This document shows, one piece after another, positions 1-64,000 of a DNA stretch of 64,000 nucleotides (its first letter is position 1; every line of letters starts with the position of its first letter). Origin of the DNA: Octopus vulgaris (Eukaryota); the NCBI GenBank assembly GCA_951406725.2, contig OX597818.1, forward strand, positions 113,832,001-113,896,000, read 5' to 3'. Made by a program: the position numbers and the translations under genes. The notes beneath the pieces were generated by a model. It searched no databases and was not told where the DNA came from. It worked only from the letters and a program-made list of their open reading frames with translations.

Positions 1-99
1 TTATATTTAGTTATGATAAAAACAATTATACGTTAACTTGAGGGATTACTCTGTACTTTTGCAGAGTACAAATGTATTATTCTTTCTTTTTTAAGAGTT

Positions 100-133
<34 letters not shown>

Positions 134-243
134 TGTATGTATGTATGTATGTATGCATATGTATATGTATGTATATATATATAATATATATATACACACA
201 CACACACACTCATATATAATAGCAATTAATCAGCTGCAGAGAA

Positions 244-322
<79 letters not shown>

Positions 323-1328
323 CATACATACACACATACATATATATATATCATTGTAATGAGATCGATTTAATATCCCGATAATGTATCATAGATGTGA
401 AGGGAACAATAACATAGTTTCATAATTTGGCGGAAGGCAAGTGAATGAGATCATAATAGACGACAAAAAGATTGGGTATCGACAAATAATATAGTTTATT
501 TTTCCACCGCATATTTTAGCCTACTGCTTCTTGAGTTAAATATATTGATATACACATTTTAAGTGAGAGAACTGAAATCTTATTTTCTCTTTATATGCCT
601 GATGGAAGAAATTCAGTATATGTAGGCTTTCTGTGACTATATATTCACTTGCTTCTTTACACCATGATATCGACAAACGGTCCCTAGTGGCTTCCTCGAC
701 AAATATTAAGCGCTTGTCGTAGAATTTTCGCGAAAGAATGGTAAGGTGGTTTCCCGTTACCCTTTTAGCAGTTTTTTACAAGAAATTTAACAAGAACACC
801 ATCATGTTGGCTGCAACCAATTCTGAAAGTGAGAATGAAATAGAAGCGACCAAAACTTGACTGTTGTTTTATTTATCAAACTAGAAGGGATGAAAGTTAG
901 AATTGGCTAAGGCCAATTTGAACATTGAACGCAGAGATCCGCTTAGATGCTGTAACGAATCTAGCGATTTACCGCCCTCTGTAGTTATATGCCCTAAAGT
1001 CAAAATAAACTGCTGGGTGTATACCGTATAAATACCATAGAGAATTATATTCAACAACGTCTTTAAGTGTTAATTAAAGCCATTTTATTGCTATTGTTAT
1101 TAAAAAGCTTGTATATTAATCCACTTTATTCGGTGGATTGCCTGTGACGGAGAGTGAGTGAAGCAAAGATTCAGACGGAAGGTAAGAGGAGAATGACATA
1201 GGAAGTGTGTGTGTATGTGTGTGTATGTGTGTGTGTGTGTGTGCGCGCGCGCGTGTGTATGTGTATGTGTGTGTGTGTGCGCGTGTGTGTGCGCGCGTGT
1301 GTGTGTGTGTGAGTGTGTAGTGTGTGTA

Positions 1329-1394
<66 letters not shown>

Positions 1395-1985
1395 AAGAGA
1401 TTGTGTATATATCATATATATATATTTGCACATTTGTGTAATAGTGTGAGTGCGATGAGAAAAGGGCTCTAAAAGAGAGGGATACAAAAGGTGAAACAAA
1501 AGTTGAAGCAAGCATATTTATATATATATATATACTCATACACACATGCACACAAAGCCACACGTATACACACACAATTATATATATATATATGGTTCAT
1601 ACAGAGGAGAAAAGCAACACCCATGACATATTTTGCAGACCCCTGAAACAGGTGGGAGAACAAAAGGAGAAACTATGACTTGTGTTGTTCTCAAACCGCA
1701 AATATGCTCCGAATGTTTGCGGCAGAATATATTCTGTTAATGGCACATGAAGCCAGGTTGTGAAGCTAAAGCAGAGCAATGAATTAAATTTATAAATACA
1801 GTAAGAGAAACAGTGTCAATGTTAAGCTTCAGTTACCATCAAACAAAATTTCACAGAAAAGGCTTAAAATATAACAATATGTAAGGGGAATTGAACCGCA
1901 AGCCGTGTGATTACAAGATGAACATTACGATGCGGTTTTTACTCACGTTTTGTGTGTATGTTTTGTGTGTAGGGAGGTGCACGTG

Positions 1986-2020
<35 letters not shown>

Positions 2021-2273
2021 CTGCTTATGTGTTAGAATACTGTAATGCATATAAATTTAAGCTTTTGTTTGTTTCAGCTTTGAAGAATCTTACTCGAACG
2101 AATCGACTTCTATACTTAATATTTTTTTAAGCCTGGTCTATCGGTCTCTTTCGTCGAACCGCAAGTTTATTGGAGACAAACTTAAACGCAAAGACACATA
2201 CACACTAACACACACGCACGCACACGCACACACACACAAAGCACACATACATGTATATATATATATATATATA

Positions 2274-3514
2274 TTGGGTCATCCCATAAATAATGCGGTT
2301 TTTTCAATTGCGTGAACTAAAAGTCGGAGGGGGACGGGATAAACAACTTGCATCAACTTACTATAAAAATAGGTAGTAATTTTACCTTGTACTTATTCTT
2401 AGTGCAGGTTTTGAAGAGTACAGTTCGATTTTAACAGTTATTTTTTCAAAGTTATAATGGAAGTGACAAAGGGGCATTTTCAGCATATTTTGCTTTATGA
2501 GTTCAATAAAGGCAACAACGCAACGGGAAGTGCAAGGAATATTAAGGCAGTATATGGGAATCAGACAATAAGCGAAAGCCAGTGTCAACGGTGGTTCCAG
2601 AAATTCCGAATCAGAAACTGCAGCCTCATCCTGGAAGATTTGTAGAGCTTGTCGAGGACGTCCTGCAAATCCGGGTGGAACAAAATCCCATCGTAACTCT
2701 TGAGGAACTATTAGAGAGGCTTGGATTTCATCATTCAACCATTCATCGACACCTGCGTGCCATCTGAAAAGTCAGCAAACTGGGTTAATGGGTTCCTCAC
2801 AAACTTTCCGAATCTAATCGCATGCAGAGAGTGAATATGTGCTCTTTTTTGCTCTCACGTCTCTGGAATGAACCTTTTTTGAACCGAATAGTGGTTGGTG
2901 ACGAGAAATGGGCTCTCGCTAAAAAATATCGAGCACCGAAGACAGTGGGTAGGGAAAGGAGAAACACCGGCACCCCAGGCTAAAGAATGTCTTCATTGAC
3001 ATAAGGTGTTGTCATCTGTTTGCTGGGATAAGAAGAGTTTAGTCGACTTTGAACTTTTAAACCCAAACCAAACGATAACAAAGGAGATCTATTGCAAGCA
3101 GCTTCAGCGGCTTAAGTCAGCGCTAGAAGAAAAACAACCATCTTTGGTTTCAAGACTGAAGGGGTTGTTCCATCAAGAAAATGCTCGTTCACATACAGCA
3201 AGGATGACATTCCAAAGGTTGGAGTAATTTTGAATGGGAAACGATACTCCACCCACCATATTCGCCGGAAATTGTCCCATCTGATTACCATTTATTCTGC
3301 AGTCTTAAAAATCACTTCGAAGGAAAAATGTGAATTCTGTAGACGAGAAGTACTTTTCGTCACGGACAAGTGGATTTGCCAGTCTATCAGATAGATGGAA
3401 GAGTATTGTATAAAAATGAAGGGGAGTATATTTTAGATTAAAAAGAACTTTGTTTATCTTAAATTTGAAAAATAAAAGATGTATAAAAAACGCATAATTT
3501 ATTAGATGACCCAA
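2274..3514 (+). mobile_element. Full-length decayed mariner transposon
   Basis: TIRs TTGGGTCATCCCATAAATAATGCG / CGCATAATTTATTAGATGACCCAA with TA at the left junction; about 1.24 kb; internal transposase remnants. Confidence 0.92.
2457..3440 (+). pseudogene. Mariner transposase pseudogene
   Basis: MEVTKGHFQHILLYEFNKG...WFQKFR (HTH), WVPHKL, GDEKW, FHQENARSHTA and HPPYSPEIVPSDYHLF motifs, broken by stops and frameshifts. Confidence 0.9.
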
Positions 3515-3518
3515 CATA

Positions 3519-3674
<156 letters not shown>

Positions 3675-3686
3675 TACATACATACA

Positions 3687-3722
<36 letters not shown>

Positions 3723-3725
3723 TAT

Positions 3726-3765
<40 letters not shown>

Positions 3766-3788
3766 ATATATATATATTTCTAGTTTTC

Positions 3789-3821
<33 letters not shown>

Positions 3822-3829
3822 TTCTAGTT

Positions 3830-3892
<63 letters not shown>

Positions 3893-4112
3893 CATACATA
3901 CATATATATACACACATACATATATATATACATACATATATATGTGTATATATATGTGTATATATATGTGTATATATATATATATATATATACATATCAA
4001 CACACTCACACATGTATATACATACATATATGTGTGTGTATACATATATAAGTATATAGGTATGTATGTAGATATATATATAATGTGTGTATGTGTGTGT
4101 GTGTGTGTGTGT

Positions 4113-4184
<72 letters not shown>

Positions 4185-4663
4185 TGTATGGAAATATATT
4201 CTTAAGAAAGTATATATTTAAAACAAATATATATATATACACGCTCTGTCTTGGGTATTGACGTTTCACTTCAACACTAGATTTAATTTCTTGTTAACAG
4301 TTTTCACTTCTAGGAATTGTGAAATACACTGTAATTTTGTTTTTGGTGCTAAAATAAATTCTTTGTTTAATAATTCAAACGGGAGTGCTCACACCCAAAC
4401 AGACACTCTCAAATATATGCATACATACATACATGCATACATACAATATACATACATACATACATACATACATACATACATAAATACATACATACATACA
4501 TACACATAAATGCGTACACTTGTTTATATGCATAACTGTAACAACAATTAATAATATTAATGTATATAGCATGTATTATACCATATTCAAATATTTACAT
4601 ATATTCAAACATACAGACACACGAACATTCGTATACATATACATAGATGCATACATATATACA

Positions 4664-4724
<61 letters not shown>

Positions 4725-4747
4725 CATATACACACACACACACACAC

Positions 4748-4785
<38 letters not shown>

Positions 4786-4819
4786 CCTTCGTCTTTTGTC
4801 TATTTTCATAAAGCTTCCC

Positions 4820-4890
<71 letters not shown>

Positions 4891-4976
4891 TATATACACA
4901 TATATATATATATGTATATATATAAATATATATACACATATATATACATACATTTATGTGAGTGTGTGTATGTATG

Positions 4977-5070
<94 letters not shown>

Positions 5071-5170
5071 GTTAAAAAAAGAGTATATGAAAAATACGTG
5101 TATATTATAAATAGATATAGATACATTTAACATACATACATTTATGTGAGTGTGTGTATGTATGTATATA

Positions 5171-5264
<94 letters not shown>

Positions 5265-6736
5265 GTTAAAAAAAGAGTATATGAAAAATACGTGTATATT
5301 ATAAATAGATATAGATATATTAATACACACTTACACACACACACACACACACTGATTGTGTGTGCGCACGAGTGTAAAATGTTTGGAAACTGAACTTCCA
5401 CGTCATTCTTACCATGCACCGTTTCGATAACTTGAAATAAATTATTGAACTTTCCTAAACATGAAGTACTTTTTTGTTTTGTTTTCTAATCCACAAATTA
5501 CACGGAAGATTTTTGAAACTTATTGATTGGGGACTCAGAGCACATGTTGCATCAGAGGCCCATAATATCGTCGTCTGGTTCTGCCCTTCCTTAGTCTCAG
5601 AAAACCTGAAAAGAATCATTGATACTGCCCTTACCCTTGAATAAGAAAATACACACACATATTTCTTTTTACTGGGGAAGGCCGGATTTATGTTTTCTAA
5701 AAACTATATATACATACATATATAGATAACAGACTGTTTAATGCATCTATTCAATGCAATTATTCAATATAAATATATTTGGTTTCGCAGAATTAAAATT
5801 ATCATCAGTTAAACCGATAATAATCCTTTCTACTATTGGCACAAGACCTGAAATTTTGGAGGGGGCTAGTCGATTACATTAACCTCAGTACTCGGCTGTT
5901 ATTATTTTTTATCGACTCCGAAAGGATGAAAAGCAAAGTCAACATCGATGGAATTTTAACCCAGAAGGTAAAGGCAGTTCCCCCGCTTTTATGCTTTGGT
6001 TTCCAATTCCAACGAGCTTTATTTTGCCTTTCACCTTTTTGGGATCGATGAAATAAGTACTAGTTGTGCACTGAGGACGATAGCACACCCACATAAGCTG
6101 GATTTCCTCCGTTTTGGCTGGGATTTTTCAAATTTTCTTTTTCACCATGCCCTTGCAGATGATGGGGGAAAGCTTTTTATGTGAAAAACTTTTCAAAATT
6201 TATGAATACCCCTACTCCCAACCAGAGTAATTTTCTCTTTTTTACCTTTTGGCACTAAGCACTTAAGAACGATGGAAGAAGCCTTGAAAGTTAAACATTT
6301 TTACCATTACAATCCTCACTTACTTAATTTTCTAACAGAAAACAAAATGCAATTCAAAAAACAATAGTGACATCTATTTGGATTTCTTCATTAACACCGC
6401 CCCTCCATAAATCCTAAAATTTCGACGTTTTATCGATTTTGAAAACAGTTTTAAAATATGGAGTCCGAATTTGCAATTTGTTTCTGTTTATAATTTCAAA
6501 ATAATTTTCAGACGAAAAGTTGTGTGATTTAAGGGAGATTTAGCTGTTGTTTCTAGTACAACCCGCGGCTAACTGTGATACATATTGATGCTTTTCAATA
6601 TTTTTCTCCCTGTACACACATTTTATGGAATGATGATGTGACGGTCCATTGCTGGAATTTAAGTTACAACAAAATTTAAATTTTAACCCCCACCCTGATT
6701 CAAGTGAGTCTGTGTGTGTGTGTGTGTGTGTGTGTG

Positions 6737-6776
<40 letters not shown>

Positions 6777-7338
6777 AAACATATTTCCTAGCAGAAAAGT
6801 ATGCTATTAAAATAATTATCTTTTACATACCATTTTTTAAATTACACTGGTGCTCTAATGAAATTCCTTACACACATACATTCGCACACACTGACAAACA
6901 CACACACAAACACACTCAGCGTGAGCGATATGCTTTTATACAGAGTGAGAGAGAATGTGGTAAATATATAGAGAGAGAGGTGGTAAATATATAGAGAGAG
7001 AGGTGGAAAGTTTATCATAAGAAAAACGATAAATGAAAGAGATAGACAAAAACAGAGACAGATCATTCCAGTTGCTAGCACAGATTTCGAAATTTTAAAA
7101 CTAAACGAAAATTTTAAAACTTGGTATACTGTTGTACATTTTCACGCTGAATCCGAGTTTCTCATTCATTTATTCCAGAAAAAGAAAATTAGAAAATGTT
7201 ACAGAGGTTTAAAAGTTTAATCATTTTTGCTCAGTCAGAAAACTGGATTTGTACGTAACAGCTATCATAAAATGATAGTAAACATTAGAAGACGCGGTTT
7301 TGAGAATTATTGATCGAAAAGTTATTTCTCGTAGAAAT

Positions 7339-7369
<31 letters not shown>

Positions 7370-7865
7370 CTCATTATTTACGGACAACCTTCTCTTTTGG
7401 ACGCAAATTTCGAAAATCATATTCTTCTCGAGGACGCACCTTTTCAGCGCCTTTCAGGCAATGATTGTGTGTGTGTGTGTATACATGTGTTTGTGTGTGT
7501 TTATTTCAGGAGTATCAGCGCCTAATTGGGTTTAGCGAACTTTAGGTTAGTTAAAATATGTTTGTAACATATTTCAACTTCTAAAGGCAAATTCACTGCA
7601 GTTACGGTGGAAAAAATATTCCTAAAGATGTGTGAAAACACTATATCCGTCCAATGTTGCTTCCTGTCAGATTCCCAGATGGGTTTTTTTAGATCGTTAG
7701 CTGTTTTCAATTGAAAATACCGAACAAAGGTAACAAAATTAAAGCTATAACTTTAATTGAAAAATAGTCAACAACATTGATTGAGTTGCGCCATTAGACC
7801 GCTAGATCAGAAAAAATTATAACAGTATCGGCAGCAAGCAGTGTTTAGGCATAAGCGGACTTTAG

Positions 7866-7931
<66 letters not shown>

Positions 7932-7941
7932 CATACCTACA

Positions 7942-7977
<36 letters not shown>

Positions 7978-8059
7978 TATGTGTGTGTATATATATATAT
8001 ATATTTAGACAGAGAGAGAGAGGAGGGAGGGAGGGAGAAGTCACAAAACACAAAAGACG

Positions 8060-8352
<293 letters not shown>

Positions 8353-8919
8353 CATATATATATGTATATACATACAGTGTGCGTGTGTATGTATGCATAT
8401 GTATATATAAATATATATATATATATAGTGTGCATGCGTGTGTATGTGTGTGTGTGGTGTATATGTGAGTGTTTGTGTGAGTGTATATGTGAATGTATGT
8501 GAGTCCGTATACGTAAGTGTGAACTTGCGTGTGTGTGTGTGTGCGTGCGTGCGTGTGTGTGTGTGTATGTGTTTGTGTGTGTATGCTTGTGTATCTGCCA
8601 GACAGTGGGAGCTCTGAAGAGAAACACAGGTACAGATGTATATATAATCGTATACGTACTTATGGACTCGTGTAATTACATACATGCTCTCCCTCAAAAG
8701 CACATCTACACATACGTACAGATGCATGTACAATTCTACGCACAAACATTGTTTATATTTTTCCATACATATATAATTTATTTATATACGCATTAACATA
8801 GATGTTAACCTATTTATGTGTGATACACGCACGCACACACACATTTGTACACACACATAGGTATATATGTATGTATGTATGTGTGTATGTATGTATGTAT
8901 GTATGTTTGTATGTATGTA

Positions 8920-8955
<36 letters not shown>

Positions 8956-9565
8956 TGAGTATGCGTGGGTGCCGGTCTATCAAGATGTTTGTACAAACAT
9001 GTTAACATTATATACAAAAATATATTCTAATGTAACAAAATTCCAGTTCCAAGATTAACTAACCATGACTATTTAGTTAAAAGGTATGTAACTTAAGTTT
9101 CATATTTATCCGATTAATTAAGCTTCGGTTGCTAGGAAACTCAGCATTGCTGTGAAGGTGTGTGGCTTCAGACACGCACATACATCCACATACACACACA
9201 TATACACGAGTACATAGATATGTATGCTTGTGTGTGAGTCTGTCCCCCACAGATATGTTTGTGTATGTATGTATGTATGTATGTATGTAGGTAGGTAGGG
9301 ATGTATGTATCTATATATGTATGTAGGTATGTATGTATCTATATATGTATTATGTATGTATGTATGTATATATGTATGTATGCATATATGTATGTATGTA
9401 TGTATGTATGTGCGTGAGTGCGAGTGTGTGCATATATGTGTGAATGTATATATATATATATATATTTACTATGTATTTATGTGTTTGTGTATGTGTGTGT
9501 GTATGTATGTGTGTGTGTGTGTGTGTATGTGTGTGTAGTAGCTGCTAGAAAGAATTATTAAAATG

Positions 9566-9725
9566 AGTCATTGATGATGCAGTGTGAGATCCTTGTATGA
9601 CTCTTGAGCTCGGCCAAAGATTTACACATTCTATTGCATAATGCACAGCTGTGCTGACTGGGAGACGGAGCAGATGCCACAATATGAAATCTGTTGACAT
9701 GCCTTTTCATCCTCCAACTGAAAGG
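9566..9725 (-). mobile_element. 3' fragment of an RTE-like non-LTR retrotransposon
   Basis: Translation CALCNRMCKSLAELKSHTR matches the CxxCxRxCxSxxGLxSHxR C-terminal motif of RTE ORFs. Confidence 0.6.
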
Positions 9726-10724
9726 TACATACATACAAATGTACATACATACATACATACATACATACATACATACATACATACATACATGCATGCATGC
9801 ATGCATACATACATACATACATACATACACATACATACATACACATACATATTTATACATACATACATACATAAATACGTACAAATAGAAACACCCACCA
9901 CGATGTTTATTAGTGTGCATATACTCATCTATCTATCTTTCTATCTATCAATACAGACACACAAACACACATATATGTATACACACACACACACACACAT
10001 GCATGTACAGATATATGCATGTATAGATATATACACACACACTCTTTAAATATGATATATACGTTCATGTATACGTATGTATCAGGAATATAAAGTCATT
10101 ATTCCGAGTAGTTTCCACGTAGTTTCTGCTAGGAATGAGATATGTTTAGACTCATAGTCTTGATGATTCCATAACCCAAAGAAATATACATCTATAATGT
10201 TTTACCAACAGATTACATATTGTCGCTGGGGAAAAAAGAACTTTAGCATATATACGAATTCGTATGTATGTATGTATCTATGCATGTATGTATGTATGTA
10301 TGTATGTATGTATGTATGTATGTATGTATGTATGTATGTATTTATGTATGTATGTATGTTTGTATGTATGCATGCATGTATGTATGTATGTATGTATGTA
10401 TGTATGTATGTATATATGTGTGTATGTATGTATGTATGTTTGCATGTATGTATGAATATATGTATATAAGTATATATATGTATATATATATGTATGCATA
10501 TATATATGTACATGTATATATATATATAAGTATATATATATATACATACATATATATATACGCACATATATATACTTCATTAGATACATATGCATTTATA
10601 TATATTTAATTTTTTTATACATACATACATCTATATATAAATATTTATACATATACACACGCACACATATATCAAAATATGGAAATATAGGCACAATGTA
10701 CAAATCTACACACGACGCGCGCGT

Positions 10725-10852
<128 letters not shown>

Positions 10853-11573
10853 TGTCCGTGTGTGTGTTTCTATATACCTATATATTGATATAGATATGTC
10901 TGTGCGGGTATATATGTATATCTATATATATTTATATGCATACATATATATATATACACACATACGCAGAAACACGCACCCTTACATACCCACACATATA
11001 CATACATACGCATAAAACACATACATTCATACATACATACATACATACATACATACATACATACATACATACATACATACATACATGCATACATACATAC
11101 ATGTAAGTATGTTGTTCAAGTATAAAAATATATACAGGCATACTTCAATTTAAGACGTTTCTAGTTACTTTTTCGACATTTTGTTTGTTCTTTTTATTAT
11201 TATTATTAACATTATTATTATTATTTTGGAGAAAAAAACTTTAACTAAGGCAGTTTAACCGAATTTACTTGGTCTCAGCGAATATCTTTGAAAAACAAAC
11301 ATTTTTTTTAAACCATATAAAAACCAATACTGAAATGGAAAATTAAATAAAGTACATTTGAAATTATGTAAAAACCAGTTATTGGAACAGATATAAACTG
11401 ATATATTTTGTTTTTAAGAAATGAATTTTCATGCTGCGTCGTCTTTCGAGTAAATAAGTATCGACGTAAGATTAGTTATGCCAGTTTATTTATATAGACA
11501 TATGTAAATATATATGGATGTATATGCTTGAATGAATGTATATTTATGTACATATATACATTCATATGGATAC

Positions 11574-11637
<64 letters not shown>

Positions 11638-11704
11638 ATGTATATATATTGTTGCATACACGTATGCACATACGCACACGCACACACACACACACACACA
11701 CACA

Positions 11705-11743
<39 letters not shown>

Positions 11744-11786
11744 GTGTGTGTGTTTCTATGTGTGAATGTCTGCATGAATATATAGT

Positions 11787-11822
<36 letters not shown>

Positions 11823-12018
11823 CGAATAAGTAGATACATAGAATCATATATATGTATATACAAATATATTTACATATACACATATATATGTATGCATATG
11901 TATATATATATATATGAATGTATATATATGTATGTATGCATGCATGCTTGTATGCATATATGTGCATGTATGTATTTTTGTATATGTATATGTATGTGTG
12001 TATATATATGTAAATATG

Positions 12019-12054
<36 letters not shown>

Positions 12055-12466
12055 CGTATGTATATATATATATATATATATGTATCTATGTATCTACCTA
12101 TTCTTAAATATATGTACAAATATTCCAAATTTACGCAATTATAGATAGAAATATATATGTATGTATGTACGTATGTATATATATGTATAAATATATATGT
12201 TTGTATGTATGATTACATATAAATGATTATATATTCATACAGACACTCAGACCCACACATATTTATATACATATACATACACGCACACAGATACATATTT
12301 ACACATATGCGTAGGAATATATCTATCTACCTACCTAAACATGTGAATGCATAAATATATATATATCCATCAATATGCATTCATTTACGCATATACATAT
12401 ATATTTGTATAAGCACACATACACATATTTAAGAATACATATATAAATGTATGTATATACATATGC

Positions 12467-12520
<54 letters not shown>

Positions 12521-12664
12521 CACACATACATATATACATACATACATACATAAATAGATACTTAGACATGCTTACACGTATAATATTGCTATATCAAAAT
12601 TTGCTTATATCATATACAGGCATATATATATGCGTATTCGTATATAAATATGTATATACATATG

Positions 12665-12708
<44 letters not shown>

Positions 12709-12789
12709 GATATATATATATATGTATGTATATATCTCAAATGTATATATTTGTGGATACCTGTATGTATGTATGTATGTATGTCTATA

Positions 12790-13647
12790 AGAGGTCTGAT
12801 CAATAAGTATCCGGACTGTTGCTATAGTAACGAAGCTAAAGCATGCCAAATGGAGCCACTTGGCTTTGATTGACCTTGAATACTGCTATGTGTGCACACT
12901 GATTTTTAACATCCTACCTCACTTCTGCTCTTTATAGCAGTGCTTGGAAGGAACGTGTGTAGCGTGTGATCTTCACATTAGTCATGACTGCAAAAATCGT
13001 CACTGTGATACCTGCTCAGAGGGCTACAAAAATTGGCAGAAAGTGTATGAACCGCACACAAATGTACGAGTGGTTCAGATGTTTACAAGATGGCTGAAAA
13101 AATATCGATATTCACGAACGTTCTGGTAGACCTGCAACCAGCAGAACGGAGAAAAACATCGCAGATGTGCGTGCAGCAGTGAGGGAAATCGGCCAATCAC
13201 CGTTCGTGAGTTATCAGAGGATGTGCAGATTAGTTACGGTTTAGTTCAGTCCACTATCACTGAAGATTTGGATGAAACGCGTGTCTGCCAAAACTGCTAA
13301 CCAAAAAGAAAACAAAAAAAACTCTCGAGATTCAGTTGTACAAGATCTTGATTGTGTCCAAAAGGATGAAAACCTTTTGAAAACTTAGCGTGGGCCTCTG
13401 AGCAGGTATCGTCAAGCTTTTGGCACCACTTGACGCAGATTCTCTGCTCAACTTCCTCTGTTATGGTGAATGCGACAATCACACACTACACACCTTCCTT
13501 TCAAGCACTGCTGTAAACAGCGGAAGTGAGATAGAACCTTAAAACTTAGTGCACATGCACAACAGAATTCAAGGTCAATCTATGCCAAATGCGTGCTTTA
13601 GCTTTGTTACTATGGCAACAGTTCGGATATTTATTGATCAGACCACG
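12790..13647. mobile_element. Mariner-derived foldback element built from two inverted 5' ends
   Basis: Long inverted arms starting GAGGTCTGATCAATAAGTATCCG / CGGATATTTATTGATCAGACC. The left interior encodes mariner N-terminal residues (ERSGRPATSRTEKNIADVRAAV, ITVRELSEDVQISYG, KRVSAK). The right arm, on the minus strand, encodes EQRICVKWCQKLDDTCSEA. Confidence 0.85.
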
Positions 13648-14672
13648 TGTGTGTGTGTGTGTGTATGTGTCTGTGTCTGTGTGTGTGTGTATGTGTGTGT
13701 GTGTGTATGCGTGTGCGTGTGTGTACCACCCAACCGCTTGGCAACTGTCTTTGTTTTGTTTACTTCCCAGTCTCCCAGTAACTTTGTGGTTCGGGAAAAT
13801 ATACCTATTGAATGAGGACCACGCTTAGAAAACAACTGGGGTTGGTTTGTTCGCCTAAACCATTTACAGTGGTGTCCCAGCATGGTTGCAGTCGAATAGC
13901 TGACACAAATAAGTGGTAAAGGATACATATATTGGTACATAAATATTATAGTAGTATGCTATGTTACTATTATAATTTATATCATATCATATTGTATTAT
14001 ATTGCATATCTTGTATGCCCTGCATTATAGACGTCCTCCAAAATAAGTTATCTCCTTGAAGCCAGCTGCTAAGGCCATTGAGTATTTTCTCACTGTTTCT
14101 TCCCTGATTTCTTCATTCCTGTTTTCCGATTGTCACCAAATATCTTTGCCTTATGACGCCACATGTGTGGATCTAAAGGCATGTGAGTGTGCATTTGTCA
14201 GCGTGCTACGTTGTCAATACATGAAGTAAACCATTAATTTGCGTACAAATAATTTTCAGTGTATTTGTAATTTTAAATCCCTTGGCAGTAATCTGCTGTT
14301 CAGCGCGCGATAATTGTGCATTGAACAATCAAATGATTATGTCCAGTCCACCATCTTGTCTATTGCAGCATGACGTTTTGTTGTATCTAAAATAGCTAAC
14401 TTAAGTTGCAAACGTTTACATCATGTTGAAACTGGCAAACTTAGCCAGTTTAGTTTTCACCTAGCCAAATTAAATTTATACCTACCTCAATATTGAGTAC
14501 TTTTTTCCGTTTGTTCTCATTAACGTATTAGTACTCGCACGCATACGTACCCACACGCACAAATGGAGATAAGTGTGTGTGTGCGTATTACATACATACA
14601 TACATATATACATACAAACATACATACATACATACATACAAACATACATACATACATACATACATACATACA

Positions 14673-14704
<32 letters not shown>

Positions 14705-15149
14705 CATACATATACATGCGCTGGTGTAGTTATGTGATAATAAGCTTGCTTCCCAACAATGAGGTCTTGAGTTCAGTTACACTTCGCATCATCTTAGGCA
14801 GCTACCTTCTACTATAGCCCTAGGTAGAAGAACAATGCATCATCAGTGGATCTACTTGATGGAAATTGAAAGTTGTATATATGTGTGTGCATGTCTGAGT
14901 TTGTGTTTGTCGCCCTTCACCCTTGTCAACCAGTGTTGGTTTTGTTTATATCCCTGCCATTATTAATAAGAGACCGATGGAATACCAGATTTAAAAATAA
15001 GTACTGGGACCGATTTGTTCGATTAAACCCTTCAAGGCATTGCACCAACATGGCTGCAGTCCAAAGACTGAAGCAAATGAAGAAATCGATATATATAACT
15101 AAAAATATACGTAAGTGCATGCATATATATACTCATTCACTCATTTATT

Positions 15150-15455
15150 TAATTGTTTCTGTCATGCTGGAGCACCGCCTTGAAGGTTTTTTTTAGTTGA
15201 TTGAATCGACTCCGAACCGCTATGTTACAGGCACGCAAACACACCAACACCGGTTGTGAAGTAGTATTGGACACACACACATATATATACACACACAACA
15301 GGTCTTTCAGTTCCCGTCTACCAAATGCACTCACAAGGCTTTTGTCGACCTGAAGCTATATAGTAGAAGACACTTACCCAAGGTGTCACGCAGTGAGACT
15401 AAACCTGAAACCAAGTGGTTCGGAAGTAAGCTTCTTACCACTCAGCGACGCCTGC
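15150..15455 (-). mobile_element. tRNA-derived SINE, family A (a degenerate plus-strand copy lies just upstream at about 14718-15080)
   Basis: Reverse-complement match to the 20789-21250 SINE (head, TTTGGTAGACGGAAACTGAAAGA core, tail). Confidence 0.75.
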
Positions 15456-15458
15456 GAT

Positions 15459-15537
<79 letters not shown>

Positions 15538-16161
15538 AGTGAGTGTGTATGCACGTATATGTACAGATATATATGTGTACATTATCATTTACATTGGCAC
15601 GCTCATACACATGTGTGTGTGTGTGCGTCCGCGTGTGTACATGTGTCCATACTTACTTGCATACATACATACACACATACATGCACATACGCATACATAC
15701 ATACCATTCATACATACATACATAACTGAAGTATTTTTAGGTAAAAAAAGAAAAAAAAGGGAGAAATCATAGTCTTTGAGAAGCAGTTCCAGCAATGCTA
15801 TACATGTTAAGTGATTATGAGAGAATGAGAAAGAATTTCTCTAGATTATAGGCGATGCATACCTAACATTTTCACGTTTTTAAACAAGATTATAACGTTA
15901 TTAAAAAGGATTTTCTTTCTATAGCAGCATTATATATGACTGTAAAATCCATGTGAGGTCATTTGAACTGTATATGTATTGGCAGGTGCCTACCGAAGCT
16001 TTTGCAAGCTTGGCGTAGCTAATTATAGTATCAGATTACCAGCACGAACCTCGAAGATATGTATGTATGTTAATTTATGGGTGACGTAGAGAATGAAATA
16101 CGCAAAAAATTTTTCATTATTATTTCACATGTTTGCAGGCAAAGAAAGATTTACGGATATG

Positions 16162-16186
16162 TTTCGGTCTTGCTAGACCTCTTCAG
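16162..16186 (-). ncRNA. Hammerhead core remnant
   Basis: Minus strand CTGAAGA GGTCT-AGCA-AGACC GAAA gives an intact core and a perfect 5-bp stem II. Stems I and III do not pair. Confidence 0.55.
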
Positions 16187-16273
16187 TTTTGTTTCCTTAT
16201 GCCTAGCCAAAAATTTTGGCAGTTACTTTATGTTAATTTCCTTCAAATGATATTTGTAAGTCACTATCAGTTA

Positions 16274-16603
16274 AACAGATCAATATTTAAGAGATGAGGA
16301 ATTATATACATTATTTACATTATTTACAGTTGACGGATATTTGTCCTCATCTTGTTTGTTGCTAAGACAACGTTTCGGCTGATATACCTTCCAGCCTTCA
16401 TCAGGTGTCTTGGGGGAATTTCGAACCTGGGTTGTCATTCCTAAGGTATTAACATCGAAAAATGCCTTAGGAATGAGAATCCAGGCTCGAAATTTCCCCA
16501 AGACACCTGATGATGGATGGAGGGTGTATCAGCCGAAATGTTGTGCTAGCAACAAACAAGATGAGGACAAATATCCGTCAAATGTAAATAGTGTAAATAA
16601 TGT
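16274..16603. mobile_element. Penelope-type inverted pLTR element with a minimal hammerhead in each arm, a one-sided tail and an 11-bp TSD
   Basis: Inverted arms about 16307-16450 / 16460-16604. Minus-strand HHR at 16364-16409 (GACAC CTGATGA A GGCTG..CAGCC GAAA CGTT GTCTT) and plus-strand HHR at 16502-16547. About 33 extra nt on the left arm. Direct repeat ACTATCAGTTA at 16263-16273 and 16604-16614. Confidence 0.85.
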
Positions 16604-16694
16604 ACTATCAGTTATAGTCAAAATTCTTTCGCCAGTTAAGTTGGAAAATTCAATCAAATGAGGATTTTATTTTTGCATGCGTCATTCGGTTTAT

Positions 16695-17052
16695 CAGCAT
16701 CTCCCGCCGGTTTTTGCACCCACGGACCAGTTTCATGCAAGACAATTTTCCCATGAACCCCGATATCACGCGTATAAGAAAACACAATAAAGGGCACAAT
16801 ACGTAATTTAATTATTGCATATACAGAATATATATATATATTGACAATCAAGCATCGCGGGTGTAAGGTAGCAGGCGCAGGTGTGGCTGTAAGATAAGAA
16901 GCTTGCTTTCCAACCACATTGTTCCGTGTTCAGTCCCACTGCGTAGCACTTTGGGCAAGTGTCTTCTACTATAGCCTCGGGCCGACCAAATCCTTGTGAG
17001 TAGATTTGGTAGACGGAAACTGAAAGAAGCCCGTCGTATTTATGTATGTGTG

Positions 17053-17112
<60 letters not shown>

Positions 17113-17587
17113 TGTGTGTGTGTGTGTACGTGTGTGTGTGTGTACGTGTGTGTGTGTGTACGTGTGTGTGTGTGTGTAAATAATAATGCTGTTAATTAAC
17201 ATAATCATTTATTTTTACTTCGATTCACCATTAGCATAATTAAAATAATTTAAATGATTTGATAAACTTGTTTTCCTTTTGGTTTGTTTTTCTTCTTCCT
17301 TTAATTTATACCCGTTGACTCGGAAGTAGGCTACGGATCCCCAACCCCCAGCCTCCGTTATGAACTTGGATCCTAGTAGCTTATCAATTAGAGCACTCAC
17401 ACAGGGTACCGGCAGTATATCACCAGTGGCCTAAACCCTTTCTACTATACAAATATATATATAAATATATATAATACAAAAATATACTGCAGACTCCGAT
17501 AGTCAATAAAATACAAATAAAATTTTGAAGAGTATTCTTCCTGTGCGGCCCAGTACACGTCCACAGCCCGGTCGTTGGGAAACTCCG
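16695..17587. mobile_element. hAT/Charlie (MER1-like) MITE with a nested family-A SINE head at about 16873-17036
   Basis: Left end CAGCATCTCCCGCCGGTTTTTGCACCCACGGACCAGTTTCATGCAAGACAATTTTCCC and right end GGCCCAGTACACGTCCACAGCCCGGTCGTTGGGAAACTCCG resemble MER1-type termini as recalled. TSD is not recognisable. Confidence 0.6.
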
Positions 17588-20420
17588 TAGTATATCACGA
17601 TTAACTTATTTATGCGAGCTCTTGCCCATAGAGTTTTTTTGGTTTTTTTTGAGCACATTTTTTAAAACTATAAAACACGGGAATATTTAAAATTATACTC
17701 TATAAATGAGATTAGAGCTTTGTGTTCTCTGGAATATTATCAATAAATCTTTTCACCTGTATTAATAGGTCTAGGAGATGGCTGGTAAAGAGAGGAAAAT
17801 TAGTACAGAGAGAAAGATAAGAAGAGAAAAATGTGAGAGAGGGTGAGAAGAACACCTAAACATTGACAATGAAGCATCGGAGAAAAGATTTACTCTGATG
17901 CTATATTACAATATCGAAGTTACGGTGCCGTTTTTACCAAACATTACGGTCGAGCATGAAATAATCGTATCTAACATAGGTACAAGACCAGACATTTGTT
18001 GTGATGAGCTAGTCCCAACATATTAAAACGATCCCAATACTTGATTGGTACAGCTTTTTAACAACGCTGGAAGAATGAAATGCAAAATTGGCTTCAGTGA
18101 GATTTGAACTCAAAACGTAAAGGATTGTATCTAAATATAGCAACTCATTTTGTCCCATGCTCTACTGATTCTGCCAACACATTATCCTTACGGACATGAA
18201 ACAGTACTCATTTTTAATGCGGGAACATTCTGTTCTGCTACGGTATAACTTATTGCATCGACCTCATTGCCCGAGCGGTACAATTTTAATCCTCTTTACA
18301 GTGGTGAGATAAAATTGAGCTCGGAAAGACTTGAACTCAAAACATAACATGTGTAACTAAATATCACAAGAAGCTAATCACTTTAAGAACCTTAGTTTTT
18401 ATTTCTTGTTTTCTAGGCACACTACCATACACCTGTTTTGTGTTTTCATAACCGAAATAGTTAGCTCTTAATCTCGCTATAAATACGTACTACAGAGTAG
18501 AATTACCTCAAAACAATGGGCTGTAGCGTGCGCGCGCGCACACACACACAGACACACACACATGCGCGCGCGCGCACATATGCATGCATGCATACATACA
18601 TACATACATACATACGTACATACATACATACATTCATACATACATACATACCGATGGGATTTATGTGAAACGAAGTGATGGCAGCAGAGGCATAAGGCCA
18701 GTCCAAACAGGTTTTGAATGCCGCACTGTATCATTTAGACAATGTGAACAGTAAAGAAAGAAATAAGTACATTCCATACATACTCAAAGTGAGATCAACA
18801 ACATCTTCAGAGTTGGAGAAGAATTACTGTGCAGGCACTCTTAGAATACAACTGTCTCATGCGACCCAAAGGAGCCTGGACTGGCCTACCTAAACAGAAG
18901 ATTGGAGGAGAAAAATTCTTCATCTGAGATTCTTATGTGAATAGATGGACACACTTGGGTGTATGTATCGACATATCAACCAATACCCTAACTCAACCAC
19001 ATATTTACAAACACCGTGAACTCTCTTGACTCAAAATGTCTTGTCGCTTTGTTAGTAATAGGCTTGAACTCTCCCAAGTGCAACTTAAATAAAACTCAAA
19101 GAAAAGTCATACATACATTCATATCATTTAATGCACACTGTATAAAGATAAGAGTTGCTAATATTTTCATTCTGGGCAGCTTAGTTTACAGTACATAGAC
19201 TAAAAATAAAAGATGGAAGCCAGAATGAGCTTAATCACGGCTTGTCCGAAAATGTTTGAACAACTGAAACACGCTATCGTTATGACTTTATTAATCTAAT
19301 TCTGTTTAACAATAGTCATTGATACTGCATACTAGCGAGATACACATACTAAAACATACCTACGAAGCCAAACGTAACATATACACTCATTCAAATATGC
19401 ATCACACACCCGCAATACAATTATTCATATAATGAGATTTTGTAATTAAAATTATCTGCAATTAGCCACGTTTAGCTTGAGATTAGGTTCAACAACGCAA
19501 TGATACTGAAGATTTCCTTTGAAGATTTTGTTCTAAGTTTCTTTTGCCCTTTTTCGTGTTTATTGCTTTTGTTGTTAATAATATAGAGTTTAATTGATGT
19601 CTAACAAATTGAGTTGCGTCCTTGGAATATTTACTCTTGAATGAGTTGAGGTCAATAACTGAGATTATTATGGATATTTGTGCGTCATGTCCTCTGCTTC
19701 ATTAGCCTTCATTATAGAGGTCGAGTTAACGAAGGAGCATCTATGTTAGAAAGAGCAATAAAATCTTGTGGATGGATGAATGCTTTTTCGTCATTCGATG
19801 ATGATTAATTCGTTCAATCTACTGAATTAATCTGAGCATTCCAGAGACATGTGCGTAACCTTAATGTAATTCTCAGGAAGAATCAGCGAAACACAGTAAC
19901 AATGTTGTACCTCTGAATTACAGGTGCAATCCATGTAATTCTATACAAAGAGCTTCTATACAATTTCCGTCAATATAATCTTACTTACAAGGTATTGATT
20001 GGCACGAGACTAGGAAATGTGACTATATCTTTAAACTCATGGTTGCGAAGGAAGCTTCTTAATTATTCGAGAAAATAGCGTCTAGAATCCGAGATATGAT
20101 AGAGTTTTAAAAAAGGAGGAGGAGGAGCAGGTGTTGATGGCATGTATTTGGTTAGTTAAGTTTAAAACGTGATATCCTGAAACTTCTTTTACAATAAAGA
20201 TTCAATTCATTGAATTTCCCGTTGTGTCATAGAAAGAATATGAATACACCGACTGTATTAACATATGTCCTTATGTCAGTTTCGAGTTCAGAAAGGAAAT
20301 TCAATAAATTTACAAAATCTATTGTGTGCGGCATTTAGTACATTACCCATTAGCTTTATTTATGTTATTGGCCTTTTGGGGTTATTTTCTTTGCTCTTAA
20401 CCACTACGCCATATGCCCAA

Positions 20421-20491
20421 GGGCATATAGCGTAGTGGTTAAGAGAGCGTGCTACTAACCCCAAGATTCCGCATTCGAATCCAGGCAGTGA

Positions 20492-20541
<50 letters not shown>

Positions 20542-20682
20542 TCGAAAAATACCTTAGGAATTAGAACCAAGGCTCGAAATTTCCCCAAGAAACCTGATGA
20601 AGGCTAGAGGGCATACCAGCCGAAACGTTATGTTAACAACAAATAGGATGAGGACAAATTTCCGTCAATTGTACATAATATA
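20421..20682 (+). mobile_element. tRNA-headed SINE-like element ending in a Penelope-type hammerhead module
   Basis: tRNA-like head 20421-20493 (A box TAGCGTAGTGG, B box ATTCGAATCC), then an (AAT)n spacer, then the same module as the 16.3-kb arms, with CTGATGA at 20594-20600 and GAAACGTT at 20622-20629. A partial inverted head lies at 20394-20418. Confidence 0.8.
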
Positions 20683-20788
20683 CTAATTATGCTCCAACGT
20701 TTGTTTGTTGCTCATTTTTGTTGCTTTTATGTTTATTTTATATATTATTATATATTATTATATATATATTATTTTAAATATTATTATG

Positions 20789-20953
20789 GGCGCAGGAATG
20801 GCTGTGTGGTAAGTAGTTTGTTTACCAACCACATGATTCCGGGTTCATTCCCACTGCGTGGCATCTTGGGCAAGTGTCTTCTGCTATAGCCTCGGGCCGA
20901 CCAATGCCTTGTGAGTGGATTTGGTAGACGGAAACTAAAAGAAGCCTGTCGTA

Positions 20954-21032
<79 letters not shown>

Positions 21033-21250
21033 CTATATGTTTGTGTGTCTGTATTTGTCCCCTAGCATTGCTTGACAACCGATGCTGGTGTGTTTACATC
21101 CCCGTCACTTAGCGGTTCGGCAACAGAGACCGATAGAATAAGTACTGGGCTTACAAAGAATAAGTCCCGGGGTCGATTTGCTCGACTAAAAGGCGGTGCT
21201 CCAGCAAGGCCGCAGTCAAATGACTGAAACAAGTAAAAGAGTAAAGAGTA
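20789..21250 (+). mobile_element. Complete tRNA-derived SINE, family A
   Basis: GGCGCAGGAATGGCTGTGTGGTAAG...GGTTCATTCC Pol III head, conserved body, internal (TA)n and a GAGTAAA-type tail. Many copies occur in the window. Confidence 0.9.
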
Positions 21251-22341
21251 TAATAATTTTGAAACTGCGGGAACATGAAAAGCAGATTAGGCTAAAAAAA
21301 ATTTATTTTTTATTTATTTTGTAACAAAATCAGCTTACAGATCTGCGGCATCCGTGACATTGTTCTATCCTGACGATGTCAAACAGAACAAATCATATGA
21401 CCATTGTTCTTTTTGAGCGCTAACAATGTTTAAAGTGTTATTTCTTTAAACAGATACATTAGCTCAATAAATTTATTCCCAACTTCTTAAAAGTAAATAC
21501 CCTTCTCTTTCAGATTCCTTATCAATTAATGTCATTTTGTTTTCAGATTTCAAATCAGCAAAAAGGTGGATTAATAAATTCAAGCAGTTATCTACAAAAC
21601 ATGAAATTAAGCGAACTTGGTCAACTACATCAAAATATCAGATACCTATAGATTCAAATAGAATTAACATCCAAGGTAATTCCTCGTATATGATAAGTAA
21701 ATCTAAATATCGCTTAAAAGAAATTCAAGAAATCCTGAATGTATAACAATATGAACAAGAATTGAGATATCACATCATTCATTGATGGTTACACCATCTA
21801 TTATTGACGATCGCTTATACTGTGCCAGTATATTTAGATATAGATAAAACGTAAAAATTATTTCCGTTAAACTAATATATTCCAAAATTTATGCTTACAC
21901 AATATTATCAAGGTAACCCAAAGCAAGTTCAATTCAAAGCAAACTGAAAAGAACATATATGATACATGAACGCATACAAAAAGAACATTCGAGAAAAACA
22001 ATATTCTCAGAAAAACCAAAACTCGTAATGACGTCAGTTGATATCGAAAGAATAAAATTATGTATGATATAATCAATTAAAAATGCGAATTTCTTCATTC
22101 TTGTTGATATCAGTACATACATACATACATACATATATACATACAGACATACACACACATAAATACATATCTATCTATCTATATTATATACATATATATA
22201 TATATATGTGTGTGTGTATGTATATATATATATATACACGCACACACACACACACACACATAAATAAACACATAAATGCAATACAAGGCGCAAAAAATAG
22301 TACTCGAATATCGGAGATAGAGTAGTATGCTTTTTTTTTCC

Positions 22342-22517
22342 ATTAAAGCTGCAAAAACATCACAAAAACTGTTACTCAGAGTTTCACGTTCCCGTTCGTC
22401 GAACAGTTGTGATCAAGAGTGGAATAAAATTTTATTTCAAACTTGATCACTACTGTCCGACGAACAAGAATGTGAAACTCTAAGTAACGATTTTTGTGAT
22501 GTTTTTGCAGCTTTAAT
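22342..22517. mobile_element. Inverted-repeat element with a YCGACGA-core hammerhead in each arm
   Basis: Minus 22368-22407: ACTGT TCGACGA ACG-GGAA-CGT GAAA CTC-T-GAG TA ACAGT. Plus 22452-22491: ACTGT CCGACGA ACA-AGAA-TGT GAAA CTCTAAG TA ACGAT. Partial copies at about 40420-40473 and 41620-41690. Confidence 0.8.
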
Positions 22518-22632
22518 TTTAAAAATGTTTATATAATATATATATAGAAGAATATATTAATCAGTAAAATTCCAACTAAGGCTGGTTTTCACATTTTATT
22601 ATTTGCAACTGTTACAATAATATAATATAGTA

Positions 22633-22713
<81 letters not shown>

Positions 22714-22988
22714 TGTATGTATGTATGTATGTATGTATAGTTAAATATATATACATACACACATGTATATATATATATGTGTGTGTGTATATATGTATAT
22801 ATATACATACGTGTGTGTGTGTGTGTGTGTGTCTATGTGTGTGTGTGTGTGTGTGTTTAAGTATTTATGCATATCATATATTATTGTAAAAATTGCAAAT
22901 AATAAAACGTGAAAATCAGGCTTAATCGGAGGTTCATTGATAAATATATTCTTATAAACACAATCGTTCAAACTCAGATATGTATATG

Positions 22989-23060
<72 letters not shown>

Positions 23061-23109
23061 TATGAGTTTGAACGATTGTGTATAGAAGAATATATTTATC
23101 AATGAACTG

Positions 23110-23147
<38 letters not shown>

Positions 23148-23480
23148 GGCGCAGGCGTGGCTGTGTAGTAAGAAGCTTGCTTCCCAACCACATGATTCCG
23201 GGTTCAGTCCCATGGTGTGGCACCACGGGCAAGTGTCTTCTACTATAGGCACGGATCGACCAAAGCCTTATGAGTGAATTTCGAGGACGGAAACTGAAAG
23301 AAGCCTGTCGCATATGTATGTATATATTAATGTTTGTGTGTTTGTATGTGCGTGTGTGTGTGTGCGCGCCTGTGCTTGTCACCACCATCACCGCTTGAAA
23401 ACCGATGTTGGTGTATTTATGTCCCCCAAAAAAGACCGATAAAATAGGTATTAGGCTTTAAAAAATAAACCTGGAATCGA
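23148..23480 (+). mobile_element. tRNA-derived SINE, family A
   Basis: GGCGCAGGCGTGGCTGTGTAGTAAGAAGCTTGC head and body similar to the 20789 copy. Confidence 0.85.
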
Positions 23481-23703
23481 TCTGTTCTATATATAGTTGA
23501 AATTTATAGAAACACATAAGACGAAGACAGGTGTTTACACAACAAACAGGTATTAGTTTGACGCTCGCGAAGGTGAGAAAGCCCTTTACGTTTCGAGCCT
23601 ATGGTCTTCAACAGAAAGGAATACGAGGAAACAACAGAGAGAGAATAAAACACAAACTTGTGGATTTAAAGTTCAATTATGATATATTATATATATATAT
23701 ATA

Positions 23704-23779
23704 CAGGGATAGCCATAAGTCGCTTTACCCATTTAAAAAAAAAAAAAGAAATAGGTAAAGCAACTTATGGCTATTCCTT
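23704..23779. mobile_element. About 76-bp Tc1/mariner-type MITE
   Basis: TA-CAGGGATAGCCATAAGTCGCTTTACC ... GGTAAAGCAACTTATGGCTATTCC inverted termini around an A-rich spacer. Confidence 0.7.
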
Positions 23780-23945
23780 TATATACATACATACATACAT
23801 ACATACACACACGATTGAATGGGAAAACGAAGGGCATTGATACTCGAAGCATTAGGTAGGGGTTGCATATAATATTTAATAACATGGAGCTGAGTCAAAC
23901 CTTTATAAAATTCTCCCTCTCTCTAACATATGTGTGTTAGCGTGT

Positions 23946-24048
<103 letters not shown>

Positions 24049-24251
24049 AGTGTGTGTGTGAATAAATGTTTGCTTTTATTGAGTGATAATACTATTTTGT
24101 GGGGAAGGGACTAGTTGATTACTTCGACCCCTAAACGATGAAAAGCAAAGTTGACATTGGCGGTATTTGAAGACAGAAAGTAAAGACGGACGAAATACCG
24201 CCAAGCATTTGGTCCGGCGTGCTAAGAATTTTAACCAGCTCGGCGCCTCTG

Positions 24252-24392
24252 AGTTACAATAAAAACAATTTTACACTAAAAAACAATAGTTACAATAAAA
24301 AACAATTTTACACTAAAAAACAATAGTTACAATAAAAAACAATTTTACACTAAAAAACCAATAGTTACAATAAAAAACAATTTTACACTAAA
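24252..24392. repeat. About 35-bp minisatellite, four units
   Basis: AGTTACAATAAAAAACAATTTTACACTAAAAAACAAT repeated in tandem. Confidence 0.9.
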
Positions 24393-24776
24393 ATGAAGGA
24401 GTTCTCGATACTTTCTTTGGAGTACATATTCATTATACTTTAACATTAATAATACTTGACATTCGACGTTATCTCAAATGTTGCACAGTCAGACGAATGC
24501 AATCCCATAATCACTCATCGCCGAAAGTATTTACTCTTTATACATACATACATACATATGTATGTATCGATTATACAGTACTCCAGCATGGTCCTTTTAG
24601 GCGAAAACGTATAAAAGAATATACATAACTAGTAAACACATCGTAACCCGCTCTCGCATGAGCAATAATAACGAATATATATACATGCATACATATATCT
24701 ATATATATTTCTATATATATACATACATATATATATAGTAGAAATATGCTACAAAAAGAAAATATAAAATATAATA

Positions 24777-24825
<49 letters not shown>

Positions 24826-24881
24826 CACATGCACACACATATACACAGACATATATATGCTACAGATATATTATAAACTAT

Positions 24882-25208
24882 ATTAAACTTTGATCTGAGA
24901 TCGTGTGCTGAAACAAAAACAATTACAGCATGGAAGGTGTTTATAAACCATTTAAAAACACACAAAAACCATTAGATTCACTTCAACATTTAAATTTGAT
25001 TTGTCAAAATATTTTCGTCGCTTAGATACAACGACTTGCTCAGTGACAAAATTCCGTAAGATGCGGCACGATATTTTGTCAGTGAACAGGTCGCAGTCAC
25101 AAAGCGACGAAAATATTTTGGCAAATTAAATTTAAATGTTGAAGTGAATCTAACGGTTTTTGTGAGTTTTTAAATGGCTTCTAAACACCTTCCACGTTGC
25201 AATTGTTT
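24882..25208. mobile_element. Inverted-repeat element with G3:C8-variant hammerheads and a one-sided tail of about 35 nt
   Basis: Arms about 24917-25053 / 25073-25208. Plus 25075-25125: TTTGTCA GTGAACA G GTCGC..GCGAC GAAA ATAT TT TGGCAAA. Minus 25000-25050: TTTGTCA CTGAGCA A GTCGT..GCGAC GAAA ATAT TT TGACAAA. Confidence 0.8.
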
Positions 25209-25424
25209 ATATATATATATTTGTATTTATGCATATATACAGATATATACAGAGAGTTGGAGGTGAAAGAATATATATGCAATTTATACATACACACGTA
25301 TGTGTGTCTGTGTGTGCATGTATGAATATATGCGTGTGTGTGTATGTACATATACATTCATATATATGTATATGTATATATATATGTATATGTATATATA
25401 TGTATATGTATGTATATATATGTA

Positions 25425-25470
<46 letters not shown>

Positions 25471-25499
25471 TATATATATATATATATGTATATACATAG

Positions 25500-25539
<40 letters not shown>

Positions 25540-25545
25540 CATAGA

Positions 25546-25583
<38 letters not shown>

Positions 25584-25589
25584 CATAGA

Positions 25590-25639
<50 letters not shown>

Positions 25640-25929
25640 AACGTGGAGTAGATGAAACAGTGACAAATATTTCGTTGTTCGAAAAATAAGTTCGTTTTAT
25701 GTTTTTGTTTTTATGTTTTCGTTTCTCATTGTGGTCAACATTTTTTTGATGTCCTGTACCCATATATGCATGTATATTATACATATATATGTAGGTATGT
25801 ACATATATCTATGTATATATGCATATATTTATATACTCTTTATATTATTATATAGATATATATGTATATAAATATATGTATATGTATATATATATGTACA
25901 TGTATATATATATGTTTATATGTAAATAC

Positions 25930-25974
<45 letters not shown>

Positions 25975-26088
25975 TGTATGTATGTATACACACATTATAT
26001 ATATATATATATATACATATATATACATATATATTTACATATGCATATATATATATATACATATATATACATATATATTTACATATGC

Positions 26089-26141
<53 letters not shown>

Positions 26142-26190
26142 CGTATTTACATATAAACATATATATATATACACGTACAGATATATATAG

Positions 26191-26255
<65 letters not shown>

Positions 26256-27557
26256 CAGGGTGTTCAATTTAAAAGTTGACTCAATTGCATTTATTAATAG
26301 TTATAAAGAATGTGCAATATTATGGACAAACTTACTTTTATTAACATGCTGATTTAAAAGTTACAACGTCAAACTGGTTACAAAATGTGTTGAAATTGTT
26401 GGCCTCCACGTTGTAGACAAGTCAACACGACGACGATTGTTCTGGAACACATTAATCAAAACTTCACGTAGGATATTTTGGACAATATCCTGTAATATCC
26501 ATACACAGTTCATCAAGTGTATGCGGATTCTTTGCAAACACAGCGTCCTTGATATAACCGAATAAATAGAAATCGAGAGGCATTAAGTCTGGCGATCTGG
26601 GTGGCCAGAGGCCTTTCGTGATCAACCTGTCGTAAGTGAAACAAAGTGTGGGTTTTTTAACATGGCATGTTGCTGAGTCCTATTGAAGCCATGCATTACT
26701 TTTTTCATTCTCAGTTAGCTGCTCAACAAACTGGTCAATTATCTCACAATAACGTTCCGAATTCAAGGCTTCTTGGGGGAAAAAAATCAGTCCTACTATT
26801 CTTCGCCTGCTGATAGCCATCCATACAACAATCTTCACTGCATGTGAGGGGGATTCGACAAACTCATGAGGATTCACAGCACTCCAGATGCGAGTGTTTT
26901 GCGAATTTAGGTATCCCGATAGGTGAATCCAAACCTCATCATTGAAGAAGTTCATGTTAAGTTGGTTGCCATCCATCTTTTCTTGAAACCATTTGCAGTA
27001 ATCCAATCTTTTGGTAAAATCAGCAGGAATAAGTTCATATAAAGAACACACATGGTATGGGTACAATTTCAGCAATTTGCGAAGAGCAGTATGGCAGCTG
27101 CCATCAGATAATCCAGTTTCATGAGACAAACGTTACACAGATTTCCTAGGACTGCGAAGAATTCATTGACATATATCCTCCACAACATCATCAGAAAGGA
27201 TGGTAAGTCGGCGAACGTGTTTCCTGTCTTCAATTGAGTCCGTCTTCCTAAATCAGAACATTAATCACCTGCTTTGTTCGCGGAGGCACATTTAGATATT
27301 TGCTCTTAAAATTGGTAACACAATTGTCAATGGAATAAATCCATCGCCAATTGATAAAATGTCGTGATCTGAAATAAGATTCCACAATAAATGAACGTTG
27401 CTGCACCGATAACAATATTACGAATCCAGAAGAAGACTCGAATGAATGCGTTACACTTGTAAAAAGGCTAAAATCAATTTGGCATAGCGAGCCAATCAGA
27501 AAGAGCCAATATTTTGACAGATAATCAATTGAGTGAACTTTTTAATTGAACACCCTG
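26256..27557 (-). mobile_element. Full-length decayed Tc1/mariner-superfamily element (DDxD, maT/rosa-like)
   Basis: TIRs CAGGGTGTTCAATT..AAAAGTT at both ends with TA TSDs. Transposase remnants FFNDEVWIHLSGYLNSQNTRIWS, KIVVWMAIS and WPPRSPDLMPLDFYLFGYIKD, with stops and frameshifts. Confidence 0.92.
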
Positions 27558-27699
27558 TATACATATATATATAAATACACACACAAACACACACGCGCAC
27601 ACATATATGTATAAATATATATAGCAATTTATATACATATACATATGTATATGTATATATATGTACATGCATATATATGTATATATGTACATGTATATA

Positions 27700-27742
<43 letters not shown>

Positions 27743-28319
27743 ATATATACATATATAAGCATGTACATATATTTATATATGTACATACATATATACATAT
27801 GTATATACACCCACATATATATATATACAAATATATATATATATTTACACACGCACACACATATATATACATATATATATATATATATACATGTATATTC
27901 AACCTGTGTGTGTGTTTGTGTGTGCGTACATTCATGTATTTATATACATGGTGAATCTATTAAATGTGAAAGAATCAAAGTAAAACTATTAAAAGTAAAA
28001 CAATATATAAGTGAAACTACTTATAACTTACCCCGTCGAAGGTTTAACCTTTATTTGAGTTTTGTGACGTAATACAGAACCAGGGCCAATGCTGCATTGT
28101 TTTAATCCCCCAAAATTATATGTTGACACTCCCGGGGTATGATAGTATTACCATGTATAATTTGATTTGATTTGGTTCAGACGTTTGAGAATGCATTGGG
28201 AACATATAGAGAGACAAAGGATTTTATATATATATATAATATATACATAGATGTATGTATATGCATATATATATATTCTTTTTGTTTCAGTCATTTGACT
28301 GCGGCCATGCTGGAGCACC

Positions 28320-28382
<63 letters not shown>

Positions 28383-28386
<4 letters not shown>

Positions 28387-28697
28387 TAAATTAGAGATAA
28401 AACCACTATTAGGCAAATCAAACAGTGAAAATCATAAGCCAAAACATAGAAATAAAATTGATTAAAAAATATAAAATATAAAATATAAAAATCCAATTAA
28501 AATATTTAAATTAAAGTTAACATTTTTTAAAATTATTAAATTATTTTAAAAAATTTTAACTTTAATTTAAATATTTTAATTGGATTTTTATCTTTTATAT
28601 TTTTTATATATTTTTTAATTAATATCATTTCTATGTATTGGCTTATGATTTTCACTGTTTGATTTGCCTAATAGTGGTTTTATCCCTAATTTAATAT
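28383..28697. repeat. AT-rich long inverted repeat (one arm recurs at about 55690-55782)
   Basis: ATATTAAATTAGAGATAAAACCACTATTAGGCAAATCAAACAGTGAAAATCATAAGCC is mirrored by GGCTTATGATTTTCACTGTTTGATTTGCCTAATAGTGGTTTTATCCCTAATTTAATAT. Confidence 0.85.
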
Positions 28698-28793
28698 AAT
28701 ATATATTTATACTATAAAATTAGATTTAATCCTAAATCTAATTTTTCCCTGTAAGTTTGGATTTACTCCCGAATATTATTATTAATTTATATA

Positions 28794-28845
<52 letters not shown>

Positions 28846-29039
28846 TGTACATATAGATTTCTTTCTAATAGATTAAGAGCCGGTTTCTAACCTAGATGCA
28901 AGGCTCCTTCATTGGAATTTCAACATCAACAACAGGGTATTTTTCTATGTATGTATGTATGTATGTATGTATGTGTATGTATGTATGTATGTATGTATGT
29001 ATGTATGTATGTATGTATGTATGCATGCATGTATACGTG

Positions 29040-29645
29040 CAGATTTGTATGTTTTATTTCTTGTGTTCTCAGGCATATACTTGCATATTTAGACATGCTT
29101 ATATATATTTAGATAAACTTCTAGAATGTCTTACAGCTTTTTACAGTTCCAGTGATAGCTTGGGTCTGTTGTATTCGAATCAGCCTTCTCTTTTCTGGTT
29201 TTGAGAAGCCTAATTTCTCAAGATTGATTTTTAGGCAGTGTGTTACATATCCCAGGGCCCTAATAATTACAGGTATAAACTTAAACTTGTAATCTGGATA
29301 GAGTAATTACAGATTTCTCATTAGTTCAGCGTAGGTATTTTCTTTTTTACTGATCATCAGGCTTATGTTAATATCTACTGGGCAACTAATTTCCACAGTT
29401 ATAGACAGTTTCTCTTCTCACTCCCAAATCATTATCAGGTCTATTGTGTTTACATTTTATTGCAGTTTTCACTTGGACATTCCATCAGTACTTCTTTTTA
29501 TTATGAGTGGCTATGGCTTCTACCATACTGCGGGCTCTTATTTATTTGTCCTCGGGGTTATTTTCCCATCGGATTTCATTATAGAGTTTCCTAGCTACAA
29601 CATTATTTCTCATCGGTAGATAAAACCGTGGTGACAATATTCGGA
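29040..29645 (-). mobile_element. 3' fragment of an RLE-type (R4/Dong-like) non-LTR retrotransposon in (TATG)n
   Basis: Minus-strand translation, with stops, shows NVVARKLYNEI, KCKHNRPD, VEISCPVD, KKENTYAEL and IPVIIRALG, i.e. the restriction-like endonuclease region. Confidence 0.75.
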
Positions 29646-30440
29646 CAACTGTTTATGATGTGGATGATACTATATGTGTATGTATGTATGTATGTATGTA
29701 TGTATGTATGTATGTATGTATGTATGTATGTGTGTGTGTATGTATGTATGTATGTATGTATGTATGTATGTATGTATTTATGTATGATTGTATGTATGTA
29801 TGTATGTATGTATGTATGTATGTATGTATGTATGTATGTATGTGAAAACGTATGCATCTATTTTTACTTCACTTTAGTGCATTAGTGTGTCTGGCACGCG
29901 CAACAGGATTTTGTTTTTCTTAAAACATTTGTCTTTATAAACTGTGCTTAAAACCCACAATGAACTGAAATTCTTTGTGACATTGACCGCAGCTTGAATA
30001 AATTTGACTACCCTATCCAGTAGGTCGGCCGACTGTAGGAATGGGCAACCTTTATCGAGAAGTGAGCCTAATAAGAGCTCTTTATCTAGCAGGCCGAACT
30101 ACTAAAAAAAAATTCATGATAATTTTTCATCAGGTGTACCATATTTTTCCATAACTGACTTTGAGTTCTCATCGTTTGATCGAATGCAACAATAGTCAGT
30201 GTGTCAGAGGCAAGTCATCAATTCGCTGCGAATTATTATGTACCGCTTAACATTTTAAGTGCTAACGATTCTGCCAGCTCGCCACCTTAATAATAATAAC
30301 AACGACATCAACAACAACAACAACAATAATAATAATTATAATAACAATAATAGTAATAATACTAGTAAAAATAAGAGCATCACAACAAACCACAGCACAT
30401 ACCCGGTAGTGCAGTGAAAGCACGTGAAAAAATAAGACTA

Positions 30441-30542
<102 letters not shown>

Positions 30543-30544
30543 GA

Positions 30545-31405
30545 AAAGCTTAAAGAGGAAAAGAACATAAAAAAGAAACAGCATGGAAAGAGAAAAAAGT
30601 GTACGGTCATTTAGCAAGAGATGTGAACGCAAAAACAGATAAAGAAGACTAATGGCTATGGATGAGTAGGAGTAACCTAAAGATAAAGACAAAAGCACTT
30701 ATATGCGCAGCACAAGAACAAGCGTTAAAGACTAACTATGTGAAATGCAGACTCGACAACACTACCGACTACGACAAATGCAGAGGGTGAAACGGTGTGA
30801 CACATCATTAGCGAATAGATGAAATTGGCACAACGCGAATACAAAAGACATGACAATATAGAAAGAATGATCCATTGGGAGCTCTGGAAATTACAGCCAA
30901 CAAGGAGCAAAGACGTGGCATGAGAAAACTCCAGAACGAGTCACTGAGAATGAAAGTTGCAAAATCCTGTAGGATGTAATGATTCAGTGCGATCACCTTA
31001 ACAGATATCGGAAATCAAACATTGTTATGGTGAATACAAAAGAAAAAACTTGCATGATCATCGACAACAGTGACAACAGAATAAAAGAGAAAAGCGGAAA
31101 AACTGAACAACAACGACGATTTGAAGTGGAAAATGCGAAGGTTGTGGTTAATGAAGAGAGTAGCCGTGATACTAATAATGAGCCCTCTTGGAAGTATCAG
31201 TATTCAACTACCAACATGACTCAAAAAGATTGGTACAAATGTAAGGATAGAACACCTACAAAACTCAGCTTTGCTTGGAACTGCAAGACTTTTTTGCAGG
31301 TTCTTGAAGCATGACCAGTAAACAAGAATCACCTTAGTCTGCTGGTTGTGGACAGCTGACACTTTCCATCATACTCAGAAAAATAAGCTGAGAGTTTTCA
31401 TCAAA
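30545..31405 (+). mobile_element. 3' fragment of an R4/Dong-like non-LTR retrotransposon in (TAA)n
   Basis: ALICAAQEQALKTNYVK, ETV*HIISE, LAQREYKRHDNI..MIHWEL, ENESCKIL*DVMIQCDH and KTCMIID motifs. Flanked by (AAT)n on the left and AATAATAAT on the right. Confidence 0.8.
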
Positions 31406-33843
31406 TAATAATTTTATTATGTAGCAGAATTGTTAGCACAACGAACAGAATGCATAGCATCATTTTGTCCGTCTTTACGTTCTGAGATCAAATTCCGCCG
31501 AGGTCGACTTTGCCTTTCATTCTTCGGGGTCGATAAAATAAGTACCAGTCAAGTTCTGGGGTCAATGTAATCGACTTCCCCGAAATTCCAGACCTTGTCT
31601 CTATAGTAGAAAGGATTATTATTATTTGCTGCTGACACATTCATACGTAAAAATAATATCGCTCCGATAATTCTCAATGTTCTCCGCGTGTAATTAGAGA
31701 AATTAATCTTTATTTTGGATATTATTTCAAACAAAGATTTTTATTGAACATTTTGGAAGTCCACTACCTACAGAGGATAACCAGTAGACTGGGTTTTATT
31801 TTTACTTTTTTTTTAATAATTCCATTATTATTCCTCCGTATAAATGGTTTCACGTTACTGGGGAGTCACTCCAAAAGAGATTACACTGAACAAAATAGCT
31901 ACAAAATAGAAAGACAAGATTAATGTAGACACGAATTGTAGAAAATTGAAAAAATTAATGACATTTCAAAACCAAAAGCAGTATATAGAGGGAGTATGTT
32001 TGTTAATAATACTACACATATATGTACGGGGTTAAACGAAAGCATGGCGAGCATTGCAAGCGTACTTTCGTCAAGAAAACCCTATATATGAAATATTTTG
32101 CCGCGAGAAGCATTATATTCCCTAAATACTACCTGGTTTTCAAAGATAGGGACCAAACAAGAGTCAGTGTAAGCTAGCAGTGTTCTTCTTTAAAAAAAAG
32201 ACGAAAGAAAGAAAAATGCCCTACCCCAACAGAAAATAATTGTAAAAGGATTTATAAGAGGCAAGGGCCACGCCTCCCGCAAAGGTGAGGTGCTCTCCTA
32301 GGAGAAATTCATTAAAAAGGTATTTTCCTCTTGAAGACGTTGCCACCTCTGGCGAGGAAGAGTCCATGTACGTAAATTACATATTGTATAACGTCTTTCA
32401 CCCTTTTCTTCGTCTTTATATAACTTATCTGTCTTACGTATTTTTAAGTCTCTGTTTGGTGTACATTGTATCTGTTCGTTAGAGCGTCTGACAAAATGCC
32501 TGCGTGTATATATAAACGCTACTTTTGTGATTAAAGGAATCCGTCAACTGGTAATCAGTTCATAGATTGAATTTATCATGACTAAACAAATTTGTTGGTA
32601 GTGTGGAGGGATTGCTCAAACCATTCTGCACTGAAAATGGAAGTTGTCTCCCTTACTGTAAGAAAGAATTATCATTAACACTAATGATTTTTCCTTTCGT
32701 ACGTAGGTAATTTAAATTGATTAAACATTTTGGGAGGCTCACTACATTAAGTAGCACCTACTTAACTATATGTTCTTCACGCGGAAGTCACCTCTGGGAA
32801 ATTTTCCACGTAATTAATTTGATATACTTTGCCAGATTGTTTTATTTTCGCGCGCGCGTGTAATAGAGCAGACATTTTAGAGAAGTATAAAACGGTGGAA
32901 GTGTGGGACAAAATTATGAAATCAAGGTTAAATTTGAAGAGAAAGTCAAGATGATTGCTAAAAAAGTTTTGTTCATCACGTCGAGAAAAATAACTACTTT
33001 TGACTTTTAGCAAATACAACTTGTAGATATGCAACAGGAAAGTATGTTATTTTGTTAAAGTTGCGAAAAAGAGAAAAATAATCCGATGTATCGGATATCT
33101 GAGTCCTTTGTGTATTTGTTTATGCATTTGGTTTAGAAGATTCTTGATGGGAATCATATGTTGAAAAAATATTTTGGTATCTTGGTAGAGTCATTATATC
33201 AATAATAAGCACACGCACTGGTTCTACTTCATACATGTTATTATTGTTATTAGTTAATTATTTAATTATTTAACCAGTTAACTTGTTGATTTTTTATTAA
33301 TAGGTTAGGCAATCAATCAATCAACATGGCTTGTCAAATTCCACATCACAACCTCATAAAAGACATTCTCTCTCTACTCCATGTCTGTTTTAGGTATTCT
33401 TTACATATAAACTGCAGAAAATAGGATACGTTTGTATACTGTGAAGAGAAAATAATTATAACTTTTCAGATTCTATCCTTTATCGGAAAAATAAAGATTC
33501 AATGATTAATAAATATTGGAAAAAGTTATAGCGTACAGTTAAAAAAAGTTATGGAGTACTTCTGAATAAAAGAGCAAACGGTGGAAACATAAGTTCGAAA
33601 CTGTGAGATATCAGATATTGTCTGGAGTGTTACATTTATATTTAACTGCTATATTGAAAAATTCATCCTTTTTCTGTGATGTTTCAGTGAAAGATCTCCT
33701 GGTAGCACATCTGTGAAAAACATTCTAAATTTCCATAGAGGTATGTCTCTGAAACTTGTCACATAAATTCATTCAATATTCCGCTATGTCAAGTTATATA
33801 TAACCTTACATACATACATACACACATATAAAAACATACATAC

Positions 33844-33898
<55 letters not shown>

Positions 33899-34168
33899 TA
33901 TATATATACATATATACATATATATGTACACACATATATATACACACACGCACATACACACACACACACACATATATATATACACATATACATATATATA
34001 TATATGCCTGTGCGTGTGTGTGTGTGTGTGCGTGAGTGTTTGTGTACGTATGTATGTATTATGTATATGTATGCAATGTATGTACATATCTACAAATGCG
34101 TACAATCTTATATACATGTGTGCATACAGATTTATATATACACACACATATATTTATATATATACATA

Positions 34169-34205
<37 letters not shown>

Positions 34206-34370
34206 GGAGAAAATATTCAAAACTGAATATTTATATAGATATTATTATTATTAGTATCTGTGGTAAATATAAATAATTGCTAATAACAACAACAATAATA
34301 TAGGTGATTGCAGGCATTTTATATAATATATATATATATATATATACATACATATATATATAGATATACA

Positions 34371-34414
<44 letters not shown>

Positions 34415-34467
34415 CATATATATATAGATATACATTCATATATATATATATATATATGACAATTTAG

Positions 34468-34508
34468 CTAGGGATATTGAATATCCGAAGGATATTTAAT
34501 ATCCCTAG
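34468..34508. repeat. 41-bp near-perfect hairpin
   Basis: CTAGGGATATTGAATATCC-GAA-GGATATTTAATATCCCTAG. Confidence 0.8.
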
Positions 34509-34617
34509 GGGATATTAAATATCCAAAGAATTTACTGGTTTATATTACCTGTATCAATAACAATTTTTACTTCAATAGGTAAATAAAATAAACATACAGT
34601 TTATTAATATATAAATG

Positions 34618-34826
34618 TAAATCTGAAATGAAAAAACAAAACTAAGCAATAAATTGAACAATTATAAATTCAATTCAATTAAAATATTTTATACAAACAA
34701 ATGATACATCTCATAAATTACAGCTGTTTATGAGATGTATCATTTGTTTGCGCAAAATATTTAAATTGAATTGAATTAATAATTGTTCAATTTATTGTTT
34801 TGTTTTGTTTTTGCACTTCTGATTTA
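34618..34826. repeat. About 210-bp inverted repeat near the 5' end of the BMP/ADMP intron
   Basis: CAATAAATTGAACAATT...AAACAAATGATACATCTCATAAA / TTTATGAGATGTATCATTTGTTT...AATTGTTCAATTTATTG. Confidence 0.85.
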
Positions 34827-34876
34827 CAAACATATACAAATACATAGATACATAGATACATACACACATACATATG

Positions 34877-34942
<66 letters not shown>

Positions 34943-35188
34943 TTATATACATATACATATACATATATATATATATGCTTGTATGTATGTATGTATGTAT
35001 GTATGTATGTAGGTATGCATGTATGGATGGATGGATGGATATATGTATGTATGTATCAATACATATGCATGTATGTATGTGTGTGCATGTGTGCATGTAT
35101 GTGTTTGCATGTGTATGTGTGTGAGCACATGAAATCCCGTAAAAAATAACGTTGTATATTTGTTTATAAGAAAGTTATTGTCACTTAC

Positions 35189-35825
35189 CTCTGTCTGGGA
35201 AGCTACGTATAATATCCGCATTGTAAGGACTATTAGCCTTTGTCAGGCCTCCGCTGTCTGTAATGCTTTGATAAAGTTGAGTCATGTATTCAGGAGCGAT
35301 CATGTGCGGTGACACTTTGTCCGGTGACGGAAGTCGCCGAATACCGAACACACGTGATAAACGTTCGAGTGCATCCATGTTTGATTTTGATATATCTGGT
35401 GTCAATGATCGACGTTTACGAACGTGTGTCTCGTCTACCTTCTCCGATAAATCTTTGTCCCTGTAAGTAATATGATGATTATTTCCTTCATCTAACCCCT
35501 GGATACCATATAGAGCGTCCTTAGCAATTGGCCAGTGGTGAAATGAAGAGCTTCTTACTGTGTCTCTATTTAGCAGTGATGACCAAAGTGAATTTGAATT
35601 TGACACGGACACAAAACGATTGGATTTCAAGTGACGCGACAAAAGTGATGATGCTTCGATTGGGGTGTAAGTTTGCGAGATGCTGCGGGACGTGTTGTTG
35701 TTACGATACGTTGAATAATTTCTCGTCGTCGACCAAGCTGCAACAACCTGTACTGGCATGGCCATACTACTGCAAGCTGTCATAGCAATCAGCACTACCA
35801 GTATTACAAATCGAGGTGGGTACAT
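35189..35825 (-). CDS. ADMP: First coding exon of a TGF-beta/BMP-family ligand, most like ADMP (signal peptide plus N-terminal prodomain)
   Basis: ATG at 35825 begins a hydrophobic signal peptide (MYPPRFVILVVLIAMTACSSMAMP). The exon ends in the BMP prodomain block LERLSRVFGI...PEYMTQLYQSITDSGGLTKANSPYNADIIRSFPDR, which resembles the ADMP form as I recall it. A consensus donor AG|GTAAGT (intron starts 35188, phase 1) follows. BMP-family identity is strong; ADMP orthology is less certain without the mature domain. Confidence 0.8.
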
Positions 35826-36609
35826 TAGATATTGTGCTGTGAGGCAGCCGCTGTCTAACGATAATTGGCGGCCTCCTGTAGAAACGGTAGCAAAACTGTC
35901 TTGATGTTGATTTTCTCCTGAGTTTCCAGGTTGGGGAGAAGTTCTGTTGTATTGCTGACGGCAACCGTAAAAATGTACACAACAACACCCTGCGTTCTTG
36001 TAACGTGAAAGTGATAAGTGTTTGAAACCGGAAACAAAATAAGCCATGAAACATAACTGAGGAGGTGATGGGTAAAGCAAAGTAGAAACAATATCTGTTT
36101 TTCGTCTTCCTTTTCTTTCCCCAACTCTCTGGACGAACGATCTGTTAAAAGGATTCGGCTCCGGCCAATGCCAACCAGCCTCAAACAGCATTATTATCTT
36201 CTCTCCTCCTGACAGCTATTCATCTTATCTAGCAGAACCACTCTCACACGTTCACACATGCAGACAGTCAGACACCATAGATACATACCTGAGGACGATA
36301 ATTGTTCGTAGACTGAATGTTATACTAGTGTAATTTTGACTTGGTTCAAGATATAATATTATATAGGTAGACAAACAGACAAACAGAGACATAGACAGAC
36401 AGAAGAGGGGAAATGAGGGAGGAGTCAAATAAACAGAGAGAAAGATAGGGAGTTGGAGGAAAATTATACGGCTAGTTCTATGACGGAGAGGCGGAGATAT
36501 AAAGACAGACTAAAGGTAGGAATGTATAACAGACAGATAGATCGATAGACAGACAGATTATCAGACAGAAAAAAGACAGACAAGCAGACTGACAGACAGA
36601 CAGACAGAC

Positions 36610-36610
<1 letters not shown>

Positions 36611-36700
<90 letters not shown>
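36611..36700. repeat. (GATA)n microsatellite with GACA-rich flank upstream of the BMP/ADMP exon
   Basis: Direct reading. Confidence 0.95.
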
Positions 36701-36701
<1 letters not shown>

Positions 36702-38034
36702 TTATATGTTTTTATGGAAATAAATTATTTGAATTATTTTCATTTTTTTTTTTTTTTAGATGGGAAAACTAGAAAACTAAACTAGAAAGATGTCACCGAA
36801 CTGTAAATAAAGATTATCCGTATATCAGAAATAAAGCAAATATTGTTCTTTCTTCATATTTCCCCCCTTTTCTTCGTTTTGTTTGTTTTTGTTTTATTTT
36901 CTTTCGCTTTTGTCTTGTTTTCTTTTCTTTTTTCGTTTCCGTTGTTATTTATTTATCTATTTATTTTTATCTTCTATATTCCTCAGTAAATTATTCAACT
37001 TTGTTTACTGTTCTGTTCGGTGGGTTTGCGACGAAAAATTTACACCCCTGTTGTTCGTCTCAAGTTAAGTAGGTAGTATTAAAATAACTTAGCTACTTAC
37101 CTTCCACTAATAGCAGTCGCCCGACCGGCTGGCTAGCTATAGCTGCCAAAATCCCCCCTCAAAAACCACCAAATACTTCCAGTTTGGATGAAGTTGAAGT
37201 ATATTTGGAGATGTGCTTTGAGAGGGACACGAAGATGTGACTGAAACTAAGCGAAGAGATGGCCACGGTTGTAACGAATAATTCTGATGGCAGGCCTTGC
37301 ACGATCAAATCAGAAATGATCTATGATTAAACAACAGTAACACACAAACACGCACACTCGCGCACACACGCATTCAAACAATAATATATACTCGGTCTGA
37401 TTCCACTCTTAAAAACTGGACATCGTTCTTCTTCTTCATTAGCCCTGCTGCTGTTACTGTTGTTTTTAATGTTGTACATGGTAATGATGACGATGACGAT
37501 TACAATGATGATATTCTTGCCATTGCTGACGTTGATGGTGGTGATGGTAGTGGTACTGAAATATTGTTGCTCTTATCGTTATTAGTAGTTATTATTCTTC
37601 GTTAGGTTCCTGTGTGTCTGTCAGACAGTCTACTGCTACTGCCGTTATTTCTCAAGTTAGTGTCGGCTGACTGGGCTAGTTTAATTTAAACGTTAAGTGC
37701 GTTTTTGTTTGTACATACGCAAGGAGAGCTGACAGCGGTATGGGGGTGACAAAACATCGGTTGCGGCATATAGTGAGGTTGTCCGATAGTTTATCGTAGT
37801 GCAAAATCTACCATCATGAATACATACTCCTTATTACATATGGTTATTACTGTCGGTCGATGAAATAAATACCAGTTGAGCATAGGGGGCGATGTAATCA
37901 ACTAACTTCTTTTCCAAAATTTCAGGCTTTGTACTTATAGCAGAAGGGATTATTACTATCGATCAATGAATTAATGGGTTGACATAATCGTTAGTAACCT
38001 CGAACACAATTCTTCGCAATGTTTCTCCTGGTTT

Positions 38035-38450
38035 AAAGCGGCGAACTGACGGAATCGTTACCGCAAAATGATCAGCGACATTTCGTCCGTCTTCACATTC
38101 TTAGTTCAAATGCCGCCGCGGTCGACTTTGCCTTTCATCCTTTCGGTGTCGATAAAATAAGTACCACTAGAAGACTGGGGTCGGTGTAATCGATTTAACA
38201 CCTCCTCGAAATTACTGGCCTTGTGCCAAACTTTGAAACCAATATTTCTCTCATTTAAGGTGGCGAGCTGGCAGAATCATTAGCACGCCGGGCAAAATGC
38301 TTAGCTGCATTTCGTCCGAGTTCAAATTCCACCGAGGTTGACTTTACCTTTCATCCTTTTGGGGACCATAAAATATGTACCAGTTCATCACAGGAGTCGA
38401 TGAAATACACGAACCTATTCCCAGACAAAAAATTCAGGGCTAAGGATTAT
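38035..38450 (+). mobile_element. Two tandem tRNA-derived CORE-like SINEs, family B
   Basis: GGCGAGCTGGCAGAATC..GAGTTCAAATTCC..GGTCGACTTTGCCTTTCATCCTTTCGG..GATAAAATAAGTACC. Other copies at about 5820-5970(-), 24095-24250(-), 31420-31620(+) and 52600-52760(+). Confidence 0.8.
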
Positions 38451-39470
38451 TATTACTCTCATTATATGAATTAGTGGATGATAGAATTGTTGGGCCCCCT
38501 CGGAGACAATTCTTTGCAGTATTTCTGTCGGTCCTTTTTGCTTAGAGTTCAAACCCAACTGAAGTTAACCTTGACTTTCTTATTTTAGGGGTAGATAAAA
38601 TACAGTACTAGTCATGTACTTGGATCGATATAATTAGTTAATACCTTCTGTAAATTGAACGTCATGTTCCTAATTTGAATGTTATCATTTTGTCCAGAAA
38701 TACAACGATGAAGGATGATATGCTTGTGCATATACTTGTATATACATACATAAGTATATACATAGATACATACATACATACATACATACATACATTGTGG
38801 CTGCCCCCTCGTTATCGAGTATGGCCGTTGCACGAAGCTTAATCAATGTTGTTATCGTGCAATGCCTGTGCAAGATTTTTTTTAAAGTGAGGAAAGGCTG
38901 TGCACTGAGTCAATCCCACTCACTAAGCAACAGCAGCCATAATCCGAAAAGAAGAACAAGTCAACATCATCGGTAACCACTGAGCCGCAGGTTTTATGTC
39001 GGAGTTATCCCAGTTACCTGAGTTACCTTCTCCTAGAGGGATGCCCTAACAAAGCCTAGGAGTCCTTCACTCCCAATGGTTTAACCGCGCGATCGGGTAT
39101 TCAGTCCGATTATTTCTATGTCCCCGCGCATGATACGTCCTTAAGACTCTCAAGAGTTCCTCCGCCCTTTGACGGGTTTTGTTTTTCATCCCGCAGGGTG
39201 TCCAATAAACACCCTCCTCACCAAGCAAGCTTGGTGGGGTTGCCGGTTTAGTCGCCGACGACCGGAACCATGCAACAGGTTGTACTGGGTTACATGTTAC
39301 CAGTAGCACTAGAAAGTGACCTGACACATACATACATACATACATACATACATACATACATACATTAGAAAAACTGAATATGGGTGGATTTTCTGTGGAA
39401 AAATTATCAGAAAAATACAAGGATGAAGGATGTTACGTGTGTGCATATGCTGCATGTATGTAAGGTTATG

Positions 39471-39558
<88 letters not shown>

Positions 39559-39654
39559 CATATATATATACATATATATTTATATATAAAGAAATAAAAG
39601 AGTAAAATAATGAAAGAATACATACATACGTATATATATATATTCATATATATG

Positions 39655-40060
39655 CTCTTTTACTCTTTTACTTGTTTCAGTCATTTGACTGCGGCCATGC
39701 TGGATCACCACCTTTAGTCGAGCAAATCGACCCCGGGACTTATTCTTTGTAAGCCCAGTACTTATCCTATCGGTCTCTTTTGCCGAACCGCTAAGTGATG
39801 GGGACGTAAACACACCAGCATCGGTTGTCAAGCAATGCTAGGGGGACAAACACAGACACACAAACATATACAGACACATTTATATATATATACATATATA
39901 CGACAGGCTTCTTTCAATTTCCGTCTCCCAAATCCACTCACAAGGCATAGGTCGGCCCGGGGCTATAGCAAAAGACACTTGCCCAAGATGCCACGCAGTG
40001 GGACTGAACCTGGAACCATGTGGTTGGTTAGCAAGCTACTTACCACACAGCCACTCCTAC
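39655..40060 (-). mobile_element. tRNA-derived SINE, family A
   Basis: Near-complete reverse complement of the 20789-21250 copy. Confidence 0.9.
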
Positions 40061-40188
<128 letters not shown>

Positions 40189-40189
40189 A

Positions 40190-40392
40190 AAAATGGGACA
40201 AGAACGCAAAACATCCGGGCAACTAAGTGATACAAGAAGGGACAAAAACATCCAGATAGACGATACAAAAGAAACACGGACGGGTCATTCGAAGCCTTTT
40301 ATCTTCAGTCAAATACCGGATCATCTTCGCAATTTCGGCTGATTAATCTTGAGATTGCTCCAATCTGGCCAGCACCAAGGAAAAACTAAGCA
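40190..40392 (-). repeat. Dispersed repeat family Y (second copy about 45230-45600) with separated GAAA and CTGAAGA motifs
   Basis: Both copies share GGTCATTCG..TCTTCAGTC..GCAATTTCGGCT..GAGATTG.TCCAATC..GGAAAAACTAAGC. The 45.2-kb copy carries the same TTGGAAA.GGATGCGT.GCGTTC.ATC tail as family X. Confidence 0.7.
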
Positions 40393-40474
40393 TGTATGTA
40401 TATGTATATATATATACTTTATTAAAAAGCAGCAGAAATATCACAAAAACTGTTACTCAGAGTTTCATGTTCCC

Positions 40475-40640
40475 ATACATACATACATACATACATACAT
40501 ACATACATACATACATACATACATACATACATACATACATACATACATACATACATACATACATACATACATACATACATACATACATACATACATACAT
40601 ACATACATACATACATACATACATACATACATACATACAT
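40475..40640. repeat. Long (ATAC)n microsatellite, representative of the many (TA)n, (TATG)n, (CA)n, (GATA)n, (AAT)n and (GTA)n tracts
   Basis: Direct reading. Such tracts generate most YI/CV/MYVC/HT 'ORFs' in the track. Confidence 0.97.
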
Positions 40641-41392
40641 GCTTGCATACGTACGTACATACATATATTGGAAAAACGGAATAGAGGGTGGCTTTTCTGT
40701 GGAAAAATTATCAGAAAAACACAATGATGAAGGATGTTACGTGTTTATATATGCTGTATGTATATAAGTATATGTATGTATAGCTGTGGGCGTGTGTGCG
40801 CGCGTACATACATACATACATATATATATATTGGAAAAACTGAATAGAGATGGCTTTTCTGTGGAAAAATTATTTAAAACGCTATCTCTATTCATCTTTT
40901 CAACTACTTAATTCTATATCAGAGACTTTCTGTTTTTAATTATGTAATTATGTATGTATGTATGTATGTATGTATGTATGTATGCATGCATGTATGCATG
41001 CTACTATGCAAGGAGAGAACTGGTCGAAGTGACGAGTAAAGTACGAGTATATGATACTCACACACATACATCTATAGATATATATGCATTTATATACACA
41101 TATGTACATATATATATATGTAAGTATATAAATGTGTATATATATCTATGTGTATATATGTATTTGTGCAAAAGAAAATACAAGATGATCAGTTAATTAT
41201 TATTTTGTTCGACATATTCTCCTCTCAGATTCCCACAAATATTGCAGCGGTCCTTCATTTTATGTGCCTGTAAAAGAACTCGGAAGTTTGGGGCGTCCAA
41301 CCAGGCCTTTCACGATACCTTTAAAGCCAGGAACTTTTCAGCACCTACTTGTATATGTACGTATTCCTGTGTATATATATATATATATATAT

Positions 41393-41455
<63 letters not shown>

Positions 41456-41523
41456 CACACATATATATATACGTACATACATGCATACATACACGCACAC
41501 ATATATATGTATGTATGTATGTA

Positions 41524-41555
<32 letters not shown>

Positions 41556-41704
41556 AAACCAAGAAAAACAACAACGCAAGGACGTGGCACATGCAAAGTA
41601 TTAAAAGACGGTCAGGGAAGGACTGTCCGATAAACAGTAACGTGAAACACAGAATAACAGTTTGTGAAGATTATTGCAGCTTTAATAAAGTAGAATATAT
41701 ATAT

Positions 41705-42039
41705 TCTCTTTTACTCTTTTACTTGTTTCGCCTTTCGTCGAGCAACTCGACCCCGGGACTTATTCCTTTTGTAAGCCCAGTACTTATTCTATCGGTCTCT
41801 TTTTGCCGAACCGCTAAGTGACAACCAGCATCGGTTGTCAAGCAATGCTAGGGGAACAAACACAGACACACATACATATATATATATATATACGACAGGC
41901 TTCTTTCAGTTTCCGTCTACCAAATCCACTCACAAGGCATTGGTCGGCCCGGGGCTATAGCAGATGCCACGCAGTGGGACTGAACCCGGAACCATGTGGT
42001 TGGTTAGCAAGCTACTTACCACACAGCCACTCCTGCGCC

Positions 42040-42040
<1 letters not shown>
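41705..42040 (-). mobile_element. tRNA-derived SINE, family A (internally deleted)
   Basis: Reverse complement of the family A head, body and tail. Confidence 0.85.
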
Positions 42041-42088
<48 letters not shown>

Positions 42089-43039
42089 AGAGAGAGAAAG
42101 ATCATCATAATCATTTTACGTTCGATTTCCATGCTGGCATGGATTGACCTGGTCGTTACTGTTTTGGGGTTTAACTGCCCTCCTAGGAGTGAGCAAGAAG
42201 CCATGTCTCTCACGTTCGTTTTCTTTTTAGCCTGGTGTCTGTCTACAGTTGGATGCCCTTCTTCACAACAGTCACTTTACAAAGTGTACTAGTTCATTTT
42301 TCCCTCGCACCAACACTGGAGATGTTGTCTTTCCCTCGATAATACAAGACAACAGTGTCGTCTTAATTTTTTTTATGTCCCCTTTCGTTTGCGCTGTGCT
42401 ACATAATCGCGACACCAAAACATTTGAGGATGCTTTATACGCATCTCCTCACTGTTCTATGTTCTCTCTATTCACTGAAGGTAACATTAAAGTAGGAAGA
42501 AGAAAGAGCTAATGCAAAATGTGAACTATTGTTTACAGGGAAAGAAGACGGACATTAGCTGAAAAGGAAGACAAAATGGGACAAATATTGTTGGACGAGT
42601 AATGAGTAATAAAGAAAGAAGGGAAAAAAATGAAGATTATAAAGTAGTGGCAGAGTGTAAATTACATTGCGGCCAGCGGTAGTGAAGGTTGAGGTAATGC
42701 TAGATAAAGAAGAGCTAAGGATAAGGGAGCGATAGATGTAAATGAGAGTGTGATCTAAGGCGTGGTCATAACAATCATCACTCATCATAATACTGCGTTA
42801 GAACATGCATCATAACTATCGATATCATTGGATACCGATAGTTATGTCTCCCCACACAACATCATAATTCGGAGAGATAAAAGAAGGAGGAGTATCGAGA
42901 TACAGAGATAAGGGGGGTTTAGTATGCTCAGATTGAATATTTTCCACCTAATTTGCGAGTGACATCGTACAGTGAATAGGATATGCTTATATTTCTAATT
43001 TCGTATGTATATTCTCTTATGTATATGTATGCAAGTGTA

Positions 43040-43097
<58 letters not shown>

Positions 43098-43449
43098 GAA
43101 GCGCACAATTTTTCTTTTATTTATTTGTTTATGTATTTGCTTATTGAACGACATAACGGGCGAACTATTTGAACATTTTGTTCAACATTCTAGGAAAATG
43201 TAATTTTTTAATCAGCTATATAAACCTACAGAGCTTCGGCTTGTATCTAGTTTGATAAGTGCCAACGCACAAATCTCTCGGCCCTTTAGTCACTCCGTTG
43301 CTTCTGCTAAATAAACATAAAAAATACGTATGCTCATATTTTGACTTTTATTTTTTACCTGTTCGCATCACTATACCTATACAGTTATGTTGTATACTAT
43401 AAACTATATATACACACACACACTCTCTCTCTCACACACACACACAATC

Positions 43450-43558
<109 letters not shown>

Positions 43559-43564
43559 AAAAAC

Positions 43565-43859
43565 TTACTTGGAAAAGGATGCGTGGCGTTCGATCATATA
43601 ATAATAAATATATAAATATATATATAAGCATATATACATACATATATGTACATACCTACATATATATGTATATATACATGCATATATGGGTACAGGATAT
43701 CAAAAAAACGTGGAACACAACGAGAAACGAAAACATAAAAACAAAAACATAGAAACCAACTTTTTTTTCAAACAACGAAATTAACAGAGTATAAGACAAA
43801 CAACATAAGGAATATTCCCCTTCTTCAGTTGTTCCTGCTCCATCTACTCCGCGTTTCGA

Positions 43860-43862
<3 letters not shown>
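43565..43862 (-). repeat. Dispersed repeat family X (copies 25636-25850+, 57960-58225-, 62040-62510+; related copies 46585-46725-, 50565-50710-)
   Basis: Shared GGAGTAGATG..ACAACTGAAGAAGGGGAATATTC..TTTATGTTTTCGTTTCTC..GTCCTGTACCCATATATGCATG sequence. Confidence 0.85.
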
Positions 43863-43900
<38 letters not shown>

Positions 43901-43904
<4 letters not shown>

Positions 43905-44148
43905 CGTGATCACCGTGATCGACCAGGCTATCAGATGTTGCTACACATCGCTGGTCACAATGCGCTTCGCATTTTTTCTTTTTAGCTTTCAAATGACGCC
44001 ACCCCGCTGGCTAAGCGAGCAGGCCAACAGAAGAAAGAGTGAGAGAAAGTTGTAGCGAAACTTTTCTAATACAGCCTGGTCTGGGAATCGAAACCGCGAT
44101 CCTACGACCGCGAGTCCGCTACCCTAACCACTGGGCCATTGCGCCTCC
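43901..44148 (-). mobile_element. tRNA-derived SINE, family C
   Basis: Minus-strand head GGAGGCGCAATGGCCCAGTGGTTAGGG...GGTTTCGATTCCC with A and B boxes; tandem GATCACGGT tail. Confidence 0.8.
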
Positions 44149-44159
44149 ATATATATATA

Positions 44160-45187
44160 TATATAAACTGAGAATGTGTGTGTGTGTGTCTGTCTGTCTG
44201 TGTGTTTCCCTAAAACTTGAGAACTACACAACCAATTTCATTCAAATTTTACACATGCCTTACTTAGGGTCCATGTAGTTTCATGGGCAAAAAAATGTTC
44301 AACTTCTTGCCTAGAGCGAGCCCATAGCAATATCATATATTCTCCCCTATTTCAGTATTACGTGTTAAAACTGAAACAAAAACATTTCTCTATTTTATGT
44401 CAGATGCTTTCACTTTAACAATAAAAATAATAATAACAATTGAATTATATGTAGCAAGTAATAATTAAAATCAAACTAAAGTATAATATAATCGTAACAT
44501 AACAAAAGTAAAAATAGCAATTGGTATAAAATTGCATCAATGACTTGAACTTGAATAAGTGGTTTCACATGAATGGGAATAAATTAAAATTAAAATTAGC
44601 GTGCAGAAATGGAATAGTCCAGATGGATAATAAAAAATTAAATTAAAGAAAAGACTATTGTCTATAAAGTATACAATGTAGAGAAAAAAGATTTGAACAC
44701 CTGGAGGAAAGCGCCATCGAAAAGTGTCTTGGTGCGACTATGAAAGATATCTAACCAGAGGCGGTAAATTCGCCACAATAGAAGCAAGGTTCGAGTCAAC
44801 GGCGCGTACAAGGGAGTACTCGACTCGAACTTGCAAAGTGGAAATATTTTATTATTACCTTTATATCTGGGACATAGGACGTCCCGGATAAAAATTAAAG
44901 ATGTCCCCCTCCCCCCAGCAGTAGAGGTAGGCTGGATTGTAGCCACACTTCTATACAAGAGGGAGGACAAGATATAATTGATCGAAATTCCAAGAGACAG
45001 GCTTACAATTCCAGTCTGTTATATATTTTGAGTATTGTTATCACTAGCGATATCAAGATATAACTTTGTATTTTGTATTTTATGTGTAGATATATATATA
45101 TAGATGTACATGTAATATGTACACATATATATACACATATATACATGCACTAGCACTATGACCCGGCAACGACGGGTCATAATGCTA

Positions 45188-45188
<1 letters not shown>
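44160..45188 (+). mobile_element. Non-autonomous Helitron
   Basis: 5' TATATAAACTGAGAATGTGTG..(TGTC)n leader. 3' hairpin ATGACCCG-GCAACGA-CGGGTCAT followed by CTAG (45185-45188) and T. The 5' end is blurred by (TA)n. Confidence 0.75.
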
Positions 45189-45232
<44 letters not shown>

Positions 45233-45974
45233 CTTGGAAATGGATGCGTCGCGTTCAATCAATAATATAATTAGTATAAATATATGAAGGAATACCAAAA
45301 ATGGGGGACAAGAACGTAAAACATCCTGACAAACAATACAAAAAACAAGGACTGGTCATTCGGAGTTTTCTTTCTTCAGTCGAGTTCCAGATTATCTTTG
45401 CAATTTCGGCTTGTTATACTCGAGATTGTTCCAATCAGGCTAGCCGGAGGAAAAACTAAGCTAAGAGAACTAGATTCCTTGTAAGAAAGCAGCGAATGCA
45501 TACGAAAATAAGGACGAAAAAAAACAGAGAAATGGTAAACAAATACAAATGCAAATAAAGGACATTAACAACAGGTGTATTTCGACTAAGGACGAATTAA
45601 ATTAAGCTAGCGTGTGTGGAAGTGAAGTCTTACGGCAGGGACATAAGAGATGACAGGCATAGGGAGGAATATAGATGTTGCACGGATGGTAGTCGAACCA
45701 AGAAAGGAAGATCACGCTTGGCTGAACACCGGTCACATGGAGAGAGAAGAGAGAGAGGTAGAGGCAGAGGGATAGAAGAATTAGGGAGGGACGAGCAGAA
45801 AAGAAAAGTGTCAGAATGAAGTGAAAAAGGAGGGAAGGTGAGAATGAAGAGAAAGCCAGGAAATGTGAAAGTGGAAAGAACGAAGTGTGAAGGGGATAAT
45901 AGAAAGAAGGAAAGAATGAAGGAATAATAGAGTCGTACAAAATTTAGACATATATATATATCTATATATATATA

Positions 45975-46401
45975 TATCGCACTTCGACTTTGTTTACATA
46001 TTTCTCGATAAATTTTGAGCGTTAGACAATATACCAGAAATCCCTAGTTTGTCGGGTACGTTCTGCGTCTGCGCAGTGATCTGATTAGTTAGAGAGAGCA
46101 AATTATTAGACGCACATGTTTCTAGTGAGGTGCGATTTCACAATAACAGGGCTCTTACCGATGAATTCTCCCTGAGTAATTAAATTATTTTTATTACTGA
46201 AAAGAACGAAACTGCAGCCTAAGAGGAACCGAGTTAGTAAACGTTTTTATTTTCATTTCACTAAATTTATCAAGCTTCTGTGTTTCTAGTACATACTTCG
46301 CCTTTTAATGCACTTATATATGAATAATATATGGCCTGTGCTAGAAACACCAGCGATAATAATTAATTTTATTTTATCGCACTTCGACTTTGTTTATATA
46401 T
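45975..46401 (+). mobile_element. Retrozyme-like unit: 400-bp period, 27-bp terminal direct repeat, internal type I hammerhead
   Basis: TATCGCACTTCGACTTTGTTTA(C/T)ATAT at 45975 and 46375; HHR at 46152-46225; flanked by TA-rich tracts. Confidence 0.75.
46152..46225 (+). ncRNA. Type I hammerhead ribozyme, partly decayed
   Basis: Stem I CTCTTA/TAAGAG; core CCGATGA; stem II ATTCT/AGAAC with an AT-rich AGTAAT..ATTACT extension; GAAA; palindromic stem III CTGCAG; site GCC instead of GUC. Confidence 0.75.
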
Positions 46402-46404
46402 ATG

Positions 46405-46450
<46 letters not shown>

Positions 46451-46451
46451 C

Positions 46452-46517
<66 letters not shown>

Positions 46518-46839
46518 GTACTTACATATAAGTGACCAAAGTGTACGTACGACGCCCTATTTATATAAAAAGGAATGCATATATAGGTACAGGATGTCAT
46601 CAACAGTAAACAACATGAAATACGAAAACAAATGAGTTCAATACGCAAACAACGAGAGAAACAAATGGAAAACAGGACAAGTAACATAAAGAACGACCCT
46701 TCATCAGTTGTCGGTTGATAATCATTACATTCTAAGTCGACTCGATAAAGATTACTTTCTTGCCATTTCTGCTGCAAAGTTTATATAAAATGTCTTTTTC
46801 CATTTAAAATGAAATACAGAATCATAACAATGCAAACAC

Positions 46840-46919
<80 letters not shown>

Positions 46920-47166
46920 GATTTTAGAATATCAAATATCTCTTTACTAGTAATTATATATGCATTTTTAAAATTGATTACAGAGCAATTTTTGATGTAG
47001 ATATATTTTAGCTAACATGAAATGATACCATTTGATTGATACTAGCGAAAACAGATTTCAATTGCAGATTAATTCAGTTTGATATTGTAGAATACTATAC
47101 GTACATTTCAAAGATCTGCTCTTGGATTATTTATAAATAGAAAAAATATAACCAATATAACTAATA

Positions 47167-47465
47167 CTAGCAGTATCGCCCGGCGTTGCTCGGGTTTGTA
47201 AGGGAAATAACTATATAAGCATTTTTAGAGAGTTACTTCCCTTATATAATAGCAAAAAAAATGCATTAAAAATGGGAAAAATGATGGTAATTTTTTTTTT
47301 AAATCGTAGACTCATCGTAGACGCGCGCTAATACCCAGAAGGGCTCGATATGAATCGCGACTATAAGATACCCGCTTTTGGTTAAACTGCACCGCAAAAT
47401 GTGGGAGTAGTTAGGAATCTAAATCGTAGGAGACAGACACACAACTTCACTTTTATATATGAAGA
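47167..47465 (-). mobile_element. About 300-bp non-autonomous Helitron
   Basis: Minus strand starts A|TCTTCATATATAAAAGTGAAGTTGTGTGTCTGTCT and ends CCCGAGCAACGCCGGGCGATACTGCTAG|T: TC...CTAG termini, subterminal hairpin, A|T target. Confidence 0.9.
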
Positions 47466-47559
47466 TAACCAACATTGATATTTAAATGATGAAGGACGCA
47501 AGGATGTCGTATATATTTTATGACACGTTCTTCTTGGTTAAGAAAACAAAAACATAGAA

Positions 47560-48110
47560 ATTAACTTTACGGCGTCTCAATGGATCGCTACGACAAGGGA
47601 GAGACTTCAGACATGGTCAGACTGAACAAGAGAACATAGTCCACTTGTATAGGACTTTAGAGATTACGGAACGGCCGTAACCCAGAATATGATCGGACAT
47701 GGCATGGAGTTTAAAAAAAACGATAATTAACATTTTTGAAGAAGTCATTTACTAATTACTCTTGACAAGGACAAACTTGAATATAGTAATTTTTAGTGGC
47801 TGTTCGATTAAATCTAAAGGCAAGCAACCGCCGTAAACCCAACTCATAAATATAATATACAGAAATAAGAACTCCTACCAGTTACCCAGGATCATATAGC
47901 AGATTACAGACAATATTAGTAGATGTATATCTAGTATGTCATCTGACGGGAAAATATTTAATGCATCTATTCCATACTCAAATAGAACCCTATCTATATG
48001 TGGTCTTGACGACATAGATACAGCAATATATACAGCAACCTGTATCAAATATGACTAAATATAAAAAAACAGAAAAGTAATTTCACGTAACCCTCCCATA
48101 ATTTTAAATG
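47560..48110 (+). pseudogene. Highly decayed Penelope-like reverse transcriptase fragment
   Basis: Pieces RRKPNS and ISSMSSDGKIFNASIPYSNRTLSICG resemble the PLE RT C-terminal motifs YRKPN and RISxLSSNEEIFNxAxPYYNxALxxSG as recalled. Confidence 0.5.
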
Positions 48111-48677
48111 TATCGACAAATGATGTAGGAGCTTTTCTAATTCAGAATTATGATTGGAGTGATCAAGAGGATTAGGTGAGAGAAGAAACGGTGGAGGAGG
48201 TTAGGAGCTAGATAAGAAGGTGGTTATGTGTGGGAACTGAGAGAGAAGTGGTTGGTTGTGCATGTGCAAGTATAAGAGTATGTCTGTATTTAGGGATGAC
48301 ATGAGTGAATGGGGTGTGCATGTGGGTAAAAGTGTGCAAGTTCAGGAGTATAGTGCCGTTAGTTTGGGAGTATGAGGTGTTGGTGTGTGTATGTTAAGAA
48401 TGTGTGAGGAAATCGTGCAAGTGAGGTGAGAGAGGATGCAAGTGTAAGGCAAAAGGAAAGACAATAGGAATCTGGTGGGAACGATAAAAGTGTGTGCAAC
48501 AGTATGGATGTGAGTCGCTGTTACATGGAAGGAAGGTATGAACAAGAGAAACGAAAGAGAGACAAAATGTGAATTCAGGCAGAGGAAAAAAATTCAAGGC
48601 AAAATATGATTGAGAAAAAAATATAGTAACATTCAACTACAATGCAATACGCAGATCAATAAATGGCAGCGATAGAA

Positions 48678-49077
48678 ATTCTTTTCTACTCTAGGCACAA
48701 GGCCCGAAATTTTGGGGGAGGGGGTCAGTCGATTAGATCGACCCCAGTACGCAACTGGTACTTAATTTATCGACTCCGAAAGGATGAAAGGCAAAGTCGA
48801 CCTCGGCGGAATTTGAACTCACAACGTAACGGCAAACGAAATACCTATTTCTTTACTACCCACAAAGGGCTAAACACAGAGGGGACACACAAGGACAAAC
48901 AAACGGATTAAGCCGATTACATCGACCCCAGTGCGTAACTGGTCCTTAATTTATCGACCCCGAAAGGATGAAAGGCAAAGTCGACCTCAACAGAATTTGA
49001 ACTCAGAACGTAACTGCAGACGAAATACCGCTAAGCATTTCGCCCGACGTGCTAAAGTCTCCGCCAGCTCGCCGCCA
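48678..49077 (-). mobile_element. Family B SINE with duplicated core
   Basis: Two copies of CGAAAGGATGAAAGGCAAAGTCGACCTC..GAATTTGAACTC; head GGCGGCGAGCTGGCGG at the right end. Confidence 0.88.
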
Positions 49078-49970
49078 GGCAGAGAGAAAAATTTACGAGT
49101 TCTATGAGAGAAAAGTTACTTAAAAATTACTCAATACAAGTGAAAAATGCACAAGGTTGGAAGGAGTGTTCTAAGGATGGTGCGGCACTGATAAAATAAC
49201 TTCGGTAAAGTACATGGAAAGGTAAGTGGAATATGATAGATGTGTGTGCACATATTTGCTCATCAGAGATCAAAGAAAAATATGTTAGCAGCTCGTTTAT
49301 TTCACGTTGGTGTTATGTGGTGGGTTATATCATATAACTTTTTTTATTCCTTTGCAATACAGGCAGATGTTCACCTTCGGAAAGTTCATAATTGTCTCTA
49401 CATGCCGATAATCTCGTTGCTGTACTCTGCAGCCTCAGTTCAATATGGTTTCGACTGGAGATAAAGAGTATATTTCTTTGCTAATGTTGTTGGTTTCAAT
49501 GTTGTGTGCTTGTTGTTGCTGGTATTGTTTAGCCTTAGGTCAGCCTTGATTCGAGCAAATCTATAATCAGAATCCTCACATCTTCCTTTTTTTTTTACCT
49601 ATCTTTGACTACATAGTCTATGTATTTATTTAAGCATTTTTCTCTTATTTCTAGCAGGTTGAGTGATGACGTAGAGACTTCTCCATTAGCAGGGTTTATC
49701 TGGTTCTATAATTGGATAGTGTTTGTATTTTGTTTGGTTTGCTTTTGTTGCTGTTGTTGTCTTGAAAGGCTCTTATAACCCAGAGAGTAAGTTAGGTATA
49801 ACATCCTGAAAGTGTAACTATGTCGAGTCAACCTGGACTGTCATTATTTTAGGCTCATTGGTATGTACGGTAAGTTGTGAAGTCAAGCATACGAAATCTT
49901 TTTCCCACCCTTTTTTCCACTCTTTCTCTTTTTTTTCAAATTTGCCGAAGATGACAGCACAACCACGAAT

Positions 49971-49971
49971 G

Positions 49972-50048
<77 letters not shown>

Positions 50049-50065
50049 GGTGGTGGTGGTGGTAA

Positions 50066-50113
<48 letters not shown>
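49971..50113. repeat. (GTA)n/(GTG)n trinucleotide tract
   Basis: Direct reading; explains the poly-T and poly-V ORFs. Confidence 0.95.
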
Positions 50114-50114
<1 letters not shown>

Positions 50115-53100
50115 TTTAATGATATTGACCAAGAATTAATTCTGAAGTGGAGAAAAGAGGGGGAAAAGTCTGTATCAACTCAAGAGCTTTGATCAAATAA
50201 TCGTTGATAAGAAGATAGTTGTTGATAGACGTCTACACACTGATGAAGCGGCGCCAAGAAGCTCCTCTATATTAATAAAGATGTGTTCCTGAACAGCTGG
50301 GAAGAGTTGTATTAGAAGCGGTGTATGTGTACATAAGCGAATGTCTGTCGATATGTATTGGTATATACATGTGCGTTTTGGTGGCCGTGTATATATTTGT
50401 ATGTCTAATCGCTATGTATTTGCATGCGTGTGAGTATGAGTGCGCGTATTAACGATAAATCTTTGCGATTGTGTATGCATATATGTGTGTCTGTGCATAC
50501 ACACACACATATATACATACATACATACATACATACATACATAATTATATACATATATATATATGGGTACAGGACGTCACCAACAGTAAAGAACATGAAA
50601 TACGAAAACAAATGAGTTCAATACGCAAACAACGAGAGAAACAAATGGAATACAGTACAGGTAACATAAAGATCGACCCTTCATTAGTTGTTGGCTGTCT
50701 ATCTACTCCTCCTCTGAACGATAAAAGAGCTGTAGTGGAAATCAAAGGAGATTATTAATACTTACTGTGTGGGCTTCAATTACTCAGGAGCTTAAGAGAT
50801 ACTGTGTCCCTGTATACGAATATGGCGAGTAATAAAATTATATGCTGTAGTTACTGGGAAAATGTTACATCCTAATTAAGAAACCCGATTATAGAACAAA
50901 TGGCGTGAAATTTCAAGACGTTGGGATCACAGGAAGAGTTCCATCAGGAGTGAACTCCTTTTGACCATCAGAAAATTCTATTACACAATAATTATTAGCT
51001 TAACATGCAGTTTACGGTCGTAAAAAAACAAAGTAGATTGTCCTAAAAAGTAAATTACTATAGAAACCAGAAGTTACGACAATGACATCCCAAAATTTTA
51101 TTTAAAAGACTCTAAAAAACTCTCTCATAATGCCGCATCCACGGGCATTTATATTTATAGAACTTTCTTGTGATATGTTAAGTATCAGCTGAGCTAAACG
51201 GTTCCAGTGTGCTTTACCCTACAACGAACATCATTGAGAAGTATGACTGTTTTCATCATATATAAAATACATGTACGGCTTTCATGCTATATGAAATATA
51301 TGTACATTCTATACTTTGGTTATGTCACATACATTGTTTACATGAAATCATAAGATGTCATTGTCGTCAATTCCGGTTTTTATCGCAGTTAACTTACATT
51401 ATTTTTAGGACAATTTACTTTTACATCTTTACGATCGTAAACTGCATTTCAACTGATTTTTAATCGCCTCTCCTTATTTTTCACTGAAGCTACCCACCAA
51501 TGAGTGCCATGAATCAGTAACAATTTTATCTACCCATTTTTTTTTCTTTTTTAATTTTTGCTCTGTGACAACTTGAATAATACTTCACGATTAATTCCCA
51601 AGTAGATTAATCTCGATTCAGCACTGATCCAGTTGACCTATAATCAAATGCATTCCAACTGAAACTATCCATCATTTCTATGTACATTGCGTCTAGAAAT
51701 ACATTATTGAATGAATGTGCTCTTTTTCTTTAAACTGTAAGATTGTGATTCGGAGGATATTTAGCCCGTATTTCTGGCAGACGAGTGACCACGTAGAGGC
51801 TTAAAAGCTTTCTTGTTCAAATGCATGTATATCAGCGTATATGTACATGTATATGTTGCTACTGGTAACCACGCAAACCAGTACAACCTATTCATAGCCG
51901 GGCCTTCGGTAACTAAACCTACAATTCCACCAACTTGAAAGAGGAGAGCAATTTTTTGACACCCGACACGATAAGAAACAAAAACTGTCGAAGAGCGAAT
52001 GAACTCATGAAATTCAACAGCTTTTCTAAAGCGTATATATAAACATGCTCGCATTTATGTGCATTTAGCTGTATATATAAATCCAAATGAGAGCAGGAGA
52101 CTCTCACTTGAACCTCCGGTATTATACTGTGTATTTTGCCTGTTTTTACTTGTTGCCAGTTTAACGATCCGGATATCATGCATACATGCACGCACACATT
52201 CAGCCATTCGACCGCTGTATCTGCTGTAAAGTTACTTCTGCTGAATAGCTGTGCTAACCACTACACCAAAGGGCAATTAAAACTTGAACTGTTCAAATTA
52301 GAAGACTTAATCTAAGAAGATTAGATTATACATACTAGCACCCTTTCAACAAGGGTTTCAGTCGCCACAGTATATATGTATGCATGTATATATGTATGTA
52401 TATACGTAAATACGTTTCTATACAACGGATTTTGATCATATGTCTGTTCGATCAGGCTAACATTGGATTAATCGACATTAACAACAGCCACAAATTCAGT
52501 TCATCCTATTGTCGGGTAAATAACAGACACCAGCTCTTATCGTATATTACTTTTAACTACCAGCAGGCTTTGGACAATGTTGTGTTATATACAAAAGACG
52601 CGACAATCAACGTTCTGAGTTCAAATTCCACCTAGGTCGACTTTGTTCGTCACCATTTCAGGGTTGATGAAATAAGTGCCAGATGTGCACTGGGGTCGAT
52701 GTAATCGAGTAGCCTCTTTCCCCAAACTTTTAGGCCTTGTGCCTATCATAGAAAGGATTATTATTATTATTATTATCACTACTACCTCCACCATAATTAC
52801 TATGTCTACTACCGCTATTATTCTCACCATTGCCACCACCATCACTGATATTACTATCAGAACCGTTCGTGCAAACACTTTTCTACACCAACAATAATAC
52901 AGGCAGGCATTAAAATATAAATAAAAACATTAAAATAATTGTTTATATTGCACACATTTGTGTTTTCTTTGAAAGCATTTTTGTGGTAGAACTCAACACC
53001 TACTTATTATTTCAGTGAACACCGAGCGTAAGTCTCATAAGGCTAAGCTGTTTATGGATACAATATTTTCATAACTTCATAAACATAGTATATTTCACAG

Positions 53101-53339
53101 AAACATGTCAAAACATACATTGAAAACGAAGACCAAAGAAATATAATTAAGAAGAAAGATAAAGATTTAAAAAAAACAGCTCTATAAAAAAAATCCTTCC
53201 TTCTTTCCCTAATTTCCTGATTATTTTCTCTCAACGCCTCGCACCAAAAGTAGTATTTACAAATTACTGGCTTGTTATATACATGTATACATACATATAT
53301 ATGTATATATATAAATATATATATATATATATACATTCC

Positions 53340-53387
<48 letters not shown>

Positions 53388-53401
53388 AATACATACATAC
53401 G

Positions 53402-53468
<67 letters not shown>

Positions 53469-53757
53469 AATCTGCACGCACACTCACGCACACATGCACA
53501 CACACACACATATTCACACACACATACACATATAAGCATATATAAGGTTCGTCGTGATAAGAGTTATTGCGCCCCAGTTCACACGTCATCTCATATTTAT
53601 TAGTTCCTTAAACGACCGAAGTTTACCTACAGAAAGTGTTTAGAGGTTTTTGCGTGTGGCCTTTGTCTCGCTCTACATCGTTGTTCGCCAAACCGATTTT
53701 ATGATAAACAGTTTGATTTTACCAGAAATTTCCCCTTCCTTCTCTCTTCTTCTCTCA

Positions 53758-53793
<36 letters not shown>

Positions 53794-54058
53794 TTCACTC
53801 AAGCTCTCATTCTCACTCCCTTTTTTCAGTAGACATTGGTCAGCATATTAATTTGTTCTTTCTCATGGGGTCCCGATAAGTACATATTTATATTATTATA
53901 TTGAATGGCTCGACATTTTATCCTTTGTTGTTGTTTTTCCCAGTGATAGCTGGTTAAGGCCATACATACATACATACATACATACATACATACATACATA
54001 CTTATATACATACATACATACATGCATACATACATACATACATACATACATACATACA

Positions 54059-54101
<43 letters not shown>

Positions 54102-54249
54102 ATGTGCGCGCTTGTGTTTCAGTAATTATTTATACAAAAATCCTGAAATTGTTGTTGTTGTTGTTGTATGACCCTAAGAGATCTCAGAGAATTCGGTAAA
54201 ATCAGTTTAAGTATCGAGATCTTTGTTCTTTATCTGGAAGTGAGGAAGA

Positions 54250-54470
54250 GAGAGAAATGGGTATTGCCACTAGGTTTGGAGATGCACTGTCATAAGTGTC
54301 ATCAGATACTATATTTTGATCAAATTAAGTTGGTGTATAAGGAAAGACATTCTAAACATAATCATCTGATCAATTTTATTTTTAGACATAATGTATCTTG
54401 GACTACCAAACATGGGCACCTCTTTTCGAGATACGGGCTACATGAAAAAGTGTTTGTTATCAGGTAAGTC
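54250..54470 (-). mobile_element. Decayed LINE AP-endonuclease fragment
   Basis: LITNTF followed, after a frameshift, by SP....KNKIDQMIM; resembles the ITNTFF...W.SP...KNQIDHI motif. Confidence 0.45.
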
Positions 54471-54806
54471 GTACTACTAAAATAATTAAAGGCAATTTTT
54501 CGTTACACATGCCATTCAGAAAGTCCCTTGGTCGCAAGCTGCTCAGAACTGGAGCAGATACTTTTATAATTTCTTTCATTTTTTTAAGACTGACAGTGTA
54601 CAGTGGAATAGCAACTATTCCTAGCAGAATGAACGACCATGTAGAAGATCTATACGGCTCATTGATGCCTACCAGCAGTAACACCAATCTCTGGGAGGTT
54701 TTCCGCTTTAATCTATCATGTTCGCATGTAGAAAATTTCTGGGATGTACATTTCTGCTAATATGTATGCATGCATGCATGCATGCATACATACATACATA
54801 CATTCA

Positions 54807-54864
<58 letters not shown>

Positions 54865-54866
54865 CC

Positions 54867-57181
<2,315 letters not shown>

Positions 57182-57183
<2 letters not shown>

Positions 57184-57765
57184 CTTTGTTGAATATATTA
57201 TATAGTCTGTGACTATTTCTATTTTCTCACTTGACCGCTGGTTGCGGAAAATTTTTCTTGAATTTTTTGCTACCCTATATTGATAAATAAATAATTTTTG
57301 ACTAATTCTGAAATTGTATCATCAGTTTATATTTGCTGCTGAGTAGTTGGCGCGGTTACGTTGGATTTCGAAAAATTAGGATATATATACTCGGGGCTTC
57401 AGTGGTGTCGCCTCGTGGGTATATGTTCTCCTTTTCTTTTGGTGACTTTGCTGATGAAACAAGCCAATCGCAAACGGATTTAATTTAATTTAATTAAGTT
57501 CGATTGCGTTAAAATTGTTGAAACCTTGCAGGGTACAAAGTTGAAAGGGATAAATGTTTTTATTTCTCCTTTAGCTTTCAGAATTACTACTATTTTTGCG
57601 GTTTGAGTTTGGCTGCTCTTTTCAAGTGAGTTGAAAGACCTGTCAGGGTCGTTCCTTAATACTTTGTTGAATATATTATATAGTCTGTGACTATTTCTAT
57701 TTTCTCACTTGACCGCTGGTTGCAGAAAGTTTTTCTTGAATTTTTTTGCTACCCTATATTGATAA

Positions 57766-57768
<3 letters not shown>
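57182..57768 (+). mobile_element. Retrozyme-like unit: 478-bp period, about 108-bp terminal direct repeat, intact type I hammerhead
   Basis: TACTTTGTTGAATATATTATATAGTCTGTGAC...CCCTATATTGATAAATA at 57182-57289 and 57660-57768; (TA)n on both sides; no protein-coding signal. Confidence 0.85.
57444..57542 (+). ncRNA. Canonical type I hammerhead ribozyme
   Basis: Stem I GACTTTG (57444-50) / CAAAGTT (57536-42); CTGATGA (57451-57); stem II AACAA/TTGTT with an inner CAATCG/CGATTG helix; GAAA (57520-23); stem III CCT-TGCA-GGG; GUA site, predicted cut after 57535. Confidence 0.9.
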
Positions 57769-57841
<73 letters not shown>

Positions 57842-57857
57842 CATATATATATATATA

Positions 57858-57903
<46 letters not shown>

Positions 57904-58387
57904 TATACACATATATACATATATATATATACATATACATATATATATATACAAAATAATAATATCGATAATATATAAATATATGCATATATACATACAT
58001 ATATGTACACACCTACATATATATGTATATATACATGCATATATGGGTACAGGACATCAAAAAAATGTTGAACACAATGAGAAACGAAAACATAAAAACA
58101 AAAACATAGAAACGAACATTTTTTCGAGCAAAGAAAAAAACCGAGAAACGAGACATACAACATAAAGAATATTCCCCTTCTTCAGTTGTCCCTGTTACAT
58201 CTACTCCGAGTTCCGAAGGTAAGGAAAAATATATATATTCTATATATATATATATATACACACTAATATTAGCAGAAATAACAGAGTGACTCAAGGTTTG
58301 AGAGTTTCTTGCTTTTAGCACTTATCTTATTATATATCAGTTTATACACTCGGTAAACGCGCTCGCACGAACGCAGACACATGCGCG

Positions 58388-58456
<69 letters not shown>

Positions 58457-61400
58457 ACACACACACACAGTCACCTGTATATGCAACGAAATAGCTTTCT
58501 TTTGAATATCGTTTTCTCATTCGTCATTCATTCGGCATTTCCTTGCAAATAACGAAATATTAAACTTCAAATAAAAAAAAAAAACTTGTAATCTTGATAT
58601 GATATATAGATATAATGCAAAAATTATCACAGGTATTATCACAGTATCTCAAAAGAAACCTTTGTAATTTTTAATTAAGATAATTGAATAGAGGTGAGAG
58701 AGATGTAGCAAGGAAAGGAAGTGAAAGTGACGATGTGCAGCGGGAGAAAGACAAAATGTTTTAGAGGAAATTACAGAGCAAGCTTTATGAACGAAGTTTA
58801 TTAGAGAGAAAGAAAGCACATAGCAGTGAAAGAGAGGAAGACGTTAAAAAACACTAACTTCCATATATTATCTAACGATAAACGCAAATTCAGCTGATAC
58901 AGAAAACATTCTAGTGCTTTCATTTTTCCTAAGAACGTAGTTAACTTTCTTGTAAGTAACTGTGATATGATAAATAGACTGAATAAAACTTTTCAAAAAT
59001 ATTCTCAAATTATCTCGAAGAAAATTCTGCAATCACTTATTTTCAATGAAAACAAACAATTGAGTAGGGCGCTGTGGAGTAAGAGAGAGGGAGAGATGTC
59101 ACAGTAACTAAAAATTAGTTTTGTGATTTATCTCAGTGAATAAAAGTTATTTTAAGATTGAAGCATGTACTTATCTTTAATTATAAAAGAATTTTAAAAA
59201 CCTTACTTTGATAAAATATATTAAAATCGAATTTATATAAACTTTCTAGACATTTTAGAGTTAAATAATAGCTTTCTATTAGTGACAGTTACATAATTTC
59301 AGTTAAATAACAAACAGATTTATAATAGATATACTTTTATTATTAGTTTAAATTTGAAACAACTTCAAATCATTCAACGACAACAGTTATTACTATTACT
59401 AAAGCCACCCCCGTTACAATTATTACTACCATCGCTATGACACACACTACCACCAGCACCACTACTGATACTATTACGAGAACCACTTGAACAATAGCAT
59501 TTAATCTAGCTATTGTTGTTGTTGTTGTTCTTGTTGCGAGATTGCTCCAGTTCAGCCCTATTAAGCAGATTTATGCTTAGAAGTGTTTCAGCCATGACTG
59601 TTCCGTCTTGCTTCAGGTGTAAAGTATCTAGCATTATATTATTCAGAATACTTTTTTTTTCCCATTTAAAAAAGACGGTATGATTTGAAGTAGATTTGGC
59701 TGTTATTTTCTGTATGTCAAACCTCGAGGTAGAAGTACGCTCGTTTGTTTGTATAATATTGTGTTCGTGAACAAAGTATTGATGTTAACATCCAATGATA
59801 TTCATCATATTTGTCAAGAGAATGACTTATTTGCAAAGTGGTTTAATGGCAATATCTAATTCATTGGTGCTTTTAACACCCTTCAAGCAATTGGATTAGG
59901 TTTCCAGTGTTAAGTTATCAAGTTCTCTTATTTTTTTGCAATGAGTCTGAGAAAGGGTCAAACTCTACCTTTCATATTCTGACCCAGTATTTTTTTAAAT
60001 AGTTTGTGCAGTGCTAGAGTGAGGTACACACTCTTGATAAATATTTTTCGGCAGATGTGCAGATATCCTGCGGTGAACATAGAATTGATACTGCCCACGA
60101 CTCTCCTTGAATTTTCTGTCTCTCCTTCTGCACGAAAAGCATAGCATAAAATACACTTAAAACGTTGCTCCACCAAAATGCCCCCAGAGCTGAACCTCCT
60201 CCCTTGCTAGTTTCTAGCTACGCTCTTGCAAACATTCTATAACTAAATTTTAAATACCTACGATCCACGAATTTTTTTATGAAATTCTCAACTCGACTCA
60301 ATAACGTTATATTAAAAAAAGTCAAACCAACACAGGAGCCTCTATGCAGTCTCTTGCTTTGCTTGAAATAATAATTAAATCTAGCTCAAATCACATTCCG
60401 TCGAGAAATCGAAGGATACAAAATTACGATATAGTATACTAAGCCCGTCTAGTAAGTTCTTTTTTTTAATAATTTGTTGATCTGATCATAGACTTACAAA
60501 ACTTTTATCGATATCTCTATTCCCCAAAATTACATGATCATCTCAGAGTATAGTGGAATGAGTTCAAATGAGGGTTTACTCGATGTGTACAATCAGAAAA
60601 CTAATCTGTTATCAACGATAAGCTATTTTGATAAATAAACATTATGTATTGTATTCGAAGATCATTTAAATAAACTATTTATCAGCGAAAATGTACGATA
60701 TACATGTTCACTTAGATTTTCAACAGTGTAATAAAAAATAACACCGAAAACTATATAAAACGTGTAACAAAAACTATCTTCATTTTCTTACAACTTCAAA
60801 TACTTTTCGTTAAAACTAGAGAATCACCCTTTATTGCTGATAAAAATAGATAATCGATTGGTATTTATTTATGTAGAAATAATCAAGACTTATGTAGATA
60901 TAATCAAGTTTAGTCTACCAATATGCCCTCCTTTATTTTTTAAAATAAAATACCTTTTTCATAATCATGCTTTCATTATATATGATTGAAGACTGAATAA
61001 CATATGCAATATACAAATAAAATTAGTTCAGACGAAGACAGGTGTGTGAACAACAAGCGAGTGTATTAGTTTGAGGCTCGAAAAAGTGAAGACCGAAAAG
61101 TTAGATCAGGTAAGTTACACTAGTATGATAAATAGATAAAATATATTTTGATTAAAGTTTACATCCTTAATAAATTAGATATACCTGCTTAACTTCTAAC
61201 AACTGCATGTAGCTTTGTTTCTGGTTCGCATATAAAATTTTCCACCAGTCCCAGAAGGTGATACTGTCCAATTTGTGAACCACCGTGAAGCATTGACTCA
61301 GTAACCTTTTTTTACTATCGTGTGTTATTTAATATACATAAAAACGCCACAGCTGATGATGATTATGACGATGATAAAGATGATGATGATGATGAGGAGG

Positions 61401-61822
61401 AGGAGGAGGAGGAGGAGGTGGATATTAAGCTCCAGATAACTCAACCCTGACCGAGCAGATCTACAATCAAGACTTTCCATCTTTGATCATCCCGTCTTTT
61501 AGTTTACTATTCAGATTTCATATGCCTAGCACCACATTATCCAACAGAATGTCCTTTAATTTTTAGTTCTGGTTGTGAGGTTATACGTGTGTGTGTACAC
61601 ATATATATACGAGTATGTAGGAGTATAGGGGAGGGGGGAGGGTGTCTTTTTCTTTGTCACCCTACCACGCTTGACAACCGGTGTTGGTTTGTTTACGTTC
61701 CCGTAACTTAGCTATTCGGCAAAAGAGGGTGACAGAGTAAGTGCCTGGTTTAAAAGAATAATTCTTGGAGTTGATTTGTTCCGCTAAAAACGCTTCAAGG
61801 CGACGTCCCAGCATAACCATAT

Positions 61823-61914
<92 letters not shown>

Positions 61915-61979
61915 TCGACTAAAGGCGGTGCTCCAGCATGGCCGCAGTCAAATGACTGAAACAAGTAAAAGATATAAAA

Positions 61980-62018
<39 letters not shown>

Positions 62019-62521
62019 TATATACATACATATATGTCTCCTTAAGCGTTCAGAAAAATTTTACCATCGTCTTAACAGCCCCCATCGTTTGTTTTTATTG
62101 TTTTGTTCTCACTGTCCTGTTCTTGTTACCACTTTCACCCTCCGCAAAAAATCTCAAATTTTATTTAATTTGCTTTGCGGGAAGGACTGTTTCAACGAAG
62201 TCGCGTCTTGTCCTTACCTTTGGAACGCGAAGTAGTCGAAACAGGGACAACTGAAGAAGGGGAATATTCCTTGTGTTGTATGTCTTGTACTCTGTTTCTT
62301 TCATTGTTTGAAAAAATGTTCGTTTCTATGTTTTTGTTTTTATGTTTTCGTTTCTCATTGTGTTCCACGTTTTTTTTATGTCCTGTACCCATACATGCAT
62401 GTATATATACATATATATGTAGGTATGTACATATATGTATGTATATATGCATATATTTATATTATTTATATTATTATATGATCGAACGCTACGCATCCTT
62501 TTCCAAGTAACCTTTATATAT

Positions 62522-62563
<42 letters not shown>

Positions 62564-63168
62564 TTGCGTTTGTCTCTCTGCACCGTTGACGATCGGTTTT
62601 AATTTATTTATGTGCCCATGACTTACCGGCTTAACAAAAGAGACTAACACGATAAGTACCAGACTTTAAAAAAATAATTTCTACAGTTAATTTGTTCGAC
62701 ATAACCTTTCAGAGCGATGCCTCAGAATGGCTGCAGTCCAATGACTGAAACCAGTAAGAGATCTAAGATGAAGCTAAGTAAAATTTATGTGACAGAGATT
62801 TAGCTTGTATTTGCTTATTTTTAGCGAAGGTCAAACGCTGCAAGAAATTAGGTCAAAGACGGTGTTGTTATGAAGCCATAACTGTAACAGATACTTCCGC
62901 AACTCTACACAGAATCAAGAGAAGTGAGATACTAGAAGTAATTAAGAAAATATGTAGTGTTCCTGTGACAGTAACGTTGGCGCTGACTAGAAATTTGGAC
63001 TTAACGTTGGGATTAGTGTCAACAAATCACCAGAGAAACTCAGCAACAGATTTTCTTAATTACTGTATTAGTTTCGTTTCGTTATATTATCAATTCCATT
63101 AATTTGTTTGTTCGCTCGTGTGATGCGAAAATATGAGTATGAGTGTCTGTGTGTGTGTGTGTGTATGT

Positions 63169-63226
<58 letters not shown>

Positions 63227-63414
63227 ACGCGCGCGTGCGTGCATGCGTAAGTGTGTATGTTTGACGTATAAAATGCGTTATATGTTATCAATGAAAAATT
63301 CGGCAAAACGAATCAATATTCATATATAAAGCATATCCCTTGAATGTTATTCGAGTATCCTACAATTTAAGCCACCCACCATGAACTATATATATATATA
63401 TATATATATATGTA

Positions 63415-63770
63415 CGAGGGGGTACATTCTCTGTGGGACAATCCCGTTGTAGTACAGGCTTCCGCCGCTAGAATCCACTGGATGCAACCCTCAGGCATCA
63501 GTCTGCTAACCGACATCGTCGAGTGACGATGTATTGCCATTTTTGAGATGGCTGAAACGAAGTAACAGCGAGCTTCCGTTAAATTTCGTTTTCTGCTGGA
63601 GAAAACGGCGGCCGAATCCGTTGCCATGCTTCAGACAGCTCACAAAGATGATGCCATGACAAATGTTGCTGCAAAACACAGTTCATGGGTGGCTTTCAGG
63701 CTTTAGGTCACTTGTCGCTTGAAAACCAATCTCGTTCAGAGCGACCGTTGACCTCCCGAACGAATGATAA
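63415..63770 (+). mobile_element. 5' fragment of a mariner element
   Basis: TA-CGAGGGGGTAC terminus. MAETK*QRASVKFRFLLEKTAAESVAMLQTAHKDDAM and SLENQSRSERPLTSRTNDN are mariner N-terminal motifs. Truncated at (AAC)n/(AAT)n. Confidence 0.8.
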
Positions 63771-63792
63771 CAACAACAACAACAACAACAAC

Positions 63793-63832
<40 letters not shown>

Positions 63833-64000
63833 GTACTAACTGAATAATTTTATATAATGTCATTAGTACTTATGATCCAACAAATCCATCTACGAGATCG
63901 TGCTTCTTCCTAGATATACAAGCCAAATCTCCTTCAAATAACATCCTACCGTCTAACAACTGGAAAGTGTAGAATGGCTAATGGAGTACAGGTACACTGT

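Follow-up and report, generated by a model that had tools for sequence, protein, structure and literature searches.

The 64,000-nt window analysed here, a stretch of the Octopus vulgaris genome, holds a 587-bp segment (57182-57768) that lies in a (TA)n tract, repeats its beginning at its end and encloses a hammerhead ribozyme, which raises the question of what kind of element this is and by which machinery it was inserted. Non-LTR retrozymes have been defined in coral, mussel and axolotl, with Penelope-like elements (PLEs) named as their likely carriers (PMC7229834), and a 2020 review described retrozyme repeats as lacking any conserved motif that would reveal the partner (PMC7761336). More recently, a preprint of 2026 reported co-occurrence of retrozymes and PLEs in 35 genomes, molluscs not being among those given in its accessible parts, and similarity to PLE pLTRs in Xenopus (bioRxiv 10.64898/2026.07.22.740005). 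No cephalopod retrozyme was found in the literature outside subscription journals and Repbase, judged mostly from abstracts. The accessible text and supplement of an Octopus vulgaris repeat annotation make no mention of ribozymes and list 190 PLE-class consensus sequences (PMC13282606), so the family may already exist as an unnamed consensus. We consider it probable that the segment belongs to a genuine retrozyme family which has moved in recent times and behaves like a non-autonomous PLE. The element class is already known; what is new is direct evidence, from the genome, for integration of a retrozyme in the PLE manner.

The insertion, its two characteristic 3'-end sites and its flanks are arranged as follows:

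57143..57181, no strand: (TA)n target tract on the 5' side, from sequence
57182..57768, plus strand: whole insertion, 587 bp or 1.23 units, 5'-truncated, ending at site B, from sequence and comparison of genomic copies
57182..57289, plus strand: partial second pass, the terminal redundancy, from alignment to 57660-57768
57290..57768, plus strand: one full unit of 479 nt; units in the family measure 471-494 nt, and deletion variants of 433 and 440 nt occur
57661..57675, plus strand: 3'-end site A, the short end; commonest junctions after 57668-57669, read through in the window copy
about 57763..57771, plus strand: 3'-end site B, the long end, where the window copy ends (57768)
57769..57951, no strand: (TA)n/(CA)n tract on the 3' side, from sequence

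The preliminary description, made from the window alone, had seen a 108-bp terminal redundancy about 478 bp apart, or some 1.2 copies of a monomer, in a non-coding segment within a (TA)n tract, and both observations stood up. The first 108 bp are a copy of 57660-57768 that is two substitutions and one indel apart, with a repeat spacing of 478 before the indel and 479 after it, and both flanks are (TA)n, within which no target-site duplication was discernible. No long ORF was found inside the element, which holds one 74-aa stop-to-stop frame on the minus strand. An ORF with reverse transcriptase (RT) and GIY-YIG domains is absent from the unit and from the spaces between tandem units, and identity as an autonomous PLE was rejected on this ground.

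Other repeats were observed in the window. Left of the element, at 57111-57142, a GC-rich hairpin is followed by CTAG and then by (TA)n, and the same sequence stands left of the retrozyme in another locus (L231). The hairpin and CTAG resemble the 3' end of a Helitron, and we take this to be a repeat whose TA tail is a retrozyme landing site. Directly right of the element, 57956-58228 forms with 62208-62477 an inverted pair of a ~270-bp repeat, 90% identical and located by TA tracts. Additionally, self-inverted segments of ~350 and ~305 bp occur at 28365-28716 and 16304-16608 (arm identity 92% and 88%), which are possibly palindromic mini-insertions or MITEs.

The ribozyme occupies a single stretch of the unit:

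57444..57542, plus strand: type I hammerhead, with stem I, CUGAUGA core, long stem II, GAAA, 4-bp stem III and GUA site

Stem I pairs GACTTTG (57444-57450) with CAAAGTT (57536-57542) over 7 bp, all core bases are present (CTGATGA at 57451-57457, GAAA at 57520-57523), stem II takes up 57458-57519 (58-62 nt, with an internal loop) and stem III is ACCT/GGGT, its loop being the palindromic TGCA. Cleavage at the GUA site is predicted after 57535. The intact type I hammerhead first claimed for this locus, with complete core, 7-bp stem I, long stem II and GUA site, is in full agreement with these features. Folding of 57440-57548 gave a predicted -28.5 kcal/mol (z -3.6), a stability reached by 0/200 shuffles, in a structure where stems I and II form and stem III does not. 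The Rfam comparison proposed along with the claim turned out negative: over 55000-60000, miRNA matches driven by (TA)n were all that appeared, and no hammerhead family came up at E<=1, the long stem II being the presumed cause. When the whole window was scanned for the core motif, five candidates emerged, with 7/7 stem I pairs only at 57444-57542; the four other hammerhead-like motifs were rejected, having 0-4 of the 7 pairs.

The genome of the animal itself showed that this is a multicopy family rather than the single-copy sequence that would have spoken against a retrozyme. In 2.8 Gb there are 118 exact matches to the 21-nt ribozyme core of the window copy, 638 degenerate hammerhead-core matches and 791 matches to the 3'-end motif (reversed controls 0), all of them counts of motifs and not of insertions, from which the family would comprise several hundred copies or more. 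A search with the element returned 83 matches from the best 40 of 2294 candidates, and 206 distinct loci were mapped after duplicate removal, taken among the matches listed and therefore leaning to the subfamily of the window copy and to contigs C1-C3. There are at least five subfamilies, ~70-99% identical to the window copy, and the GC content of the family is 0.33-0.36. Among 148 loci, 83 have a longest arm shorter than one unit, 59 reach one to two units and 6 exceed two, with tandem multimers of up to ~4.5 units at a ~480-nt period. The variable overlap and tandem multimers anticipated by the preliminary description were found in this genome-wide comparison, and its distinction from elements with fixed LTR or TRIM ends was correct, since 5' ends are scattered and the redundancy varies by copy. 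Identity as a plant-type LTR retrozyme or TRIM was rejected on this variable redundancy and on the type I topology. Furthermore, none of the 206 loci examined shows the unit as part of a longer element. The retrozyme-like nature of the family was supported by each genomic feature that was tested, with cleavage and circles as its predicted behaviour.

An intact hammerhead core is present in 108/148 loci, and at least two intact cores in tandem in 11/148. A unit-length RNA would be possible from these 11 loci only, because two intact ribozymes in tandem are needed, and the copy at 57182-57768, which holds one ribozyme, could not yield a circle itself. Assembled contigs under three organism labels carry the unit including the cleavage site, in two supposed RNA runs (organism A) and in two others of uncertain kind (organisms B and C); such contigs show neither strand, ends nor circles. 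As a separate observation, other hammerhead motifs with a short palindromic stem III were seen at L120:446 and 3048 (minus), L172:2170 and 922 (minus), L153:6054, L154 minus 6160 and L177:2343. These motifs, two of them as inverted pairs, would represent further ribozyme-bearing families of this genome.

The genomic copies are most informative at their ends. Their 3' ends fall at site A or site B, and the stretch from A to B constitutes a tail of ~95-100 nt. Site A, where tabulated, was terminal in 83 occurrences and internal in 129, and 204/215 outer 3' ends (148 loci) adjoin (TA)4+. The 5' ends are scattered over the whole unit, often with an inverted arm, and 27/77 plain 5' junctions are without (TA)n. 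The expectation of permuted copies with different start points was therefore right for the 5' ends and wrong for the 3' ends, which are fixed at A or B and not randomly permuted. Copies would not be freely permuted because reverse transcription starts at fixed sites and only its stopping point varies, and for the same reason the 108-bp overlap would be the mere truncation point of the window copy.

The inverted arms follow a near-strict rule. Head-to-head, two-ended insertions make up 90/206 loci, and their outer ends are one A and one B in 78/79 with both ends classed (p~1e-22 vs 50%). Where exactly two arms are present (n=78), 68 loci are A+B and one is B+B, A+A does not occur, and in nine one of the ends is odd; in the A+B loci, B terminates the longer arm 35 times and A 33 times. 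Outer ends were also A+B in 10 of the 12 loci with three or four arms, and an inner A+A pair in L027 is an exception to the rule. The 114 one-orientation loci end at B in 55 cases, at A in 50 and elsewhere in 9. Two side observations were made on these junctions. In three loci (L082, L099, L107) the copy passes into (TA)n at a minor third site, which follows TACTACTAT and is window-equivalent to ~57589-57593. L205 alone among 79 two-arm loci has arms that match the references of two different subfamilies, perhaps because two RNAs contributed to the insertion or because its 52-nt arm was mapped wrongly.

This pattern of ends has a counterpart among PLEs. PLE insertions are described as partial tandems that come with a 5'-truncated copy in inverse orientation and carry a tail of 30-40 bp at one of their ends (10.1101/2021.04.23.441226; PMC3846280), and in vitro work on an anole PLE traced the tail to the interval that separates two internal RT start sites and showed nicking and extension of both target strands (PMC11167929). 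In the octopus genome we found two young autonomous PLE families with RT, C-terminal GIY-YIG domain and intact ORFs of 781 aa and 775 aa, each with the CX4CxxC linker that marks the Neptune/Nematis type (10.1101/2021.04.23.441226). Both families end in (TA)n at two 3' sites, ~40 and ~33 nt apart, and the three inverted copies seen (L124, L147, L149) have one short and one long end each. The A/B ends, inverted arms and (TA)n target of the retrozyme point to the PLE tail and inversion signature, and so to PLE-type integration. The use of a Penelope-like RT, which the preliminary description had proposed, gains support from the A/B ends, the A+B rule and the (TA)n target shared with the two PLEs; the RT identity itself is what we infer from them.

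The 781-aa family (L142-L148, L154, L155) has an ORF1 of ~479 aa, 504-nt pLTRs that are 100% identical and a ~40-nt tail, and no hammerhead was found by pattern in its 3' region. The 775-aa family (L234-L237, L149, L151; e.g. G000:C3:5852200-5862199) has an upstream ORF1, a 4,270-bp tandem period, 76/76 scored protein hits at 100% identity and a minimal hammerhead-like motif with a CCGA core in its 3' region, at L234:9528. No sequence similarity between unit and PLE was detected by blastn and nhmmer in 46 loci, nor in 7 loci of the 775-aa family, a comparison that covers a sample of PLE loci, most PLE families of the genome lying outside it. The single nhmmer hit between the two (L114) was rejected as a link, being a short A-ended retrozyme fragment inserted beside another PLE.

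One locus joins the retrozyme to a PLE. In L231 (= L021/L023, one duplicated locus), an A-ended retrozyme arm lies head-to-head with the 775-aa PLE, with no gap and 3 nt of microhomology, and the PLE part is 5'-truncated, 98.5% identical to current copies and has its long end in (TA)n. A single complex that co-primed two RNAs would be expected to leave such a junction, which also conforms to the rule of one short and one long end. A nested insertion with deletion of the spacer has near even odds with co-priming, and is a real alternative because L004 keeps a (TA)n spacer between a head-to-head PLE and retrozyme and because of the plain 5' junctions without (TA)n described above. The fusion represents one of 114 plain 5' ends, and no second head-to-head fusion was found in 58 further loci; in L037 a retrozyme lies tail-to-tail with an older PLE. 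On this one case (n=1), the 775-aa Neptune-type PLE is a candidate partner.

If such a protein acts on the retrozyme, the RNA structure could offer the means of recognition. In addition to the hammerhead, four structured regions were delimited:

57318..57343, plus strand: conserved hairpin, with a compensatory pair in 3/15 units and one mismatch private to the window copy
57441..57465, plus strand: possible loop-loop pseudoknot, GGU 57441-57443 with GCC 57463-57465, 95.5% of cells paired
57598..57716, plus strand: conserved multi-helix domain around start site A (helices 57598/57716 and 57624/57710; hairpins 57633-57654 and 57680-57694)
57718..57753, plus strand: conserved hairpin just 5' of site B, holding an A/G site at 57729 (57251 in the first pass), from the covariation set

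The structure proposed over 15 units contains 87 pairs, 96.4% paired. Two-sided changes affect 13/87 pairs, among them pairs in all three hammerhead stems and in the hairpin that precedes A, against 7.9+-1.6 in shuffles (0/500 reach 13) and 1-5 in slid controls, a test that leans in favour of the structure as the 15 units are related and the structure was partly derived from them. Core variants in this set are a C at core position 4 in 3/15 units and loss of G8 in 1/15. The pseudoknot is conserved but without two-sided change, and is to be read as possible. Conservation is strong in the A domain and in the hairpin preceding B, where it shows more as unchanged sequence than as covariation. Both starts are found 12-20 nt 3' of a conserved hairpin. 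These features would suit an RT-binding element in the structured domain 3' of the ribozyme. The predicted circular fold has 61-68% of its bases paired (z -2.7 to -10.9; 8 units, 12 shuffles each), and the antisense strand in the same test also scores -4.5 to -9.5. Forcing the active ribozyme fold has a predicted cost of 0-14 kcal/mol over the circular minimum in 15 units, 5.1 in the window copy. Overall, the genomic data indicate that RNA structure is under selection in the family, as judged from comparison of its copies.

According to these data, the element is quite probably a non-autonomous Penelope-like retroelement of the non-LTR retrozyme kind, moved by a cycle in which we infer the transcription, cleavage and circularisation steps. 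A tandem source locus would be transcribed, and two hammerheads would cut out a ~480-nt unit to be ligated to a circle. A Neptune-type PLE protein, with RT and GIY-YIG endonuclease, would then bind the structured domain 3' of the ribozyme, nick a (TA)n tract and start cDNA synthesis at A or B. The RT would circle its template for 0.1 to 4.5 units and stop at a variable point, and whenever the second target strand also served as primer, synthesis from it would begin at the other site and add an inverted, head-to-head arm, so that the insertion has one A end and one B end. In this scheme, the window copy would be the B-primed product of 1.23 passes, with a single ribozyme.

The nature of the template is the least settled step of this cycle. 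The overlap had been attributed to reverse transcription going just over once around a 478-nt circular RNA; multi-pass copies and the PLE-type RT are in keeping with this, but truncation explains the overlap and a linear tandem transcript explains any single insertion equally well. A circular template, as proposed earlier for PLE tandems (PMC4209133), is likely but unproven. About 90% of passes read through the cleavage site, and no pile-up of 5' ends was found there: 7/185 arrivals stop within 5 nt (6.2 expected), and 4 against 1.9 expected (p=0.12) in a set chosen regardless of ribozyme. Adjacent passes are near-identical, with differences at 141/11,332 sites (1.24%, 54 insertions), the median divergence between insertions being ~6% in the window-like set, and in 8/36 tandem insertions the passes have in common a near-private allele, seen in no more than one further insertion. 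That tandems are homogeneous in every subfamily implies that one unit was copied repeatedly at some step, from a circle or by template jumps.

A strictly monomeric circle is disfavoured, because within-insertion divergence is not below that between nearest-neighbour insertions (1.35% vs 1.02%), L005 and L018 share two ordered differences between their passes, and site 57729/57251 is mixed A/G in 7/18 insertions of the window-like subfamilies, never being G in the other 21 covered. Three of the seven are mixed within one tandem arm and one across a probably separate arm. As an observation in its own right, this A/G site (loci L001-L027, L082) recurs in three sub-lineages, for which editing, a template switch or an RT hot spot may be responsible. 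If multi-unit templates were partially edited, mixed bases at this site would follow, but no family-wide A-to-I signature was found among rare variants (A>G 28/8519 vs T>C 35/12759, p=0.52).

These non-identical units fit an alternative in which the PLE machinery is the same but copies an uncleaved, linear transcript of tandem units, or switches from one linear RNA to another, and any circles are by-products. The 16 nt just 3' of the cleavage site, which take 19/195 stops against a mean of 5% (second highest of 30 bins, post hoc), would also suit it, as if some templates were cleaved linear RNAs. We nevertheless think it unlikely, since units within an insertion match their own subfamily in every subfamily, down to the near-private alleles in some cases, since linear copying alone only shortens arrays and only the 11 loci above have two or more intact cores in tandem, and since the ribozyme has been kept by compensatory change across ~25-30% divergence. 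With the circle retained as template, a more specific and rather doubtful proposal can be made, namely that the 775-aa PLE mobilises the ribozyme circle without shared sequence, through the folded RNA domain, that a complex with two active sites primes one strand at the near start and the other at the far start, even with two different RNAs as in the L231 fusion, and that the A/G site is the footprint in the genome of partial A-to-I editing of the template RNA.

It seems very improbable that the unit is instead the pLTR of an autonomous PLE still to be found, and its copies 5'-truncated or deleted derivatives. PLE insertions are mostly truncated, the loci read are 206 of several hundred, and in Xenopus pLTR matches to Repbase elements, almost exclusively PLEs, are given for 24/57 retrozyme families (bioRxiv 10.64898/2026.07.22.740005). 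The ~480-nt arrays, however, repeat up to 4.5 times without an ORF between, all of the at least five subfamilies keep a closed unit, and none of the 206 loci runs in sense from the unit into PLE coding sequence; the copy just downstream of an old, ~48% identical PLE remnant (L260) was read as a nested insertion. Amplification at the DNA level (rolling-circle DNA, Helitron-like, or unequal crossing-over as in satellites) is scarcely credible and already largely refuted, for although tandem arrays are present, the 2026 preprint favours local amplification for arrays (bioRxiv 10.64898/2026.07.22.740005) and a presumed Helitron-like end lies directly left of the window copy, such routes do not give dispersed short arrays, polar truncation, inverted arms, the A+B rule or RNA-structure selection on one strand.

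As a retrozyme integrated in the PLE manner, the element shares with animal non-LTR retrozymes a non-coding unit with one canonical type I hammerhead, a GC content of 33-36% and tandem copies (PMC7229834, PMC7761336), a self-paired circular fold (here predicted), coexisting PLEs and the lack of LTR, PBS and PPT anatomy, here judged from the variable ends. The ~480-nt unit is above the 150-450 bp of the 2020 paper and within the 51-972 bp of the preprint (bioRxiv 10.64898/2026.07.22.740005). It differs in its mostly dispersed copies of less than one to two units instead of long arrays, its very long stem II, the absence of detected similarity to PLE pLTRs in the loci compared, and cleavage and circles that are here predicted. 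The fixed A/B ends, inverted arms and (TA)n targeting were not found described for retrozymes in the accessible parts of these sources; the word 'tail' does not occur in the main text of the preprint, and 'inverted' is not applied there to insertions (bioRxiv 10.64898/2026.07.22.740005), and no report of a tail signature in any retrozyme was found in the literature, mostly abstracts, outside subscription journals and Repbase.

With the endonuclease-positive PLEs of the Neptune/Nematis type the retrozyme has in common partial tandems, the inverted 5'-truncated arm and an optional tail on one end, as well as two internal RT starts, a microsatellite target and a type I hammerhead upstream of the starts (10.1101/2021.04.23.441226; PMC3846280; PMC11167929). 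In contrast to them, it has no ORF, a canonical 4-bp stem III where they have a minimal hammerhead, a tail of ~95-100 nt, longer than the 30-40 nt that the papers give and that both octopus PLEs show, and both starts at the noted distance 3' of conserved hairpins. Plant LTR retrozymes and TRIMs are likewise small non-autonomous elements with a hammerhead and terminal redundancy (PMC7761336), whereas here the hammerhead is type I and not type III, redundancy varies by copy, and there are no fixed LTR ends or 4-bp TSD.

Lastly, the earlier proposal of PLEs as carriers rested on co-occurrence and pLTR similarity, whereas here the insertion junctions carry the PLE signature. The counts suffice for a near-strict rule of one short and one long end, and the candidate partner has intact young ORFs. 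Which RT moves animal retrozymes, and how the tails and inverted arms of PLEs arise, would thereby become testable with a 480-nt RNA and one protein.
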